From positions 1 through 45,867 of the IMG/VR virus record IMGVR_UViG_3300046000_004867: a DNA stretch of 45,867 nucleotides; one strand, 5' to 3'. This stretch comes from a virus (taxonomy: Duplodnaviria; Caudoviricetes). The notes under the pieces were generated by a model. That model searched no databases, was not told where the DNA came from, and saw nothing but the letters and a program-made list of their open reading frames with translations. Shown here one piece after another: positions 1-45,867 of the stretch (the stretch's first letter is position 1; each line of letters begins with the position of its first letter). A program made the position numbers and the translations under genes.

Positions 1-127
1 GTATTCTTGAACGCGAGCAGGCCATCGGTGCCCATCTGGAACGCCATGTTTAGCAGCACGCCCTTGCGTGCGTCATCGAGATCCTGAAAGAACGGCAGCG
101 CGCGGGTGAGTGCGTCGATGCGGTCGT
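1..127. repeat. Terminal direct repeat copy 1 (circular-assembly overlap)
   Basis: Identical to 45741-45867; 127 nt matches a common assembler k-mer; an ORF reads in frame through the junction. Confidence 0.95.
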
Positions 128-296
128 TTATGTCGTTGCGCAGCAGGTAGTCGATCTCATCATCGCGCAGGCCCGCGCCCTTGCGCGCGTCCACCAGGCG
201 TCCCACGCCGATCGTGTCGTAGCCCAGGTGGTCCTGGTACACGGAGCGCTTGCGGCCCTCGTCGCGGATCAGTTGCTGGGTGAGTTCGGAGATCAT
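1..296 (-). CDS. Endolysin, T4-type lysozyme (GH24), 5' part; continues across the junction to 45611
   Basis: Manual translation from ATG 296: MISELTQQLIRDEGRKRSVYQDHLGYDTIGVG..., with the T4L-like E-x8-D-x5-T catalytic motif; joined ORF is 141 aa; ATGA overlap with upstream gene. Confidence 0.92.
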   Translation of the reverse strand, partial: MISELTQQLIRDEGRKRSVYQDHLGYDTIGVGRLVDARKGAGLRDDEIDYLLRNDINDRIDALTRALPFFQDLDDARKGVLLNMAFQMGTDGLLAFKN

Positions 297-655
297 TTAT
301 GCGGCCCCTGTAAAAACGCCTGCCACAGCGCGTAGCCCGCCCAGCCAATGAAACCGATCAGGCCATACTTGGCGATCTCGGTTTGCATCGTCCGCCAGAA
401 CTTGGCCTTGTCCTCGGCTTGCTTAATCCAGGCCTCGTGCACCTTGCGGTGGCCGTCGGGATCTCCATCTGGAAAGCTGTGCTCGAACACACGCACCACC
501 GACTTCTCGACCTCGTCGCGGAAGACGCCGTGGTGGTAAGTCATCTTGACCTCAAGCGCCTTGACGGTGCTCTGCAGCTCGCGGATGTGCAGCAGCAATG
601 CATCGCTGTTGCCCTTGCGGCAGTCCTCGAAGTGCTGGGTATCGTCTTGGTGCAT
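293..655 (-). CDS. Lysis-cassette membrane protein (C-terminal TM helix; holin/antiholin-like)
   Basis: ORF 293..748, start re-placed at ATG 655 because a promoter -10 abuts 748; hydrophobic C-terminus YGLIGFIGWAGYALW; coupled to the lysozyme gene. Confidence 0.6.
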   Translation of the reverse strand: MHQDDTQHFEDCRKGNSDALLLHIRELQSTVKALEVKMTYHHGVFRDEVEKSVVRVFEHSFPDGDPDGHRKVHEAWIKQAEDKAKFWRTMQTEIAKYGLIGFIGWAGYALWQAFLQGPHK

Positions 656-720
656 CACCCCCATCCCCCCAAGAAAGCCACCAGCGCGAGCACGATATTG
701 AAAGCGGTCTGGATGTCCAT
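655..720 (-). CDS. 21-aa hydrophobic peptide MDIQTAFNIVLALVAFLGGWG (possible truncated holin-like N-terminus)
   Basis: Manual translation; first ATG after the late promoter; TGATG overlap with the next ORF. Confidence 0.4.
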   Translation of the reverse strand: MDIQTAFNIVLALVAFLGGWG

Positions 721-748
721 GCGTCGTGCGGATTGATTGAGTTGCCAC

Positions 749-780
749 ATGGTAGGTGGCAGGGTCCCTTTCACGGACAC
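749..780 (-). promoter_or_regulatory. Late promoter motif copy (lysis cassette): GTGTCCGTG-N17-TACCAT
   Basis: One of six equally spaced copies. Confidence 0.8.
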
Positions 781-790
781 AGGGGACAAG

Positions 791-815
791 AAAAAGCCCG
801 CGCTGGGCGGGCTTT
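791..815 (-). terminator. Rho-independent terminator after tailspike
   Basis: Minus strand AAAGCCCGCCCAGCGCGGGCTTTTT; same hairpin at 21681-21703. Confidence 0.8.
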
Positions 816-827
816 GTTGGAGCTTCC

Positions 828-2972
828 TTATGCCTGGAATGAAATTGAGCCTGTGATTAAGTTCGTAGTCAGGTTGGCGTTGGTCTTGTAGGCAGTGCCA
901 TCAATTTTTGTAAAAGAAAGGTACGCAGCGCTTGTGACCGCCGATACCGCGGCATCCGCGTTTCCAGTACAGATAGCCGAAGAATCAGATGTAGGGGTGT
1001 AGGGCATGCCAAGCAGGCGGGCGTTAGCCGCATTGGCTGTCGCCGGAAACTGAACCTTGAACGTGAGCGTGACTAGCTTGCCGACCTTGGTATAGGTCCC
1101 GCTGGCGGATGTGTATGAAATATCGGGGCTGGTTGGCGCCCAAGTGCCCTCTGCGTATGACGTTGGGAGCGTGCTTATCGTAGAGCCAGGCCACGTTGCG
1201 CCGCCGCCGAGAGTCCCGACCCCGCCTTCAACGTTATTCCCAAGCGCGATAACGCCAGTAACCGAAGCGTTTGTGTAGATGCCAAATGCAGACCCCACCA
1301 AATGGCTAAAGTTACAGCCGGTAATCACAAACCCGTTGATGCTTGTCAGATCGATCGCGTGGTGGTTTACCTGCGTGGACGAGATGTAAAACCCACTAAT
1401 GGAGCCGCCATTCTGGTTGTTCCCAATGTGTACAGAATAGCCAGTGCTTGCGCCGCAGGTTTCTGCGTAGCCGCCAGAGATGGTGTACCCAGCGCAGTAG
1501 ACTGAAACGAACCCCCCGTTGTCGCACGCTTCTGCGGATGAGCCCATAAAGGCGTGGCCAGCGCCATAGCTTCTAAACCCAATTCCCGTGCAGCGGTTTA
1601 CTTTGCATCCTGTAATCGCAAGAGCGTTTGACTCAGTACCAACAACAGTGGCCCCGCCGAGTCGGAAAGAGTCGCCAGTCACATAGTAGGCGAGGCATGA
1701 CGAAACGTTCACACGCCAAGAGTAAAGAAGTTCAAATGCGGCCTGGGCGAAACTGCGGTGTGTGTCATCAACGCCAAAGCACTGGATTTTTTCAATGTTC
1801 CACTCGCGCAGATTCCATGCGTAGATTCCGCGAAGAACAGTCGTGTCACCCGCTTGAATCAGGAAGTTTCCGAGATAGCCAGAGTTCTGCGTAGTGCCAC
1901 CGCTGCCTGTGCCAATTTGAATTGCGTTGATCGCGCCGTATGGCTTCAACACTGTGGCGATGCCGTTTCCAGTAACGTTTACGGAGTTGCCGGTGATGAC
2001 AATGGGAGAGGTTAGCTTGTAAGTTCCATCAGGGATAAACACGCCTTTGCCATTTGCTTGCGCGTAAGCAATAGCTGTATTTATTGCAGTGCTTGCGTCA
2101 GTAACCCCAGTGCTATCGGCATCAAAATCCCACACGCTCACGTTCTCCCGCAGCTTCTCTTGCACGCTGGTCGCCGTACCGCCTAACGGTTGGTACGCAA
2201 TATCCAGCGCGTCGCCACTCATTCCAGAGCCCAGGCCCTGACCGTAACGGGCCAGAATCTCAGCACCCAACGAAGGCGCCACGGCGAAGATCAGCGCCGT
2301 GTTCAGGATCGTGTGGTCCACGCCCGGCACGCTGGTGAGCCCGTCGACCGACACGTCGATGTTGCCAAGCGTGACCGGGTCCGCGTCCAGTGTGAACACC
2401 GTGGTCGTGCCGTCGCCGGTGAACGTGTCGTAGCGGTAGGTGGCGAACGCCACGGCCGTGGCCAGTTCGCTCAGGGGGAAATTCTGCAAGGCTTCGGCGG
2501 TCGAGTCCCAGCCGATCACGGCATTGCTCAGGGGCGAAGGCAAAGTGACGTCGGCGCTGGTGCTGACACTCACCTGGGTAGCGCGACCAAGCTGTTCTTT
2601 CAGTTGCTGGATCTGCATCGCCATGCGGTCGAGTTCGTTCTCGAGCGCCAGCGGTGAGAAGTTGCCACCGGCCGGCAAGTCAAGCGGCTGGTCGTAGGCC
2701 AGGTTGCCAGTGATGGTGAGCACGTCGCCGGTGGCGAGTGCCGAGCCACTGATCGGATAGGTCACCGTGCCGCCCGGGCTGGTGTCCTGGTTGCTGTTGA
2801 GCACCACGCTGTAGTCGGTGTCGAGCACGCGCACGGTCTCGATGCCAAGACTGTTGGCGGTCGTTACCAGGATGTCGGATTCGGCGAACACCTTGAAGGT
2901 GAACGGCCAAGCGGTTTGCGCGCCAGTTCCGAGCAGAGGCCCGGCCTTACGCGTGGTAGAGGGGATTGTCAT
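828..2972 (-). CDS. Tailspike/tail fibre: T7 gp17-like N-terminal anchor plus beta-helix (pectate-lyase-like) domain
   Basis: N-terminus with PFTFKVF...ELDRMAMQIQQL anchor signature; SVWDFDADSTGVTDASTAI...VFIPDGTY beta-helix entry motif; position after ejection proteins. Confidence 0.88.
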   Translation of the reverse strand: MTIPSTTRKAGPLLGTGAQTAWPFTFKVFAESDILVTTANSLGIETVRVLDTDYSVVLNSNQDTSPGGTVTYPISGSALATGDVLTITGNLAYDQPLDLPAGGNFSPLALENELDRMAMQIQQLKEQLGRATQVSVSTSADVTLPSPLSNAVIGWDSTAEALQNFPLSELATAVAFATYRYDTFTGDGTTTVFTLDADPVTLGNIDVSVDGLTSVPGVDHTILNTALIFAVAPSLGAEILARYGQGLGSGMSGDALDIAYQPLGGTATSVQEKLRENVSVWDFDADSTGVTDASTAINTAIAYAQANGKGVFIPDGTYKLTSPIVITGNSVNVTGNGIATVLKPYGAINAIQIGTGSGGTTQNSGYLGNFLIQAGDTTVLRGIYAWNLREWNIEKIQCFGVDDTHRSFAQAAFELLYSWRVNVSSCLAYYVTGDSFRLGGATVVGTESNALAITGCKVNRCTGIGFRSYGAGHAFMGSSAEACDNGGFVSVYCAGYTISGGYAETCGASTGYSVHIGNNQNGGSISGFYISSTQVNHHAIDLTSINGFVITGCNFSHLVGSAFGIYTNASVTGVIALGNNVEGGVGTLGGGATWPGSTISTLPTSYAEGTWAPTSPDISYTSASGTYTKVGKLVTLTFKVQFPATANAANARLLGMPYTPTSDSSAICTGNADAAVSAVTSAAYLSFTKIDGTAYKTNANLTTNLITGSISFQA

Positions 2973-2999
2973 TGTGCGGAGCTCCTGCAGACTGCCGTG

Positions 3000-3031
3000 A
3001 TGGTAGGCGGCAGGGGCTCCGACACGGACAC
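3000..3031 (-). promoter_or_regulatory. Late promoter motif copy (tailspike): GTGTCCGTG-N17-TACCAT
   Basis: Repeated intergenic motif. Confidence 0.8.
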
Positions 3032-3032
3032 C

Positions 3033-6000
3033 TTAGTCCTTGGGTGGCGGCCCAAACAGCACGGCGGTTGCCGGGGCGTTCCCTTCGTCCCAGGCCTTCC
3101 AGCCCTTGTAGCTGCGCACCAGCTGCGTGGTCGGCAATCCCAGCGCGGTGCCCAGGAACCCGATCGTGGCGAGCACGGCGGCGTCGTCTATCTCGCCCTG
3201 CCCTGCTTGCTGCACAAGCCGCTTGCCATCGTTCACCAGCTTGCCCGCGGGCGGGCCCTGGTAGTCGAATGGCGACCACACCGCGGGCAGTTCCCGCAGG
3301 CCGACAAACATGCCGAGCAGGTACGAGGCCTGCCAGCCGGCCAGTCGCTTGGCCCACTTCTCTGGGTCGTCATCGTCGCCGCCCTTGAGCGCGTAGGTCA
3401 GCAGCGCGGGCAGGATGGCCGGGATCACGTTCAGCAGCGCCATGTCGCCGAGCCAGCCAGCCACCGCACGCGGGTTCTTGAAGTCGGTGCGAACGGTCGC
3501 CTCGATGTTGAGCTGCAGCGTGGTGTTGAAGTAGCTGTAGAACTGGGTCAGGAACGGCAGGTTGCGCTGCACGCTGGACAGGTCCTTCGTGTCGCCACCA
3601 CCCTGGCTCGCCAGCACGGCCTCATCCGCCAGTGCGATCGCGGTGTCGTCATCGACCCCGCCTGCGAGCGCCTTCTCGTAGGCCCCCACCCAGGTCGGCA
3701 CGTCGGCGACCATCTGCATTTTCTGCATCAGCATGAACAGGCTGGTGTCGACGATCTGCATGACCTTCGACTTGCCGTTCACGCGCTGGCTGATCTCGCG
3801 CAGTTCGCGGTTGAAGGTCTTGCCCCGCAGGCGCATGAACTCCGACTTCTCCTGAATCCAGCGGACGGTGTTCTCCATCCGCATCGCGTCCCCGCCCCAC
3901 CGTGCCGCACCCTTGAGCACCGGCATCACGCCGATGCGGGCCATGCTCTGGGTCAGGCCGAAGGGCTGCATCAGGGCGGTGGTCAGGCTCGCGCCCATGA
4001 TCGATCGGGTCACGTTGCTGCGCATCGCCAGCAGCAGTGTGTCGATGCTGGTCTGCTGGGCCACGTTGCCGACCGCGATAGCCTCCATCGTGTCGGTCAT
4101 GGCGCGGTGGATCTCGGGGCCGTAGTGCTCGCGGATTGCGCCTGCGATGCGGGGGTCGTTCAGCAGCCGGATGGCGTCGATCGTCCACTCGTGCCAGGCC
4201 AGGTCGTGCACCACCTGGTTGACGTGCTGGGTGATCGTGCTCAGGTCCTTGCGCACCGGGCGGCCCACGACCTCCTCGACGCGGGCCTTGGTGTGGCTGC
4301 GACGGGTGGTTGGGCGCAGCACGGCGCCGCGCATGATGTCCTCGGCCATCTGCTTGGATTCGTTCTTCTGCGCCTTCAGCGAGCGGTCGCTGTCGTACTT
4401 GATCGGGTAGTAGCCACCGCGCATCTGCACCTGGGTGCCGTCGCTTGCGGTCAACATGAAGGGCTCGGCCTCGACCTTCTCCTCCACCACGCCGCTGACG
4501 CGCAGCTGCTTGGCGGCGATGTCGGGCCAGTAGCCGTCGATGTGGGCCCAGACGTCGTTGACGAACTGCAGCTCGACCGGGGTGAGTGTGGCCAGGATGG
4601 CGTTCACCTGCGCCTCGGTCCAGGCGTCGCCGTCCATGATCCGCTGGCGGTTCTGGGCGTTGCCCCAGTTCAGCGCGACCGAGAGCCGGCCAGCACGCGA
4701 CAGGCTGTTGCGGATCTCGGGGATGAACAGCTTGGCGCCGCTGATCCCGCCCGGGAGCTTCTCGATGGGAGCGTAGATTTTGGCGAGCGCCTCGGTGGCC
4801 TTCTCGATGCCGACGTTCTCCTGCGTGCCGCGCTCGTTCATGGGTGCGATCAGGGCGCGGTAGAAGAACCCGTTGTCCTTGCCGTCCATCTGGTGCACCA
4901 GGCTGTTCAGTTTGCGGTGGTCGGCCCAGGCGCCCTTGAAGAACTTCTTGATCTTGCCGTCGGGCTCGAGCTGGACCGGCAGCACCGTCCCGCCGTTGGC
5001 GCGGATGGCGTCGGCGATCTCGGTGGCGATGATGCCGAACTCGCGCTTGTCCTTGGCGGCCAGCAGTCGGCTCTTCAGTCGGCCGATGTGCTCGATGTGC
5101 TTGACCGTGAGAATCAGGTCGCGCAATTCGTCGACCGTCATCTCCTTGTAGCTGGTGAGCTTGATGTTCTCCATCAGCTCTTCGGGGATGATGGGGTCGA
5201 TGCCGAGCGCGTTCTGCGACTCGATCCACTTGGCCAGCGAGGCGCGGCGGTCGATCTCCTTGCCAGAGACCGACACCCGCAGGTCAACCCGCTCGAGCAG
5301 CTTGTCGATCTGGTCGGTGTACTCCGGCGGCAGGTTCTTGCGCACGCTCTCCTTGTCGAACTTCTTCAGGTACTCGATGGACTTGGCGACCTCGTTGCCA
5401 GCCTCGAGCGCAGCCTTGGCGGCGGCGTTGTTGAGCACCTGGTCCTGCTTGGCCTTGACGGCGTCCTGCGTCTTGCCAGCGGCCGTGGCCTCGAGCCAGC
5501 GCTTGCCAGCGCGTCGTTCGGCGGCGGTGTGCTGGGCGGCCAGGGCCTTGAGCTTAATCACCTTGCTGCGGCCCACCACGTTGGCGGCGAACTGCTTGGC
5601 GGCGGCCACGATCGCGTTGACCGTGATCTTGCTGCCGTTGGTGCTGGTCTTGCCGGTGTCCTGGCGCGGGTTCAGCATCTCGGCCTGGCTGCGCAGTTCG
5701 GTGGCCAGTGAGCGTGCGCGTGCTTCGTTGTGCACGGCCTCGAGCGCTGCCTGCTCAATGGCCTTCTGGTCGATCAGGTCGCCGTGCTCCTCGAGCATGC
5801 GCTGATCGGTCTTGCCTTCAATCACCTCGGCCTTGTTGCCGACGGCGGCGATCGCCTGCAGCATCTCGTCCACGCTGGTGAACCCGTAGACCTCGGCGAT
5901 GGACTCCATCTGCGCGTCGGCCAGGGGGCCTTCCTTCTTCAACTTTGCCAGCGCGTCCTTCGCTGCGAACTCGGGCATCGCGTCGATCTCTGCCCGCACC

Positions 6001-9000
6001 TCGGCCTCCACGCCCTTGCGCAATTCAGCGGCCTGCTTCTGCAGGGCCTTGATCTCTTTGTTGAGGGCGTTGGTGGACCACTTCAGATCGCGCAGCGAGC
6101 GCGCGGTGAGCTTTTCGTTGGCCTCGGCCGTGGCGTCCTCGTCGGGCAAGAGGCCTGCAACCCCCTCGGCTTGCTTGATCTGCTCCTCGCTGGCCAGCAT
6201 ACGGTCGTAGAACTGCACCATCTCGGTGGGCAGCTTCTGCTCGACGTTGGGGTTGGCCTCGAAGAACGCCTTCAGCGACGTGTAGGCGTTCAGAATGAAC
6301 GCCTTCAGCTTGCGCATCAGGGGCTGCAGCTCAAGGCTCGGGGCCTTACCGGTCAGCAGGTACTGCTCGTAACCCTCGGCCAACGCCTCGTGGTGTGGGC
6401 GCTTCTGGTCGAGCGACATCGCGTTCCAGGTGTCCAGATCCGCGATGCCCTGCCACTGCAGGAAGCGGTCGAGGTTGGCCATCAACCCGGCGGGCGGGTT
6501 GGGCCGTGCTGCGATGCGGGTCAGGATCTCGAGGTAGGCGTGCGCCATCTCGTGGTGCACGGTCGAGAGGTTGGCGTCTGGGTTCAGCGCCAGCTCGAAC
6601 ACCTTCGGGTTGAAGGTGCCGCGGGGGCCTTGGAAGAACAGGTGGCCGAACTCGTTGATCTTGGCCGCGCGGTCGTCCTCGCTGCCGGGCGTGTAGGTTC
6701 GGATGTCGGTGACACCGCGATCGTTCAACGCCTTGATGACGGCGGGGTCAACCCCCTCGGGGACCACGGCGCCCTTGAACTCGGCCAGGTCCACGTCGCG
6801 CAGGATCTTGGCCTCGAAGTATTCGGTCGGAAGATTGCGCAGGCGTGTCAGGTACTCGGCCACGCGTACTTTTGCTTCTTCGCTGGCGGGCGCGTCGCTG
6901 CGTTTGTAGTCCTTCAGCGCGCGCTCGATGGCCTTGGCTGCGCCCAGCTTCGGGGCGTCTTCCAGCACCTCGATGGCCTGGTCAAGAGACAGACCAAGCT
7001 GGTCGGCTATGCCTTCCAGTTCGGTATCCACCTCGGTCTTCACCGCCTCGAACGCGGCCTTGTCCATCAGCCGGTCCTTGGCCTTGCGAATCTGCGCGAG
7101 GCTTTTGAACTGTGGGGTGAACTTGGCGCGCAGCGAGCCAACGCCGTAGTTGAAATTCTCCCCGCCACGAAGTTCCTTTTTCAGGATCTTGACCACGTTC
7201 TCAAGCGTGTGCGGGGTGTACTTGCGGTTGCCGCTGTCGGTGAACCCCTGGAATATCTTTTCCTTGGCGCCCAGCGCCTCAAACTTCTGCGCCACGAACG
7301 CCGCAAATTGCGTATCAAGTTCGCCACGGATCTGAGTGCGCAGCGCATCGCGCGTGGCGTAGCCATCGGGTTCGGCTTCCTTGCCAACCTTTGCCATCTC
7401 ATAGGCTGGGTTGCGCGAGAGCGCCATCAAGCGCGACCAGTCGTTGACCTTGGCGTCCTCGTAGTCGACCACCAAGTCGTCCAAGCCGGCGCCGATGTAC
7501 GCGTCGTTCTGCTCGGCGATGACCAGCTTCTGGAACTCGTCGTTACGCATCAGGCTCTGGTGGTCGGTGTCGCCGAAGAACTTCTCGAATCCGAAGTTCT
7601 TCAGGCGCTGCAACCTTCCGGGGGTCATGCCCTCCTTGGTCTTGACGTTGGGCGTAACGCCCTGCTCGGTCAGGAACTGCCACATCACGGCGGCCGAGTT
7701 CGCCATCTCATCCGCGCCGCGCTTCTCCAGTTCATCGAGTTGGATTGTTGCGCCGGTTGCCTTCTCCCCTTCAGCGAACTGCGCCTTCAAGGTCTTGAGT
7801 TTTGCCGGCGTCAGTTCATAGGTGATCTGGGGGTAGCGCGGGCTGTAGATGTCCGCGCCGAATACCTTGCTGGCGGCATAGCCTTGTGGGTCGACCATCT
7901 CGCTGGGTGCGAGCAGTGTGATCTCACCGAAGCCGGTCAGCGGGTGGGCTTTGTTTGTTACGGCCAGCGAAGGCACGGGGATGCCGCCCATCTTCACGGC
8001 GTGCAGCAGGTTCGCAGCGGTCAGGTTGTGCTGCGCCACCAGGTCGGCGTTCTCTTGCTTCAGGATATTCGGGTCGTTCGGGTTGAACCCGCCGTTGTTG
8101 CCGATGGCGGATTTGATCTGGGCGGGGTTGAAGGCGACGTACATTGGCTTGCCCTGCACTTCCATTGCCACGCCGTCATACCCTCGTCGCTGAATCTCTG
8201 CCGCTATTGCAGCAGACTTAAACCCACCGACAGTGCTGCGAATTTCCGCCATCTCTTCAGGGTCTGTGAGCGGGTTCTTTAGCGCGAGGTAAACAGGCAT
8301 GACGTTTCCGCCGCTGGTAGATCCCCCTTGGTTGCCTTGCCGCGCGTACCCTGACGCATAGGTCGACTCGCCGGAAAAGTAAAAACCTTTTCCATATAGC
8401 TGAACCCCATTTTTTGGGGCGTTGATGTCGAACGTGTCGAACGATTCGCCCGTCCCGTGGTACACGACCAGCGGCTTACCCTCAGTGTCCACCACCTTGC
8501 TATCGCCAAAGAAGTTCTGGAACTCAGGCGTGGTCGTTTGATCCACTGCGGAGTTCAGCACCGCGCCGTTGCCGGTCTTGTCGGTGAACGTGATCGGGTC
8601 CTCGGCCCAGGCCTGCTCGGGCGTGATGCCCCGCTCGCCGGCGATGGTGGTGTACATGGCCGCGAACATCGTGGCCGTGCCTTCGTTCACTTCCTTGCGA
8701 AAGCGCCCGACGGCGTTTAACTGCTCGAGCACGGTCTGCTTGACCGCGTCGTGGGATGCCTGCCAGGCCTGCTGGTCAACGGCCTGCGCGATCACGCGCT
8801 CAGACTCTTGCGCCAGGAACTCCTGCGCCTTGCTGCCTGCTTCCTTGGCTTCGGCCTGGCTCATCGCGCTCGGGTCACCGATGCGGGCGTTCTCCACCAG
8901 CATCGCCTCAAGCGGTGTGCCCGGTGCGACAGTGAGCACGTCGGACATCGGGATGCTGACCACGTCGTTGGCTGCGAGTGCGGCCTCCATCTGCGCGGCG

Positions 9001-10325
9001 ACACCAGGCAGTTGTGCCAGCACCTCGGGCGCCAGCTGGTTCAGCACCTCGGCGTCGACGTAGACATCGGTTGGCGCGCCTTCGGTCTGCGAGGCCATGT
9101 TCTGCACCAAGGTGCGGAACTCCTCGGGGTTGCGCTCGCGCAGCTTGGAGTTGGCGGCAGCCAGCATGGCGGCCTTCAGTTGTTCGGCGCCGGTGTCGGC
9201 TTGGCCTGCGTCGTAGGCGTCGCCCATCAAGCGCTTGGTGGCAGCCTCCACGCCCTTGGCGATCACGACATTGCCGCCGGTGCCCACCATCGTGGCGATC
9301 AGCGTCTGCACGAACGCGTTGGGGCGCTCGGCGATGTAGTCGGCGAACGGCTTCTCGGGGTTGAGCACCGCCCACTCGTTCAGGTCCTGCAGCACCGTGG
9401 CGACCTGCTCGCCCGGGATCTCGAGCGCCATCTGCTTGGCCAGGGTCTTCAGGATGTTGGTGCCGGCCTTCACGTCGCCGATCAGCTGGGCCAGTGGGAT
9501 CTTCTCGGTCGCGTACTCGATTGCTGCCTGGCTTGCTGCGAACGGCAGGGCCTGCGACATCGACAGGCCCTTCTCGCGTGCATCCTGGTAGGACTGGCCG
9601 CCGGTGAGGCTGACCATGCCCGCAAGCGCTGCGGGTTGACCGCCAGGCAGAAACGCGAACGGCAGCATCAAGGTGTTCTGCGTCAGGGACTGGATGCCCG
9701 ACTGGAACCCGCCCGACAACATGCCGTCGGTCTTGGGCGCCGCGGCCTTGGCCGTGCTGCCTGCAGCGTCGGCCTGCATCGCAAAGCCCTCAGCCAGGCG
9801 GCGCAGCGGGTTGCCACCGATCGCGGTGACCGACTCGAGTGGGTCGAGCACGGGCGCCACGAGCTCGAGGCCAGCACGGAACACGCCGGCTGCGCCCTTG
9901 CTTGCGTTGAACACGCCCGCCTTAGCCGAGCCGCCGGTGTCGACAAAGAACTGGCCAACGGTGGCTAACACCCCGCTGTCATCGTGCCCGAGCTTGGCGA
10001 AGTCCTCCGAGCTGTAGGCCTTCTGCAGTACCGGGTTGCCGGCTACATCGCGCTGGATTTTCTGCGCCTGCGCCTGCTGCGTAATGTTAGGAATGGACTG
10101 CGCAGCAAGCGGCGGCAGGCCGAGCGACTCGGCAGCCTTGCGCTGGGTGTTGTATGTATCTGGGTTGACCGCCACGGCACTTGTCAGTTGCGCGGCCATG
10201 GCCTGCTGTCGCTTGCGCTCCTGGTCGGCCAACATATCAAACGTGCTGTCGGTCACCAGCGTGGACGTGCCGGTGGCCCGCTGACGCTCTTGGTTGGCCA
10301 GCGATTGAAAGACGTTGTCATCCAT
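3033..10325 (-). CDS. Giant internal virion/ejection protein (2430 aa), polyvalent: LPD22-like, ART-PolyVal-like ADP-ribosyltransferase and HExxH metallopeptidase-like domains
   Basis: Size and synteny (largest internal-virion gene); PEFQNFFGDSKVVD..GKPLVVYHGT..GFYFS..VMPVYL..GYDGV..QIKSAIGNNG; STVHHEMAH..HEALAEGYE. Confidence 0.85.
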   Translation of the reverse strand: MDDNVFQSLANQERQRATGTSTLVTDSTFDMLADQERKRQQAMAAQLTSAVAVNPDTYNTQRKAAESLGLPPLAAQSIPNITQQAQAQKIQRDVAGNPVLQKAYSSEDFAKLGHDDSGVLATVGQFFVDTGGSAKAGVFNASKGAAGVFRAGLELVAPVLDPLESVTAIGGNPLRRLAEGFAMQADAAGSTAKAAAPKTDGMLSGGFQSGIQSLTQNTLMLPFAFLPGGQPAALAGMVSLTGGQSYQDAREKGLSMSQALPFAASQAAIEYATEKIPLAQLIGDVKAGTNILKTLAKQMALEIPGEQVATVLQDLNEWAVLNPEKPFADYIAERPNAFVQTLIATMVGTGGNVVIAKGVEAATKRLMGDAYDAGQADTGAEQLKAAMLAAANSKLRERNPEEFRTLVQNMASQTEGAPTDVYVDAEVLNQLAPEVLAQLPGVAAQMEAALAANDVVSIPMSDVLTVAPGTPLEAMLVENARIGDPSAMSQAEAKEAGSKAQEFLAQESERVIAQAVDQQAWQASHDAVKQTVLEQLNAVGRFRKEVNEGTATMFAAMYTTIAGERGITPEQAWAEDPITFTDKTGNGAVLNSAVDQTTTPEFQNFFGDSKVVDTEGKPLVVYHGTGESFDTFDINAPKNGVQLYGKGFYFSGESTYASGYARQGNQGGSTSGGNVMPVYLALKNPLTDPEEMAEIRSTVGGFKSAAIAAEIQRRGYDGVAMEVQGKPMYVAFNPAQIKSAIGNNGGFNPNDPNILKQENADLVAQHNLTAANLLHAVKMGGIPVPSLAVTNKAHPLTGFGEITLLAPSEMVDPQGYAASKVFGADIYSPRYPQITYELTPAKLKTLKAQFAEGEKATGATIQLDELEKRGADEMANSAAVMWQFLTEQGVTPNVKTKEGMTPGRLQRLKNFGFEKFFGDTDHQSLMRNDEFQKLVIAEQNDAYIGAGLDDLVVDYEDAKVNDWSRLMALSRNPAYEMAKVGKEAEPDGYATRDALRTQIRGELDTQFAAFVAQKFEALGAKEKIFQGFTDSGNRKYTPHTLENVVKILKKELRGGENFNYGVGSLRAKFTPQFKSLAQIRKAKDRLMDKAAFEAVKTEVDTELEGIADQLGLSLDQAIEVLEDAPKLGAAKAIERALKDYKRSDAPASEEAKVRVAEYLTRLRNLPTEYFEAKILRDVDLAEFKGAVVPEGVDPAVIKALNDRGVTDIRTYTPGSEDDRAAKINEFGHLFFQGPRGTFNPKVFELALNPDANLSTVHHEMAHAYLEILTRIAARPNPPAGLMANLDRFLQWQGIADLDTWNAMSLDQKRPHHEALAEGYEQYLLTGKAPSLELQPLMRKLKAFILNAYTSLKAFFEANPNVEQKLPTEMVQFYDRMLASEEQIKQAEGVAGLLPDEDATAEANEKLTARSLRDLKWSTNALNKEIKALQKQAAELRKGVEAEVRAEIDAMPEFAAKDALAKLKKEGPLADAQMESIAEVYGFTSVDEMLQAIAAVGNKAEVIEGKTDQRMLEEHGDLIDQKAIEQAALEAVHNEARARSLATELRSQAEMLNPRQDTGKTSTNGSKITVNAIVAAAKQFAANVVGRSKVIKLKALAAQHTAAERRAGKRWLEATAAGKTQDAVKAKQDQVLNNAAAKAALEAGNEVAKSIEYLKKFDKESVRKNLPPEYTDQIDKLLERVDLRVSVSGKEIDRRASLAKWIESQNALGIDPIIPEELMENIKLTSYKEMTVDELRDLILTVKHIEHIGRLKSRLLAAKDKREFGIIATEIADAIRANGGTVLPVQLEPDGKIKKFFKGAWADHRKLNSLVHQMDGKDNGFFYRALIAPMNERGTQENVGIEKATEALAKIYAPIEKLPGGISGAKLFIPEIRNSLSRAGRLSVALNWGNAQNRQRIMDGDAWTEAQVNAILATLTPVELQFVNDVWAHIDGYWPDIAAKQLRVSGVVEEKVEAEPFMLTASDGTQVQMRGGYYPIKYDSDRSLKAQKNESKQMAEDIMRGAVLRPTTRRSHTKARVEEVVGRPVRKDLSTITQHVNQVVHDLAWHEWTIDAIRLLNDPRIAGAIREHYGPEIHRAMTDTMEAIAVGNVAQQTSIDTLLLAMRSNVTRSIMGASLTTALMQPFGLTQSMARIGVMPVLKGAARWGGDAMRMENTVRWIQEKSEFMRLRGKTFNRELREISQRVNGKSKVMQIVDTSLFMLMQKMQMVADVPTWVGAYEKALAGGVDDDTAIALADEAVLASQGGGDTKDLSSVQRNLPFLTQFYSYFNTTLQLNIEATVRTDFKNPRAVAGWLGDMALLNVIPAILPALLTYALKGGDDDDPEKWAKRLAGWQASYLLGMFVGLRELPAVWSPFDYQGPPAGKLVNDGKRLVQQAGQGEIDDAAVLATIGFLGTALGLPTTQLVRSYKGWKAWDEGNAPATAVLFGPPPKD

Positions 10326-12073
10326 TATTCGGTTCCGATCAGTGAGGCGGCGCCTGCCGACTTCTTGGTGGCTAGGTAGCGTTTGAGGTTGATCTCGGTG
10401 GGGGCGTACAGCGGGTTCTGGCCGATGGCGTAGAGCTGCTGCATCTCAGATGCAAGCACTGGTCGCTCGGCCGCCGGCACGACGATGTTCTCGAGGTCCT
10501 TGCTGCTGAGTTGAACAACTGGCACTTGTCTTTCAGAAGAAAAGAATCCAGCGTCGACGGTGACCTTGCGTGTCATCTCTTGCACCATGAGGTCGGCCTT
10601 CTCTTGCCGTGTGAGCGTCTTCTTTCCATCGCGCTGGCGCTGGTCTATGAGGCGCTCGACACGGAATTTAAGATCGCCCAGCGCGGCCTTCTGCGCAGGA
10701 GAGCGCGTGTTGTAGGGGTCGAGCTTCAGTTGCTCGGCCACATGGTTGAACTCTTCCGTATCCATCTTCGCCTCGGCCACGGCACCCGGCTTTTGCAGTT
10801 GGTCGTAGCGGTTGAGCAGCTGCTGCGTAGCCTCGAAGCCAAACTCGGTGCGCATCGCCTGCACCTGCGCGCGGGTCTTCTTTACCAGGGTCTCTGGGTC
10901 AGTCGCCGCCAGGTATCCTTCGGCGTTGCTCAGGAGCAGGCGCTTTTCGCTGCGCTGGTCGTTGGCGAGCGCACGGGTAGCGCGTGCCGCTTCTCTGGAT
11001 TCCTGGGTGGCGGCGCGGGATTCTTGCTGCGCCTCGATGCGGTCGCGCTCGACCGCCGGCAACGCGGCCCAGGCTTCAGAGCGTTTGGCTTTGGACAGTG
11101 ACCCGCCAGGGGCATCCAGTACCGCGTACACCCCGTTGGTGTTTGCCGCGTTGAACTCTTTCTGGCTTTCATCCCAGGCTTGCTTGCGCTCGCGCAGTGC
11201 AGCGATGCCAGCCTTTTGCCGGGAGGGATCGTTCTTGAACTGCTCGCGGACCTGGGTCTCCATGGCCGACAGATCGACCGGGTTGTTGTAGCCGGGCTTG
11301 ACCATCGCGCTCCAAATCGAACCCGCAGCGCCTTCACCGTCGGTGATCGCCGACACTTGGTTTATGCGACCACTGATCTCGTCCCATTGAGTTGGGTCGA
11401 TGCCGCTCTCTTTGTGGGTGTTGAAATAGACTTCGGCGGCCTTGGGGTCGCGCTGCATCAGTTGGTTGATCTGCGTGGCGTGCGCGCCTGTGGTGACCTT
11501 CAACGCGGCTGCGTCCCCGTCCAGGCCACGGGCTTTGTAGAACGCACGGACCTGCGCAGCGGCTTGGTCAAGGATCACCGGGCCGGCGTCGGGGCCGAGC
11601 TTGATCGACTGCTTGACCAGGCCGTTAACCGAAGCACCAAGTGCGCTAGTGGCGCCGATCTCCCGTTGCTGGGTCTCGTAGTCCGAGGCCGAGCGCAAGG
11701 TGGTGTTGCGCACGGTGGCCAGGCTCTTGCCAATGGCCTGCTGCGCGCGCGGGGATAGGGTGTCGGTGTAGGTCTCTTTGGCCTTGGTCCACCACTCGTC
11801 GACCTTGGCGCGGTAGCCCTTGGCGTTGACGCCCTGGCTTGCGGTGCGGGTCTCGCTGTCCCACTTGTCGAAGTCGTCTGCGATCTTGGCTTGCGCGGTG
11901 AGGGCCTCAGTCTCCGCATCGCGTGTGACGATACGGTCCGCTACCTCGCTTGCTTGGCCAAGCCCCTGCGCAAGCGCGCGGGTGCCAGAGCTCACGTCGA
12001 CGTTGTTCTGGTAGTTGGGCTGGACGACCTGGCGCGCGACTTGCGGGCCGTTGTAGGTTGGGACGATGGGCAT
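10325..12073 (-). CDS. Internal virion (ejection) protein
   Basis: 582-aa helical Ala/Gln-rich ORF between the small and giant ejection genes; MPIVPTY start typical of this position. Confidence 0.7.
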   Translation of the reverse strand: MPIVPTYNGPQVARQVVQPNYQNNVDVSSGTRALAQGLGQASEVADRIVTRDAETEALTAQAKIADDFDKWDSETRTASQGVNAKGYRAKVDEWWTKAKETYTDTLSPRAQQAIGKSLATVRNTTLRSASDYETQQREIGATSALGASVNGLVKQSIKLGPDAGPVILDQAAAQVRAFYKARGLDGDAAALKVTTGAHATQINQLMQRDPKAAEVYFNTHKESGIDPTQWDEISGRINQVSAITDGEGAAGSIWSAMVKPGYNNPVDLSAMETQVREQFKNDPSRQKAGIAALRERKQAWDESQKEFNAANTNGVYAVLDAPGGSLSKAKRSEAWAALPAVERDRIEAQQESRAATQESREAARATRALANDQRSEKRLLLSNAEGYLAATDPETLVKKTRAQVQAMRTEFGFEATQQLLNRYDQLQKPGAVAEAKMDTEEFNHVAEQLKLDPYNTRSPAQKAALGDLKFRVERLIDQRQRDGKKTLTRQEKADLMVQEMTRKVTVDAGFFSSERQVPVVQLSSKDLENIVVPAAERPVLASEMQQLYAIGQNPLYAPTEINLKRYLATKKSAGAASLIGTE

Positions 12074-12085
12074 GACTTACGTTTC

Positions 12086-12583
12086 CTATTTCGGATACCA
12101 CTTGTCCGCGACGGTGCCAGCACCGCCGATCAGACTGCCCGCGGCCGACATGTTGCCGTTGTAGGCAGCAGCGGCACCCTGGCTGCGGAAGTCCTGCGCC
12201 TGGGATGTGCCGCGCCAGGCAGCGCCTCGCGCGTTGGTGCGCGCGGTGGCGGCGTCACTCTGTGCAAAGAAGTCGGTTTGATCTTGCAGGTCGGCGGCGG
12301 TGCCGTAGCCCAGGTCCAGGCCGTGGGCTGCGAGGCCCACGCGCTGGCTGCTCTTGAGTGCTGCGGCCTTGCGTTGGATCGCTTGCGCGTCCTCCTCGCC
12401 CTTGGCCTGCGCGTCGGTGGCTGCGTACTCGGCCATCTTGGCGTTGTTGTTGGCGATCTGCTGGGTGGCGCTCGCCTGGTCCATCGCGCTCTTGGCCGAC
12501 AACGCGGTGGAGGCCAGCGCAGTGCCTGCCATAAATGTCTGCATGCCGGTCATGAGGCCGACTGCTGCAATTGGAACGCACAT
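12086..12583 (-). CDS. Small internal virion protein (T7 gp14-like position)
   Basis: MC-start hydrophobic N-terminus, Ala/Gln-rich, synteny. Confidence 0.75.
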   Translation of the reverse strand: MCVPIAAVGLMTGMQTFMAGTALASTALSAKSAMDQASATQQIANNNAKMAEYAATDAQAKGEEDAQAIQRKAAALKSSQRVGLAAHGLDLGYGTAADLQDQTDFFAQSDAATARTNARGAAWRGTSQAQDFRSQGAAAAYNGNMSAAGSLIGGAGTVADKWYPK

Positions 12584-12585
12584 AT

Positions 12586-13047
12586 TCAGGCCTTCATTTC
12601 AAAACGGTGAAAAGGCTCCCCCAGGGCGCCGAACGGGGCCGCTTCGCGCAGGGTGAACCCGATCCGGCGCAGCCAGCGCTTGCTGGTGGTGTTGTGCGTG
12701 TGGACGTGATTTACCAAGTGCGGAAAGGCCTTGAGCATCTCGGCAATGTAACGGGGGGTTGCGCGCACAAGGACACGGGCGTGGGCATCAAGCACGGGGG
12801 TGCCGAGCATCCAGGGCGAGCCGATGCCGCTCACGATCGAGATCGGTGCGCAGCCCAGGATGGCTGCGAGCTCGCCATCGATGAACGCCGTCCAGCAAAG
12901 CAAGGACTGTGCCACGCTCTGCTCGACCGCCCACTCGAGGTCGAAGTGGCCGTAAGCGTGCACCTCGGCCGCGTCACTTGCGCGCATGTTCTCGGCCAGG
13001 ATCTGTGCGTCCCCGGCCTGCGTGCGCCGGATCAGGACGTCAGCCAC
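12586..13047 (-). CDS. GNAT-fold virion assembly protein (T7 gp13-like)
   Basis: MRASDAAEV..PWMLGT..NHVHTHNTTSKRWLRRIGF acetyltransferase-like motifs; synteny after nozzle. Confidence 0.75.
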   Translation of the reverse strand: MADVLIRRTQAGDAQILAENMRASDAAEVHAYGHFDLEWAVEQSVAQSLLCWTAFIDGELAAILGCAPISIVSGIGSPWMLGTPVLDAHARVLVRATPRYIAEMLKAFPHLVNHVHTHNTTSKRWLRRIGFTLREAAPFGALGEPFHRFEMKA

Positions 13048-15289
13048 CGTTCTGCAGTTCCAGTGTCATCGACAGCACGGTGAGCGGGACGGGTGCGTCC
13101 TGGCGGATGCACAGCGCTGCGTCCGTGTTCCAGCTCGGGTCGATCGACAGTGAGAGCTCGCCATCGCGCAGCGCGGGCGGGGAGCCGTAGGGGTCGGTGA
13201 CGGCGCGGGCCGGGTACTCGCGCAGGCGATCGAACGTGGGGCCCGCTTTGAGCAGCGAGGACTGGCTCACCCGCAGGTGCACCTTGCTCACGTTCTTCAT
13301 CAAGCCTTGCCCTGAAGCGCCGATAGTTTTGGAACCCTCGATCGCAAGTGGGAGCGTGCGCAGGTCGGCCACGATGTTGAGCCCGATGTGGATCTTGCTG
13401 GCCGCGGTGGTGAGCGTGATGGCGCCACCGGTGACGACCTGGGTGGGCTCCACGGCGCCGTCGGCCAGGATGTCGACCGTGCGGCCCTCGAGGTGGTAGA
13501 GCCCGCTGACCGTGGTCGTGGGCGCGCCGTCGTAGGTGAGGCCGGAGTCGACGAAGAACGCATCCTCGAGCGCGGTCAGCATGCGGGTGCGCAGGCGCTC
13601 GATGTAGCGCACGGTGCGACCGTTGACGGTGCGCAGCGCGATCGCGTAGAGCACGTCCTCGTTGCCCTCGGCCACCACGCACACCGACTCGAACGTACCG
13701 AGCGTGTCGTGCGCGTGCCAGCCGTAAACGCGCTGTTCTGGGACATACGTCATGCCGAGCAGAACGCCGTCGTTGCGCACGGCCCAGAGCGTGGGCTCAG
13801 GTGCGCGCGTGTAGGCCAGCTGACTCACGGTGAACCCGTTGAACCGGTGCGGCGCCATGATCGACACGTCGACGGACTTGTACCCGTAGTTGGCTGACTC
13901 CCCTCCATAGGCAAGCTCGCGGATGCGGGAGCCCTGCGCCTGCACGTAGAGCACGCTCCCTGAGCTCACCACCGGCTGCACGTTGGAGGCCCCGGCGTAG
14001 CCTTGGGGTTTGATGGATACCGAGCTTGGGGTGATGGCGGGCGCACCATCCGCGAACATGCGGAACTCACCACCTGCGGTGAGCGCTATCAGGTCGGACA
14101 GAGGCACCAGGTGCCGGATCTGGTTGTTCTGCGCCGAGGCGATGCGCAGCTCCAACCCATCGGCATCGCGCGAGGGCAGGCTCGAGGTGAGGTTGGATTC
14201 GGTGCCGGTGCGTGTGGCCCACACCACCTGGGGCTTGGCCGTGGTGCCTGCGAACCAGCGACGCTGCTCGTGGTAGGTGGTGGCGGTCGGGTAGTCCCCT
14301 GCCCCGCTGTTCAGATCGATGATGTCCTCGGGTGGGGACTGCTGCGTGTCGGGCAGGATGTTCTCATCCGTCGCCGAGAGGCTGGTGGTCTGGCCCATGT
14401 AGCCAAAGCCGCCGCCGCGTCGCTTGTAGACGTTGTAGCGGGAGGCGCCGGCCACCGCCACCCAGGTCACGGTGTTGTAGTTGCCTGCAATCGAGAGGTC
14501 GTTGGACACCGTGGTGCTGGTGCTGGCGAGCGACTCGGTGACGGAGTCGGAAGCGATCGTGGTGACGCAGTATTCCTGCGGGGAGGGCTTGCCGACGGTA
14601 GCGACCGTGGCCACCACGGTGGGTGCTCCAGGCGCCGTGACGGTGGGTGCGAACGACACGTCGGTGATCGTCCAGTTGGTGGCGCCCAGGCGCTTGAGCT
14701 CCCGCGCGGGGTAGCTTGGGTGCGTGATCGTGATCACGTCCGCGCTCTGCGTGAAGTGCAGGTCGAACAGGTCGGCTGCGGCGTAGGTGGTCGTGAGCGT
14801 GTAGGCACGTGCGCTGGTCGTGCCCGAAGCGGTGGTGGCCGCGCCCCACAGGTCGGTGGTGGTGAACGCGTTGGCGCCGGTGACCGTGGCCTTGTGCCAG
14901 CGCGAGCCGATGTAGACCCAGTCGCCGGTGCTGTAGCCGTGGGCTGGAGTGGTCGTGACGGTCGAGCCCACGATCGAGGCGATCGCCTTGGTCGATTCGA
15001 TCAACGTGCCGCCAGCGATGTGAAAGCGCAGGTACAGGTTGCCGAACTCGAGCACGGCGGTCTGGCTGGCGCTGAACGCGAACGGCATCAGGCGCACGGC
15101 CTGGGTGCTGTCCTTGGCCTCGTTCACGAACTCGAACCCCGAACGGCGCGCGGCGGGCCCGTGCGGGAGCGTGACGAAGTTGCGGCACAAGCTCAAGCCG
15201 GTGGCGTAGGTTGTGAGGTCAAGGCGCCCGGCCAGTTCGGGGGTTATTTCCCCGGCGGCAAAGCTCTTGAGCAGCAGCTTGGTGCTCAT
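13040..15289 (-). CDS. Tail tubular protein B (nozzle)
   Basis: SFAAGEITPELAGRLD..NFVTLPHGPAARRSG N-terminus; beta-propeller-like 749 aa. Confidence 0.9.
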   Translation of the reverse strand: MSTKLLLKSFAAGEITPELAGRLDLTTYATGLSLCRNFVTLPHGPAARRSGFEFVNEAKDSTQAVRLMPFAFSASQTAVLEFGNLYLRFHIAGGTLIESTKAIASIVGSTVTTTPAHGYSTGDWVYIGSRWHKATVTGANAFTTTDLWGAATTASGTTSARAYTLTTTYAAADLFDLHFTQSADVITITHPSYPARELKRLGATNWTITDVSFAPTVTAPGAPTVVATVATVGKPSPQEYCVTTIASDSVTESLASTSTTVSNDLSIAGNYNTVTWVAVAGASRYNVYKRRGGGFGYMGQTTSLSATDENILPDTQQSPPEDIIDLNSGAGDYPTATTYHEQRRWFAGTTAKPQVVWATRTGTESNLTSSLPSRDADGLELRIASAQNNQIRHLVPLSDLIALTAGGEFRMFADGAPAITPSSVSIKPQGYAGASNVQPVVSSGSVLYVQAQGSRIRELAYGGESANYGYKSVDVSIMAPHRFNGFTVSQLAYTRAPEPTLWAVRNDGVLLGMTYVPEQRVYGWHAHDTLGTFESVCVVAEGNEDVLYAIALRTVNGRTVRYIERLRTRMLTALEDAFFVDSGLTYDGAPTTTVSGLYHLEGRTVDILADGAVEPTQVVTGGAITLTTAASKIHIGLNIVADLRTLPLAIEGSKTIGASGQGLMKNVSKVHLRVSQSSLLKAGPTFDRLREYPARAVTDPYGSPPALRDGELSLSIDPSWNTDAALCIRQDAPVPLTVLSMTLELQNGG

Positions 15290-15918
15290 GCCCGGGCCAC
15301 CAGTTGGGAGGCCATGAACGCGTGCTCGGATTGGCTCGCGTTGGCGCTGGCGGTGGAGGAGATGTCGGCCAGGGCCATCGCGCGCTGGCGCATGGCGTCG
15401 CCCAGCTTCAGACCCTCGTTGCCCTTGACGATGGGCCCGGCGACGTAGGCTCCGAGCAGGTAGCTCAGGCTCGCGTTGAAGCTCGCAGTGAACTTGGTGG
15501 TGTCGGTGACATCGCGCACGTACACGAGCACGGCATCGGGCTTGTTGGTGTAGAGCACGTCGCCCTCAATGTCGTAGTCGGCGCCGCTCTGGTCGTTGGG
15601 GTTGAACTCGGCGTCGTCCTGGGTGAACACGGTGAGCGTGGTGCCCGCGCGCAGCACGCGCTTCGGTGCCAGGCAGTCAGAGGGTTTGGTGTAGGCGTGG
15701 GCCCAGGCGGTGCTGACGTTGGGGATCTCGGCGAGCGCCTGGCGCTTGAGCGAGAACGCCCAGTTGCCGGGCTCGAGCAGTTCGGTGCGGGCCTGGTCGT
15801 AGAACGTGGCGCAGTGGCCCGCCTCCACACTGCCGTCGGGTGGGCTGATGCTCGAGACGCGGGCGTCTGAGCCGATGTGGCTCAAGGCCATGTTGCAGAT
15901 TTGCGCGACTGATGCCAT
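15286..15918 (-). CDS. Tail tubular protein A (adaptor)
   Basis: SVAQICNMALSHIG..WAFSLKR..YTKPSDCL motifs; directly upstream of nozzle. Confidence 0.88.
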   Translation of the reverse strand: MASVAQICNMALSHIGSDARVSSISPPDGSVEAGHCATFYDQARTELLEPGNWAFSLKRQALAEIPNVSTAWAHAYTKPSDCLAPKRVLRAGTTLTVFTQDDAEFNPNDQSGADYDIEGDVLYTNKPDAVLVYVRDVTDTTKFTASFNASLSYLLGAYVAGPIVKGNEGLKLGDAMRQRAMALADISSTASANASQSEHAFMASQLVARA

Positions 15919-15938
15919 GGGGTTCTCCGGTGGCGGTC

Positions 15939-15970
15939 AGTGTAGGTGTGGGGTGCTAGGTCACGGACAC
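15939..15970 (-). promoter_or_regulatory. Late promoter motif copy (tail operon): GTGTCCGTG-N17-TACACT
   Basis: Repeated intergenic motif. Confidence 0.8.
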
Positions 15971-15971
15971 G

Positions 15972-16451
15972 TCAGCGCCTGCGCAGCCAGGTCAGGTTTC
16001 CGTTCGTGCCGGTGAACTCGGTGCCGGTGGGGCCGTAGACCAAACCTAAGCGCACGTCCGACGGGTCGGGGAAGATGTGGGATCGGGTGACGAGCGCGAG
16101 CGCGCCAGAGAGCGTGTACCTACCACCGGCTGCGGTGAGCTTGCGGTTGCGGTAAAGGGTGGCGCTGGCGCCGGTGAGCGCGTAGCTGCCGCCTTGGGCT
16201 GCGAGCACGCGGTTGCGCGCGAGCATGGCCTGCTGCCCGGCGAGCGCGTAGGCACCGCCCGAGGCGGTGAGGACTTTGGATTTGAGCAGCGTTGCATCTT
16301 GCCCGGCCAGGACGTAGCTGCCGCCCTGCGCGGTGAGCGCGCGGTTGCGGGCGATTGTGGCCGATTGACCGGTGAGGGCGTAGGCGCCGCCCTGCGCTGT
16401 GAGGGTGTAGGCGCCCCCGCCGCCGCCCAGAAGCGCAAGCAGCAGGGACAT
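15972..16451 (-). CDS. Virion-associated protein with five 22-aa tandem repeats
   Basis: Repeat consensus LTAQGGxYxLxGQxAxLxRxR x5. Confidence 0.7.
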   Translation of the reverse strand: MSLLLALLGGGGGAYTLTAQGGAYALTGQSATIARNRALTAQGGSYVLAGQDATLLKSKVLTASGGAYALAGQQAMLARNRVLAAQGGSYALTGASATLYRNRKLTAAGGRYTLSGALALVTRSHIFPDPSDVRLGLVYGPTGTEFTGTNGNLTWLRRR

Positions 16452-16454
16452 TTA

Positions 16455-17912
16455 TTACTCCCAGTAGCTGTCGAACGCCGCCGTGATCGTTATGGCCCCG
16501 GTGGTTGTCACCACGCCGATATTGCGGGCGACGATTGCGACAAACTCGCCGGGACGCACCACAATCGGGTTTGCCAGTTGCAGCGTAGGCCCTACGCCTG
16601 ATGTGCCCAAAGTGCCGACGGCAGCGGTGGCCGCATACGACTCCATGCCGATAGGTACGATGCGCGGTGCGTGGGTGGTTGCCGTAACGAATGAGCCCGT
16701 CTCAGCCGTAGCCAAGCTGACGTTGGTGTGACCGAAGGCCACCGCGTAGGCGTAGACCACCGGCCCACCGGCAAGGATGACCGACACAGCGCCTTGAACC
16801 TTGACGCCACGGATCACCAGATTGCGCCCGGTGATGTTGATCGTGGGGGCCGGGTTCTGGTAGGAGAACACGATGCCATCAGAGGCTGCGGCCAGCGTTG
16901 GCAGGACCGCTGCGATACCGCCCAGGCCCGTGAACGCGGCGGTAGTGTTGGTGAGCACCACCGCAGTCGGTGCGGTGTTGTTGGCCCAAATCGTGGTCTT
17001 GCCCTGGGTGTGGCCGTTCTGGCCGACGAAGCCAGACTTGCCAGCCAATGAACGCGCGACGCCCCAGTCCTTGTTGGTCTGGATGTCGATCTGCGAACAA
17101 GTCACATCAGACACGCGCATGGTGTTGGTGTTCGAGACCGTGCCCGTGCAGAGCTTCTGGAGGAACACAGGCAGCGCGCCTTGCAGGTAGGGCTGGGAGG
17201 TTGACAGTGGGATCGTCACCTCGCCCAGCAGAACATCCTCTTTCCACACTTCGACTTCAGAGTTGCCGATGACGAGGCAGTAGTGGTACAGGCTGCCGAC
17301 TGCGAGCGCGGAGTTCAGTTCCAGCACGCCAGACTGCGTGGTGGTGCCGTTGTAGCGCAGCACAAGAATCGTGCCGGCTGCGGTGAACTGGAGCCACAAG
17401 CCGTCTGTCGGCTCCGTGCCTGCAACGCTTACGTTGCCGATACCAGCCAAGAAGACCTCGTTGGCCACAAGGGCTGCGGTGAATTGACCGACGTGGAACT
17501 CGACGGCAAGACCGGACGCGCCGAACAGCGGCATGTACTGGAAGCTGCGCATGAATGCGCCATGGGTCGCAGCAGTGCCCTGCACCGTGCCGAAGTTCAG
17601 TGTGCCGGCGCCGGGCATCGTGGCCGTGAGCGTGGCCGCGGCATAGGCCCACTTGGTCGTGTTCTGCGTCAGGCCGTTAAATGTATCGTCCAGGATGATC
17701 GTGTCCATACCAACGCGCAGACGGTAATCGCTGCTGGTCTCGGGGGACTTTAGGTACGGCGTGCCGGTCACTACGCCGGGGTCATTCTCGGAGAACATGC
17801 GCACAGCGCCCACACCGGCGGGGGCCGCAGCGGCATCACCGGTGAATACGGGAACACCGTTGGCGGTGGTGGCAATCGAGGTGCCGTCTTTTCCGATCAG
17901 GGAAGCGCTCAT
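16455..17912 (-). CDS. Beta-rich putative structural/fibre protein (485 aa)
   Basis: Thr/Gly/Ala/Val-rich ORF inside the head-tail operon. Confidence 0.6.
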   Translation of the reverse strand: MSASLIGKDGTSIATTANGVPVFTGDAAAAPAGVGAVRMFSENDPGVVTGTPYLKSPETSSDYRLRVGMDTIILDDTFNGLTQNTTKWAYAAATLTATMPGAGTLNFGTVQGTAATHGAFMRSFQYMPLFGASGLAVEFHVGQFTAALVANEVFLAGIGNVSVAGTEPTDGLWLQFTAAGTILVLRYNGTTTQSGVLELNSALAVGSLYHYCLVIGNSEVEVWKEDVLLGEVTIPLSTSQPYLQGALPVFLQKLCTGTVSNTNTMRVSDVTCSQIDIQTNKDWGVARSLAGKSGFVGQNGHTQGKTTIWANNTAPTAVVLTNTTAAFTGLGGIAAVLPTLAAASDGIVFSYQNPAPTINITGRNLVIRGVKVQGAVSVILAGGPVVYAYAVAFGHTNVSLATAETGSFVTATTHAPRIVPIGMESYAATAAVGTLGTSGVGPTLQLANPIVVRPGEFVAIVARNIGVVTTTGAITITAAFDSYWE

Positions 17913-17921
17913 GATTTTCCT

Positions 17922-18197
17922 TTAATTCCAGACCCAGCCGATGTTGAAAACACCATGTGCTACGCCTGTCTTGCAGTTGACGGTGATGGTGAAGCCCGTG
18001 CCAGCCACGACGCTTCCTGCGGTTACTTGGAGGTCGTCAAACCAGTGGTTGTCGGCCGTGTTGTTGCTGGTGTTGGTGGGGAACAGCCATGCTTCGCACA
18101 GGCTCCCAACCAGGATGCCGGTCTGGCCTGTGACATCCACTTGGACGCTGGTCTCCCGAGCGCCGAAGTCAACGGTGGTGGTTCCCGAAGCGGACAT
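17922..18197 (-). CDS. Small beta-rich putative structural protein
   Basis: Tightly packed in late operon. Confidence 0.6.
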   Translation of the reverse strand: MSASGTTTVDFGARETSVQVDVTGQTGILVGSLCEAWLFPTNTSNNTADNHWFDDLQVTAGSVVAGTGFTITVNCKTGVAHGVFNIGWVWN

Positions 18198-18200
18198 GGC

Positions 18201-18620
18201 TTAGGTGATCTTGAACACGCCGACGGTGGCGGTCTGGTCGAGGTCGACCGTGACGGTCTCATCCGCGGCGACAACCTGCGAGCTGCCGTAATCCCAGTAG
18301 CCCACCACGATGTTGTTGGTCTTGTTCACGAGCAGCGCGTAGCGGAACGTGAACCCGGCGCCGGAGCCCGTCCACACGGCGGGGTCGGCCAGCACCAGCA
18401 CGAAGTCCGAGGCGTTCATGCCAGACGAGGTCGTGCTGACGTTGGCGCCGCCTGCGGTGTAGCCACCCCCGGTGGCCAGATCCGTGGTGCCCGAGGTGAA
18501 CACCTTGGACGCAGGGGTCGATGCGGACAAGGCGATGGCCCACTGGTCCGTTCCTGCGTTGATGCCTTCCGCGAGATCTTCATTCGCAGTGGTGACTTTC
18601 ACATAGGAAGCGGTGGGCAT
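18201..18620 (-). CDS. Putative structural protein (GGGYTAGG motif family)
   Basis: 139 aa with ATGGGYTAGG..VWTGSG..FRYALL..YWDYG; RBS AGGA upstream. Confidence 0.65.
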   Translation of the reverse strand: MPTASYVKVTTANEDLAEGINAGTDQWAIALSASTPASKVFTSGTTDLATGGGYTAGGANVSTTSSGMNASDFVLVLADPAVWTGSGAGFTFRYALLVNKTNNIVVGYWDYGSSQVVAADETVTVDLDQTATVGVFKIT

Positions 18621-18629
18621 TGCGGGTCC

Positions 18630-18986
18630 TTAAATTGACTTGCGGCCCGACATCACCACCTTGAGTGCGGTCGTGCCGTCGCCGCCGAATACGCGGGGCT
18701 TGATGTAGATGGGGAGCTCGACGATCTGTTGCAGCTTGCCTTCGGTAAGCGTCATCGCTGCGCCCGAGGTGTCGTGCAGTGCGTGATAGGTCACGCCGTC
18801 GTTGCTGCCGCCGATGGTGACGCTGGCGCCACCGAACACACCGGCCACCTGGATGGTCCGATCGGAATAGACAGCGAGCCGTACAGGCTCGCCGTCGTCA
18901 TCCGCCAACATGTTGTCCCAGGTCGTGACCGCCACGTCTCGAGAGGTCTCGAACGGAAAGGTCGTGAGTGGGACAACCGTCGGCAT
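18630..18986 (-). CDS. Putative capsid-associated beta-sandwich protein
   Basis: IQVAGVFGGASVTIGGSNDG motif; located in head operon. Confidence 0.6.
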   Translation of the reverse strand: MPTVVPLTTFPFETSRDVAVTTWDNMLADDDGEPVRLAVYSDRTIQVAGVFGGASVTIGGSNDGVTYHALHDTSGAAMTLTEGKLQQIVELPIYIKPRVFGGDGTTALKVVMSGRKSI

Positions 18987-18989
18987 CGC

Positions 18990-19208
18990 TTAGGCCAAGA
19001 CGTCGGTGAACTTCTTGGCCTCGGCGTGGCCCAGTTCCGACAGGGCTTTTGGCTCCTGCTTCTCTGGTTTGGCCTTGGCCTTGGAGGCCTCGACCGACGC
19101 GACGGGCGCGAACCACGAGCCCTTGGTCCCTTGCGGGATGTCGAGCTCGTCGCCCACGCGCACGCGGCGCCCGTTGTAAAACGCTACTTTGATGGCAACG
19201 ATTTTCAC
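18990..19208 (-). CDS. Small head-operon protein
   Basis: 72 aa directly after the cement gene. Confidence 0.6.
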   Translation of the reverse strand: MKIVAIKVAFYNGRRVRVGDELDIPQGTKGSWFAPVASVEASKAKAKPEKQEPKALSELGHAEAKKFTDVLA

Positions 19209-19218
19209 GGGCTAGACC

Positions 19219-19689
19219 TTAGAGCTGCCAGGGCGCATCAAACGACTTCTGGGTCACCGGGGTGGGTGTCAGGAAGCAGTTCACCTTGCCGGTGGTGGTC
19301 GTGGTCGTGGCGGTCGTGCACAAGATGCCGAGGTAGCGCTCGTACTGACCCTTGGGCAGTTCGACCTGCATCAGCGTCTTGCCCGCGGCCAGCAGGGGCT
19401 GGACCGTGGTGGCGCCGGTCACGAAGATCGGCGAGGCGACGTGGGTCGTACAAGCCGACACCACACCGGCGCCCAGGGTAGCCAGCGCGTCGGAGACCAG
19501 GAAGAACTGCACCGTGCCGGCGGCGGCGGCGGTGGCAATTTCCGTGTCCACGGTGATAACCGCGTACAGGTCATCGACGTCGTTGACGCCGTCGTTGCCC
19601 AGGTCAATCACGTCACCGATCAATGCGGTGCCTGCAGCAGCTGCCACCGAGGTGGCGTCTGCGAATTCATTGCGTTCGTCGAGAATCAT
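19219..19689 (-). CDS. Capsid cement/decoration protein (Bbp16-like)
   Basis: MILDERNEF..DVIDLG..ERYLGI motifs; follows major capsid gene. Confidence 0.85.
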   Translation of the reverse strand: MILDERNEFADATSVAAAAGTALIGDVIDLGNDGVNDVDDLYAVITVDTEIATAAAAGTVQFFLVSDALATLGAGVVSACTTHVASPIFVTGATTVQPLLAAGKTLMQVELPKGQYERYLGILCTTATTTTTTGKVNCFLTPTPVTQKSFDAPWQL

Positions 19690-19720
19690 TTTGATGTCCT
19701 TTCAGTGTTCAGGAATGGGC

Positions 19721-20716
19721 TTAGACCACGCGGGTCTCGGTGCTGATCAGCGCGTCGGTGCGACGGACAGGGATGTCGTCGAACGTCATCACGCGCTTGC
19801 CCGAAACGGTTTCCCAGTTCAGGTTGGTGGACACCTTTTCCAGGATGCCCAGGCGCAGCTTCTCGCGCAGGGTGCGGTTCATGTAGAAGCACGCGCGGCC
19901 CTTGCCCAGCTGGGGAATGCGCTCGCTTGCCTGAATCATCCAGGTGATCAGGTTCTTGGTGTTGGCCAAGGTGTTCAGGTCCGACACGTCGATGTTGGCG
20001 ATGCGCACGAAGTAGCGCCAGTCGCGGATCGTGAGACCCGAGTCCATGCGGTAGTGGGTGCGGTAGCCTTCCATGCGACCGCCAGCGCCATCGATGTTCT
20101 CGATCGTGACCTGACCCTTGTCGGTCATCTGCAGGCCGGCCTGGCTGCCCTTCGGGTAAATGCCGAAGCCCGTCTGGGGGCCCCACACGCACAGCCAGAT
20201 CGAGGTCAGGTCGCCACCGGAACCACTGAAGCCATCGATGATGTTGTCGGCGTTCTGTGCAGACAGCGAGTTGTAGCGCGGGGCCAGGCCGGTGAAGGCT
20301 TCGGGCTCAGTGCCTTCATTGCCGTAGAACAGCGTCTGTGCGTGCTCCTGGGCCATGCCCTCGATGTGGGCTGCGTCTTCCGACAGGCGGAACGCGGCGC
20401 TGTTGCCGTTCAGGTCGGCGAGCGCCTTGTCGACTTCAGCGTAGGCTTCCAACATACCGCACGAGTCAGTGACCTGCGCGGTGGTGGACTTGCCGGGCTG
20501 CACGCCGCCGTACAGCTTGCGCCAGGTGGGAGTGGGCAGACCGGTGCGCACGGTCGTCTTGTGACCGGTGGCCAGGTTGCCTTCGAGGAACGTCATGTCC
20601 TCGAGGATGGGGTTCTGTGCGGCCATCAGTTCGACGATGCTGTCGATCTTGCCGTTGGGGTCCAGACGCTTGGATACGTCCAAGAGGGTGGGGTGGGTTG
20701 TTGCGAGAGTGGTCAT
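19721..20716 (-). CDS. Major capsid protein (BPP-1 Bbp17/epsilon15 gp7-like)
   Basis: PTLLDVSKRLDP..TTVRTGLPTPTWRKLY..EAFTGLAPRY..FDDIPVRRTDAL. Confidence 0.95.
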   Translation of the reverse strand: MTTLATTHPTLLDVSKRLDPNGKIDSIVELMAAQNPILEDMTFLEGNLATGHKTTVRTGLPTPTWRKLYGGVQPGKSTTAQVTDSCGMLEAYAEVDKALADLNGNSAAFRLSEDAAHIEGMAQEHAQTLFYGNEGTEPEAFTGLAPRYNSLSAQNADNIIDGFSGSGGDLTSIWLCVWGPQTGFGIYPKGSQAGLQMTDKGQVTIENIDGAGGRMEGYRTHYRMDSGLTIRDWRYFVRIANIDVSDLNTLANTKNLITWMIQASERIPQLGKGRACFYMNRTLREKLRLGILEKVSTNLNWETVSGKRVMTFDDIPVRRTDALISTETRVV

Positions 20717-20734
20717 TTGGGATTACCTTTCAAC

Positions 20735-21322
20735 TTAATTCATGGATGGGAACATGCGCTTTGCCATATCGGTCTCGGGGCCTTTGGCTCCCCCGGTCAC
20801 GAAACGGTCTTCGCTGATTGCCTTGCCGATCTTGTAGAACGCCTTGATCACCTCGGGGTGGTTTCCAAACCCCGTTGCGTTCAACACATCCTTCAGTTCG
20901 GGCGTACCGAACGCATCGAGTGCCTTGCGCGCCACTCCCAGGTTCTCTGCGAGCTTGTCGCCTCCGATCTCTTTGTCGGACTTGACGGCCTCGGTCCAGG
21001 TCTCGACCAGCTTGGTGTGCGCTTCGGTCTGGCGCTGGGCCATCTTGGCTCCAACGTCTGCAACCTTTTGCGCAGTGGCCTGGTCGAGCTTGAGCTCCTT
21101 GGCGATCGCGGTGAACTCATCGGCAGCTGTCTTGTCCAGCTGCACACCCTCGGGCATGGCGAACTCGTAGGACTCGGGGGCCACAGCCTCGGGGGCTTTG
21201 GTCTCAGGGGCCTGCGTGCTCGTGTCGCTCGGTGGCGTCGTCACGGTGGTATCAGCAGTGTTTTGCGTTGTCCCAGCGTCAGTGGTAGTTGTGCTGGTAT
21301 CCGCGGTCGTATCAGTCGTCAT
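20735..21322 (-). CDS. Capsid scaffolding protein
   Basis: Low-complexity N-terminus; APESYEF..GFGNHPEVIKAFYKIGKAISED motifs; upstream of MCP. Confidence 0.85.
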   Translation of the reverse strand: MTTDTTADTSTTTTDAGTTQNTADTTVTTPPSDTSTQAPETKAPEAVAPESYEFAMPEGVQLDKTAADEFTAIAKELKLDQATAQKVADVGAKMAQRQTEAHTKLVETWTEAVKSDKEIGGDKLAENLGVARKALDAFGTPELKDVLNATGFGNHPEVIKAFYKIGKAISEDRFVTGGAKGPETDMAKRMFPSMN

Positions 21323-21635
21323 TTTTGGCCTTAAATTCCTTCAGGACTTTCAGGTACCCATCGGCCGACGCCTCAAGCAGTTCGCCCGTCAGGAAGAGCC
21401 CCATGTGTCTGCGTCCCTCGCTGAAGGCCATCACGGACCCTGAGTGGTTGAAGGAGCTGCGAAACACACCGGCTTCATCGAGCAAGCGGCTCACGATACG
21501 GCGGCCCTGTGGGTGGCCCAGCAGCCAACGAAGATCGTCGAGTTCTTTGCGTCGGCTTTCGCGTACCCCAGCCTCATCGGCTTCGGCATCGCGCTCCTGG
21601 CGCTTCAGGTCTGTTGGATCGTTGTTAGTTGCCAC
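21312..21635 (-). CDS. Bbp19-like head protein
   Basis: DLRWLLGHPQGRR..MAFSEGRR motif; synteny. Confidence 0.8.
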   Translation of the reverse strand: MATNNDPTDLKRQERDAEADEAGVRESRRKELDDLRWLLGHPQGRRIVSRLLDEAGVFRSSFNHSGSVMAFSEGRRHMGLFLTGELLEASADGYLKVLKEFKAKNDD

Positions 21636-21641
21636 GCGCGC

Positions 21642-21673
21642 ATCGTATTGCGCGCTGACTGTTTCACGGACAC
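21642..21673 (-). promoter_or_regulatory. Late promoter motif copy (head operon): GTGTCCGTG-N17-TACGAT
   Basis: Repeated motif; -10 lies 6 nt before the GTG start. Confidence 0.8.
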
Positions 21674-21680
21674 GCTAAAG

Positions 21681-21703
21681 AAAAAGCCCGCGCTGGGCGG
21701 GCT
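21681..21703 (-). terminator. Rho-independent terminator
   Basis: AGCCCGCCCAGCGCGGGCTTTTT on minus strand, same as 791-813. Confidence 0.8.
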
Positions 21704-21729
21704 ATCCTCGTGCTGAGGGGTGTTCAGTG

Positions 21730-22236
21730 CTAATCGGGGGATTGGGTTTTTGCTTCAGCTTCAATGGACGCTCTGACAACATCATCCAAATCCACCACGC
21801 CGTTGTCGGTTGCGCGGTAGAAGAAGCAAGCACCTAAGATTGCTTTGGCATGGTGGTCGCGCAAGTGGCGGTACTTCGCTGCATCGCTGATGATCTGCTG
21901 CGTCTCCGTGTGCACGTTGCGAATGGGGCTTACATGCTTGATAAATCCCTGCTCGTCAGCGGTCAGGTTCGCAGACAAGTTGGCAATGCTTAGTTGCTGC
22001 CTGGCTACATCCGCATCCCGCACCAGCGCTTCGATGGCCTCACCTAAGCAGTGCCTGAACATGTCTTGCGCTTGCTGGTGGTGGAGCAGATTCGTACCAG
22101 TAGGCCAGCTTCCACTTACTTGCGCAATGGCCTTAGCGCGGTCAAAACTGATGTAGCAATCGGGGTAAAAATCGTTCGGCAACTTCCAGCCCATGAGCTT
22201 GTCGGCTGCGTCTTTGATGATTTCTTCAGTGGTCAT
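21730..22236 (-). CDS. Hypothetical protein (accessory insertion)
   Basis: 168-aa ORF, visibly more AT-rich than neighbouring genes. Confidence 0.6.
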   Translation of the reverse strand: MTTEEIIKDAADKLMGWKLPNDFYPDCYISFDRAKAIAQVSGSWPTGTNLLHHQQAQDMFRHCLGEAIEALVRDADVARQQLSIANLSANLTADEQGFIKHVSPIRNVHTETQQIISDAAKYRHLRDHHAKAILGACFFYRATDNGVVDLDDVVRASIEAEAKTQSPD

Positions 22237-22265
22237 GTCTTAAAGCTTTCGTGCTGAGAAGGTAG

Positions 22266-23861
22266 CTATTTGGCGTAAGCGTCAAAAAACGCCGTGATCT
22301 GTGACAGGAACGGGCTTATCGCAAAAGAGTGACCGCCTGTTGTCAGCGTGGAAGTCACAACCGGGCAAACACCTTGCATCTTTGGAATGAGCGCCAGAGC
22401 ATTTGCAGATGGCGTAACCGACACATCATCGGTAGGGGTGATGAACAGCATGGGCAGTTGCCGGAAGCTGTACTCTGGCAACAGGTTCGGGTCTTTGCCA
22501 GCGGTCTGCGTGGCGTAGTTGCCGCCGCTGATCCCGTAAGCGGAGGTTATGACGCCAGTGAACAGCGCGTTCGCGTAGTTCTCAGCCAAATTGGTGGTTG
22601 CGCTTGTTCCGACCCATGCAACGACGCCCGGAATCTTGTTCGCAGCCAGTGCATTCAGGCTTTCAATGCCGCCCATGCTGTTGGCAAACATGGCAACCGG
22701 CCCAATGGCGTAGTTGTCGCGCAGGAACTTGTATGCTGCGTAATAGGCATCCGTTGATGCTGCGTTACCCCATGTGGTTTTTGAGGCATTGAGGGCACAG
22801 GACAACACGATGTAGCCAGCGTTCACACACGCACGCTGGAGCGCCGAATAGTTGCCGTTGCTGATGAATGCCGTTTCGTCGGTGCCATTGCCGTGGAAGC
22901 ACATCACCACTGGCGTCGGCTTGCGGGAGTCGTATGCAGCGGGGAGGAACACCATCCAGCTTTGTGTGCCATCACCAGACCAGTGGATTGTCTTGGCAGC
23001 GCCTTCGCTGAAGGTGCGCGGGGCGATGGTTTGCAGCCCTTTGCGAGCCGAGCACAAGCCAACGGATTGACCCGTCAAAGCCCTTGCGTCAGAGTTGAAC
23101 AAGTACAGGTTGTTGACAGCGAACCCGGCACGGAGTCGGCGGCAGTACAACTCATTCGTTCCATCCGTCTTGCAGGCGACCACAGAAATATAGGTCTGAT
23201 CGACAGTGACAGTTACGATGTATGAACCGGCAGTAACAGCTTGTCCGGTAAGGGCAGTGGTCGCGCCGCTATCCATGCTCAACAAAGTCCCGACCACACC
23301 GCCACTGGTGTAAAGACCAAACGCATTTGCGCCAGCGGCTGCTGGTGCTGCACCAGCGGCATCCTTTGACACCCCGATAATCACGCCGCCACCTGCGGAA
23401 CCCGCTGGTATGGTCAACGCAAATACAGCCCGCAAGTTTTCATTAGCAGCCATGGCGAATGAATGGTTTTGACCTGACCCGCCGCCCTGAGTTGCGCCTG
23501 CAAATAGAGCGCCACCACTTACCTGACAAGGGTTTGCGCCCTGCGCCCAATTTGCCGAAGCGCTGGCCCATGCTTCAGTGAAGATGGTTGATGCTGTGTC
23601 CTCGTAACCAGCGCGGGACGATGCTACCGATGCGCTTTGCTCGGTCACTGCTTTGGCCTGCAAGCCGTAGAGGTTCGCCAGTGTCCCAGCAATGGCTGTT
23701 TGTGCTGCGGTTTGGGTGGATACGCCTAGCCCCCCGGTGAGGGGATCGGTTGCGTAGACAGGCACGCTGAACTCTTTACCGTCGCGTGCACGACGCACAC
23801 CGCTCGGGTCGCCCGTGGTCTCGTTCTCGAGCCACTGAAATCCGCCGGATACTTTGCTCAT
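22266..23861 (-). CDS. Alpha/beta-hydrolase (esterase) with beta-rich N-terminal domain
   Basis: VMCFHGNG oxyanion motif, ANSMGG nucleophile elbow, TDDVSV Asp and GGHS His. Confidence 0.8.
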   Translation of the reverse strand: MSKVSGGFQWLENETTGDPSGVRRARDGKEFSVPVYATDPLTGGLGVSTQTAAQTAIAGTLANLYGLQAKAVTEQSASVASSRAGYEDTASTIFTEAWASASANWAQGANPCQVSGGALFAGATQGGGSGQNHSFAMAANENLRAVFALTIPAGSAGGGVIIGVSKDAAGAAPAAAGANAFGLYTSGGVVGTLLSMDSGATTALTGQAVTAGSYIVTVTVDQTYISVVACKTDGTNELYCRRLRAGFAVNNLYLFNSDARALTGQSVGLCSARKGLQTIAPRTFSEGAAKTIHWSGDGTQSWMVFLPAAYDSRKPTPVVMCFHGNGTDETAFISNGNYSALQRACVNAGYIVLSCALNASKTTWGNAASTDAYYAAYKFLRDNYAIGPVAMFANSMGGIESLNALAANKIPGVVAWVGTSATTNLAENYANALFTGVITSAYGISGGNYATQTAGKDPNLLPEYSFRQLPMLFITPTDDVSVTPSANALALIPKMQGVCPVVTSTLTTGGHSFAISPFLSQITAFFDAYAK

Positions 23862-23870
23862 GGGGTGTCC

Positions 23871-25556
23871 TTAAATCTGTGAGGCCGAGGGCGTGCCGTA
23901 GCCCATCAGGCCGTTCATAACGTCCTGCACGCCCTGCGTGTTGATCTCGCCCGCGGTCTTAGCGGTCTCGACCATCTGAGGCGCGGCAGCAGCCGCTTGC
24001 GCAGCCTGGGCCGCTTGGGCTGCAGCGGCGCGCTTCTCGGCCACGATGTTGTCGGGCACGATGATCTTGGGGTTAACCCCGTACATGTCGCCGTAGTCGT
24101 CGACCACCTGGTCGAAGTCGATCTTGTCGAGCACGCCCGGGTTGATGGCGGCGAGGTTGCTCACGGTGCCTAGCAGTCGGTCCACGCCCTGGGCTGCGAC
24201 CGCACGCTGTGCCTGCGCCAGCACAGAGATGAACTCGACCTTGAGCTCCATGCCTTGGAGCTCCTGCGGGGGCTCGGGCAGGATGCCGGCCTTGCTGGCG
24301 TAGTCGAACGCGGTGTCGATCATCGGGCTCAGGAGCTCGTTCTGCAGGCGCTCGAGCACGGGGCCGAGCATCAGCAGCTTCTCTTCGTGGCGCTCGGCCA
24401 CCTCGGTGGCAGTGATGCCAGAGCGTGTGTCGTTGGCCAGCATCATGAACAGATCCGCGTAGTAGCTCGAGCGGATGCGATCGCGCACGTCCTGGATGTC
24501 ACCCAGTAGGTGCTGCAGGTTGATATTCACGTCGAACGCGGACTTGATCGCGTTGCCCTGCCCCACGCTGTCGACGTAGAACACACCACCCGGCAGTCGT
24601 GCGCGGGAGGCTTCCTTGTACTTGGTGGGCACCTGGATCGGGGGGTTGACCATGTAGTCAATCGCCTGGCCCTTGCGCAGCTGCTGGTGCTGCAATTGCT
24701 TCACGTCGCCCAGGCACTCCATGCCGGGGCTGGTGCCGTAGATGTCGTTGCCAGTCACGACCCAGCGCGGAGTGAGCGCGGGGAACTTGTCGAAGCCCGA
24801 CTCGCTCAGGTACTTGTCGAACTGGTCCTTGCCGGGCTCGATGTAGCACGATGCGAAGCGCTTGTTCTTGCCATCGATCTTGCCATACTCACGCTCGCGG
24901 CGGGGCTCGATCATGTGCACCACGTCCACCCAGGCGTCGAGCTGGTGGCGCTGGAACAGGTTGAGCACGGTCGCGCTCACGTTCTCCTTGCCGAACTGCT
25001 CGACCATCTGGCCGACGGTCATCTGGAATTCTCTGCAGAGTGTGTCGACCTCGCCCTTGTAGTTCGTGCTCAGCGCGTACTCGCCGATGGTCAGCGGGTA
25101 GTGGTGGACCACGTTGTCGAAGTCAGGCAGCACGATGGTGGCCGCGGTGCCGAACAGGCCGAGCTCCTCGTAGAGCGTGTGCAGGCTGCGGTAGGTGTTG
25201 GAGCTTGCGAAGATGTTGCGCAGCACGCGTGCGCTGTCGTGCAGGTAGCTCTTGACGGCGCCCGACTCCATCAGGTCCTGGTCCTGGATCTCCAGGCGGA
25301 ACCAGGGGCGTGCGGGGCTGGTCATGCCCGACATCATGCCGGCGGCCAGTGTGCGCGAGCCGAACACGGCCGCGTTGTCCAGGATGCTGTTGGCGCGCTT
25401 GTCGCCCTTGTTGCGATCGGTGACCACAAACCGCCCAGCGCGGGGCTGCTGGTACTCGCTGATGTCACGCCAGTGGCTGACCCAGCTCGAGCGCTCCGTC
25501 CACAGCGCACCCTTGCGGGCGAGCATGCGCTGGCGTTTGTTGATCGGCTCGTCCAT
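23871..25556 (-). CDS. Portal (head-tail connector)
   Basis: LAAGMMSGMTSPARPWF..TATEVAERHEEKLLMLGPVLERL T7/BPP-1-type portal motifs. Confidence 0.95.
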   Translation of the reverse strand: MDEPINKRQRMLARKGALWTERSSWVSHWRDISEYQQPRAGRFVVTDRNKGDKRANSILDNAAVFGSRTLAAGMMSGMTSPARPWFRLEIQDQDLMESGAVKSYLHDSARVLRNIFASSNTYRSLHTLYEELGLFGTAATIVLPDFDNVVHHYPLTIGEYALSTNYKGEVDTLCREFQMTVGQMVEQFGKENVSATVLNLFQRHQLDAWVDVVHMIEPRREREYGKIDGKNKRFASCYIEPGKDQFDKYLSESGFDKFPALTPRWVVTGNDIYGTSPGMECLGDVKQLQHQQLRKGQAIDYMVNPPIQVPTKYKEASRARLPGGVFYVDSVGQGNAIKSAFDVNINLQHLLGDIQDVRDRIRSSYYADLFMMLANDTRSGITATEVAERHEEKLLMLGPVLERLQNELLSPMIDTAFDYASKAGILPEPPQELQGMELKVEFISVLAQAQRAVAAQGVDRLLGTVSNLAAINPGVLDKIDFDQVVDDYGDMYGVNPKIIVPDNIVAEKRAAAAQAAQAAQAAAAAPQMVETAKTAGEINTQGVQDVMNGLMGYGTPSASQI

Positions 25557-25750
25557 TAGCCGCCCAGGAGCGAGGTCTTGCCAGTGGCGGCGTTGGCGAT
25601 GCCACTGGGGCCGGTGAGCAGTGAGCCACCGCCCATGGCGCTCGAGGCGCGGTTCTTCTTCATGGCGTCCACCGCGACGGCCACGTCAGGCTGCTTGACG
25701 GCCTGGGGCGGAGGCGGAGGTGCTGGAATACTGGGTGAGCTCATGCACAT
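25556..25750 (-). CDS. Small virion protein upstream of portal
   Basis: MCMSSPSIPAPPPPP..LLTG..KTSLLGG typical of this position; start at 25750 with GAGG RBS. Confidence 0.75.
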   Translation of the reverse strand: MCMSSPSIPAPPPPPQAVKQPDVAVAVDAMKKNRASSAMGGGSLLTGPSGIANAATGKTSLLGG

Positions 25751-25775
25751 GGTCGTGTCCTCAAGGGTTCGCGGC

Positions 25776-25807
25776 ATTGTGCAAGGCGGCGCGGGTTACA
25801 CGGACAC
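25776..25807 (-). promoter_or_regulatory. Late promoter motif copy (portal operon): GTGTCCGTG-N17-CACAAT
   Basis: Repeated intergenic motif. Confidence 0.75.
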
Positions 25808-25809
25808 AC

Positions 25810-27423
25810 TCACCTGCGGGCGTAGGGGTCGTAGCTCAGTGCCGGGCTCTCGGGCTCGGCCAGTGCACGGATGGCGCGCACCTTGGGCACATCGATCAGC
25901 GCCAGCATGATGGCGGTGGCACGGTCAGGGCTGCGGCCCACGCGGTCCACGATGTCCTGGCGCCCTTCGACCTTGATGGTCAGGCCCGACATCTCCCAGC
26001 GTGGGGCGCACAGCTCGGCCAGCAGGTCCTTGTCGTTGGGCAGTGCGATGCCGTTGTCGCTGGTGGGCTCGAGCGCCTCGCGCATCTGCCACCACAGCTG
26101 GCTGCGCAGGTTCATGAAGCTCAGGCGCCCTGAGCGGTCAAGGCTTGTGGCGCGCTCGCTCACGTTCACGCCGTACACGTCCTGGCCAGCGTTGAGCAGC
26201 ACGTCATAAGGGCTCGCACCCACCCCGATCACATCCAGGTGGATGGGTGCATAGTCGCGCCGCTCGCCGATCACCAGGCCCGCCACCACGTTGCCGTTGG
26301 GGGTCTCCGCACCGGGGTGCATGTGCAACTCGTCAAACCACAGGTCGGTGGTCGGTGTCTTGTGGCGCGTGGCAATGACCGTCTGGTCACGTCCACCGCG
26401 GGCCACGTCCACACCCATGGCCATCATCTCACCGCGTGGCGTGCGTGGCTTCCAGCGGGCCATGGCGGCCTCAACCCAGGCCGTTGGGATCACCTGCCAG
26501 GGGTCGTCCTCCATGCCGGCCTCGAAGTTGCCGTTGAGCATCTGGCTGCGCAGGGGCTCGGGCAGGGCCTGCAGCTGGGCCATGTAGCCCGTGCTGATCA
26601 GGAAGCTGTTGTCGGTGATCTTGGAGGGGATGAACGTGCGCGACTCAGGCTCGATGATCTCGGTCGGTTTGTAGTCGTCGGGGTTGAAGTCGTAGACCCG
26701 CTCCCGATCGACCAGCACGAACGAGCGGCTGTCATCGTCCGGGATCCAGATGTCCTTGTTGACCGCGGGGTCCATGTAGCAGTAGCGGATCTTGCCCGGG
26801 TCCGTGGGGTAGAGCGGGTTGCGCCTGTCAATCCACGGGCCAAAGAACTCCACCACCCACCGGCCCTCAGCGCTGGTCGGGGGGTTGAACGTCATCAGCA
26901 CCTTAGACGGCACGCCGGTCTTGGCGGTTCGCACCCAGCCCTTCATGAAGCGCACCTGGCTCTCCAGGAAGTTGGCGGCCTCGTCGAGCACCAGCAGATC
27001 CTTGCCACGGCCTTGGTACTTTTTTTCGTCCCCTGAGTTGGGCGCGCTGTTGAACTCGATCTTGAGGCCGATGGTGTCGTCCCGGTACACGGCGGGCTTG
27101 CCGGTCAGGTTCTGCCGCTTGTCCTGCCCCACGATCTCAGCCAGTCGGTCGGTGATGCCCACGAGCTCGGGGCCCTCGCGGCGGAACATCTGCACCTGCT
27201 TGTGCTTGGTGAGCGCCAGGCCAATGGCCAGGTCGGTCTTGCCGCCGCCGGCAGCGCCCCCAAAGCCCACCACCTTGGCGGTTGACGCATACGCCATGGA
27301 CTGCGGGCCAGGCAGTGGGCGCCAGGTGTGTGCCTGGATGTCTGCAGCGATCAAGGCGGCCAGTTCGTCACGCTCGGCAGGGGTGAGGTAGCGCTCGAGG
27401 TCGCGCGCCTGCTGTGGCGTCAT
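25810..27423 (-). CDS. terL: Terminase large subunit
   Basis: Walker A GGAAGGGKT, Walker B LLVLDEA, TFNPP, nuclease GVDVARGG and SPDRA; start placed at ATG 27423. Confidence 0.93.
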   Translation of the reverse strand: MTPQQARDLERYLTPAERDELAALIAADIQAHTWRPLPGPQSMAYASTAKVVGFGGAAGGGKTDLAIGLALTKHKQVQMFRREGPELVGITDRLAEIVGQDKRQNLTGKPAVYRDDTIGLKIEFNSAPNSGDEKKYQGRGKDLLVLDEAANFLESQVRFMKGWVRTAKTGVPSKVLMTFNPPTSAEGRWVVEFFGPWIDRRNPLYPTDPGKIRYCYMDPAVNKDIWIPDDDSRSFVLVDRERVYDFNPDDYKPTEIIEPESRTFIPSKITDNSFLISTGYMAQLQALPEPLRSQMLNGNFEAGMEDDPWQVIPTAWVEAAMARWKPRTPRGEMMAMGVDVARGGRDQTVIATRHKTPTTDLWFDELHMHPGAETPNGNVVAGLVIGERRDYAPIHLDVIGVGASPYDVLLNAGQDVYGVNVSERATSLDRSGRLSFMNLRSQLWWQMREALEPTSDNGIALPNDKDLLAELCAPRWEMSGLTIKVEGRQDIVDRVGRSPDRATAIMLALIDVPKVRAIRALAEPESPALSYDPYARR

Positions 27424-27497
27424 AGCGCCAGCAGCACAAGCCACACGAACGCCCAGCACAGGGCCATGCACAGCAGGAGCTCGAGGTCCTGGTTCAT
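27420..27497 (-). CDS. 25-aa transmembrane peptide MNQDLELLLCMALCWAFVWLVLLAL
   Basis: Manual translation; ATGA overlaps with both the terS stop and the terL start. Confidence 0.6.
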   Translation of the reverse strand: MNQDLELLLCMALCWAFVWLVLLAL

Positions 27498-27970
27498 GCC
27501 AGATCCCCGAAGCTGTCGGCGTCATCCTTGCGTGCCTGGGCCATGGCCAGCAGCTGCGCCACGCGCGCGCTGCGGGTGGCCTCGTCCACTTGCAGGCTGC
27601 CATCGGTGTTGGTGACGTCAAGGCCCTGCTTCAAGCCGTAGCGCTTGGGCGCCATGCGCTCGGCCAGCCAGCGCCGCGTCTCGATGCGCAGCTTGCTGTG
27701 CGCAACGTGGCCTGTGTCAACACCACCGAACTGGTTCAGGGCTGGCGCCCCGTCTGCGATGTCCAGTGTGTCCTCGACCAGGGCATCAATCCCCTCGTCC
27801 TTAGCTCGCGCGTATTCGAGAGCAAAGCCATCACGATCAGCCACAACCCACTTGATCACGGTCTCGCGCGCTATGCCAATTTCCTTGGTTGTGCGCAGCA
27901 AGCTGCCTGTCACACGCAGCGACTCCAGAACGCGCTGCGCCAGTTCAGGTGTGTAAATCTCTTTGCCCAT
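27494..27970 (-). CDS. terS: Terminase small subunit
   Basis: YTPELA HTH..YARAK..IADG..KLRIETRRWLAERMAPKRYG (Sf6/P22-like TerS). Confidence 0.9.
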   Translation of the reverse strand: MGKEIYTPELAQRVLESLRVTGSLLRTTKEIGIARETVIKWVVADRDGFALEYARAKDEGIDALVEDTLDIADGAPALNQFGGVDTGHVAHSKLRIETRRWLAERMAPKRYGLKQGLDVTNTDGSLQVDEATRSARVAQLLAMAQARKDDADSFGDLA

Positions 27971-27977
27971 GTGAATC

Positions 27978-28009
27978 ACTTTAGCGCCGTGCTAACCGCT
28001 CACGGACAC
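27978..28009 (-). promoter_or_regulatory. Late promoter motif copy (terminase operon): GTGTCCGTG-N17-TAAAGT
   Basis: Repeated motif; -10 lies 7 nt before terS ATG; 9-mer lies within the last codons of the upstream HTH gene. Confidence 0.78.
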
Positions 28010-28228
28010 GCGCACCAGGCGCGCTGCCGACTGGTTGCGGTTGCGTCCAGTGCAGATCCAACGAGCGCACGACTTGCTGACCTCAAACTTCTGCGCCAGC
28101 CAGGCATAGCTGTAGCCCTCGTCACGCAGGTCCAGCAGCACCGCCACCTCTTCATCGGTCAGCTTGGCGCCTGGATGCTCCTGTCCTATTCGGTGACCCC
28201 GATCGTTGATTGCTACCAGTTTCTGCAT
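27992..28228 (-). CDS. Small HTH DNA-binding protein, candidate late-gene activator
   Basis: GQEHPGAKLTDEEV..GYSYAWLAQKFEVSKSCARWI helix-turn-helix; last gene before first late promoter. Confidence 0.7.
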   Translation of the reverse strand: MQKLVAINDRGHRIGQEHPGAKLTDEEVAVLLDLRDEGYSYAWLAQKFEVSKSCARWICTGRNRNQSAARLVRVSVSG

Positions 28229-28267
28229 GATTTGCCTTTCGTGCGATTTATTACCCGTTCCCGTGGC

Positions 28268-28376
28268 TGTCCTGTCTGTCCTGCCAAAACATGCGTTTTT
28301 ACTATTACCTCTCTAGAGAATTCTTTCTTAGAACCGATAACAGGAAAACAGCATAAATAACAGGACAGACAGGACA
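28268..28376. other. Putative replication origin
   Basis: Perfect 16-bp inverted repeat TGTCCTGTCTGTCCTG / CAGGACAGACAGGACA around an AT-rich spacer, immediately after the primase-helicase stop. Confidence 0.6.
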
Positions 28377-28378
28377 CT

Positions 28379-30907
28379 TTAGGACTCCAGAAGCCTCAAA
28401 CCCGCAAGCGTCACCACTTCCCTGCGTTTTCCTGCAGATCCAATCTGCTTTTTGTTGCGCTTTTGAAAATATGGAGCAATCCGCTCGAGCTCCTGAACGA
28501 GTCGAGTTTTGCTTAAAGCGTGGAATCCCCCCTCGCCACACCACGCGCGATAGGCCTCGTACACCCCGCCAAAGTCGCCCCCGAGGGGCGCTTCAAACTC
28601 CTTGCCAAGCTCACAACACTCGCGCACAAACTGCCCCACGCGGTCCTGCTCGGCCTGGTAGTCCTTGGACGCGGCCATGACGGCATCAGGCGCCTGCAGC
28701 CCGTCCTGGAACCACACCCGGGCGCCCTCCACCACCCAGGTCAGCACGCCCTGGATCTCGCCCTTCAGGCGCTCGGCGATGCGGGTGTCCTTGATGAAGT
28801 GAGCGCGGCCTGCGTTGACCTCCTCCGCCGACGCAAAGCGCGCCAGGTAGGGAACGAGCAGCACGCGGCGCCAGATGCCGTTGTCCTGCCCCTTGATGAT
28901 GGGTTTGTAGTTGGTCAGCAGCTGCAGCTTGTGGGTGGGGTCGAACTCAAAGAAGTCACCACGCATGAACCGTGCCTTGACCTTGTCGCTGCCGGTGAGG
29001 TGTTTTACGGTGTCTTCCTTGAGGTGCCCGCCCTCTCCGGTCTCGTGCGAGGTCACCATGCGCCGGCCAAACAGGTCGGCCACCTCGGTGGGGTGGCGGT
29101 CGCGCCCGTTGCCCACCAGCAGGCCTGGCGCACCGGTGGCTGCGTAGTCGCCCAGCACCTCGGCCACGGTGTCCAGGATCGTGCTCTTGCCGTTGGAGCC
29201 CTGCCCGTAGTGCACGACGAACCCCTGCTCGCGCGTGCTGCCTGTGGCGCAGTACCCAAACCAGCGTTGCAGGAACCTGGCCAGCGGGCGGGTAGTCATG
29301 CCCTCCTCGAGCGTCACGCGTGCGATCACGTTCTCCCAGGCTGCGCTGCGCGCCTCTGGGTCGTACTCGAGCGCGATCAGCTTGGTGATGAAGTCGTCGG
29401 GATTGTGCGGGCCGATGGCGCCGGTGCGCAGATCCACCGTGCCGTTGATGCAGTTGAGCAGCCACGGGTTGCGATCGATCTGGTTCTCGTTGACGGTCAG
29501 CATCTTCTTGGCCAGCCCCACGGCCGCCTCGATCGCTGACTTCATCTCGCTCTTGGCGGCCCACTTGGCCAGCGCGTCGGTGATCTTGCCGTTGCGCTCG
29601 CTCTCCTCGGCCGCGGTGGTCTTCTTTGCGCGCCAGGCATCCGCCTCGGCGTGGATCAGCTTGGAGAGCCGGCACGCGTAGCGGTACACCTCCCCATCGT
29701 CCTTCTCCCAGCGCATGCCCGTCCACGCGTACCACTGGCCCGCCACCACGATCAAGCGCTTGCCATACTTCGTCACGATGCGCCCCGCGTTGGCTTGGTC
29801 GGTCGTGAGATGGTGCGCCTCGGGTATGCCCTTGCGCTGCGGCTGCGAGCTGGCGTCGTCACCCGGCACGGGCGCCTTGGTCTCGTCTTGGAAGTCGTCG
29901 ATCACCTCGTTGACGCCCAGGCGCGACAGGAACTGGCCACGACCTCGGCCCACGCAGCCGTCGTGCAGGCACTTGAAGTTGCCCTGGGCGTAGCCGCCGG
30001 TGTTGGGTGGGTAGTACATGGTGGAGCTCTCGGCGCCCTCGCCCGTGCCGTGCTCATCCACGAACGGGCACACCACGTTCAGGCCGCCGTCGCGCCCCTG
30101 GCCGCGCACAAGTCCCTGGTCGTAGAGCGCCTGAGCGATCGGGTCTTCAGTGGCCACGTTGAGCAGCCGCTGCCCGCGGCCTCCTGCGTGGCTCTGGGCT
30201 TCAGCCAGCACCGTGGCGTCGATCTCGAGCACCACCTCATCGCCGAACAGCCCGCCCACGAAGCCCGAGCGTGTGGGGTACGGATCGAGCTGCCCCTCCT
30301 CGAACACAGGCAACGCTGTGTAGTGCACCTGCACCGGGTTGAACAGCGCCAGGTCAGCCTTCAACCCCGTGGCCTTGGCCCAGGTCTTGAGCTGCGCCGA
30401 GGTGAGCGCCGTATCCAGCCAGAACCACAGGTGAGCGCGCAGTTCGGTGCCCTTGGTTGGGTGGCCCGCGCTGTTGGAGAGTTGCCAGTGGTAACCCGCT
30501 CCGTGGAAGGCCTCGGGCAGCATGCTGAACACGAACTCGTCGATCGCCATGAGCGGATCGGTCAGCGCGTCAGCGGTGAGCGGCTCGAACTTGTCGATGT
30601 CGATCAGCACCGTGTGTAGTGGCTGGTCGTCGAAGTAGTCAAGAGCTCGGCGCACCTTGCCGGCCTGGAACTCAGGGTCGCGCTGCTGCGCGAGCTCGGG
30701 GCCCGCGTACTTGCCACGAATCACGCATGCCTTGGGGTGCGCTTCAATCTTCGTGAGCAGGGCAGACAGTTCGGTGAGGTTGTGGACTTGCTTCTCGACC
30801 AGTTTGAAGAACTTGGCGTCGCCGTAGGCACTCATCGTGCCGTCTGCTTTCCATGTCTTGGCCAGTAGGCTGGTCGTGTGGTGCAGTGTGCTGATGGTGT
30901 CGGTCAT
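28379..30907 (-). CDS. Primase-helicase, P4/D5 family (SF3 helicase)
   Basis: Putative primase N-terminus (RAHLWFW), Zn-like CPF..H..CLHDGC, D5_N (LLNCINGTVDL), Walker A GQGSNGKST, GIWRR. Confidence 0.9.
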   Translation of the reverse strand: MTDTISTLHHTTSLLAKTWKADGTMSAYGDAKFFKLVEKQVHNLTELSALLTKIEAHPKACVIRGKYAGPELAQQRDPEFQAGKVRRALDYFDDQPLHTVLIDIDKFEPLTADALTDPLMAIDEFVFSMLPEAFHGAGYHWQLSNSAGHPTKGTELRAHLWFWLDTALTSAQLKTWAKATGLKADLALFNPVQVHYTALPVFEEGQLDPYPTRSGFVGGLFGDEVVLEIDATVLAEAQSHAGGRGQRLLNVATEDPIAQALYDQGLVRGQGRDGGLNVVCPFVDEHGTGEGAESSTMYYPPNTGGYAQGNFKCLHDGCVGRGRGQFLSRLGVNEVIDDFQDETKAPVPGDDASSQPQRKGIPEAHHLTTDQANAGRIVTKYGKRLIVVAGQWYAWTGMRWEKDDGEVYRYACRLSKLIHAEADAWRAKKTTAAEESERNGKITDALAKWAAKSEMKSAIEAAVGLAKKMLTVNENQIDRNPWLLNCINGTVDLRTGAIGPHNPDDFITKLIALEYDPEARSAAWENVIARVTLEEGMTTRPLARFLQRWFGYCATGSTREQGFVVHYGQGSNGKSTILDTVAEVLGDYAATGAPGLLVGNGRDRHPTEVADLFGRRMVTSHETGEGGHLKEDTVKHLTGSDKVKARFMRGDFFEFDPTHKLQLLTNYKPIIKGQDNGIWRRVLLVPYLARFASAEEVNAGRAHFIKDTRIAERLKGEIQGVLTWVVEGARVWFQDGLQAPDAVMAASKDYQAEQDRVGQFVRECCELGKEFEAPLGGDFGGVYEAYRAWCGEGGFHALSKTRLVQELERIAPYFQKRNKKQIGSAGKRREVVTLAGLRLLES

Positions 30908-31083
30908 TTAGCGTCCCCGATCAGCTCCCATGCTGCCTCGAAGTACGCAAGCCTCACGCCAGGGGCGTTGCGCATCCTGTGCAAGGTGTTGACTAGTTCT
31001 TTGTCGGGGTGAGAGTTGAGCAGTACGTGCAAGAGTTTGAAGAACTCAAGCGTTTGCTTGTCTGTCTCAGGCATGTGTGGCAT
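30904..31083 (-). CDS. 59-aa hypothetical protein coupled to primase
   Basis: Manual translation MPHMPETDKQTLEFF..AWELIGDAK; ATGA overlap with primase start. Confidence 0.6.
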   Translation of the reverse strand: MPHMPETDKQTLEFFKLLHVLLNSHPDKELVNTLHRMRNAPGVRLAYFEAAWELIGDAK

Positions 31084-31100
31084 TTGGCGCTTTCAAAAAG

Positions 31101-31177
31101 AAAGCCAGGTGAGGAGGTCGCATTCAGCGCCAACCGACCCGAACCTAAATACGGGAGCGACCCCCTCACCTGGCTTT
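31101..31177 (-). ncRNA. C4/CI-like antisense RNA or attenuator candidate
   Basis: Long closing stem AAAGCCAGGTGAGG..CCTCACCTGGCTTT; internal loops complementary to flanking sites 31084-31091 and 31180-31201. Confidence 0.55.
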
Positions 31178-31227
31178 TCTAGGTTTATCTGTCTGGTTGG
31201 CCCCCAGACTTTAGCACACCGTAAACC

Positions 31228-31401
31228 CTACACCACCCTGCCCCACCGGCGCAGCCACATTCCGGTGAACTCGACCTCGCCGCGCTGGCGGGCCAGGACC
31301 GTGTATTCGCACACCCAGGTGGCGCGCTCCCTGCGCACCAGCAGCAGCACGTTGCCACTGGGCAGCATCACCCGCATGCCGATGTGCAGGGTCGTGATCA
31401 T
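31228..31401 (-). CDS. Hypothetical protein (57 aa)
   Basis: 3' part of ORF 31228..31575; ATGA-coupled start. Confidence 0.55.
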   Translation of the reverse strand: MITTLHIGMRVMLPSGNVLLLVRRERATWVCEYTVLARQRGEVEFTGMWLRRWGRVV

Positions 31402-31484
31402 TCTGAGTCGCGCCCCGCCGACATCAGCGCCGAGGTGAAGAAGCCCAGGAAGAACCCGAGCCAAATACCGAAAAGCATGGTCAT
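31398..31484 (-). CDS. 28-aa membrane peptide MTMLFGIWLGFFLGFFTSALMSAGRDSE
   Basis: Manual translation; ATGA overlaps on both ends. Confidence 0.55.
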   Translation of the reverse strand: MTMLFGIWLGFFLGFFTSALMSAGRDSE

Positions 31485-31810
31485 ACGTCGAGCTCCATCT
31501 GGCGACTATCAACGATCGGGAAATCCGAGACCACGGCGCGCTGGCCCAGGCACTTGGCAGCGTACTGGCATGCACGGCAGGCCTCGCACAGATCCGTGCG
31601 GTAGACCTTGGGCAAGCGGCCCTTGCTGTGCTTGTGCATCTCCGCCGCGGCGCCCTCGATCTTGCCGGCCATCACGGCGCTGGCCTGGCGGTGGCCGCCG
31701 GCCAGCTGGTAGAGGTGCGCGCGGGAGGTCCCGGCTTTCTGCGCGAGGAGGGCCTGCTCGTCGGGCGTGGCCGCCGACATCCAGACCTGCATAGGGTGTA
31801 GGGTTTTCAT
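31481..31810 (-). CDS. Cro-like HTH regulator with C-terminal CxxCxxC motif
   Basis: QALLAQKAGTSRAHLYQLAGGHR HTH; divergent from repressor. Confidence 0.8.
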   Translation of the reverse strand: MKTLHPMQVWMSAATPDEQALLAQKAGTSRAHLYQLAGGHRQASAVMAGKIEGAAAEMHKHSKGRLPKVYRTDLCEACRACQYAAKCLGQRAVVSDFPIVDSRQMELDV

Positions 31811-31874
31811 GCGCAGTAGTTTAGCAGAGCGTAAGGCCATTGCACACCACGCTAAGGTTTGGTAGCGTTATTGG
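31811..31874. promoter_or_regulatory. Divergent switch region
   Basis: Plus strand TTGCAC-N17-TAGCGT (31840-31868) 6 nt before repressor ATG; minus strand TG-C-TAAACT 7 nt before cro ATG; TAGCAGAGCGTA operator-like site. Confidence 0.6.
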
Positions 31875-32291
31875 ATGCAATCCTCTGTGTATGAGACGCG
31901 CCGGGAGAACCTGCGCAAAATCCAGGTCGAGTGGGGTGGACCCACGTCGATGGCGAAGAAGCTCGGCCACAGCAATGGCTCCTACCTGGCCCAGCTCATC
32001 GGCCCCCACCCCAGCCGTGAGATCTCCGAGAAGGTCGCGCGCGAGATCGAGGCCAAGCTCTCACTGCCATTAGGTTGGCTCGATACGCCCCGCGGTGAAC
32101 AGGCCCGCAAGATCGACGACGACACCCTGGGCGAGTGCGCGGGGGCTGTGGCCGCTGCTGTTCGCGACGCAGGTCTCAAACCCGCCCCCAAAGTGTTCGG
32201 CGAACTGGTTACTCTGGCCTATGAGCACACCAAGCTCACGGGCAGAGTAGACGAGCCCTTCATCCAACGACTTGTGAGGCTTTTGAAATGA
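31875..32291 (+). CDS. CI-like HTH repressor (no S24 peptidase domain)
   Basis: RRENLR..GGPTSMAKKLGHSNGSYLAQL..ISEKVAREIEAKLSLPLGWLD. Confidence 0.85.
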   Translation: MQSSVYETRRENLRKIQVEWGGPTSMAKKLGHSNGSYLAQLIGPHPSREISEKVAREIEAKLSLPLGWLDTPRGEQARKIDDDTLGECAGAVAAAVRDAGLKPAPKVFGELVTLAYEHTKLTGRVDEPFIQRLVRLLK

Positions 32292-32455
32292 TGGAACAGC
32301 AGCTGAAGCAACGGATCGCTTACCTCGTAGAGCATGGTGGGATCGTCGACGACCCGCTAGATGAGCTGCACCGCAAGGTGCGGGTGCTGACCTGGATGGT
32401 GAGCGTGGCGCTCACCCTGGATGTGGCGCAGCTGCTGGCACGTTTGATGGTGTAA
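32288..32455 (+). CDS. 55-aa protein with hydrophobic C-terminus, co-transcribed with repressor
   Basis: Manual translation MMEQQLKQRIAYLVEHGG..VLTWMVSVALTLDVAQLLARLMV; ATGA overlap. Confidence 0.6.
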   Translation: MMEQQLKQRIAYLVEHGGIVDDPLDELHRKVRVLTWMVSVALTLDVAQLLARLMV

Positions 32456-32472
32456 ACAATGATGGGGGAATT

Positions 32473-32500
32473 AAAGACCCGGCTTTTTAGTCGGGTTTTT
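32473..32500 (+). terminator. Rho-independent terminator of repressor operon
   Basis: ACCCGGCT-TTTT-AGTCGGGT hairpin followed by T run. Confidence 0.75.
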
Positions 32501-32501
32501 A

Positions 32502-32531
32502 TTGCGTCATTGTTTTAGCATGTGCTACAAT
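32502..32531 (+). promoter_or_regulatory. Early promoter with palindromic operator TAGCATGTGCTA
   Basis: TTGCGT-N18-TACAAT with extended -10 TG; operator 32516-32527. Confidence 0.7.
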
Positions 32532-32657
32532 TCAATCACACCAACCGAAAGGAACCGCATGAAAAAGTAAACCCCACCGCAAAGCCCTGGTGTCCACTTT
32601 AGGTGTGTCACGTTGAGCAGGGCTTTCCAGTGTGATTAACAACCCTGAAAGCAGAAA

Positions 32658-32903
32658 ATGAACTACCGCCGCCGCCGCGACGACCCCGTCGTCATCCACG
32701 ACTCGCCCAGCTACCAGCTCATGGCCACCATGGACGTGACGCACTACGGCATCAGTCTGAAGCTGATCAGCTTCATGCCTGGCGCCGTGCGCCCAGAGCA
32801 CCACGTGCAGTTCCAGGCCCTGCTGTCCGTCGATGAGCTGACTATTTTTAAGAATGCCATTGAAAAAGTTTTGTCCCGTGCTGTAGCATCCGCTACAATC
32901 TAG
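32658..32903 (+). CDS. Hypothetical protein
   Basis: 81-aa ORF on the early strand. Confidence 0.6.
   Translation: MNYRRRRDDPVVIHDSPSYQLMATMDVTHYGISLKLISFMPGAVRPEHHVQFQALLSVDELTIFKNAIEKVLSRAVASATI
32871..32899 (+). promoter_or_regulatory. Early promoter with operator TAGCATCCGCTA
   Basis: TTGTCC-N17-TACAAT; operator 32884-32895. Confidence 0.7.
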
Positions 32904-32928
32904 TTTATCAACCCGAAAGGAAAACCCC

Positions 32929-33354
32929 GTGATCCAAGTTACTCTCTCTTTCCCCGACCAGCAGGCCCTGGTCAACTTCTTTGCTGGCCAGCAGGCTGGC
33001 ACCAACCGACGCGCCAGCGACGTGGTGGAAAAGGTGGAAGCAAAAAAGCCCCAGTCCTCCAAGGCTGCAGCTACCCCCACTGCTACCGTGACGGCTCCTG
33101 CGAAAGTCGAACCTGCTGTGGAGTCCCCTTCTGACCCAAAGCCCGTGGAGCCAACTGGCTCTTCGACGAAGCCCTCCGCCTCAGTCGACTACCCTACCCT
33201 CCAGAAGGCAGTGTTCGCCCTGGCCGGTAAGAGCCGCGAGTCTGCTGGCGCAGTGGCCGCATCCTTTGGCGTGAAGACGTTCAAGGAACTGCCCGAAGCC
33301 AAGTGGGCCGACGCCCTGGTCGCTGTGAACGCCGCATTGGCAGAGGCTGCGTAA
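32929..33354 (+). CDS. Phage protein preceding DUF2800 (Pro/Ala linker, helical C-terminus)
   Basis: FGVKTFKELPEAKW C-terminal motif; AAGGA RBS. Confidence 0.7.
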   Translation: MIQVTLSFPDQQALVNFFAGQQAGTNRRASDVVEKVEAKKPQSSKAAATPTATVTAPAKVEPAVESPSDPKPVEPTGSSTKPSASVDYPTLQKAVFALAGKSRESAGAVAASFGVKTFKELPEAKWADALVAVNAALAEAA

Positions 33355-34634
33355 TGAGCGCCGATCTCGCACACAGCAAGTGGTCGGCCTCGGGCTTCGA
33401 GTCGATCATGTTGTGCCCTGGCAAGAAGGTGCTCGAAGCTGGCAAGCCCAACAGCACCAGCAAGTACGCAGCCGAAGGCACCGCGGCGCACCAGGTTCTG
33501 ACCTGGGCGCTGCAGCAGGACAAGCCCGCTGCTCACTTCGTCAGCACCGTGATCGAGGCCGACGGCTTTGTGTTTGTGGTGGACGAGGACATGGCCCGCC
33601 ACGTCCAAGTCTGCATCGACTACGCCAACGACCTCAAGGGCGACGACGGCATCATCTTTGCCGACATCCGCGTGAACTACCACGAGTACCTGGACACGCC
33701 AGAGCTCGAGGCCTGGGGCACCGCCGACGTGATCATCGCCCGGGGCACCGAGCTGATCATTTGTGATTTCAAATATGGGATGGGCGTCGAGGTGAGCGCC
33801 GAGCGCAATCCTCAGATGTCACTCTACGGCCTGGGGGCACTGCAGCAGTTCCACGGTGTGGTCGCTGACTTTGAGACCGTGCGCCTGGCCATCAGCCAGC
33901 CACGTATCAAGGTGGCGCCCAGCGAATTCGACATGACCGTGGCCGAGCTCGAGGCCTGGGGCCGTGGTGCTGCACGCAGTGCGGTGAACAGCTGCAAGAA
34001 CGCCATGGCCTGGGTGGGCAACGACCCGAAGGAATTCGAGCGCACCTACCTGCACCCGAACGAGAAGAGCTGCAAATTCTGTAAAGCCAAGGCCACCTGC
34101 CCAGCGCTGCGCGCGGAAGTGGCAAGTACCGTTACCGGCAGTGCCGCCAGTGCGGATGACTTTAGCGACGTGACGGAGCAATCCGTGTCGATCGCGCTGC
34201 TTAACCAACGCCCTGACGATTACCTGGCCGCCTGCTTATCCAAAGCCGACCTAATAGAGGACTGGTGCAAGGCCGTGCGCGCCGAGGTCGAGCGCCGCCT
34301 GCTGGCTGGTGATGGTGTGCCAGGCTACAAGCTGGTGCAGGGCAAGCGCGGTGCACGCCAGTGGACCAACGCAGCCGAGGCCGAGGCCATGCTCAAGAGC
34401 ATGCGACTCAAAGAGGCCGAGATGTACGACTTCAAGCTGATCAGCCCCACAACGGCCGACAAGCTGGCCAAGGCCGAAGTCATTGGCAAACGCCAGTGGC
34501 CCAAGCTGCAGACGCTGATCGTTCAGCGCGAGGGTGCCCCGCACGTGGCCCCGGTTTCCGATTCACGCCCGGCCTTGACGGTCACACCGGTTGTTGATGA
34601 CTTCGCAGACGTGACTGTCGATTCTCTCGCTTAA
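33354..34634 (+). CDS. DUF2800 Cas4-like PD-(D/E)xK exonuclease
   Basis: HSKWSAS..CPG..AAEGTAAH..WGTAD..DFKYGMG..NPQMSLY..CKFCKAKATC. Confidence 0.9.
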   Translation: MSADLAHSKWSASGFESIMLCPGKKVLEAGKPNSTSKYAAEGTAAHQVLTWALQQDKPAAHFVSTVIEADGFVFVVDEDMARHVQVCIDYANDLKGDDGIIFADIRVNYHEYLDTPELEAWGTADVIIARGTELIICDFKYGMGVEVSAERNPQMSLYGLGALQQFHGVVADFETVRLAISQPRIKVAPSEFDMTVAELEAWGRGAARSAVNSCKNAMAWVGNDPKEFERTYLHPNEKSCKFCKAKATCPALRAEVASTVTGSAASADDFSDVTEQSVSIALLNQRPDDYLAACLSKADLIEDWCKAVRAEVERRLLAGDGVPGYKLVQGKRGARQWTNAAEAEAMLKSMRLKEAEMYDFKLISPTTADKLAKAEVIGKRQWPKLQTLIVQREGAPHVAPVSDSRPALTVTPVVDDFADVTVDSLA

Positions 34635-34658
34635 TTTTTCACTAAGGACTTTTCAACC

Positions 34659-35237
34659 ATGGCTACTACTCAAACCCCCGCAGGTCGCATCCTCCTCAAA
34701 AACGTGCGCCTGGCATTCCCCAACCTGTTCGAGCCCACCACCGTGGCCGGCGAAGGTAAGCCCCGTTACAGCGCCACCCTGCTGATCCCGGCCGACCACC
34801 CGCAGATCGAAGAGATCCGCGCCGCCCAGAACGCGATTGCCAAGGACAAGTGGCGCGACAAGGCCCCGGCCATCGTGCGTGGCCTGGACAAGCAGGACAA
34901 GCTGGCGCTGCACGACGGCGACACCAAGAGCAAGTACGACGGGTTCCCCGGCAACTTCTTTGTATCGGCCGCAGCGCAGGAGAACGCAGCGCCTACGGTC
35001 ATCGACCGCGACCGCTCGCCCCTGTCTGCCAAGTCTGGCCGCCCCTACGCTGGCTGCTTCGTGAACGCGAGCATCGAGCTCTGGGCCCAGGACAACAACT
35101 ACGGCCAGCGCGTGAATGCCCAGCTCCGTGGCATCCAGTTCTACAGCGACGGCGACAGCTTCAGCGCAGGCCGCCCAGCCGACGCTGACGAGTTCGAGGA
35201 AGTCACCGAGGGCGCCGGCGCCGACGACTTCGCGTAA
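34659..35237 (+). CDS. DUF2815 single-stranded DNA-binding protein
   Basis: NVRLAFPNLFEP..YSATLLI..LHDGD..YAGCFVNA..LRGIQF; acidic tail ending DDFA. Confidence 0.9.
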   Translation: MATTQTPAGRILLKNVRLAFPNLFEPTTVAGEGKPRYSATLLIPADHPQIEEIRAAQNAIAKDKWRDKAPAIVRGLDKQDKLALHDGDTKSKYDGFPGNFFVSAAAQENAAPTVIDRDRSPLSAKSGRPYAGCFVNASIELWAQDNNYGQRVNAQLRGIQFYSDGDSFSAGRPADADEFEEVTEGAGADDFA

Positions 35238-35240
35238 AGA

Positions 35241-35430
35241 CACTGCGGGGGCTTGCGCTCTCAAGTTTCGACTCACCCACGAGATACACAGCTAAGAGAT
35301 GGAGACCACTGCCGCCCGCGTCATTGACACGGCGGTGGTCCTGAAATACCTGCGCAAGCCCGTAAGTAACATGCAGGGATCTCTTGGAATAGGGTGATTT
35401 TTGGTGAGGGCCTAAAGGGTCTTCACCAAA
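35241..35430 (+). ncRNA. Structured intergenic RNA with bipartite antisense target upstream of polymerase
   Basis: GGGCTTGCGC/GCGCAAGCCC closing stem, GACCACTGCCG/CGGCGGTGGTC hairpin, loops complementary to 35379-35396, hairpin abutting the RBS. Confidence 0.55.
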
Positions 35431-35441
35431 GGAACAACAAA

Positions 35442-37541
35442 ATGACAATCCTCTGGTTTGACTGCGAAACCTTCAGCGAGTGCGAACTCAAGGCGCACGG
35501 CACGCACCGCTACGCCGAACACCCCAGCACCGAGATAACTGTGGCCCAGTGGGCGGTCGGCGATGGCGAGCCTGTGGTCAGGGACTGCACCGACATGGGC
35601 AACGGCGGCAACTTCATGCCAGCCGAACTGCACCCGCTCCTGCTTGACCCCACCGTCACCGTCATCGCGCACAACAGCGCCTTCGATCGCACCCTGCTGC
35701 GCCACTGCTGGGGCATCGAGGTGCCCGTGGAACGCTGGCAAGACACGATGATCCAGGCCATGGCCCACGGCCTACCTGGCGGTCTGGATAAGATCGGGCA
35801 GATCGTTGGCCTCACTGCCGACCAGGCCAAGGACAAGCGCGGGCGCGAGCTCATCCAACTATTTTGCAAACCGCGGCCGAAGGGCAGCACATTGAGAAGG
35901 GCTACCCGTGAAACGCACCCCGAGCAGTGGGCCGAGTTCCTCGAGTACAGCAGACAAGATATTGTCGCCATGCGAGCCATCGGCCAGCGCATGCCAAGCT
36001 GGAACTACCGCGCCGGCCACGCCGAGCTCGACCTCTGGCACCTTGATCAGCGCATCAATGATCGCGGAGTGGCAGTCGACCTGAAACTCGCGGACGCCGC
36101 CATCACAGCTGTTGCACTTGAACAGAAACGACTGAAGGCCCAGGTCACCGAGGAGACCGACGGCCTGGTCACCAACGCCAGCCAGCGCGACAACCTGCTA
36201 GCATTCATCTGCGCCGAGTACGGCGTCACCCTGCCCGACATGAAGGCCGACACCCTGCGCCGCAGGATGGACGACCCAGAGCTGCCCGACGCGGTCAAGC
36301 TGCTGATGTCCATCCGACTCGAGGCCACCAAGACCAGCACGGCCAAGTACAAGGCCCTGGTCAACGCCTCGAGCAGCGACGGGCGCCTGCGCAACACCCT
36401 GCAGTTCGCTGGCGCCTCGCGCACCGCACGCTGGGCCGGGCGGATCTTCCAGCCGCAGAACCTCCCACGCCCTGAGTATGGGTTCGATGAGGCAGCGCAG
36501 GAGCTGGTGGTCCAGGCGCTGAAAACAAACTGCGCCGACCTGGTCTACACCAACGTGATGCAGCAGACCGCGAACGCCATCCGCGGCTGCATTGTGGCGC
36601 CACCCGGTAAGAAGCTGGTGATCTCCGACCTGTCCAACATCGAAGGCCGTGGCCTGGCGTTCCTGGCCGGCGAGCGCTGGAAGCTCAGGGCCTTTGCAGA
36701 GTTCGACGCGGGCATCGGTGCCGACCTCTATGTACGTGCTTATGCCGCCGCGTTCGGCATCCCGCCCGAACAGGTCACCAAGACCATGCGCCAGATCGGT
36801 AAGGTCATGGAGTTGGGGCTGGGCTACGAGGGTGGTGTCGCTGCGTTCCTGACCTTCGCTGCCGTGTACGGCATGGATCTGGAGGAACTGGCCAACGCCG
36901 TATGGGCTGCCGCCAGTCCGGAGGCGATCGAGCAAGCGCAGGGCATGCTGGCGTGGTTCAAGAAGCAACGGCGCAGCACGCTTGGCCTGTCCGATCGGGT
37001 GTGGGTTGCGTGCGAGGTGCTAGTGCTCGGCTGGCGCGAGGCGCACACCAACACCAAAGCCCTGTGGAAGGCAGCAGGCGACAGCGTGCGCGCGGCCATT
37101 CAGAACCCGGGCGAGACGTTCCCGATCGGTGAGCACCTCAAGGCCCGCCGCGATGGTGCCTGGCTGCGCATCCGCCTGCCCAGTGGCCGATACCTCTGCT
37201 ACATCAACCCCAAGGTCGACGACGACGGGCAGATTACTTATTTCGGCGTCAATCAGTACACCCGCCAATGGGGTCCGATCAAAACCTACGGTGGCAAGCT
37301 GGTGGAGAACTGCACCCAGGCCTTCGCCCGCGACATCATGGCCTACAACATGCCCGGCATCGATGCCGCTGGCTACGAGATCGTGCTCAGTGTGCACGAC
37401 GAACTGCTGACCGAGACACCGGACAGCCCCGAGTTCAGCGTCGACCACCTGAGCAGCATGCTGTCCTGGGCTCCGCAGTGGGCAAAGGGCATCCCGCTGG
37501 CTGCCGCGGGCTTTGAAACTTATCGATACAGAAAGGACTAG
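35442..37541 (+). CDS. Family A DNA polymerase with 3'-5' exonuclease
   Basis: DCET ExoI, AHNSAFD ExoII, SDLSNIEGR motif A, RQIGKVMELGLGY motif B, VHDE motif C. Confidence 0.95.
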   Translation: MTILWFDCETFSECELKAHGTHRYAEHPSTEITVAQWAVGDGEPVVRDCTDMGNGGNFMPAELHPLLLDPTVTVIAHNSAFDRTLLRHCWGIEVPVERWQDTMIQAMAHGLPGGLDKIGQIVGLTADQAKDKRGRELIQLFCKPRPKGSTLRRATRETHPEQWAEFLEYSRQDIVAMRAIGQRMPSWNYRAGHAELDLWHLDQRINDRGVAVDLKLADAAITAVALEQKRLKAQVTEETDGLVTNASQRDNLLAFICAEYGVTLPDMKADTLRRRMDDPELPDAVKLLMSIRLEATKTSTAKYKALVNASSSDGRLRNTLQFAGASRTARWAGRIFQPQNLPRPEYGFDEAAQELVVQALKTNCADLVYTNVMQQTANAIRGCIVAPPGKKLVISDLSNIEGRGLAFLAGERWKLRAFAEFDAGIGADLYVRAYAAAFGIPPEQVTKTMRQIGKVMELGLGYEGGVAAFLTFAAVYGMDLEELANAVWAAASPEAIEQAQGMLAWFKKQRRSTLGLSDRVWVACEVLVLGWREAHTNTKALWKAAGDSVRAAIQNPGETFPIGEHLKARRDGAWLRIRLPSGRYLCYINPKVDDDGQITYFGVNQYTRQWGPIKTYGGKLVENCTQAFARDIMAYNMPGIDAAGYEIVLSVHDELLTETPDSPEFSVDHLSSMLSWAPQWAKGIPLAAAGFETYRYRKD

Positions 37542-37549
37542 CACCTGTT

Positions 37550-37565
37550 TAGCATGTGCTACAAT
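37550..37565 (+). promoter_or_regulatory. Operator TAGCATGTGCTA overlapping extended -10 TGCTACAAT
   Basis: Identical to the 32516 site. Confidence 0.7.
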
Positions 37566-37591
37566 TACACATCAACAACCGAAAGAGGAAA

Positions 37592-37753
37592 ATGAACACT
37601 CGCAAATACCCCCGCACTTTGAATGAGGCCTTCGGCCCGTACTGCACACCCCACATCGACGAGCCCGAAAGCACCGACTACCCGGCCGCCTGGTGGGCGA
37701 TGGTCGTCATCATCTCCATCGTCAGCCTGATCCTTATCGTGGTTACAGCATGA
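37592..37753 (+). CDS. Small membrane protein
   Basis: TRKYPRTLNEAFG motif, C-terminal TM; GAGG RBS. Confidence 0.65.
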   Translation: MNTRKYPRTLNEAFGPYCTPHIDEPESTDYPAAWWAMVVIISIVSLILIVVTA

Positions 37754-37950
37754 ACTGCTGCAACGACTACGGCCAGTGCACCCGAGGCGAGCACTGCTGC
37801 GCACGCAAACCCCAAGAGCTGCACGTCACAATGGAAGACAACCCATTCGACATGGACTGGATGCTCGAGACGGTGCGCGACCTGTTCGCCATCATCGGGT
37901 TCGTGGCCATGGTGATTCTGATCGGCTTGTTCTTTGGGTACTTGTCATGA
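37750..37950 (+). CDS. Small Cys-rich membrane protein
   Basis: MNCCNDYGQCTRG start, C-terminal TM; ATGA-coupled. Confidence 0.6.
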   Translation: MNCCNDYGQCTRGEHCCARKPQELHVTMEDNPFDMDWMLETVRDLFAIIGFVAMVILIGLFFGYLS

Positions 37951-38267
37951 ACCCCGAGAGCCTAAAGAACCTGCGGCGCGGCGCCCCGCCCAAGGCCCGC
38001 ATCTGTAACTGCTGCGGCGAGGCAAAGGCCACCAGCGCGTTCTCGTGGAACCAAGGTATTCACGAGTACGTCAAGACCTGCAGAGAGTGCGGGCAGTGGC
38101 TGTTCCTGTTCCGCAAGGTGTTCGGAGATACCCGCGACTGGGAAAAGAATCGCGCGGACCAGCGCAAGCGTGACTTTGAAAAACGAATCACCGAGCGCCC
38201 CATCAACATCGCTGGCGTCGCCCTCTGGAACGCCTGGCACCAACCCTCGAAAGACAATCATGCTTGA
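37947..38267 (+). CDS. Zinc-finger protein
   Basis: CNCC..CREC motifs; ATGA-coupled. Confidence 0.6.
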   Translation: MNPESLKNLRRGAPPKARICNCCGEAKATSAFSWNQGIHEYVKTCRECGQWLFLFRKVFGDTRDWEKNRADQRKRDFEKRITERPINIAGVALWNAWHQPSKDNHA

Positions 38268-38526
38268 ACGCGAAGTCGAAGCCCACCTAGTCAACCGCGT
38301 GAAAGCGCTCGGTGGCGAGTGCCGCAAGTTGAAATGGATCGGCCGTAACGGTGCGCCCGATCGCCTGGTGATGCTGCCCAAGGCCACCTGCGTGTTCGTG
38401 GAACTAAAGCGCCCCGGGGAGAAGGCCAAGCCCCACCAGCTGCGCGAGCACGTGCGCATGCGCGAGATGGGCCAGATTGTGCTGGTGCTCGACAGCATCG
38501 AAGCCATCGACGAGTGGTTGTCATGA
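38260..38526 (+). CDS. VRR-NUC domain nuclease
   Basis: EREVE..GAPDRLV..FVELKRPG..Q. Confidence 0.9.
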   Translation: MLEREVEAHLVNRVKALGGECRKLKWIGRNGAPDRLVMLPKATCVFVELKRPGEKAKPHQLREHVRMREMGQIVLVLDSIEAIDEWLS

Positions 38527-38816
38527 AGAAGCCACACCACCCAGGCATCCGCCTGGTGCTGCGCGATGCGCCTGAAGGTCTGACGGCATTGGAGCTGGCA
38601 GCCCGCATCCCAGACATGGACTACAACGCCGCGCGCCGTGCGTTGAATGGAATGCCTGACGCCTACATCGACCGCTGGATTCTGATGCCTGGCAGCCGTG
38701 GGCAATTCCAGGCGGTCTGGTGCGTCGTAACCCCACCGGACAACTGCCCGCACCCGAAGGACCGGTTCAAGGTCGAAGCGCGCACGCAGTGGGCACACCG
38801 GCACACCACGCTATGA
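38523..38816 (+). CDS. Hypothetical winged-HTH-like protein
   Basis: IRLVL..GLTALELA..MPDAYIDRW; coupled on both sides. Confidence 0.65.
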   Translation: MKKPHHPGIRLVLRDAPEGLTALELAARIPDMDYNAARRALNGMPDAYIDRWILMPGSRGQFQAVWCVVTPPDNCPHPKDRFKVEARTQWAHRHTTL

Positions 38817-40225
38817 GGCGCGAGTACATACCCCGGGCGTTTGCCCCGCTGGCCATGAATCATATGGTGAACAACCCACGGTGCGCATTGTGGGCGAAGC
38901 CGGGACTTGGCAAAACCTGCATGACCCTGACGTTCTTGGATTACTTGCACAACGTGTGGGGTGAAGACCGCCCGACGTTGGTGCTGGCCCCGCTGCGCGT
39001 TGCGCGTGACACCTGGGCCAACGAGGCGCACAAGTGGGGGCACCTCAAAAGCATCGAGGTTGTCCCGATTGTAGGCGACGTTGACCAGCGCCGCGCCGCA
39101 CTGCGCAAGGGCGCCCCGGTCTACACCACGAACTACGACAATTTGATCTGGCTGCGCGAGCAGTTCGAGGGCAAGGCCTGGCCATTCGCCACGGTGGTGG
39201 CCGATGAGAGCACCAAGCTCAAAGGCTTCCGCCTGCGCCAGGGCGGCGTGCGTGCGCAGGCCCTGGCCAAGGTTGCACACAAGGACGTCGAGCGCTGGAT
39301 CAACCTGACCGGTACGCCGGCCAGCAACGGACTCGAGGATCTGTGGGGCCAGACCTGGTTCCTGGATGCAGGCCAGCGCCTGGGCCGCACGTTCAGCGCG
39401 TTTCAGGACCGATGGTTCGGCATGCGCAACCGCAAGCACGAGGCCTCCGGTAAGACCTACACCGAGCGCTTCATATTCCCCGACGCGCAGGTCGAGATCC
39501 AGGACCGGCTGGCCGACATCTGCCTGACACTGGACCCTAAGGATTGGTTCGATCTCAAGGACCCGATCGTCAACGTGATCGAGGTCGAGCTGCCAGCCAG
39601 CGCCCGCTCGAAGTACCGCGAGATGGAGCGCGAGCTCTTCACCATGATCGAGGGCAACGAGGTCGAGGCGTTCAACGCCGCGGCCAAGTCGCAGAAGCTG
39701 CTGCAGATGTGCAATGGTGCCGTCTACCTGGACCCCGAGCGCTACGGTGCGGGCACCTGGGTGGAAGTGCACATGGAGAAGCTCGACGCGCTCGAGGAGC
39801 TGGCCGAGCAGACCGGCGACGAGCCGCTGCTGGTGGCCTACTACTTCAAGAGCGACCTGGCCCGCCTGCTGCGCCGCTTCCCCGACGCGCTGGACATCTC
39901 CACCGAGGCCGGCATGGCGGCCGCACAGGCAGGCCAGGGCAAGCTCTGGCTGGGCCACCCCGCCAGCGTGGGCCACGGTGTGGACGGCCTGCAGAAGTGG
40001 TGCCGCCAGATCGTGATCTTCGCCCAGGACTGGAACCTCGAGCACTTCGACCAGATCCTCGAGCGCATCGGCCCGATGCGCCAGTACCAGGAAGGCAAGG
40101 CGGTCGACGTGTTCATTCACCACATCGTCGCGCGCAACACGATCGACGAGTTGGTGATGGCCAGGCGCGAGTCCAAGCGCAGCGTGCAAGATTTATTATT
40201 GGAATTTTTGAAAGGCAAAAGATGA
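38813..40225 (+). CDS. SNF2-like SF2 helicase
   Basis: PGLGKT, VVADES, LTGTP, HPASVGHGVDGLQ, QILERIG. Confidence 0.92.
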   Translation: MRREYIPRAFAPLAMNHMVNNPRCALWAKPGLGKTCMTLTFLDYLHNVWGEDRPTLVLAPLRVARDTWANEAHKWGHLKSIEVVPIVGDVDQRRAALRKGAPVYTTNYDNLIWLREQFEGKAWPFATVVADESTKLKGFRLRQGGVRAQALAKVAHKDVERWINLTGTPASNGLEDLWGQTWFLDAGQRLGRTFSAFQDRWFGMRNRKHEASGKTYTERFIFPDAQVEIQDRLADICLTLDPKDWFDLKDPIVNVIEVELPASARSKYREMERELFTMIEGNEVEAFNAAAKSQKLLQMCNGAVYLDPERYGAGTWVEVHMEKLDALEELAEQTGDEPLLVAYYFKSDLARLLRRFPDALDISTEAGMAAAQAGQGKLWLGHPASVGHGVDGLQKWCRQIVIFAQDWNLEHFDQILERIGPMRQYQEGKAVDVFIHHIVARNTIDELVMARRESKRSVQDLLLEFLKGKR

Positions 40226-40545
40226 TTCACACCAAGTGCCACGACTGTGGCGCCGAAGGGTTTACCGGCGTGCATGTCTGCCCCAAGGGAAACCGGGTGC
40301 CGAAGCCCGGCCTGTCGGTCAAGGACTACGTCGCCGCACTGCCCGACCCCGTCAACCACCCGCCCCACTACACCAGCCACCCCAGCGGTGTGGAGTGCAT
40401 CCAGATCACCGAGCACATGGGCTTCAACCTGGGCAACGCGCTCAAGTACATCTGGCGTGCGGATCTGAAGCACGACGCGGTGGAGGACCTGCGCAAGGCG
40501 CGCTGGTATCTGGACCGTGAGATTGCCAAGCGGGTGAAGCCGTGA
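40222..40545 (+). CDS. DUF3310 domain protein
   Basis: DPVNHPPHY..ECI..FNLGNALKYIWRA..EDLRKARWY. Confidence 0.88.
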   Translation: MIHTKCHDCGAEGFTGVHVCPKGNRVPKPGLSVKDYVAALPDPVNHPPHYTSHPSGVECIQITEHMGFNLGNALKYIWRADLKHDAVEDLRKARWYLDREIAKRVKP

Positions 40546-40817
40546 TCCAGGCCGCCAACTGGTGCGAAAAGCACGGCGTCAGCTACCACGCCATTTGCAT
40601 GGAATGCGAAGCGGGTGCCCAAGTGAACCAGACCAACAATCCCGTGGCCGTCGACCAGGGCTACTACTGGCAACACATGGACACCTGCCCCCGTGGCGTG
40701 AAGGTGCAGCTGCTCAACGCCGGAGGTGTTGCAGTTTACGGACAACACACCAGTGGACATAACCTGTGGCTCGGCTGGGCGCCGCTGCCCAATAAACCCG
40801 AATGGATGAAAGCATGA
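40542..40817 (+). CDS. Hypothetical protein
   Basis: WQHMDTCPRGVKVQLL..GWAPLP; overlapping start/stop coupling. Confidence 0.65.
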   Translation: MIQAANWCEKHGVSYHAICMECEAGAQVNQTNNPVAVDQGYYWQHMDTCPRGVKVQLLNAGGVAVYGQHTSGHNLWLGWAPLPNKPEWMKA

Positions 40818-41008
40818 GCGACGACATCGACCGCGCACAGAATGAAGTCGAGCGCTCGCTTGGCGAGGCCCTGCGCTCGCGCAAAGTATCAGGCCCCTCG
40901 CCTACTGGGCGCTGCCTGTACTGCGACGACATCACCGGCGATGAGCAGCGCTGGTGCGATGCAGGCTGCCGAGACGCGTGGCAAGACTTGCCAACACATT
41001 TACGCTAG
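40814..41008 (+). CDS. TraR/DksA-like C4 zinc-finger protein
   Basis: N-terminal DDIDRA (DxxDxA) and CLYC..CDAGC. Confidence 0.75.
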   Translation: MSDDIDRAQNEVERSLGEALRSRKVSGPSPTGRCLYCDDITGDEQRWCDAGCRDAWQDLPTHLR

Positions 41009-41092
41009 TGCATCCTGCTCCGATCGCCACGCAGTGCGCGGGCGTTTTGAGCGGTAAGTTTCTCGTAAGTGTTGGGTGGCTTTACGTTTTTG

Positions 41093-41120
41093 TAAGGTCA
41101 CAATATACATTATGCGTCCC
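41093..41120 (-). other. dif-like Xer recombination site (putative attP)
   Basis: GGGACGCATAA-TGTATA-TTGTGACCTTA vs E. coli dif GGTGCGCATAA-TGTATA-TTATGTTAAAT: 9/11, 6/6, 4/11; intergenic. Confidence 0.8.
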
Positions 41121-41139
41121 ATTAGGGGGGTTATTGTCC

Positions 41140-41167
41140 TAGCACCTGCTAAAAGATGTGGTACTAT
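41140..41167 (+). promoter_or_regulatory. Operator TAGCACCTGCTA and extended -10 TGGTACTAT before methylase operon
   Basis: Matches the TAGCA-N2-TGCTA palindrome. Confidence 0.6.
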
Positions 41168-41198
41168 TCGCTACAGTAATTAACAGTTTAGGAACGAA

Positions 41199-42482
41199 AT
41201 GGGCTTCACTTTTGGTTCGGTTTGTAGTGGCATAGAGGCCGCCTCGGTTGCCTGGCACCCGCTGGGTTGGAGGGCTGCTTGGTTGGCCGAGATCGAACCG
41301 TTCCCCAGCGCCTTGCTGGCACACCATTACCCCGAGGTCCCGAACCTCGGCGACATGACACAGCTCCCCGAACAGATCGTCATGGGCCAGGTGCCCGCGC
41401 CCGATCTGCTCTGTGGTGGCACCCCCTGCCAGGCCTTCAGTGTGGCGGGATTGCGACAGTCACTCGACGATGCTCGCGGAAACCTTTCCTTAACCTTCTG
41501 CGAGATCGCAAATGCCATCGACCTATCAAGAGCCCATGACGGGCAACAACCCTGCATCGTCTTCTGGGAGAACGTCCCCGGAGTCCTCAACACCAAGGAC
41601 AACGCCTTCGGCTGCTTCCTTGCTGGCCTTGCCGGCGAAGATGATGCGCTCGTCCCAGCAGGGGACAAATGGCCGAACGCTGGTGCTGTGTTTGGCCCCC
41701 AAAGAGCAGTCGCGTGGCGCGTCCTCGACGCCCAATACTTCGGAGTGGCCCAACGACGCCGCCGTGTGTTCGTTGTCGCAAGTGCTCGAGACGACATCGA
41801 TCCCGCCGCAATTCTTTTTGAGTTCGAGGGCGTGCGAAGGGATTCTGCGCCGAGCCGCGGGGCGCGGGAAACAGCTCCCACCATCCCTAGCCGCAGCACT
41901 GCAGGCGGTGGCCTCGGTACAGACTTCGACTGCGATGGCGGCCTGATCGCTGGGACGCTGCTCAAGGGTGGGCACAGCAACAACCCCCTGGACGAGACCC
42001 TGGTGGCGCACACGCTCACCAGCAACGGCGACGCACACAGCGGCTACCGCGACGAGAAGGGGCTGATCGCCTTCCACCACAACGCCCAGGTGGACCAGAT
42101 GAACTTTGACCCGAACACCAGTGCACCTCTGACGTGTTCGCAGCAGGCCGCGGTGGCTTGGTCAATCATGCCGATGAACAGCGGCAAGGATTACAAGGCG
42201 CGGGAAACCGACATCGCCCAGCCGATCATGGCGGGCGGGCCAGTGGGCGGTAACCAGGGGGGCGACTTCATCACGCAGTCGGCCATGCAAGTGCGCCGCC
42301 TCACCCCCCGCGAGTGTGAGCGCCTGCAAGGCTTCCCTGACGATTACACGCTGGTGCCCAACCGTGGCAAGCCTGCCGCCGATGGCCCGCGCTACAAGGC
42401 GCTGGGCAACTCCTGGGCGGTGCCGAACGTGCGCTGGATCGGCTGGCGTATTGCGTCCCAGGTGTTCGGGGATTTAGCATGA
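41199..42482 (+). CDS. C5 cytosine DNA methyltransferase
   Basis: CSGIEA (I), GGTPCQ (IV), ENV (VI), QRRRR (VIII), RRLTPRECERLQGFPD (IX), ALGNS (X). Confidence 0.95.
   Translation: MGFTFGSVCSGIEAASVAWHPLGWRAAWLAEIEPFPSALLAHHYPEVPNLGDMTQLPEQIVMGQVPAPDLLCGGTPCQAFSVAGLRQSLDDARGNLSLTFCEIANAIDLSRAHDGQQPCIVFWENVPGVLNTKDNAFGCFLAGLAGEDDALVPAGDKWPNAGAVFGPQRAVAWRVLDAQYFGVAQRRRRVFVVASARDDIDPAAILFEFEGVRRDSAPSRGARETAPTIPSRSTAGGGLGTDFDCDGGLIAGTLLKGGHSNNPLDETLVAHTLTSNGDAHSGYRDEKGLIAFHHNAQVDQMNFDPNTSAPLTCSQQAAVAWSIMPMNSGKDYKARETDIAQPIMAGGPVGGNQGGDFITQSAMQVRRLTPRECERLQGFPDDYTLVPNRGKPAADGPRYKALGNSWAVPNVRWIGWRIASQVFGDLA
41512..41946 (+). CDS. Nested +1-frame ORF, methyltransferase beta-subunit-like
   Basis: NTSEWPNDAAVCSLSQVLET..FFLS..GILRRA..RGKQLP resembles, from memory, the alternative-frame beta chain of M.EcoHK31I; start uncertain. 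Confidence 0.65.
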   Translation: MPSTYQEPMTGNNPASSSGRTSPESSTPRTTPSAASLLALPAKMMRSSQQGTNGRTLVLCLAPKEQSRGASSTPNTSEWPNDAAVCSLSQVLETTSIPPQFFLSSRACEGILRRAAGRGKQLPPSLAAALQAVASVQTSTAMAA

Positions 42483-42621
42483 AGGCTTTAGCAACGCTTG
42501 CACCAACCCAGTGCAAAAGCCATTTAACAATGTTCAATACAAAGCGTACCACCCCGTGTGCAGGAATCCCCCACCAACCCCTTGGGCTGCAAGGCCTTAA
42601 CTACTTGAAAGAATCGTGATT

Positions 42622-42825
42622 ATGCGCACCTTGTTTGAACCCTATCCAGACCGCCTGCGCATCGCCGACGGCAAGCTCTACATGGCCGACGGCAGCAGCG
42701 TGCGCAAGTACCTGCGTGAGTGGCAGGCCAGCCAGAAGATCGGCGTAGACGAGCCTCTTGTTCTGCAGCTGCGCAGCCAGGGCGAGCAGGTGCGCCGCCT
42801 TGCCTCATTCAGTTTGGTGGCGTGA
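42622..42825 (+). CDS. Hypothetical protein
   Basis: 67-aa ORF beginning MRT. Confidence 0.55.
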   Translation: MRTLFEPYPDRLRIADGKLYMADGSSVRKYLREWQASQKIGVDEPLVLQLRSQGEQVRRLASFSLVA

Positions 42826-42989
42826 TGAAATACGTCGGCTACACCTTCGTAACCCTAGCGATAGCTGGGTGGTTCAACCTCATCGACTTTCATGTGTGCG
42901 TGAAGGGTCCAGGCGAGTGTGGCCCTCACGCCTGCGCTCGTGCAGCAAGCACACCCCAACCCCCCGCCCCCTCAACAAAAACTCAATGA
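42825..42989 (+). CDS. Small protein with hydrophobic N-terminus
   Basis: TGATG-coupled; MKYVGYTFVTLAIAGWF. Confidence 0.45.
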   Translation: MKYVGYTFVTLAIAGWFNLIDFHVCVKGPGECGPHACARAASTPQPPAPSTKTQ

Positions 42990-43012
42990 ACGGAAGAACG
43001 ATTATGCGGACC
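42949..43012 (+). repeat. 64-bp degenerate direct repeat, copy 1
   Basis: 47/64 ungapped identity with 43365-43428 (counted by hand). Confidence 0.75.
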
Positions 43013-43363
43013 ATCATTGCCGGTAGCCGCGGGCTTACGCACCAGGCGATCGTAGACCAGGCTGTAGAGCTGTCTGGCTTCGTGGTCAGTGAGGTTGTGA
43101 GCGGCACCGCTCAAGGCGTTGATGCGCTGGGCGAAAGCTGGGCGATGGCGCGCGGCCTGCCGATCGTGGAGTTCCCGGCCAAGTGGATCGGCCCGCGGGG
43201 TCTGGACCGCGGCGCAGGCCACGCCAGAAACCAGCTGATGGCGAACTACGCCGAGGCCCTGGTAGCAGTGTGGGACGGCAGCAGTCCCGGCACCCGCGAC
43301 ATGATCAAGCGCGCGACCAAGCGTGGGCTCGCTGTCTTCGTCTACGACACGAGCCTTGCGTGA
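43004..43363 (+). CDS. SLOG-family (DUF2493/YspA-like) protein
   Basis: IIAGSR..VVSGTAQGVD..FPAKW..AGHARNQLM..WDGSSPGTRDMI. Confidence 0.85.
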   Translation: MRTIIAGSRGLTHQAIVDQAVELSGFVVSEVVSGTAQGVDALGESWAMARGLPIVEFPAKWIGPRGLDRGAGHARNQLMANYAEALVAVWDGSSPGTRDMIKRATKRGLAVFVYDTSLA

Positions 43364-43364
43364 T

Positions 43365-43428
43365 GCACGCCCCAACCCCCTGCCCTCTCAACGATTCAAC
43401 CATGAACGGAACCCACCTTATGCGTACC
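43365..43428 (+). repeat. 64-bp degenerate direct repeat, copy 2
   Basis: Matches 42949-43012; the pair flanks the SLOG gene. Confidence 0.75.
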
Positions 43429-43617
43429 AAGACCTTGACCACGCAGCTGCCCCCACTGCCAGAGCCCGAGGCACTGGGTATGGACTTCGACAAAGGCTGG
43501 GATGGCGTCCGTGCCTACGGCTACACCGAGGCGCAGATGCAGGCCTACGCTCTGCAGGCGCTGCGTGAGGCTGGCGTCTGGGTCCACCCCACTGCGTCGA
43601 GCGCAGCTCGTGCTTGA
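43420..43617 (+). CDS. Hypothetical protein
   Basis: LPPLPEP..YTEAQMQAYA motif common in small phage proteins. Confidence 0.6.
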   Translation: MRTKTLTTQLPPLPEPEALGMDFDKGWDGVRAYGYTEAQMQAYALQALREAGVWVHPTASSAARA

Positions 43618-44023
43618 GATAAACAAGATCCCAGGCCGGGACCTGCGTGCCCTGGTCGAGCTGATCGGGGAGCGGCGCATCGAGCGCGAGCTCAACGTCC
43701 ACCGCACCACCATCCGGCGCTGGTTGAGTGGGCAAATCAAAATCCCCGGCGCCCAGCACATCGCCATCAAGGCGCTGCTCGGGGATTTGCCAGGTACGGC
43801 GAACCAGTGGACCGGGTGGCGGTTCCATGATGGGCTGCTGTACAGCCCCGCCGGCGACCGCTATCGGTCGGGCGAGGTGCTCGCCATCGGGTTGAATCGC
43901 CAGATCTACAACGAGCTCGCGCGCGAGGTGCGCGACCTTAAAGCCAAACTGCAGACCGCCGAGCTCGCGCTCGAGCACCTGACCGAGGCGCCCTTAGCCC
44001 TGCCCCATCACGCCGACAGGTAG
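43610..44023 (+). CDS. HTH + DUF3653 protein, XafT-like Xer activation factor candidate
   Basis: RIERELNVHRTTIRRWLSG HTH followed by WTGWRFHDGLLYSPAGDRY (DUF3653-type W.GW.F..G.L.SP.G) and a coiled coil; start (GTG 43610) uncertain. Confidence 0.72.
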   Translation: MLEINKIPGRDLRALVELIGERRIERELNVHRTTIRRWLSGQIKIPGAQHIAIKALLGDLPGTANQWTGWRFHDGLLYSPAGDRYRSGEVLAIGLNRQIYNELAREVRDLKAKLQTAELALEHLTEAPLALPHHADR

Positions 44024-45228
44024 GTGCAGCTCGCGCGCAGGAAATCCCCCGACGCCCAGGTGAAGGGCGCGCCCGAGCTCATCGTGCCCGCCACGCCCTG
44101 CATGTAGACCACTCCATAGGTGGAGCTCGCCGCCACGTAGAGCACGCCCACCACCGGCGTGCCCGTCGCGTCGTACATCAGCGCCGAGCCCCACGCGGGC
44201 TGGGCCGAGGAGACCCCGGTCGGCAGGCTGAAGCGCCACTCGCCCGAGCCCATCGTCGTGGTGCTGCCAATGTCCAGCCCCAAGGTCAGCATGACCAGGC
44301 GCCCCTTGCGGGTGTAGACCCCGTACAGCGAGCCGTTGTTCAGTACCGGGTTGGTGCTGCCCCCGGTCCAGGCCGGGGTGTAACCCGTGGGGACGGTGTC
44401 GACCTCGTTCTGCTGGCCGCCACTTGAGTCGGTCAGCGTGCCGGTGATCACGTTGTCCGCGTAGCGCGACCCGATCCAGCCCGCGGCGAGCGTGACGGAG
44501 CTCGCCACCACGTTGCCTGAAAACACGTTCGACTGCCCGTTCAACGTCATGGCCGTGGTGCACGCAATGCGGTTGCCGATCACGATCGCCTTGGCGGTGG
44601 CCGCGCTCCACAGAATGCCCGCCGTGACCCCGTTGTCGCCGAGGGTGTTGCCAATGATGAAGGTGTTCTCGGCCCCGCTGATGTCGATGAACGGCCCGCT
44701 GCCCGCGGTGCAGTTCAGCACCGAGCGGTTGCCGTGTTTGTTGGTGCCGTCCGCGGGGAGCTTGATGCACACCACCGTGTTGGCCGACACCGCGAAGTCG
44801 CAGTCGGCGATCTTGCTGCCAAAGCCTGCCATCGCGGCGGCGTACTCCACGCAGTAGCTCTGGGTGTAGTAGACGCGGCAGTTGAGGATTTGCTGGTAGC
44901 CCTCGAACTCGGCGGTGAAGGGCAGGGTAATGCCGACGCCGGTGTAGTTGACGCTGTTGCCGTCGATGTAGAGGTCGACCACGCGGGCGTTGCGGCCCAG
45001 CGACACGACCGCACCGTTCGCGCCCTTGGCCAGGATGCTGCCCAGGCCCTCGCCCGCCAGCGTCTTGTTGTCGGGCACGTTGATGGTGGACCCGGCCATG
45101 AAGGTGCCCGCCGTCAGCACCACGCGTTTGTGGGTGGCAAAGGCGGCGGCGATCGCGGGTGCGTCATCACCCCCCGAGGGGGCCAGGTACTTGGCTAGTG
45201 TGGTTTGGTTGCTGCGTGCATTGCTCAT
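44008..45228 (-). CDS. Second tailspike-like beta-helix protein without T7-type anchor
   Basis: GGDDAPAIAAA..VVLTAGTF..LAGEG beta-helix entry; C-terminal YTPAW..GVYTRKGRLV domain resembles the first spike's C-terminus. Confidence 0.75.
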   Translation of the reverse strand: MSNARSNQTTLAKYLAPSGGDDAPAIAAAFATHKRVVLTAGTFMAGSTINVPDNKTLAGEGLGSILAKGANGAVVSLGRNARVVDLYIDGNSVNYTGVGITLPFTAEFEGYQQILNCRVYYTQSYCVEYAAAMAGFGSKIADCDFAVSANTVVCIKLPADGTNKHGNRSVLNCTAGSGPFIDISGAENTFIIGNTLGDNGVTAGILWSAATAKAIVIGNRIACTTAMTLNGQSNVFSGNVVASSVTLAAGWIGSRYADNVITGTLTDSSGGQQNEVDTVPTGYTPAWTGGSTNPVLNNGSLYGVYTRKGRLVMLTLGLDIGSTTTMGSGEWRFSLPTGVSSAQPAWGSALMYDATGTPVVGVLYVAASSTYGVVYMQGVAGTMSSGAPFTWASGDFLRASCTYLSA

Positions 45229-45620
45229 GGTCTCCCTTTCAACGCCGCGGCAATGCCCGGCACAATTTTCTCAGCACTGCGCCCGATCACGTAGCCGCCC
45301 AGGCCCAGTTCGACGATCGACCACAGCTTGAGGTACTCCGCCTCGCTCAAATCAGGTGCCGCCCAGCCGAACCAGCGCGCCACGATGAGTGCGCCAAAGG
45401 TCAGCATCAGGATTGGCCGCCACGACTGCGCAAGCCACGACTCGGACGACGCCTCGGCCTTGATGATCTCGGCGCGCTGGGTGAACTCGGCGAGCTCGCC
45501 CTTTTGCGCCATCTCGAGCATGGCGAGCCTGGCCTGGTCACGCTGCGCCGGGTCGGGCCACAGTCGGTCGATCAGTTTGCCGCCGACGTCCAGCGCCGCG
45601 GTGATCGGGTCTACTGCCAT
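45225..45620 (-). CDS. Holin, 3-TM family (DUF3154-like)
   Basis: GKLIDRLWPDP..IIKAEA..SWRP..LGLGGYVIGRSAEK; follows the lysozyme gene. Confidence 0.82.
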   Translation of the reverse strand: MAVDPITAALDVGGKLIDRLWPDPAQRDQARLAMLEMAQKGELAEFTQRAEIIKAEASSESWLAQSWRPILMLTFGALIVARWFGWAAPDLSEAEYLKLWSIVELGLGGYVIGRSAEKIVPGIAAALKGRP

Positions 45621-45867
45621 GTGCCGGTCTCCATCTGTAGTGCCAGGCGCCGGGCGCGCTCAGGTGTTTGCGTGGCCCACTTGGACAACAGCATGTTGTC
45701 GGCCGCCGCCTTGTAGTCGCCCATGCGTATCAGGCCGAGCGTATTCTTGAACGCGAGCAGGCCATCGGTGCCCATCTGGAACGCCATGTTTAGCAGCACG
45801 CCCTTGCGTGCGTCATCGAGATCCTGAAAGAACGGCAGCGCGCGGGTGAGTGCGTCGATGCGGTCGT
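45611..45867 (-). CDS. Endolysin, 3' part (joins 1-296 across the junction)
   Basis: VLLNMAFQMG..MLLSKWATQTPERARR, T4 lysozyme C-lobe motifs. Confidence 0.92.
   Translation of the reverse strand, partial: DRIDALTRALPFFQDLDDARKGVLLNMAFQMGTDGLLAFKNTLGLIRMGDYKAAADNMLLSKWATQTPERARRLALQMETGTWQ
45741..45867. repeat. Terminal direct repeat copy 2
   Basis: Identical to 1-127. Confidence 0.95.

Follow-up and report, generated by a model that had tools for sequence, protein, structure and literature searches.

A dif-like site and a predicted Xer activation factor gene in the integrase slot of a BPP-1-like freshwater phage

How might a tailed phage that has a repressor switch and no recognisable recombinase of its own enter the chromosome of its host? 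The question is raised by the window (the whole stretch of DNA analysed here, 45,867 nucleotides), the genome of an autonomous freshwater tailed dsDNA phage of BPP-1-like type with PolA, primase, and lysis genes. The genome is circular and complete, as had been claimed from the sequence in an earlier note: a 127-bp terminal overlap, giving a circle of ~45.7 kb, agrees with the direct terminal repeats and 100% completeness. Its best-scoring cultured relatives are Bordetella phage BPP-1 (Rauchvirus) and Burkholderia phage BcepC6B (Ryyoungvirus), with the portal matching that of BPP-1 at 55% and PolA matching both phages at 53-55%. The BPP-1-type portal, PolA, D5 primase, and SNF2 helicase follow one another as in BPP-1, the gene order matches that of both relatives, and homology suggests a short tail. 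Where these relatives carry a tyrosine integrase, however, the same slot of this phage holds a dif-like site and a gene for a predicted Xer activation factor (Xaf).

A dif-like site and a DUF3653 gene in a phage lacking an integrase

The features on which the argument turns are as follows.

31481-32291, divergent: gene pair, cro-like (minus) and repressor-like (plus), at the position of cro/cI in BPP-1
38720-40225, plus: SNF2 helicase, left edge of the slot holding xis-int in BPP-1 and BcepC6B
41008-41020: short palindrome, ~75 bp beyond the outer end of the XerD arm and almost unchanged in 44 aligned loci
41076-41101, plus: stem-loop, covarying in relatives, with a right arm formed by the outer 9 bases of the XerD arm
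41093-41120, minus: dif-like attP candidate (XerC arm 41110-41120, core 41104-41109, XerD arm 41093-41103)
41121-41198, plus: promoter-like region after the XerC arm
43610-44023, plus: protein of 137 aa with an HTH, DUF3653, and a long helix, predicted Xaf

The claim of a cro/cI-like switch stands, since the divergent pair (31481-31840, minus; 31875-32291, plus) includes a match to repressor PHROGs in its second member (E 6e-13). The claim that recombinase and par genes are missing also survived a wider search. The window has zero matches to integrase or resolvase families (PF00589, PF00239) and none to ParA-type AAA_31 or ParB_N, and no hidden integrase emerged from 150 six-frame ORFs of at least 110 aa, for which integration families are absent among the PHROGs matches listed (best 5 families per ORF). 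With ParA and ParB both missing from the window, the phage does not classify as a plasmid-like prophage. Searches for tRNAs, plasmid matches, and Rfam matches found none.

The dif-like site is intergenic and reads, on the minus strand of 41093-41120, GGGACGCATAA TGTATA TTGTGACCTTA. In bacteria, dif is the site where chromosomes are unlinked; recomputing the agreement of the 28-mer with dif of E. coli K-12 returned the values first reported (XerC arm 9/11, core 6/6, XerD arm 4/11), the references being E. coli and published betaproteobacterial dif, from which the dif of the phage host may differ. The degenerate XerD arm retains T1, T2, T4, and G5. Over XerC arm and core, the window has a single match of at least 15/17, where 100 dinucleotide shuffles have 0.01 on average. 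The 11-6-11 layout of the site and the lack of an own recombinase, in this phage and in relatives with the DUF3653 gene, are those of an IMEX; the TLC-type pattern (core equal to dif, XerD arm degenerate, base 1 or 5 kept) is also present relative to E. coli and betaproteobacterial dif, together with an HTH-DUF3653 protein encoded near attP. In the promoter-like region, a 12-bp palindrome (41140-41151) that recurs at 32516, 32884, and 37550 may be an operator; a sigma-70 scan returned no score for the proposed promoter at 41121-41198.

The gene at 43610-44023 had been described as HTH+DUF3653-like and as XafT-like. The first description holds: the Pfam DUF3653 match lies barely above the cut-off (22.7 against 22.4 bits, E 1.1e-4), and the HTH, uncalled by Pfam, is drawn from an AlphaFold model (pLDDT 85), weak Foldseek matches to XRE-type HTHs, and the alignment to XafT. 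The second holds in part. The protein is homologous to XafT by hhalign (probability 91, E 1e-6), and "Xaf family" is the better name because it is as close to NO16 P15 (96, E 4e-9), its closest named homolog, and to XafV (87, E 4e-6) as to the two-unit XafT. It is not a strict XafT ortholog, which would have an HTH and two DUF3653 stretches in ~190 aa; it has a single stretch in 137 aa. A PDB sequence search gave no match.

Conservation in relatives and alternation with xis-int

The 28-mer of the earlier note is conserved in relatives, lying upstream of the DUF3653 gene in the same orientation in 51 of 61 nonredundant loci and, with variant cores, in two more (53/61); the remaining 8 are cut off with less than 1.5 kb of upstream sequence. 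Sites in relatives were chosen by XerC arm and core alone, leaving the XerD arm free of selection, and over the 51 sites that arm has G5 in 50, T4 in 46, T2 in 42, and T1 in 32, with positions 6-11 equal to dif in just 3-7. All 6 bp of the core are identical to dif in 49/51 loci, and the distance from site to start codon is 48-49 bp in 18 loci.

Among close kin, the dif-like site and the Xaf gene replace xis-int in one slot. The integrase of BPP-1 and BcepC6B sits between the helicase and lysis genes, without site or DUF3653 gene. In a helicase-based sample, independent of the DUF3653 gene and comprising 17 informative close relatives, 13 have site and gene, 2 the site alone, and 2 (a near-identical pair) an integrase without either; this integrase-bearing lineage nests inside the clade with support of 100/100. 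PF00589 is found in 0/19 relatives carrying the DUF3653 gene, and PF00239 or AAA_31 in 0/20 genomes. The site is kept and no DUF3653 gene is seen in the complete genome G021 and in two partial ones, G022 and L145, and the gene is partial in L164.

We found no integrated clade prophage and no hybrid junction, at dif or elsewhere, in GTDB, metagenomes, and viral contigs. A GTDB scan with alignment gave just two weak matches, in unrelated MAGs; hybrid-junction patterns matched neither metagenomes nor viral contigs (0 in each), and a looser pattern matched 23 loci, 0 of them from this clade. None of the 35 metagenome loci examined held an integrated copy, a canonical XerD arm occurred in 0 of 211 non-control sequences, and 30 loci with a phage-type XerD arm had no host flank within 60 bases past the site. 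Since no clade prophage was found, we infer integration from what is observed directly, namely a site and a gene that stay linked in relatives, in a genome with no recognisable recombinase, and their exchange for xis-int in close kin. The Xer-hijacking reading of the earlier note is supported in part, by these features and by the DUF3653 family of the protein; a related prophage at dif with hybrid junctions, its decisive prediction, was not found.

A stem-loop over the XerD arm and further dif-like sites

The earlier note overlooked a covarying stem-loop over the XerD arm. In 47/51 loci, the arm has a partner copy upstream with which it pairs, with 34 plus-strand G.T against 13 A.C. In the predicted stem, the core and XerC arm stay unpaired, unlike in CTX attP. 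RNAalifold recovered only the short upstream palindrome, and the single-sequence fold is not significant (z -1.46). A poly-U terminator at the stem was rejected, with the U tract absent and terminator prediction negative. The constraint of the stem-loop could explain part of the XerD-arm conservation, G5 included.

Also overlooked were three extra dif-like sites at accessory-gene starts and, in relatives, tandem copies of same-core sites flanking variable cargo. In the window, the cargo lies between the main site and the Xaf gene.

41199-42482, plus: C5-cytosine DNA methyltransferase (PF00145, E 1e-37), first cargo gene
42603-42630, minus: second dif-like site (XerC 11/11, core TCACGA, XerD 7/11), its XerC arm holding the ATG of ORF 42622-42825
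42985-43012, minus: third dif-like site (10/11, core TCGTTC, 7/11), holding the stop of ORF 42825-42989 and the ATG of SLOG/YspA-family gene 43004-43363
43401-43428, minus: fourth dif-like site (10/11, core GGTGGG, 6/11), holding the ATG of ORF 43420-43617, which overlaps the Xaf gene start

At tandem loci, the flanking sequence switches at the core. Junction-type sites, selected at XerC ≥8/11 and XerD ≥5/11, range over 8-11/11 and 5-8/11, respectively, with exact 6-bp spacing and G5 in 21/24; there are 24 in 175 kb beside the DUF3653 gene against 1 in 1.32 Mb elsewhere. Motifs related to the 41008-41020 palindrome precede cassette sites, and an upstream-motif scan that used no dif letters led to such a junction site in 11 of 13 matches. 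We lean slightly toward reading the three extra sites of the window as conserved stop/ribosome-binding/start junctions of accessory genes that are swapped by homologous recombination, not as Xer sites: the XerC-like arm supplies the ATG in 23/24 junctions, the XerD-like arm is often the upstream stop codon, the cores resemble neither dif nor one another, and such a junction is also present in G023, a phage of 64 kb that has its own tyrosine integrase and neither a DUF3653 gene nor an attP-type site. Against this stand the dif-likeness of both arms at exactly that spacing, the recurrent G5, the concentration near the gene, and the dif-free motif scan.

More tentatively, the clade may both integrate at dif, by means of host XerCD together with an activator that it encodes, and use attP as an integron-like platform, where Xer would load cassettes tandemly between attP and the activator gene. 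Such cassettes would comprise DNA methyltransferases, Mom, nucleases, and SLOG, promoterless ones receiving stop, ribosome-binding site, and start from the dif-like junction. Acinetobacter pdif modules and integron cassette arrays likewise have accessory genes between recombinase-type sites with variable cores; the sites of this phage, by contrast, are all direct repeats, beside attP and an activator gene, without IntI or attC-like hairpins. We rejected the extra junctions as attC, for want of an attC-like hairpin, and identity with an integron, there being no tyrosine recombinase and no palindromic attC sites. In read run X1, a possible source sample, the site lies within one uninterrupted contig; where depth falls over the cassettes, the cause is low-depth foreign contigs, and variants were rejected.

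A proposed route into the chromosome and its meaning

With a half-degenerate dif and an activator homolog in the integrase slot, this phage and dozens of its relatives likely enter the chromosome via host XerC/XerD. Judging from sequence, we think it probable (roughly 0.72) that the phage becomes a prophage when the Xer activator it is predicted to encode makes XerC/XerD of the host recombine the dif-like site with chromosomal dif. If the steps are transferred from TLC-phi, XerC would bind the good arm on the circularised genome, the activator would help assemble the synapse and turn on XerD without FtsK, and the fully dif-homologous core would permit a complete crossover. According to PMC9226527, XafT needs the first or fifth XerD-arm base and FtsK a near-canonical arm. 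At the prophage junction, FtsK would act poorly on the degenerate arm, and for that reason the lysogen is proposed to be stable until the activator is made again. A weaker element of the proposal is that the phage repressor would hold the activator off in the lysogen, because the palindrome of the activator promoter is common to other early promoters. The same Xer reaction likely inserts small gene circles with the same core at the phage site, giving the tandem units of relatives.

Nested in this explanation is a variant with the same enzymes and target, possible though unlikely, in which an XafV-like XerC-first single exchange is resolved by replication, perhaps on a substrate shaped by the stem-loop. 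The phage protein, with its one DUF3653 unit, resembles XafV (136 aa), which stimulates XerC-initiated reactions only (bioRxiv 10.64898/2026.06.12.731946), and the pairing of the XerD arm would suit such a substrate; yet the full dif core and conserved G5 are what one expects if the crossover is complete and XerD-first, neither core nor XerC arm is paired in the stem, and RNAalifold misses that stem. We consider it improbable that the phage does not integrate at all, staying circular or purely lytic while site and activator resolve genome multimers, like plasmid cer/psi, and swap cargo. All clade members found are in free form, the conserved palindromes beyond the XerD arm look like accessory sequences, and tandem same-core units bespeak recombination at the phage site, integrated or not; but Par genes are absent, the core stays equal to the common proteobacterial dif core, which self-resolution would not need, and the site-gene module alternates with xis-int in one slot.

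Least credible to us is that the 28-mer serves regulation, as operator, promoter, or RNA hairpin, or survives as a relic, with a dif likeness that has no function, and that the HTH protein is an ordinary transcription regulator. The site does adjoin a promoter-like region and a stem-loop, three genomes keep it without a DUF3653 gene, and Ma and Zhang name P15/XafT a transcriptional regulator (PMC12715192). However, the 15/17 match far exceeds its shuffled expectation and is nearly invariant over a diverse clade, core and XerC arm change together in the variant-core loci L049 and L082 while the XerD-side stem persists, and DUF3653 genes generally adjoin dif sites, according to PMC6744903.

Integration by Xer through the predicted activator would have three known parallels. 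As far as the available portions of PMC6744903 and PMC9226527 describe it, the TLC-phi satellite of Vibrio cholerae, source of XafT (VC1465), shares the good XerC arm, dif core, degenerate XerD arm with bases 1 and 5, hhalign-homologous HTH-DUF3653 gene beside attP, and lack of an integrase; it is a small rolling-circle satellite, not an autonomous tailed dsDNA phage of 46 kb, the 194 aa of XafT contain two DUF3653 stretches, and the stem-loop and cassette arrays of this phage are absent from those descriptions. The dif-type double jelly-roll phages (NO16, P15/P16 module; PMC9966536, PMC12715192) are likewise dsDNA phages with a lytic cycle, a dif-like attP, and a single-DUF3653 protein, and dif-type and int-type variants coexist within one group there as in this clade, but they are non-tailed, ~10 kb, and of Vibrio hosts, and their prophages at dif are documented. 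VGJ-phi has its homolog XafV (ORF136) next to attP, although it is a filamentous ssDNA phage using a XerC-first pathway (bioRxiv 10.64898/2026.06.12.731946). The literature we found describes Xer integration in non-tailed phages only, and the DUF3653 survey of 179 proteins (PMC6744903) may include tailed prophages.

If our reading is true, ordinary tailed dsDNA phages join the filamentous, microvirus, jelly-roll, and satellite elements that hijack Xer, and do so with a module interchangeable with xis-int; integrase-based lifestyle calls would score such phages as lytic. A prophage of 46 kb at dif, stable against FtsK and still able to excise, would put the XafT model to the test outside Vibrio, and work on the activation of Xer by DUF3653 could draw on 234 natural homologs and their paired sites. 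The tandem units also point to Xer as a means by which DNA-modification genes come onto the phage.

A dif-like site and a predicted Xer activation factor

A 127-bp terminal overlap indicates that the window is a circular phage genome, with 100% completeness, and BPP-1 and BcepC6B are among its best-scoring cultured relatives (PolA identity 53–55%; portal identity to BPP-1, 55%). As the earlier note had claimed, the phage shows no recognisable recombinase or par genes of its own: domain searches of the window for tyrosine recombinases, resolvases, ParA-type ATPases, and ParB domains all came back empty, and there is no integration protein among the best five PHROGs families listed for each of 150 six-frame ORFs of at least 110 aa. 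A 531-aa gene inserted between the portal and head genes (22266–23861) lies where GC content is lower (0.55); it has no Pfam match, and its C terminus looks esterase-like by eye. The features considered here are:

41093–41120, minus strand: dif-like 28-mer (XerC arm, core TGTATA, degenerate XerD arm)
42603, 42985, and 43401: dif-like sites between the 28-mer and the DUF3653 gene
43610–44023, plus strand: 137-aa HTH-DUF3653 ORF, predicted Xer activation factor (Xaf)

The proposed dif resemblance of the 28-mer is confirmed against Escherichia coli K-12 dif (9/11 in the XerC arm, 6/6 in the core, and 4/11 in the XerD arm); over 100 shuffled genomes, matches of 15/17 in XerC arm and core averaged 0.01 per genome. 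We gathered 53 viral and 35 metagenome loci by profile, which, minus two small non-tailed loci and plus the window, gave 87 loci, 61 of them non-redundant. The predicted conservation in relatives also holds: the site lies upstream of the DUF3653 gene in the same orientation in 51/61 loci, two more have a variant core with the XerD-side stem unchanged, and the remaining eight have less than 1.5 kb upstream of the gene. Since sites were selected by XerC arm and core alone, the XerD arm can be examined independently of that selection. Its retained bases are G5 (50), T4 (46), T2 (42), and T1 (32 of 51), and positions 6–11 match dif in only 3–7 of 51 loci, counts that are not independent events because the loci are related to one another. 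In the accessible text of Miele et al. (PMC9226527), XafT, the activator of the TLC-phi satellite, integrates nearly any attP with base 1 or 5 kept, and FtsK requires a near-canonical arm.

A stem-loop could account for part of the XerD-arm conservation. An inverted copy upstream pairs with the arm in 47/51 plus-strand and 41/51 minus-strand sequences, and an alignment of 44 loci has 74% of its cells paired, vs. 66.6% when shuffled (0/500) and 32–46% when slid, with 34 G.T vs. 13 A.C; RNAalifold did not recover this stem. After the XerC arm, 26/30 loci have a 12-bp palindrome that recurs at three intergenic early-region sites of the window, and we infer repressor control of the DUF3653 gene.

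The DUF3653 match of ORF 43610–44023 barely exceeds the cut-off. The ORF has 234 homologs at E ≤ 0.001; none of the 120 listed lies on a contig as long as 47 kb, and one carries the label Rubrivivax sp. Alignments with a 70-sequence family profile, spanning both HTH and DUF3653, gave a probability of 91 and E 9.8e-7 for the VC1465-like protein of TLC-Kn1, 96 and 3.6e-9 for P15 of phage NO16, and 87 and 3.7e-6 for XafV, the VGJ-phi ORF136. The predicted model combines a small beta unit with four short helices and a long helix at the C terminus. Judged by these comparisons, the protein is an Xaf family member. The earlier suggestion of an XafT-like protein thus stands as to DUF3653 and homology to an XafT-type protein; strict orthology is ruled out because the protein has one DUF3653 stretch, whereas XafT has two.

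Alternation of the module with an integrase

The slot between the SNF2 helicase and lysis genes is taken up by an integrase in BPP-1 and BcepC6B, accompanied in BPP-1 by an annotated excisionase, and by the dif-like site and DUF3653 gene in the window. PF00589 matched in 0/19 gene-carrying relatives, 15 of them at least 90% complete. We also sampled 42 loci by helicase, so that sampling was not conditioned on the DUF3653 gene; 24 have at least 64% helicase identity, and leaving out seven with less than 3 kb downstream gives 17. Thirteen of these have site and gene (one partial), two have the site only, and two contigs, nearly identical to each other, lack both and instead have a tyrosine integrase with a small PrtN/xis-like gene. 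In the helicase tree this integrase lineage is nested within the clade (support 100/100). The two modules therefore take turns in a single slot, and this alternation is the strongest evidence for a lysogeny module. Counter-evidence comes from genomes with the site and no DUF3653 gene (G021, complete; G022 and L145, partial); neither G021 nor G022 shows an integrase or resolvase. In the more distant L166–L174 (51–52% helicase identity), site, gene, and tyrosine integrase are all absent from the slot, and this group is possibly strictly lytic.

Additional dif-like sites and tandem units

The sites at 42603, 42985, and 43401 have near-perfect XerC arms, XerD arms matching at 6–7/11, and unrelated cores; 0.02 such triplets are expected by chance. 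Across loci, the 175 kb close to the gene contain 24 extra-type sites, vs. 1 in 1.32 Mb elsewhere. An ATG inside the XerC arm starts an ORF at 23 of them, BLASTP found no mutual similarity among ORFs starting at such sites, and in a scan with the upstream motif only, a dif-like junction site follows in 11/13 matches. One match, however, falls in a circular phage of 64 kb (G023/L138) that encodes a tyrosine integrase of its own and has two dif-like junctions in an accessory gene run, and neither a DUF3653 gene nor an attP-type site. The arms also serve as stop, ribosome-binding, and start signals, and we consider these sites slightly less likely than not to be Xer substrates.

In 9/51 loci the XerC arm plus core is present two or three times. 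The units between same-core copies (426–1438 bp) have a promoter-like start in common, most of them also a conserved end of ~130–180 bp, and differ in their genes (N6/N4 methyltransferases, Dam, Mom, exonuclease). The left flank of the first copy resembles single-site phages (0.60–1.0 in eight loci), whereas those of inner copies do not match (0.30–0.42), the pattern expected had circles with their own XerD arm inserted at the core. A Xer-mediated origin of these units is somewhat favored. Two related Vut_1-family membrane genes (L051:8595–9772 and L050:4470–4958) are also found as cargo, one in a same-core unit and the other following a variant-core site left of attP.

Proposed integration at dif and related elements

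Gokushoviruses occur at dif. Published accounts, in their accessible portions, introduce XafT and place most DUF3653 genes next to dif (Midonet et al., PMC6744903), report the module from inoviruses and from jelly-roll phages, with both dif-type and int-type variants (Ma and Zhang, PMC12715192; Kalatzis et al., PMC9966536), describe XafV (Moranchel et al., bioRxiv 10.64898/2026.06.12.731946), and list filamentous-phage cases (PMC4471427). A literature search whose reach excluded most subscription papers returned no tailed phage integrating through host XerCD.

A 42-kb tailed phage with a different replication module (L119) has the same site, located 59 bp ahead of the match at 10001, and a DUF3653 gene just before the lysis genes; the module is therefore not confined to the BPP-1-like clade. 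A rolling-circle, filamentous-phage-like contig (L120:3896–5012) has a dif-like site inside a repressor gene followed by a DUF3653 gene (37% identical), and such elements are a possible donor pool. A canonical dif (11–38) also stands at the start of an unrelated provirus record of 36.5 kb (G047/L225, 1–36485). This record has lysis genes, tail-like genes, a ParB_N domain, and no PF00589, PF00239, or Xaf match, and is possibly another tailed prophage at dif. Interior canonical dif sites lie beside a terminase-like gene in phage-like contigs L231 and L232 (G048, G049) and near a primase in L228 (G050); PF00589 has no match in G048 or G050.

No integrated copy of the clade was found in GTDB, junction-pattern scans, or metagenome loci. 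The canonical XerD arm is absent from all 211 non-control sequences examined, and the site is unbroken in the one sequencing run containing the phage, which may be its source. These negative results are weak evidence because most records are apparently free-virus assemblies. Chromosomal integration of these phages is presumed, and their membership among integrative mobile elements exploiting Xer is unproven. The conserved TLC-type att/Xaf module in this clade of BPP-1-like phages is real, and we put at roughly 0.7 the probability that it works as a XerCD-hijacking lysogeny module. Several betaproteobacterial dif sites in the accessible part of PMC2731167 have the same core, TGTATA. Other loci have TAGATA, TACATA, TGATAA, and TATATA (L049, L082, L013, and L060/L062), with the XerD-side stem retained in L049 and L082; these variant cores may track different host dif sites and could help predict hosts.
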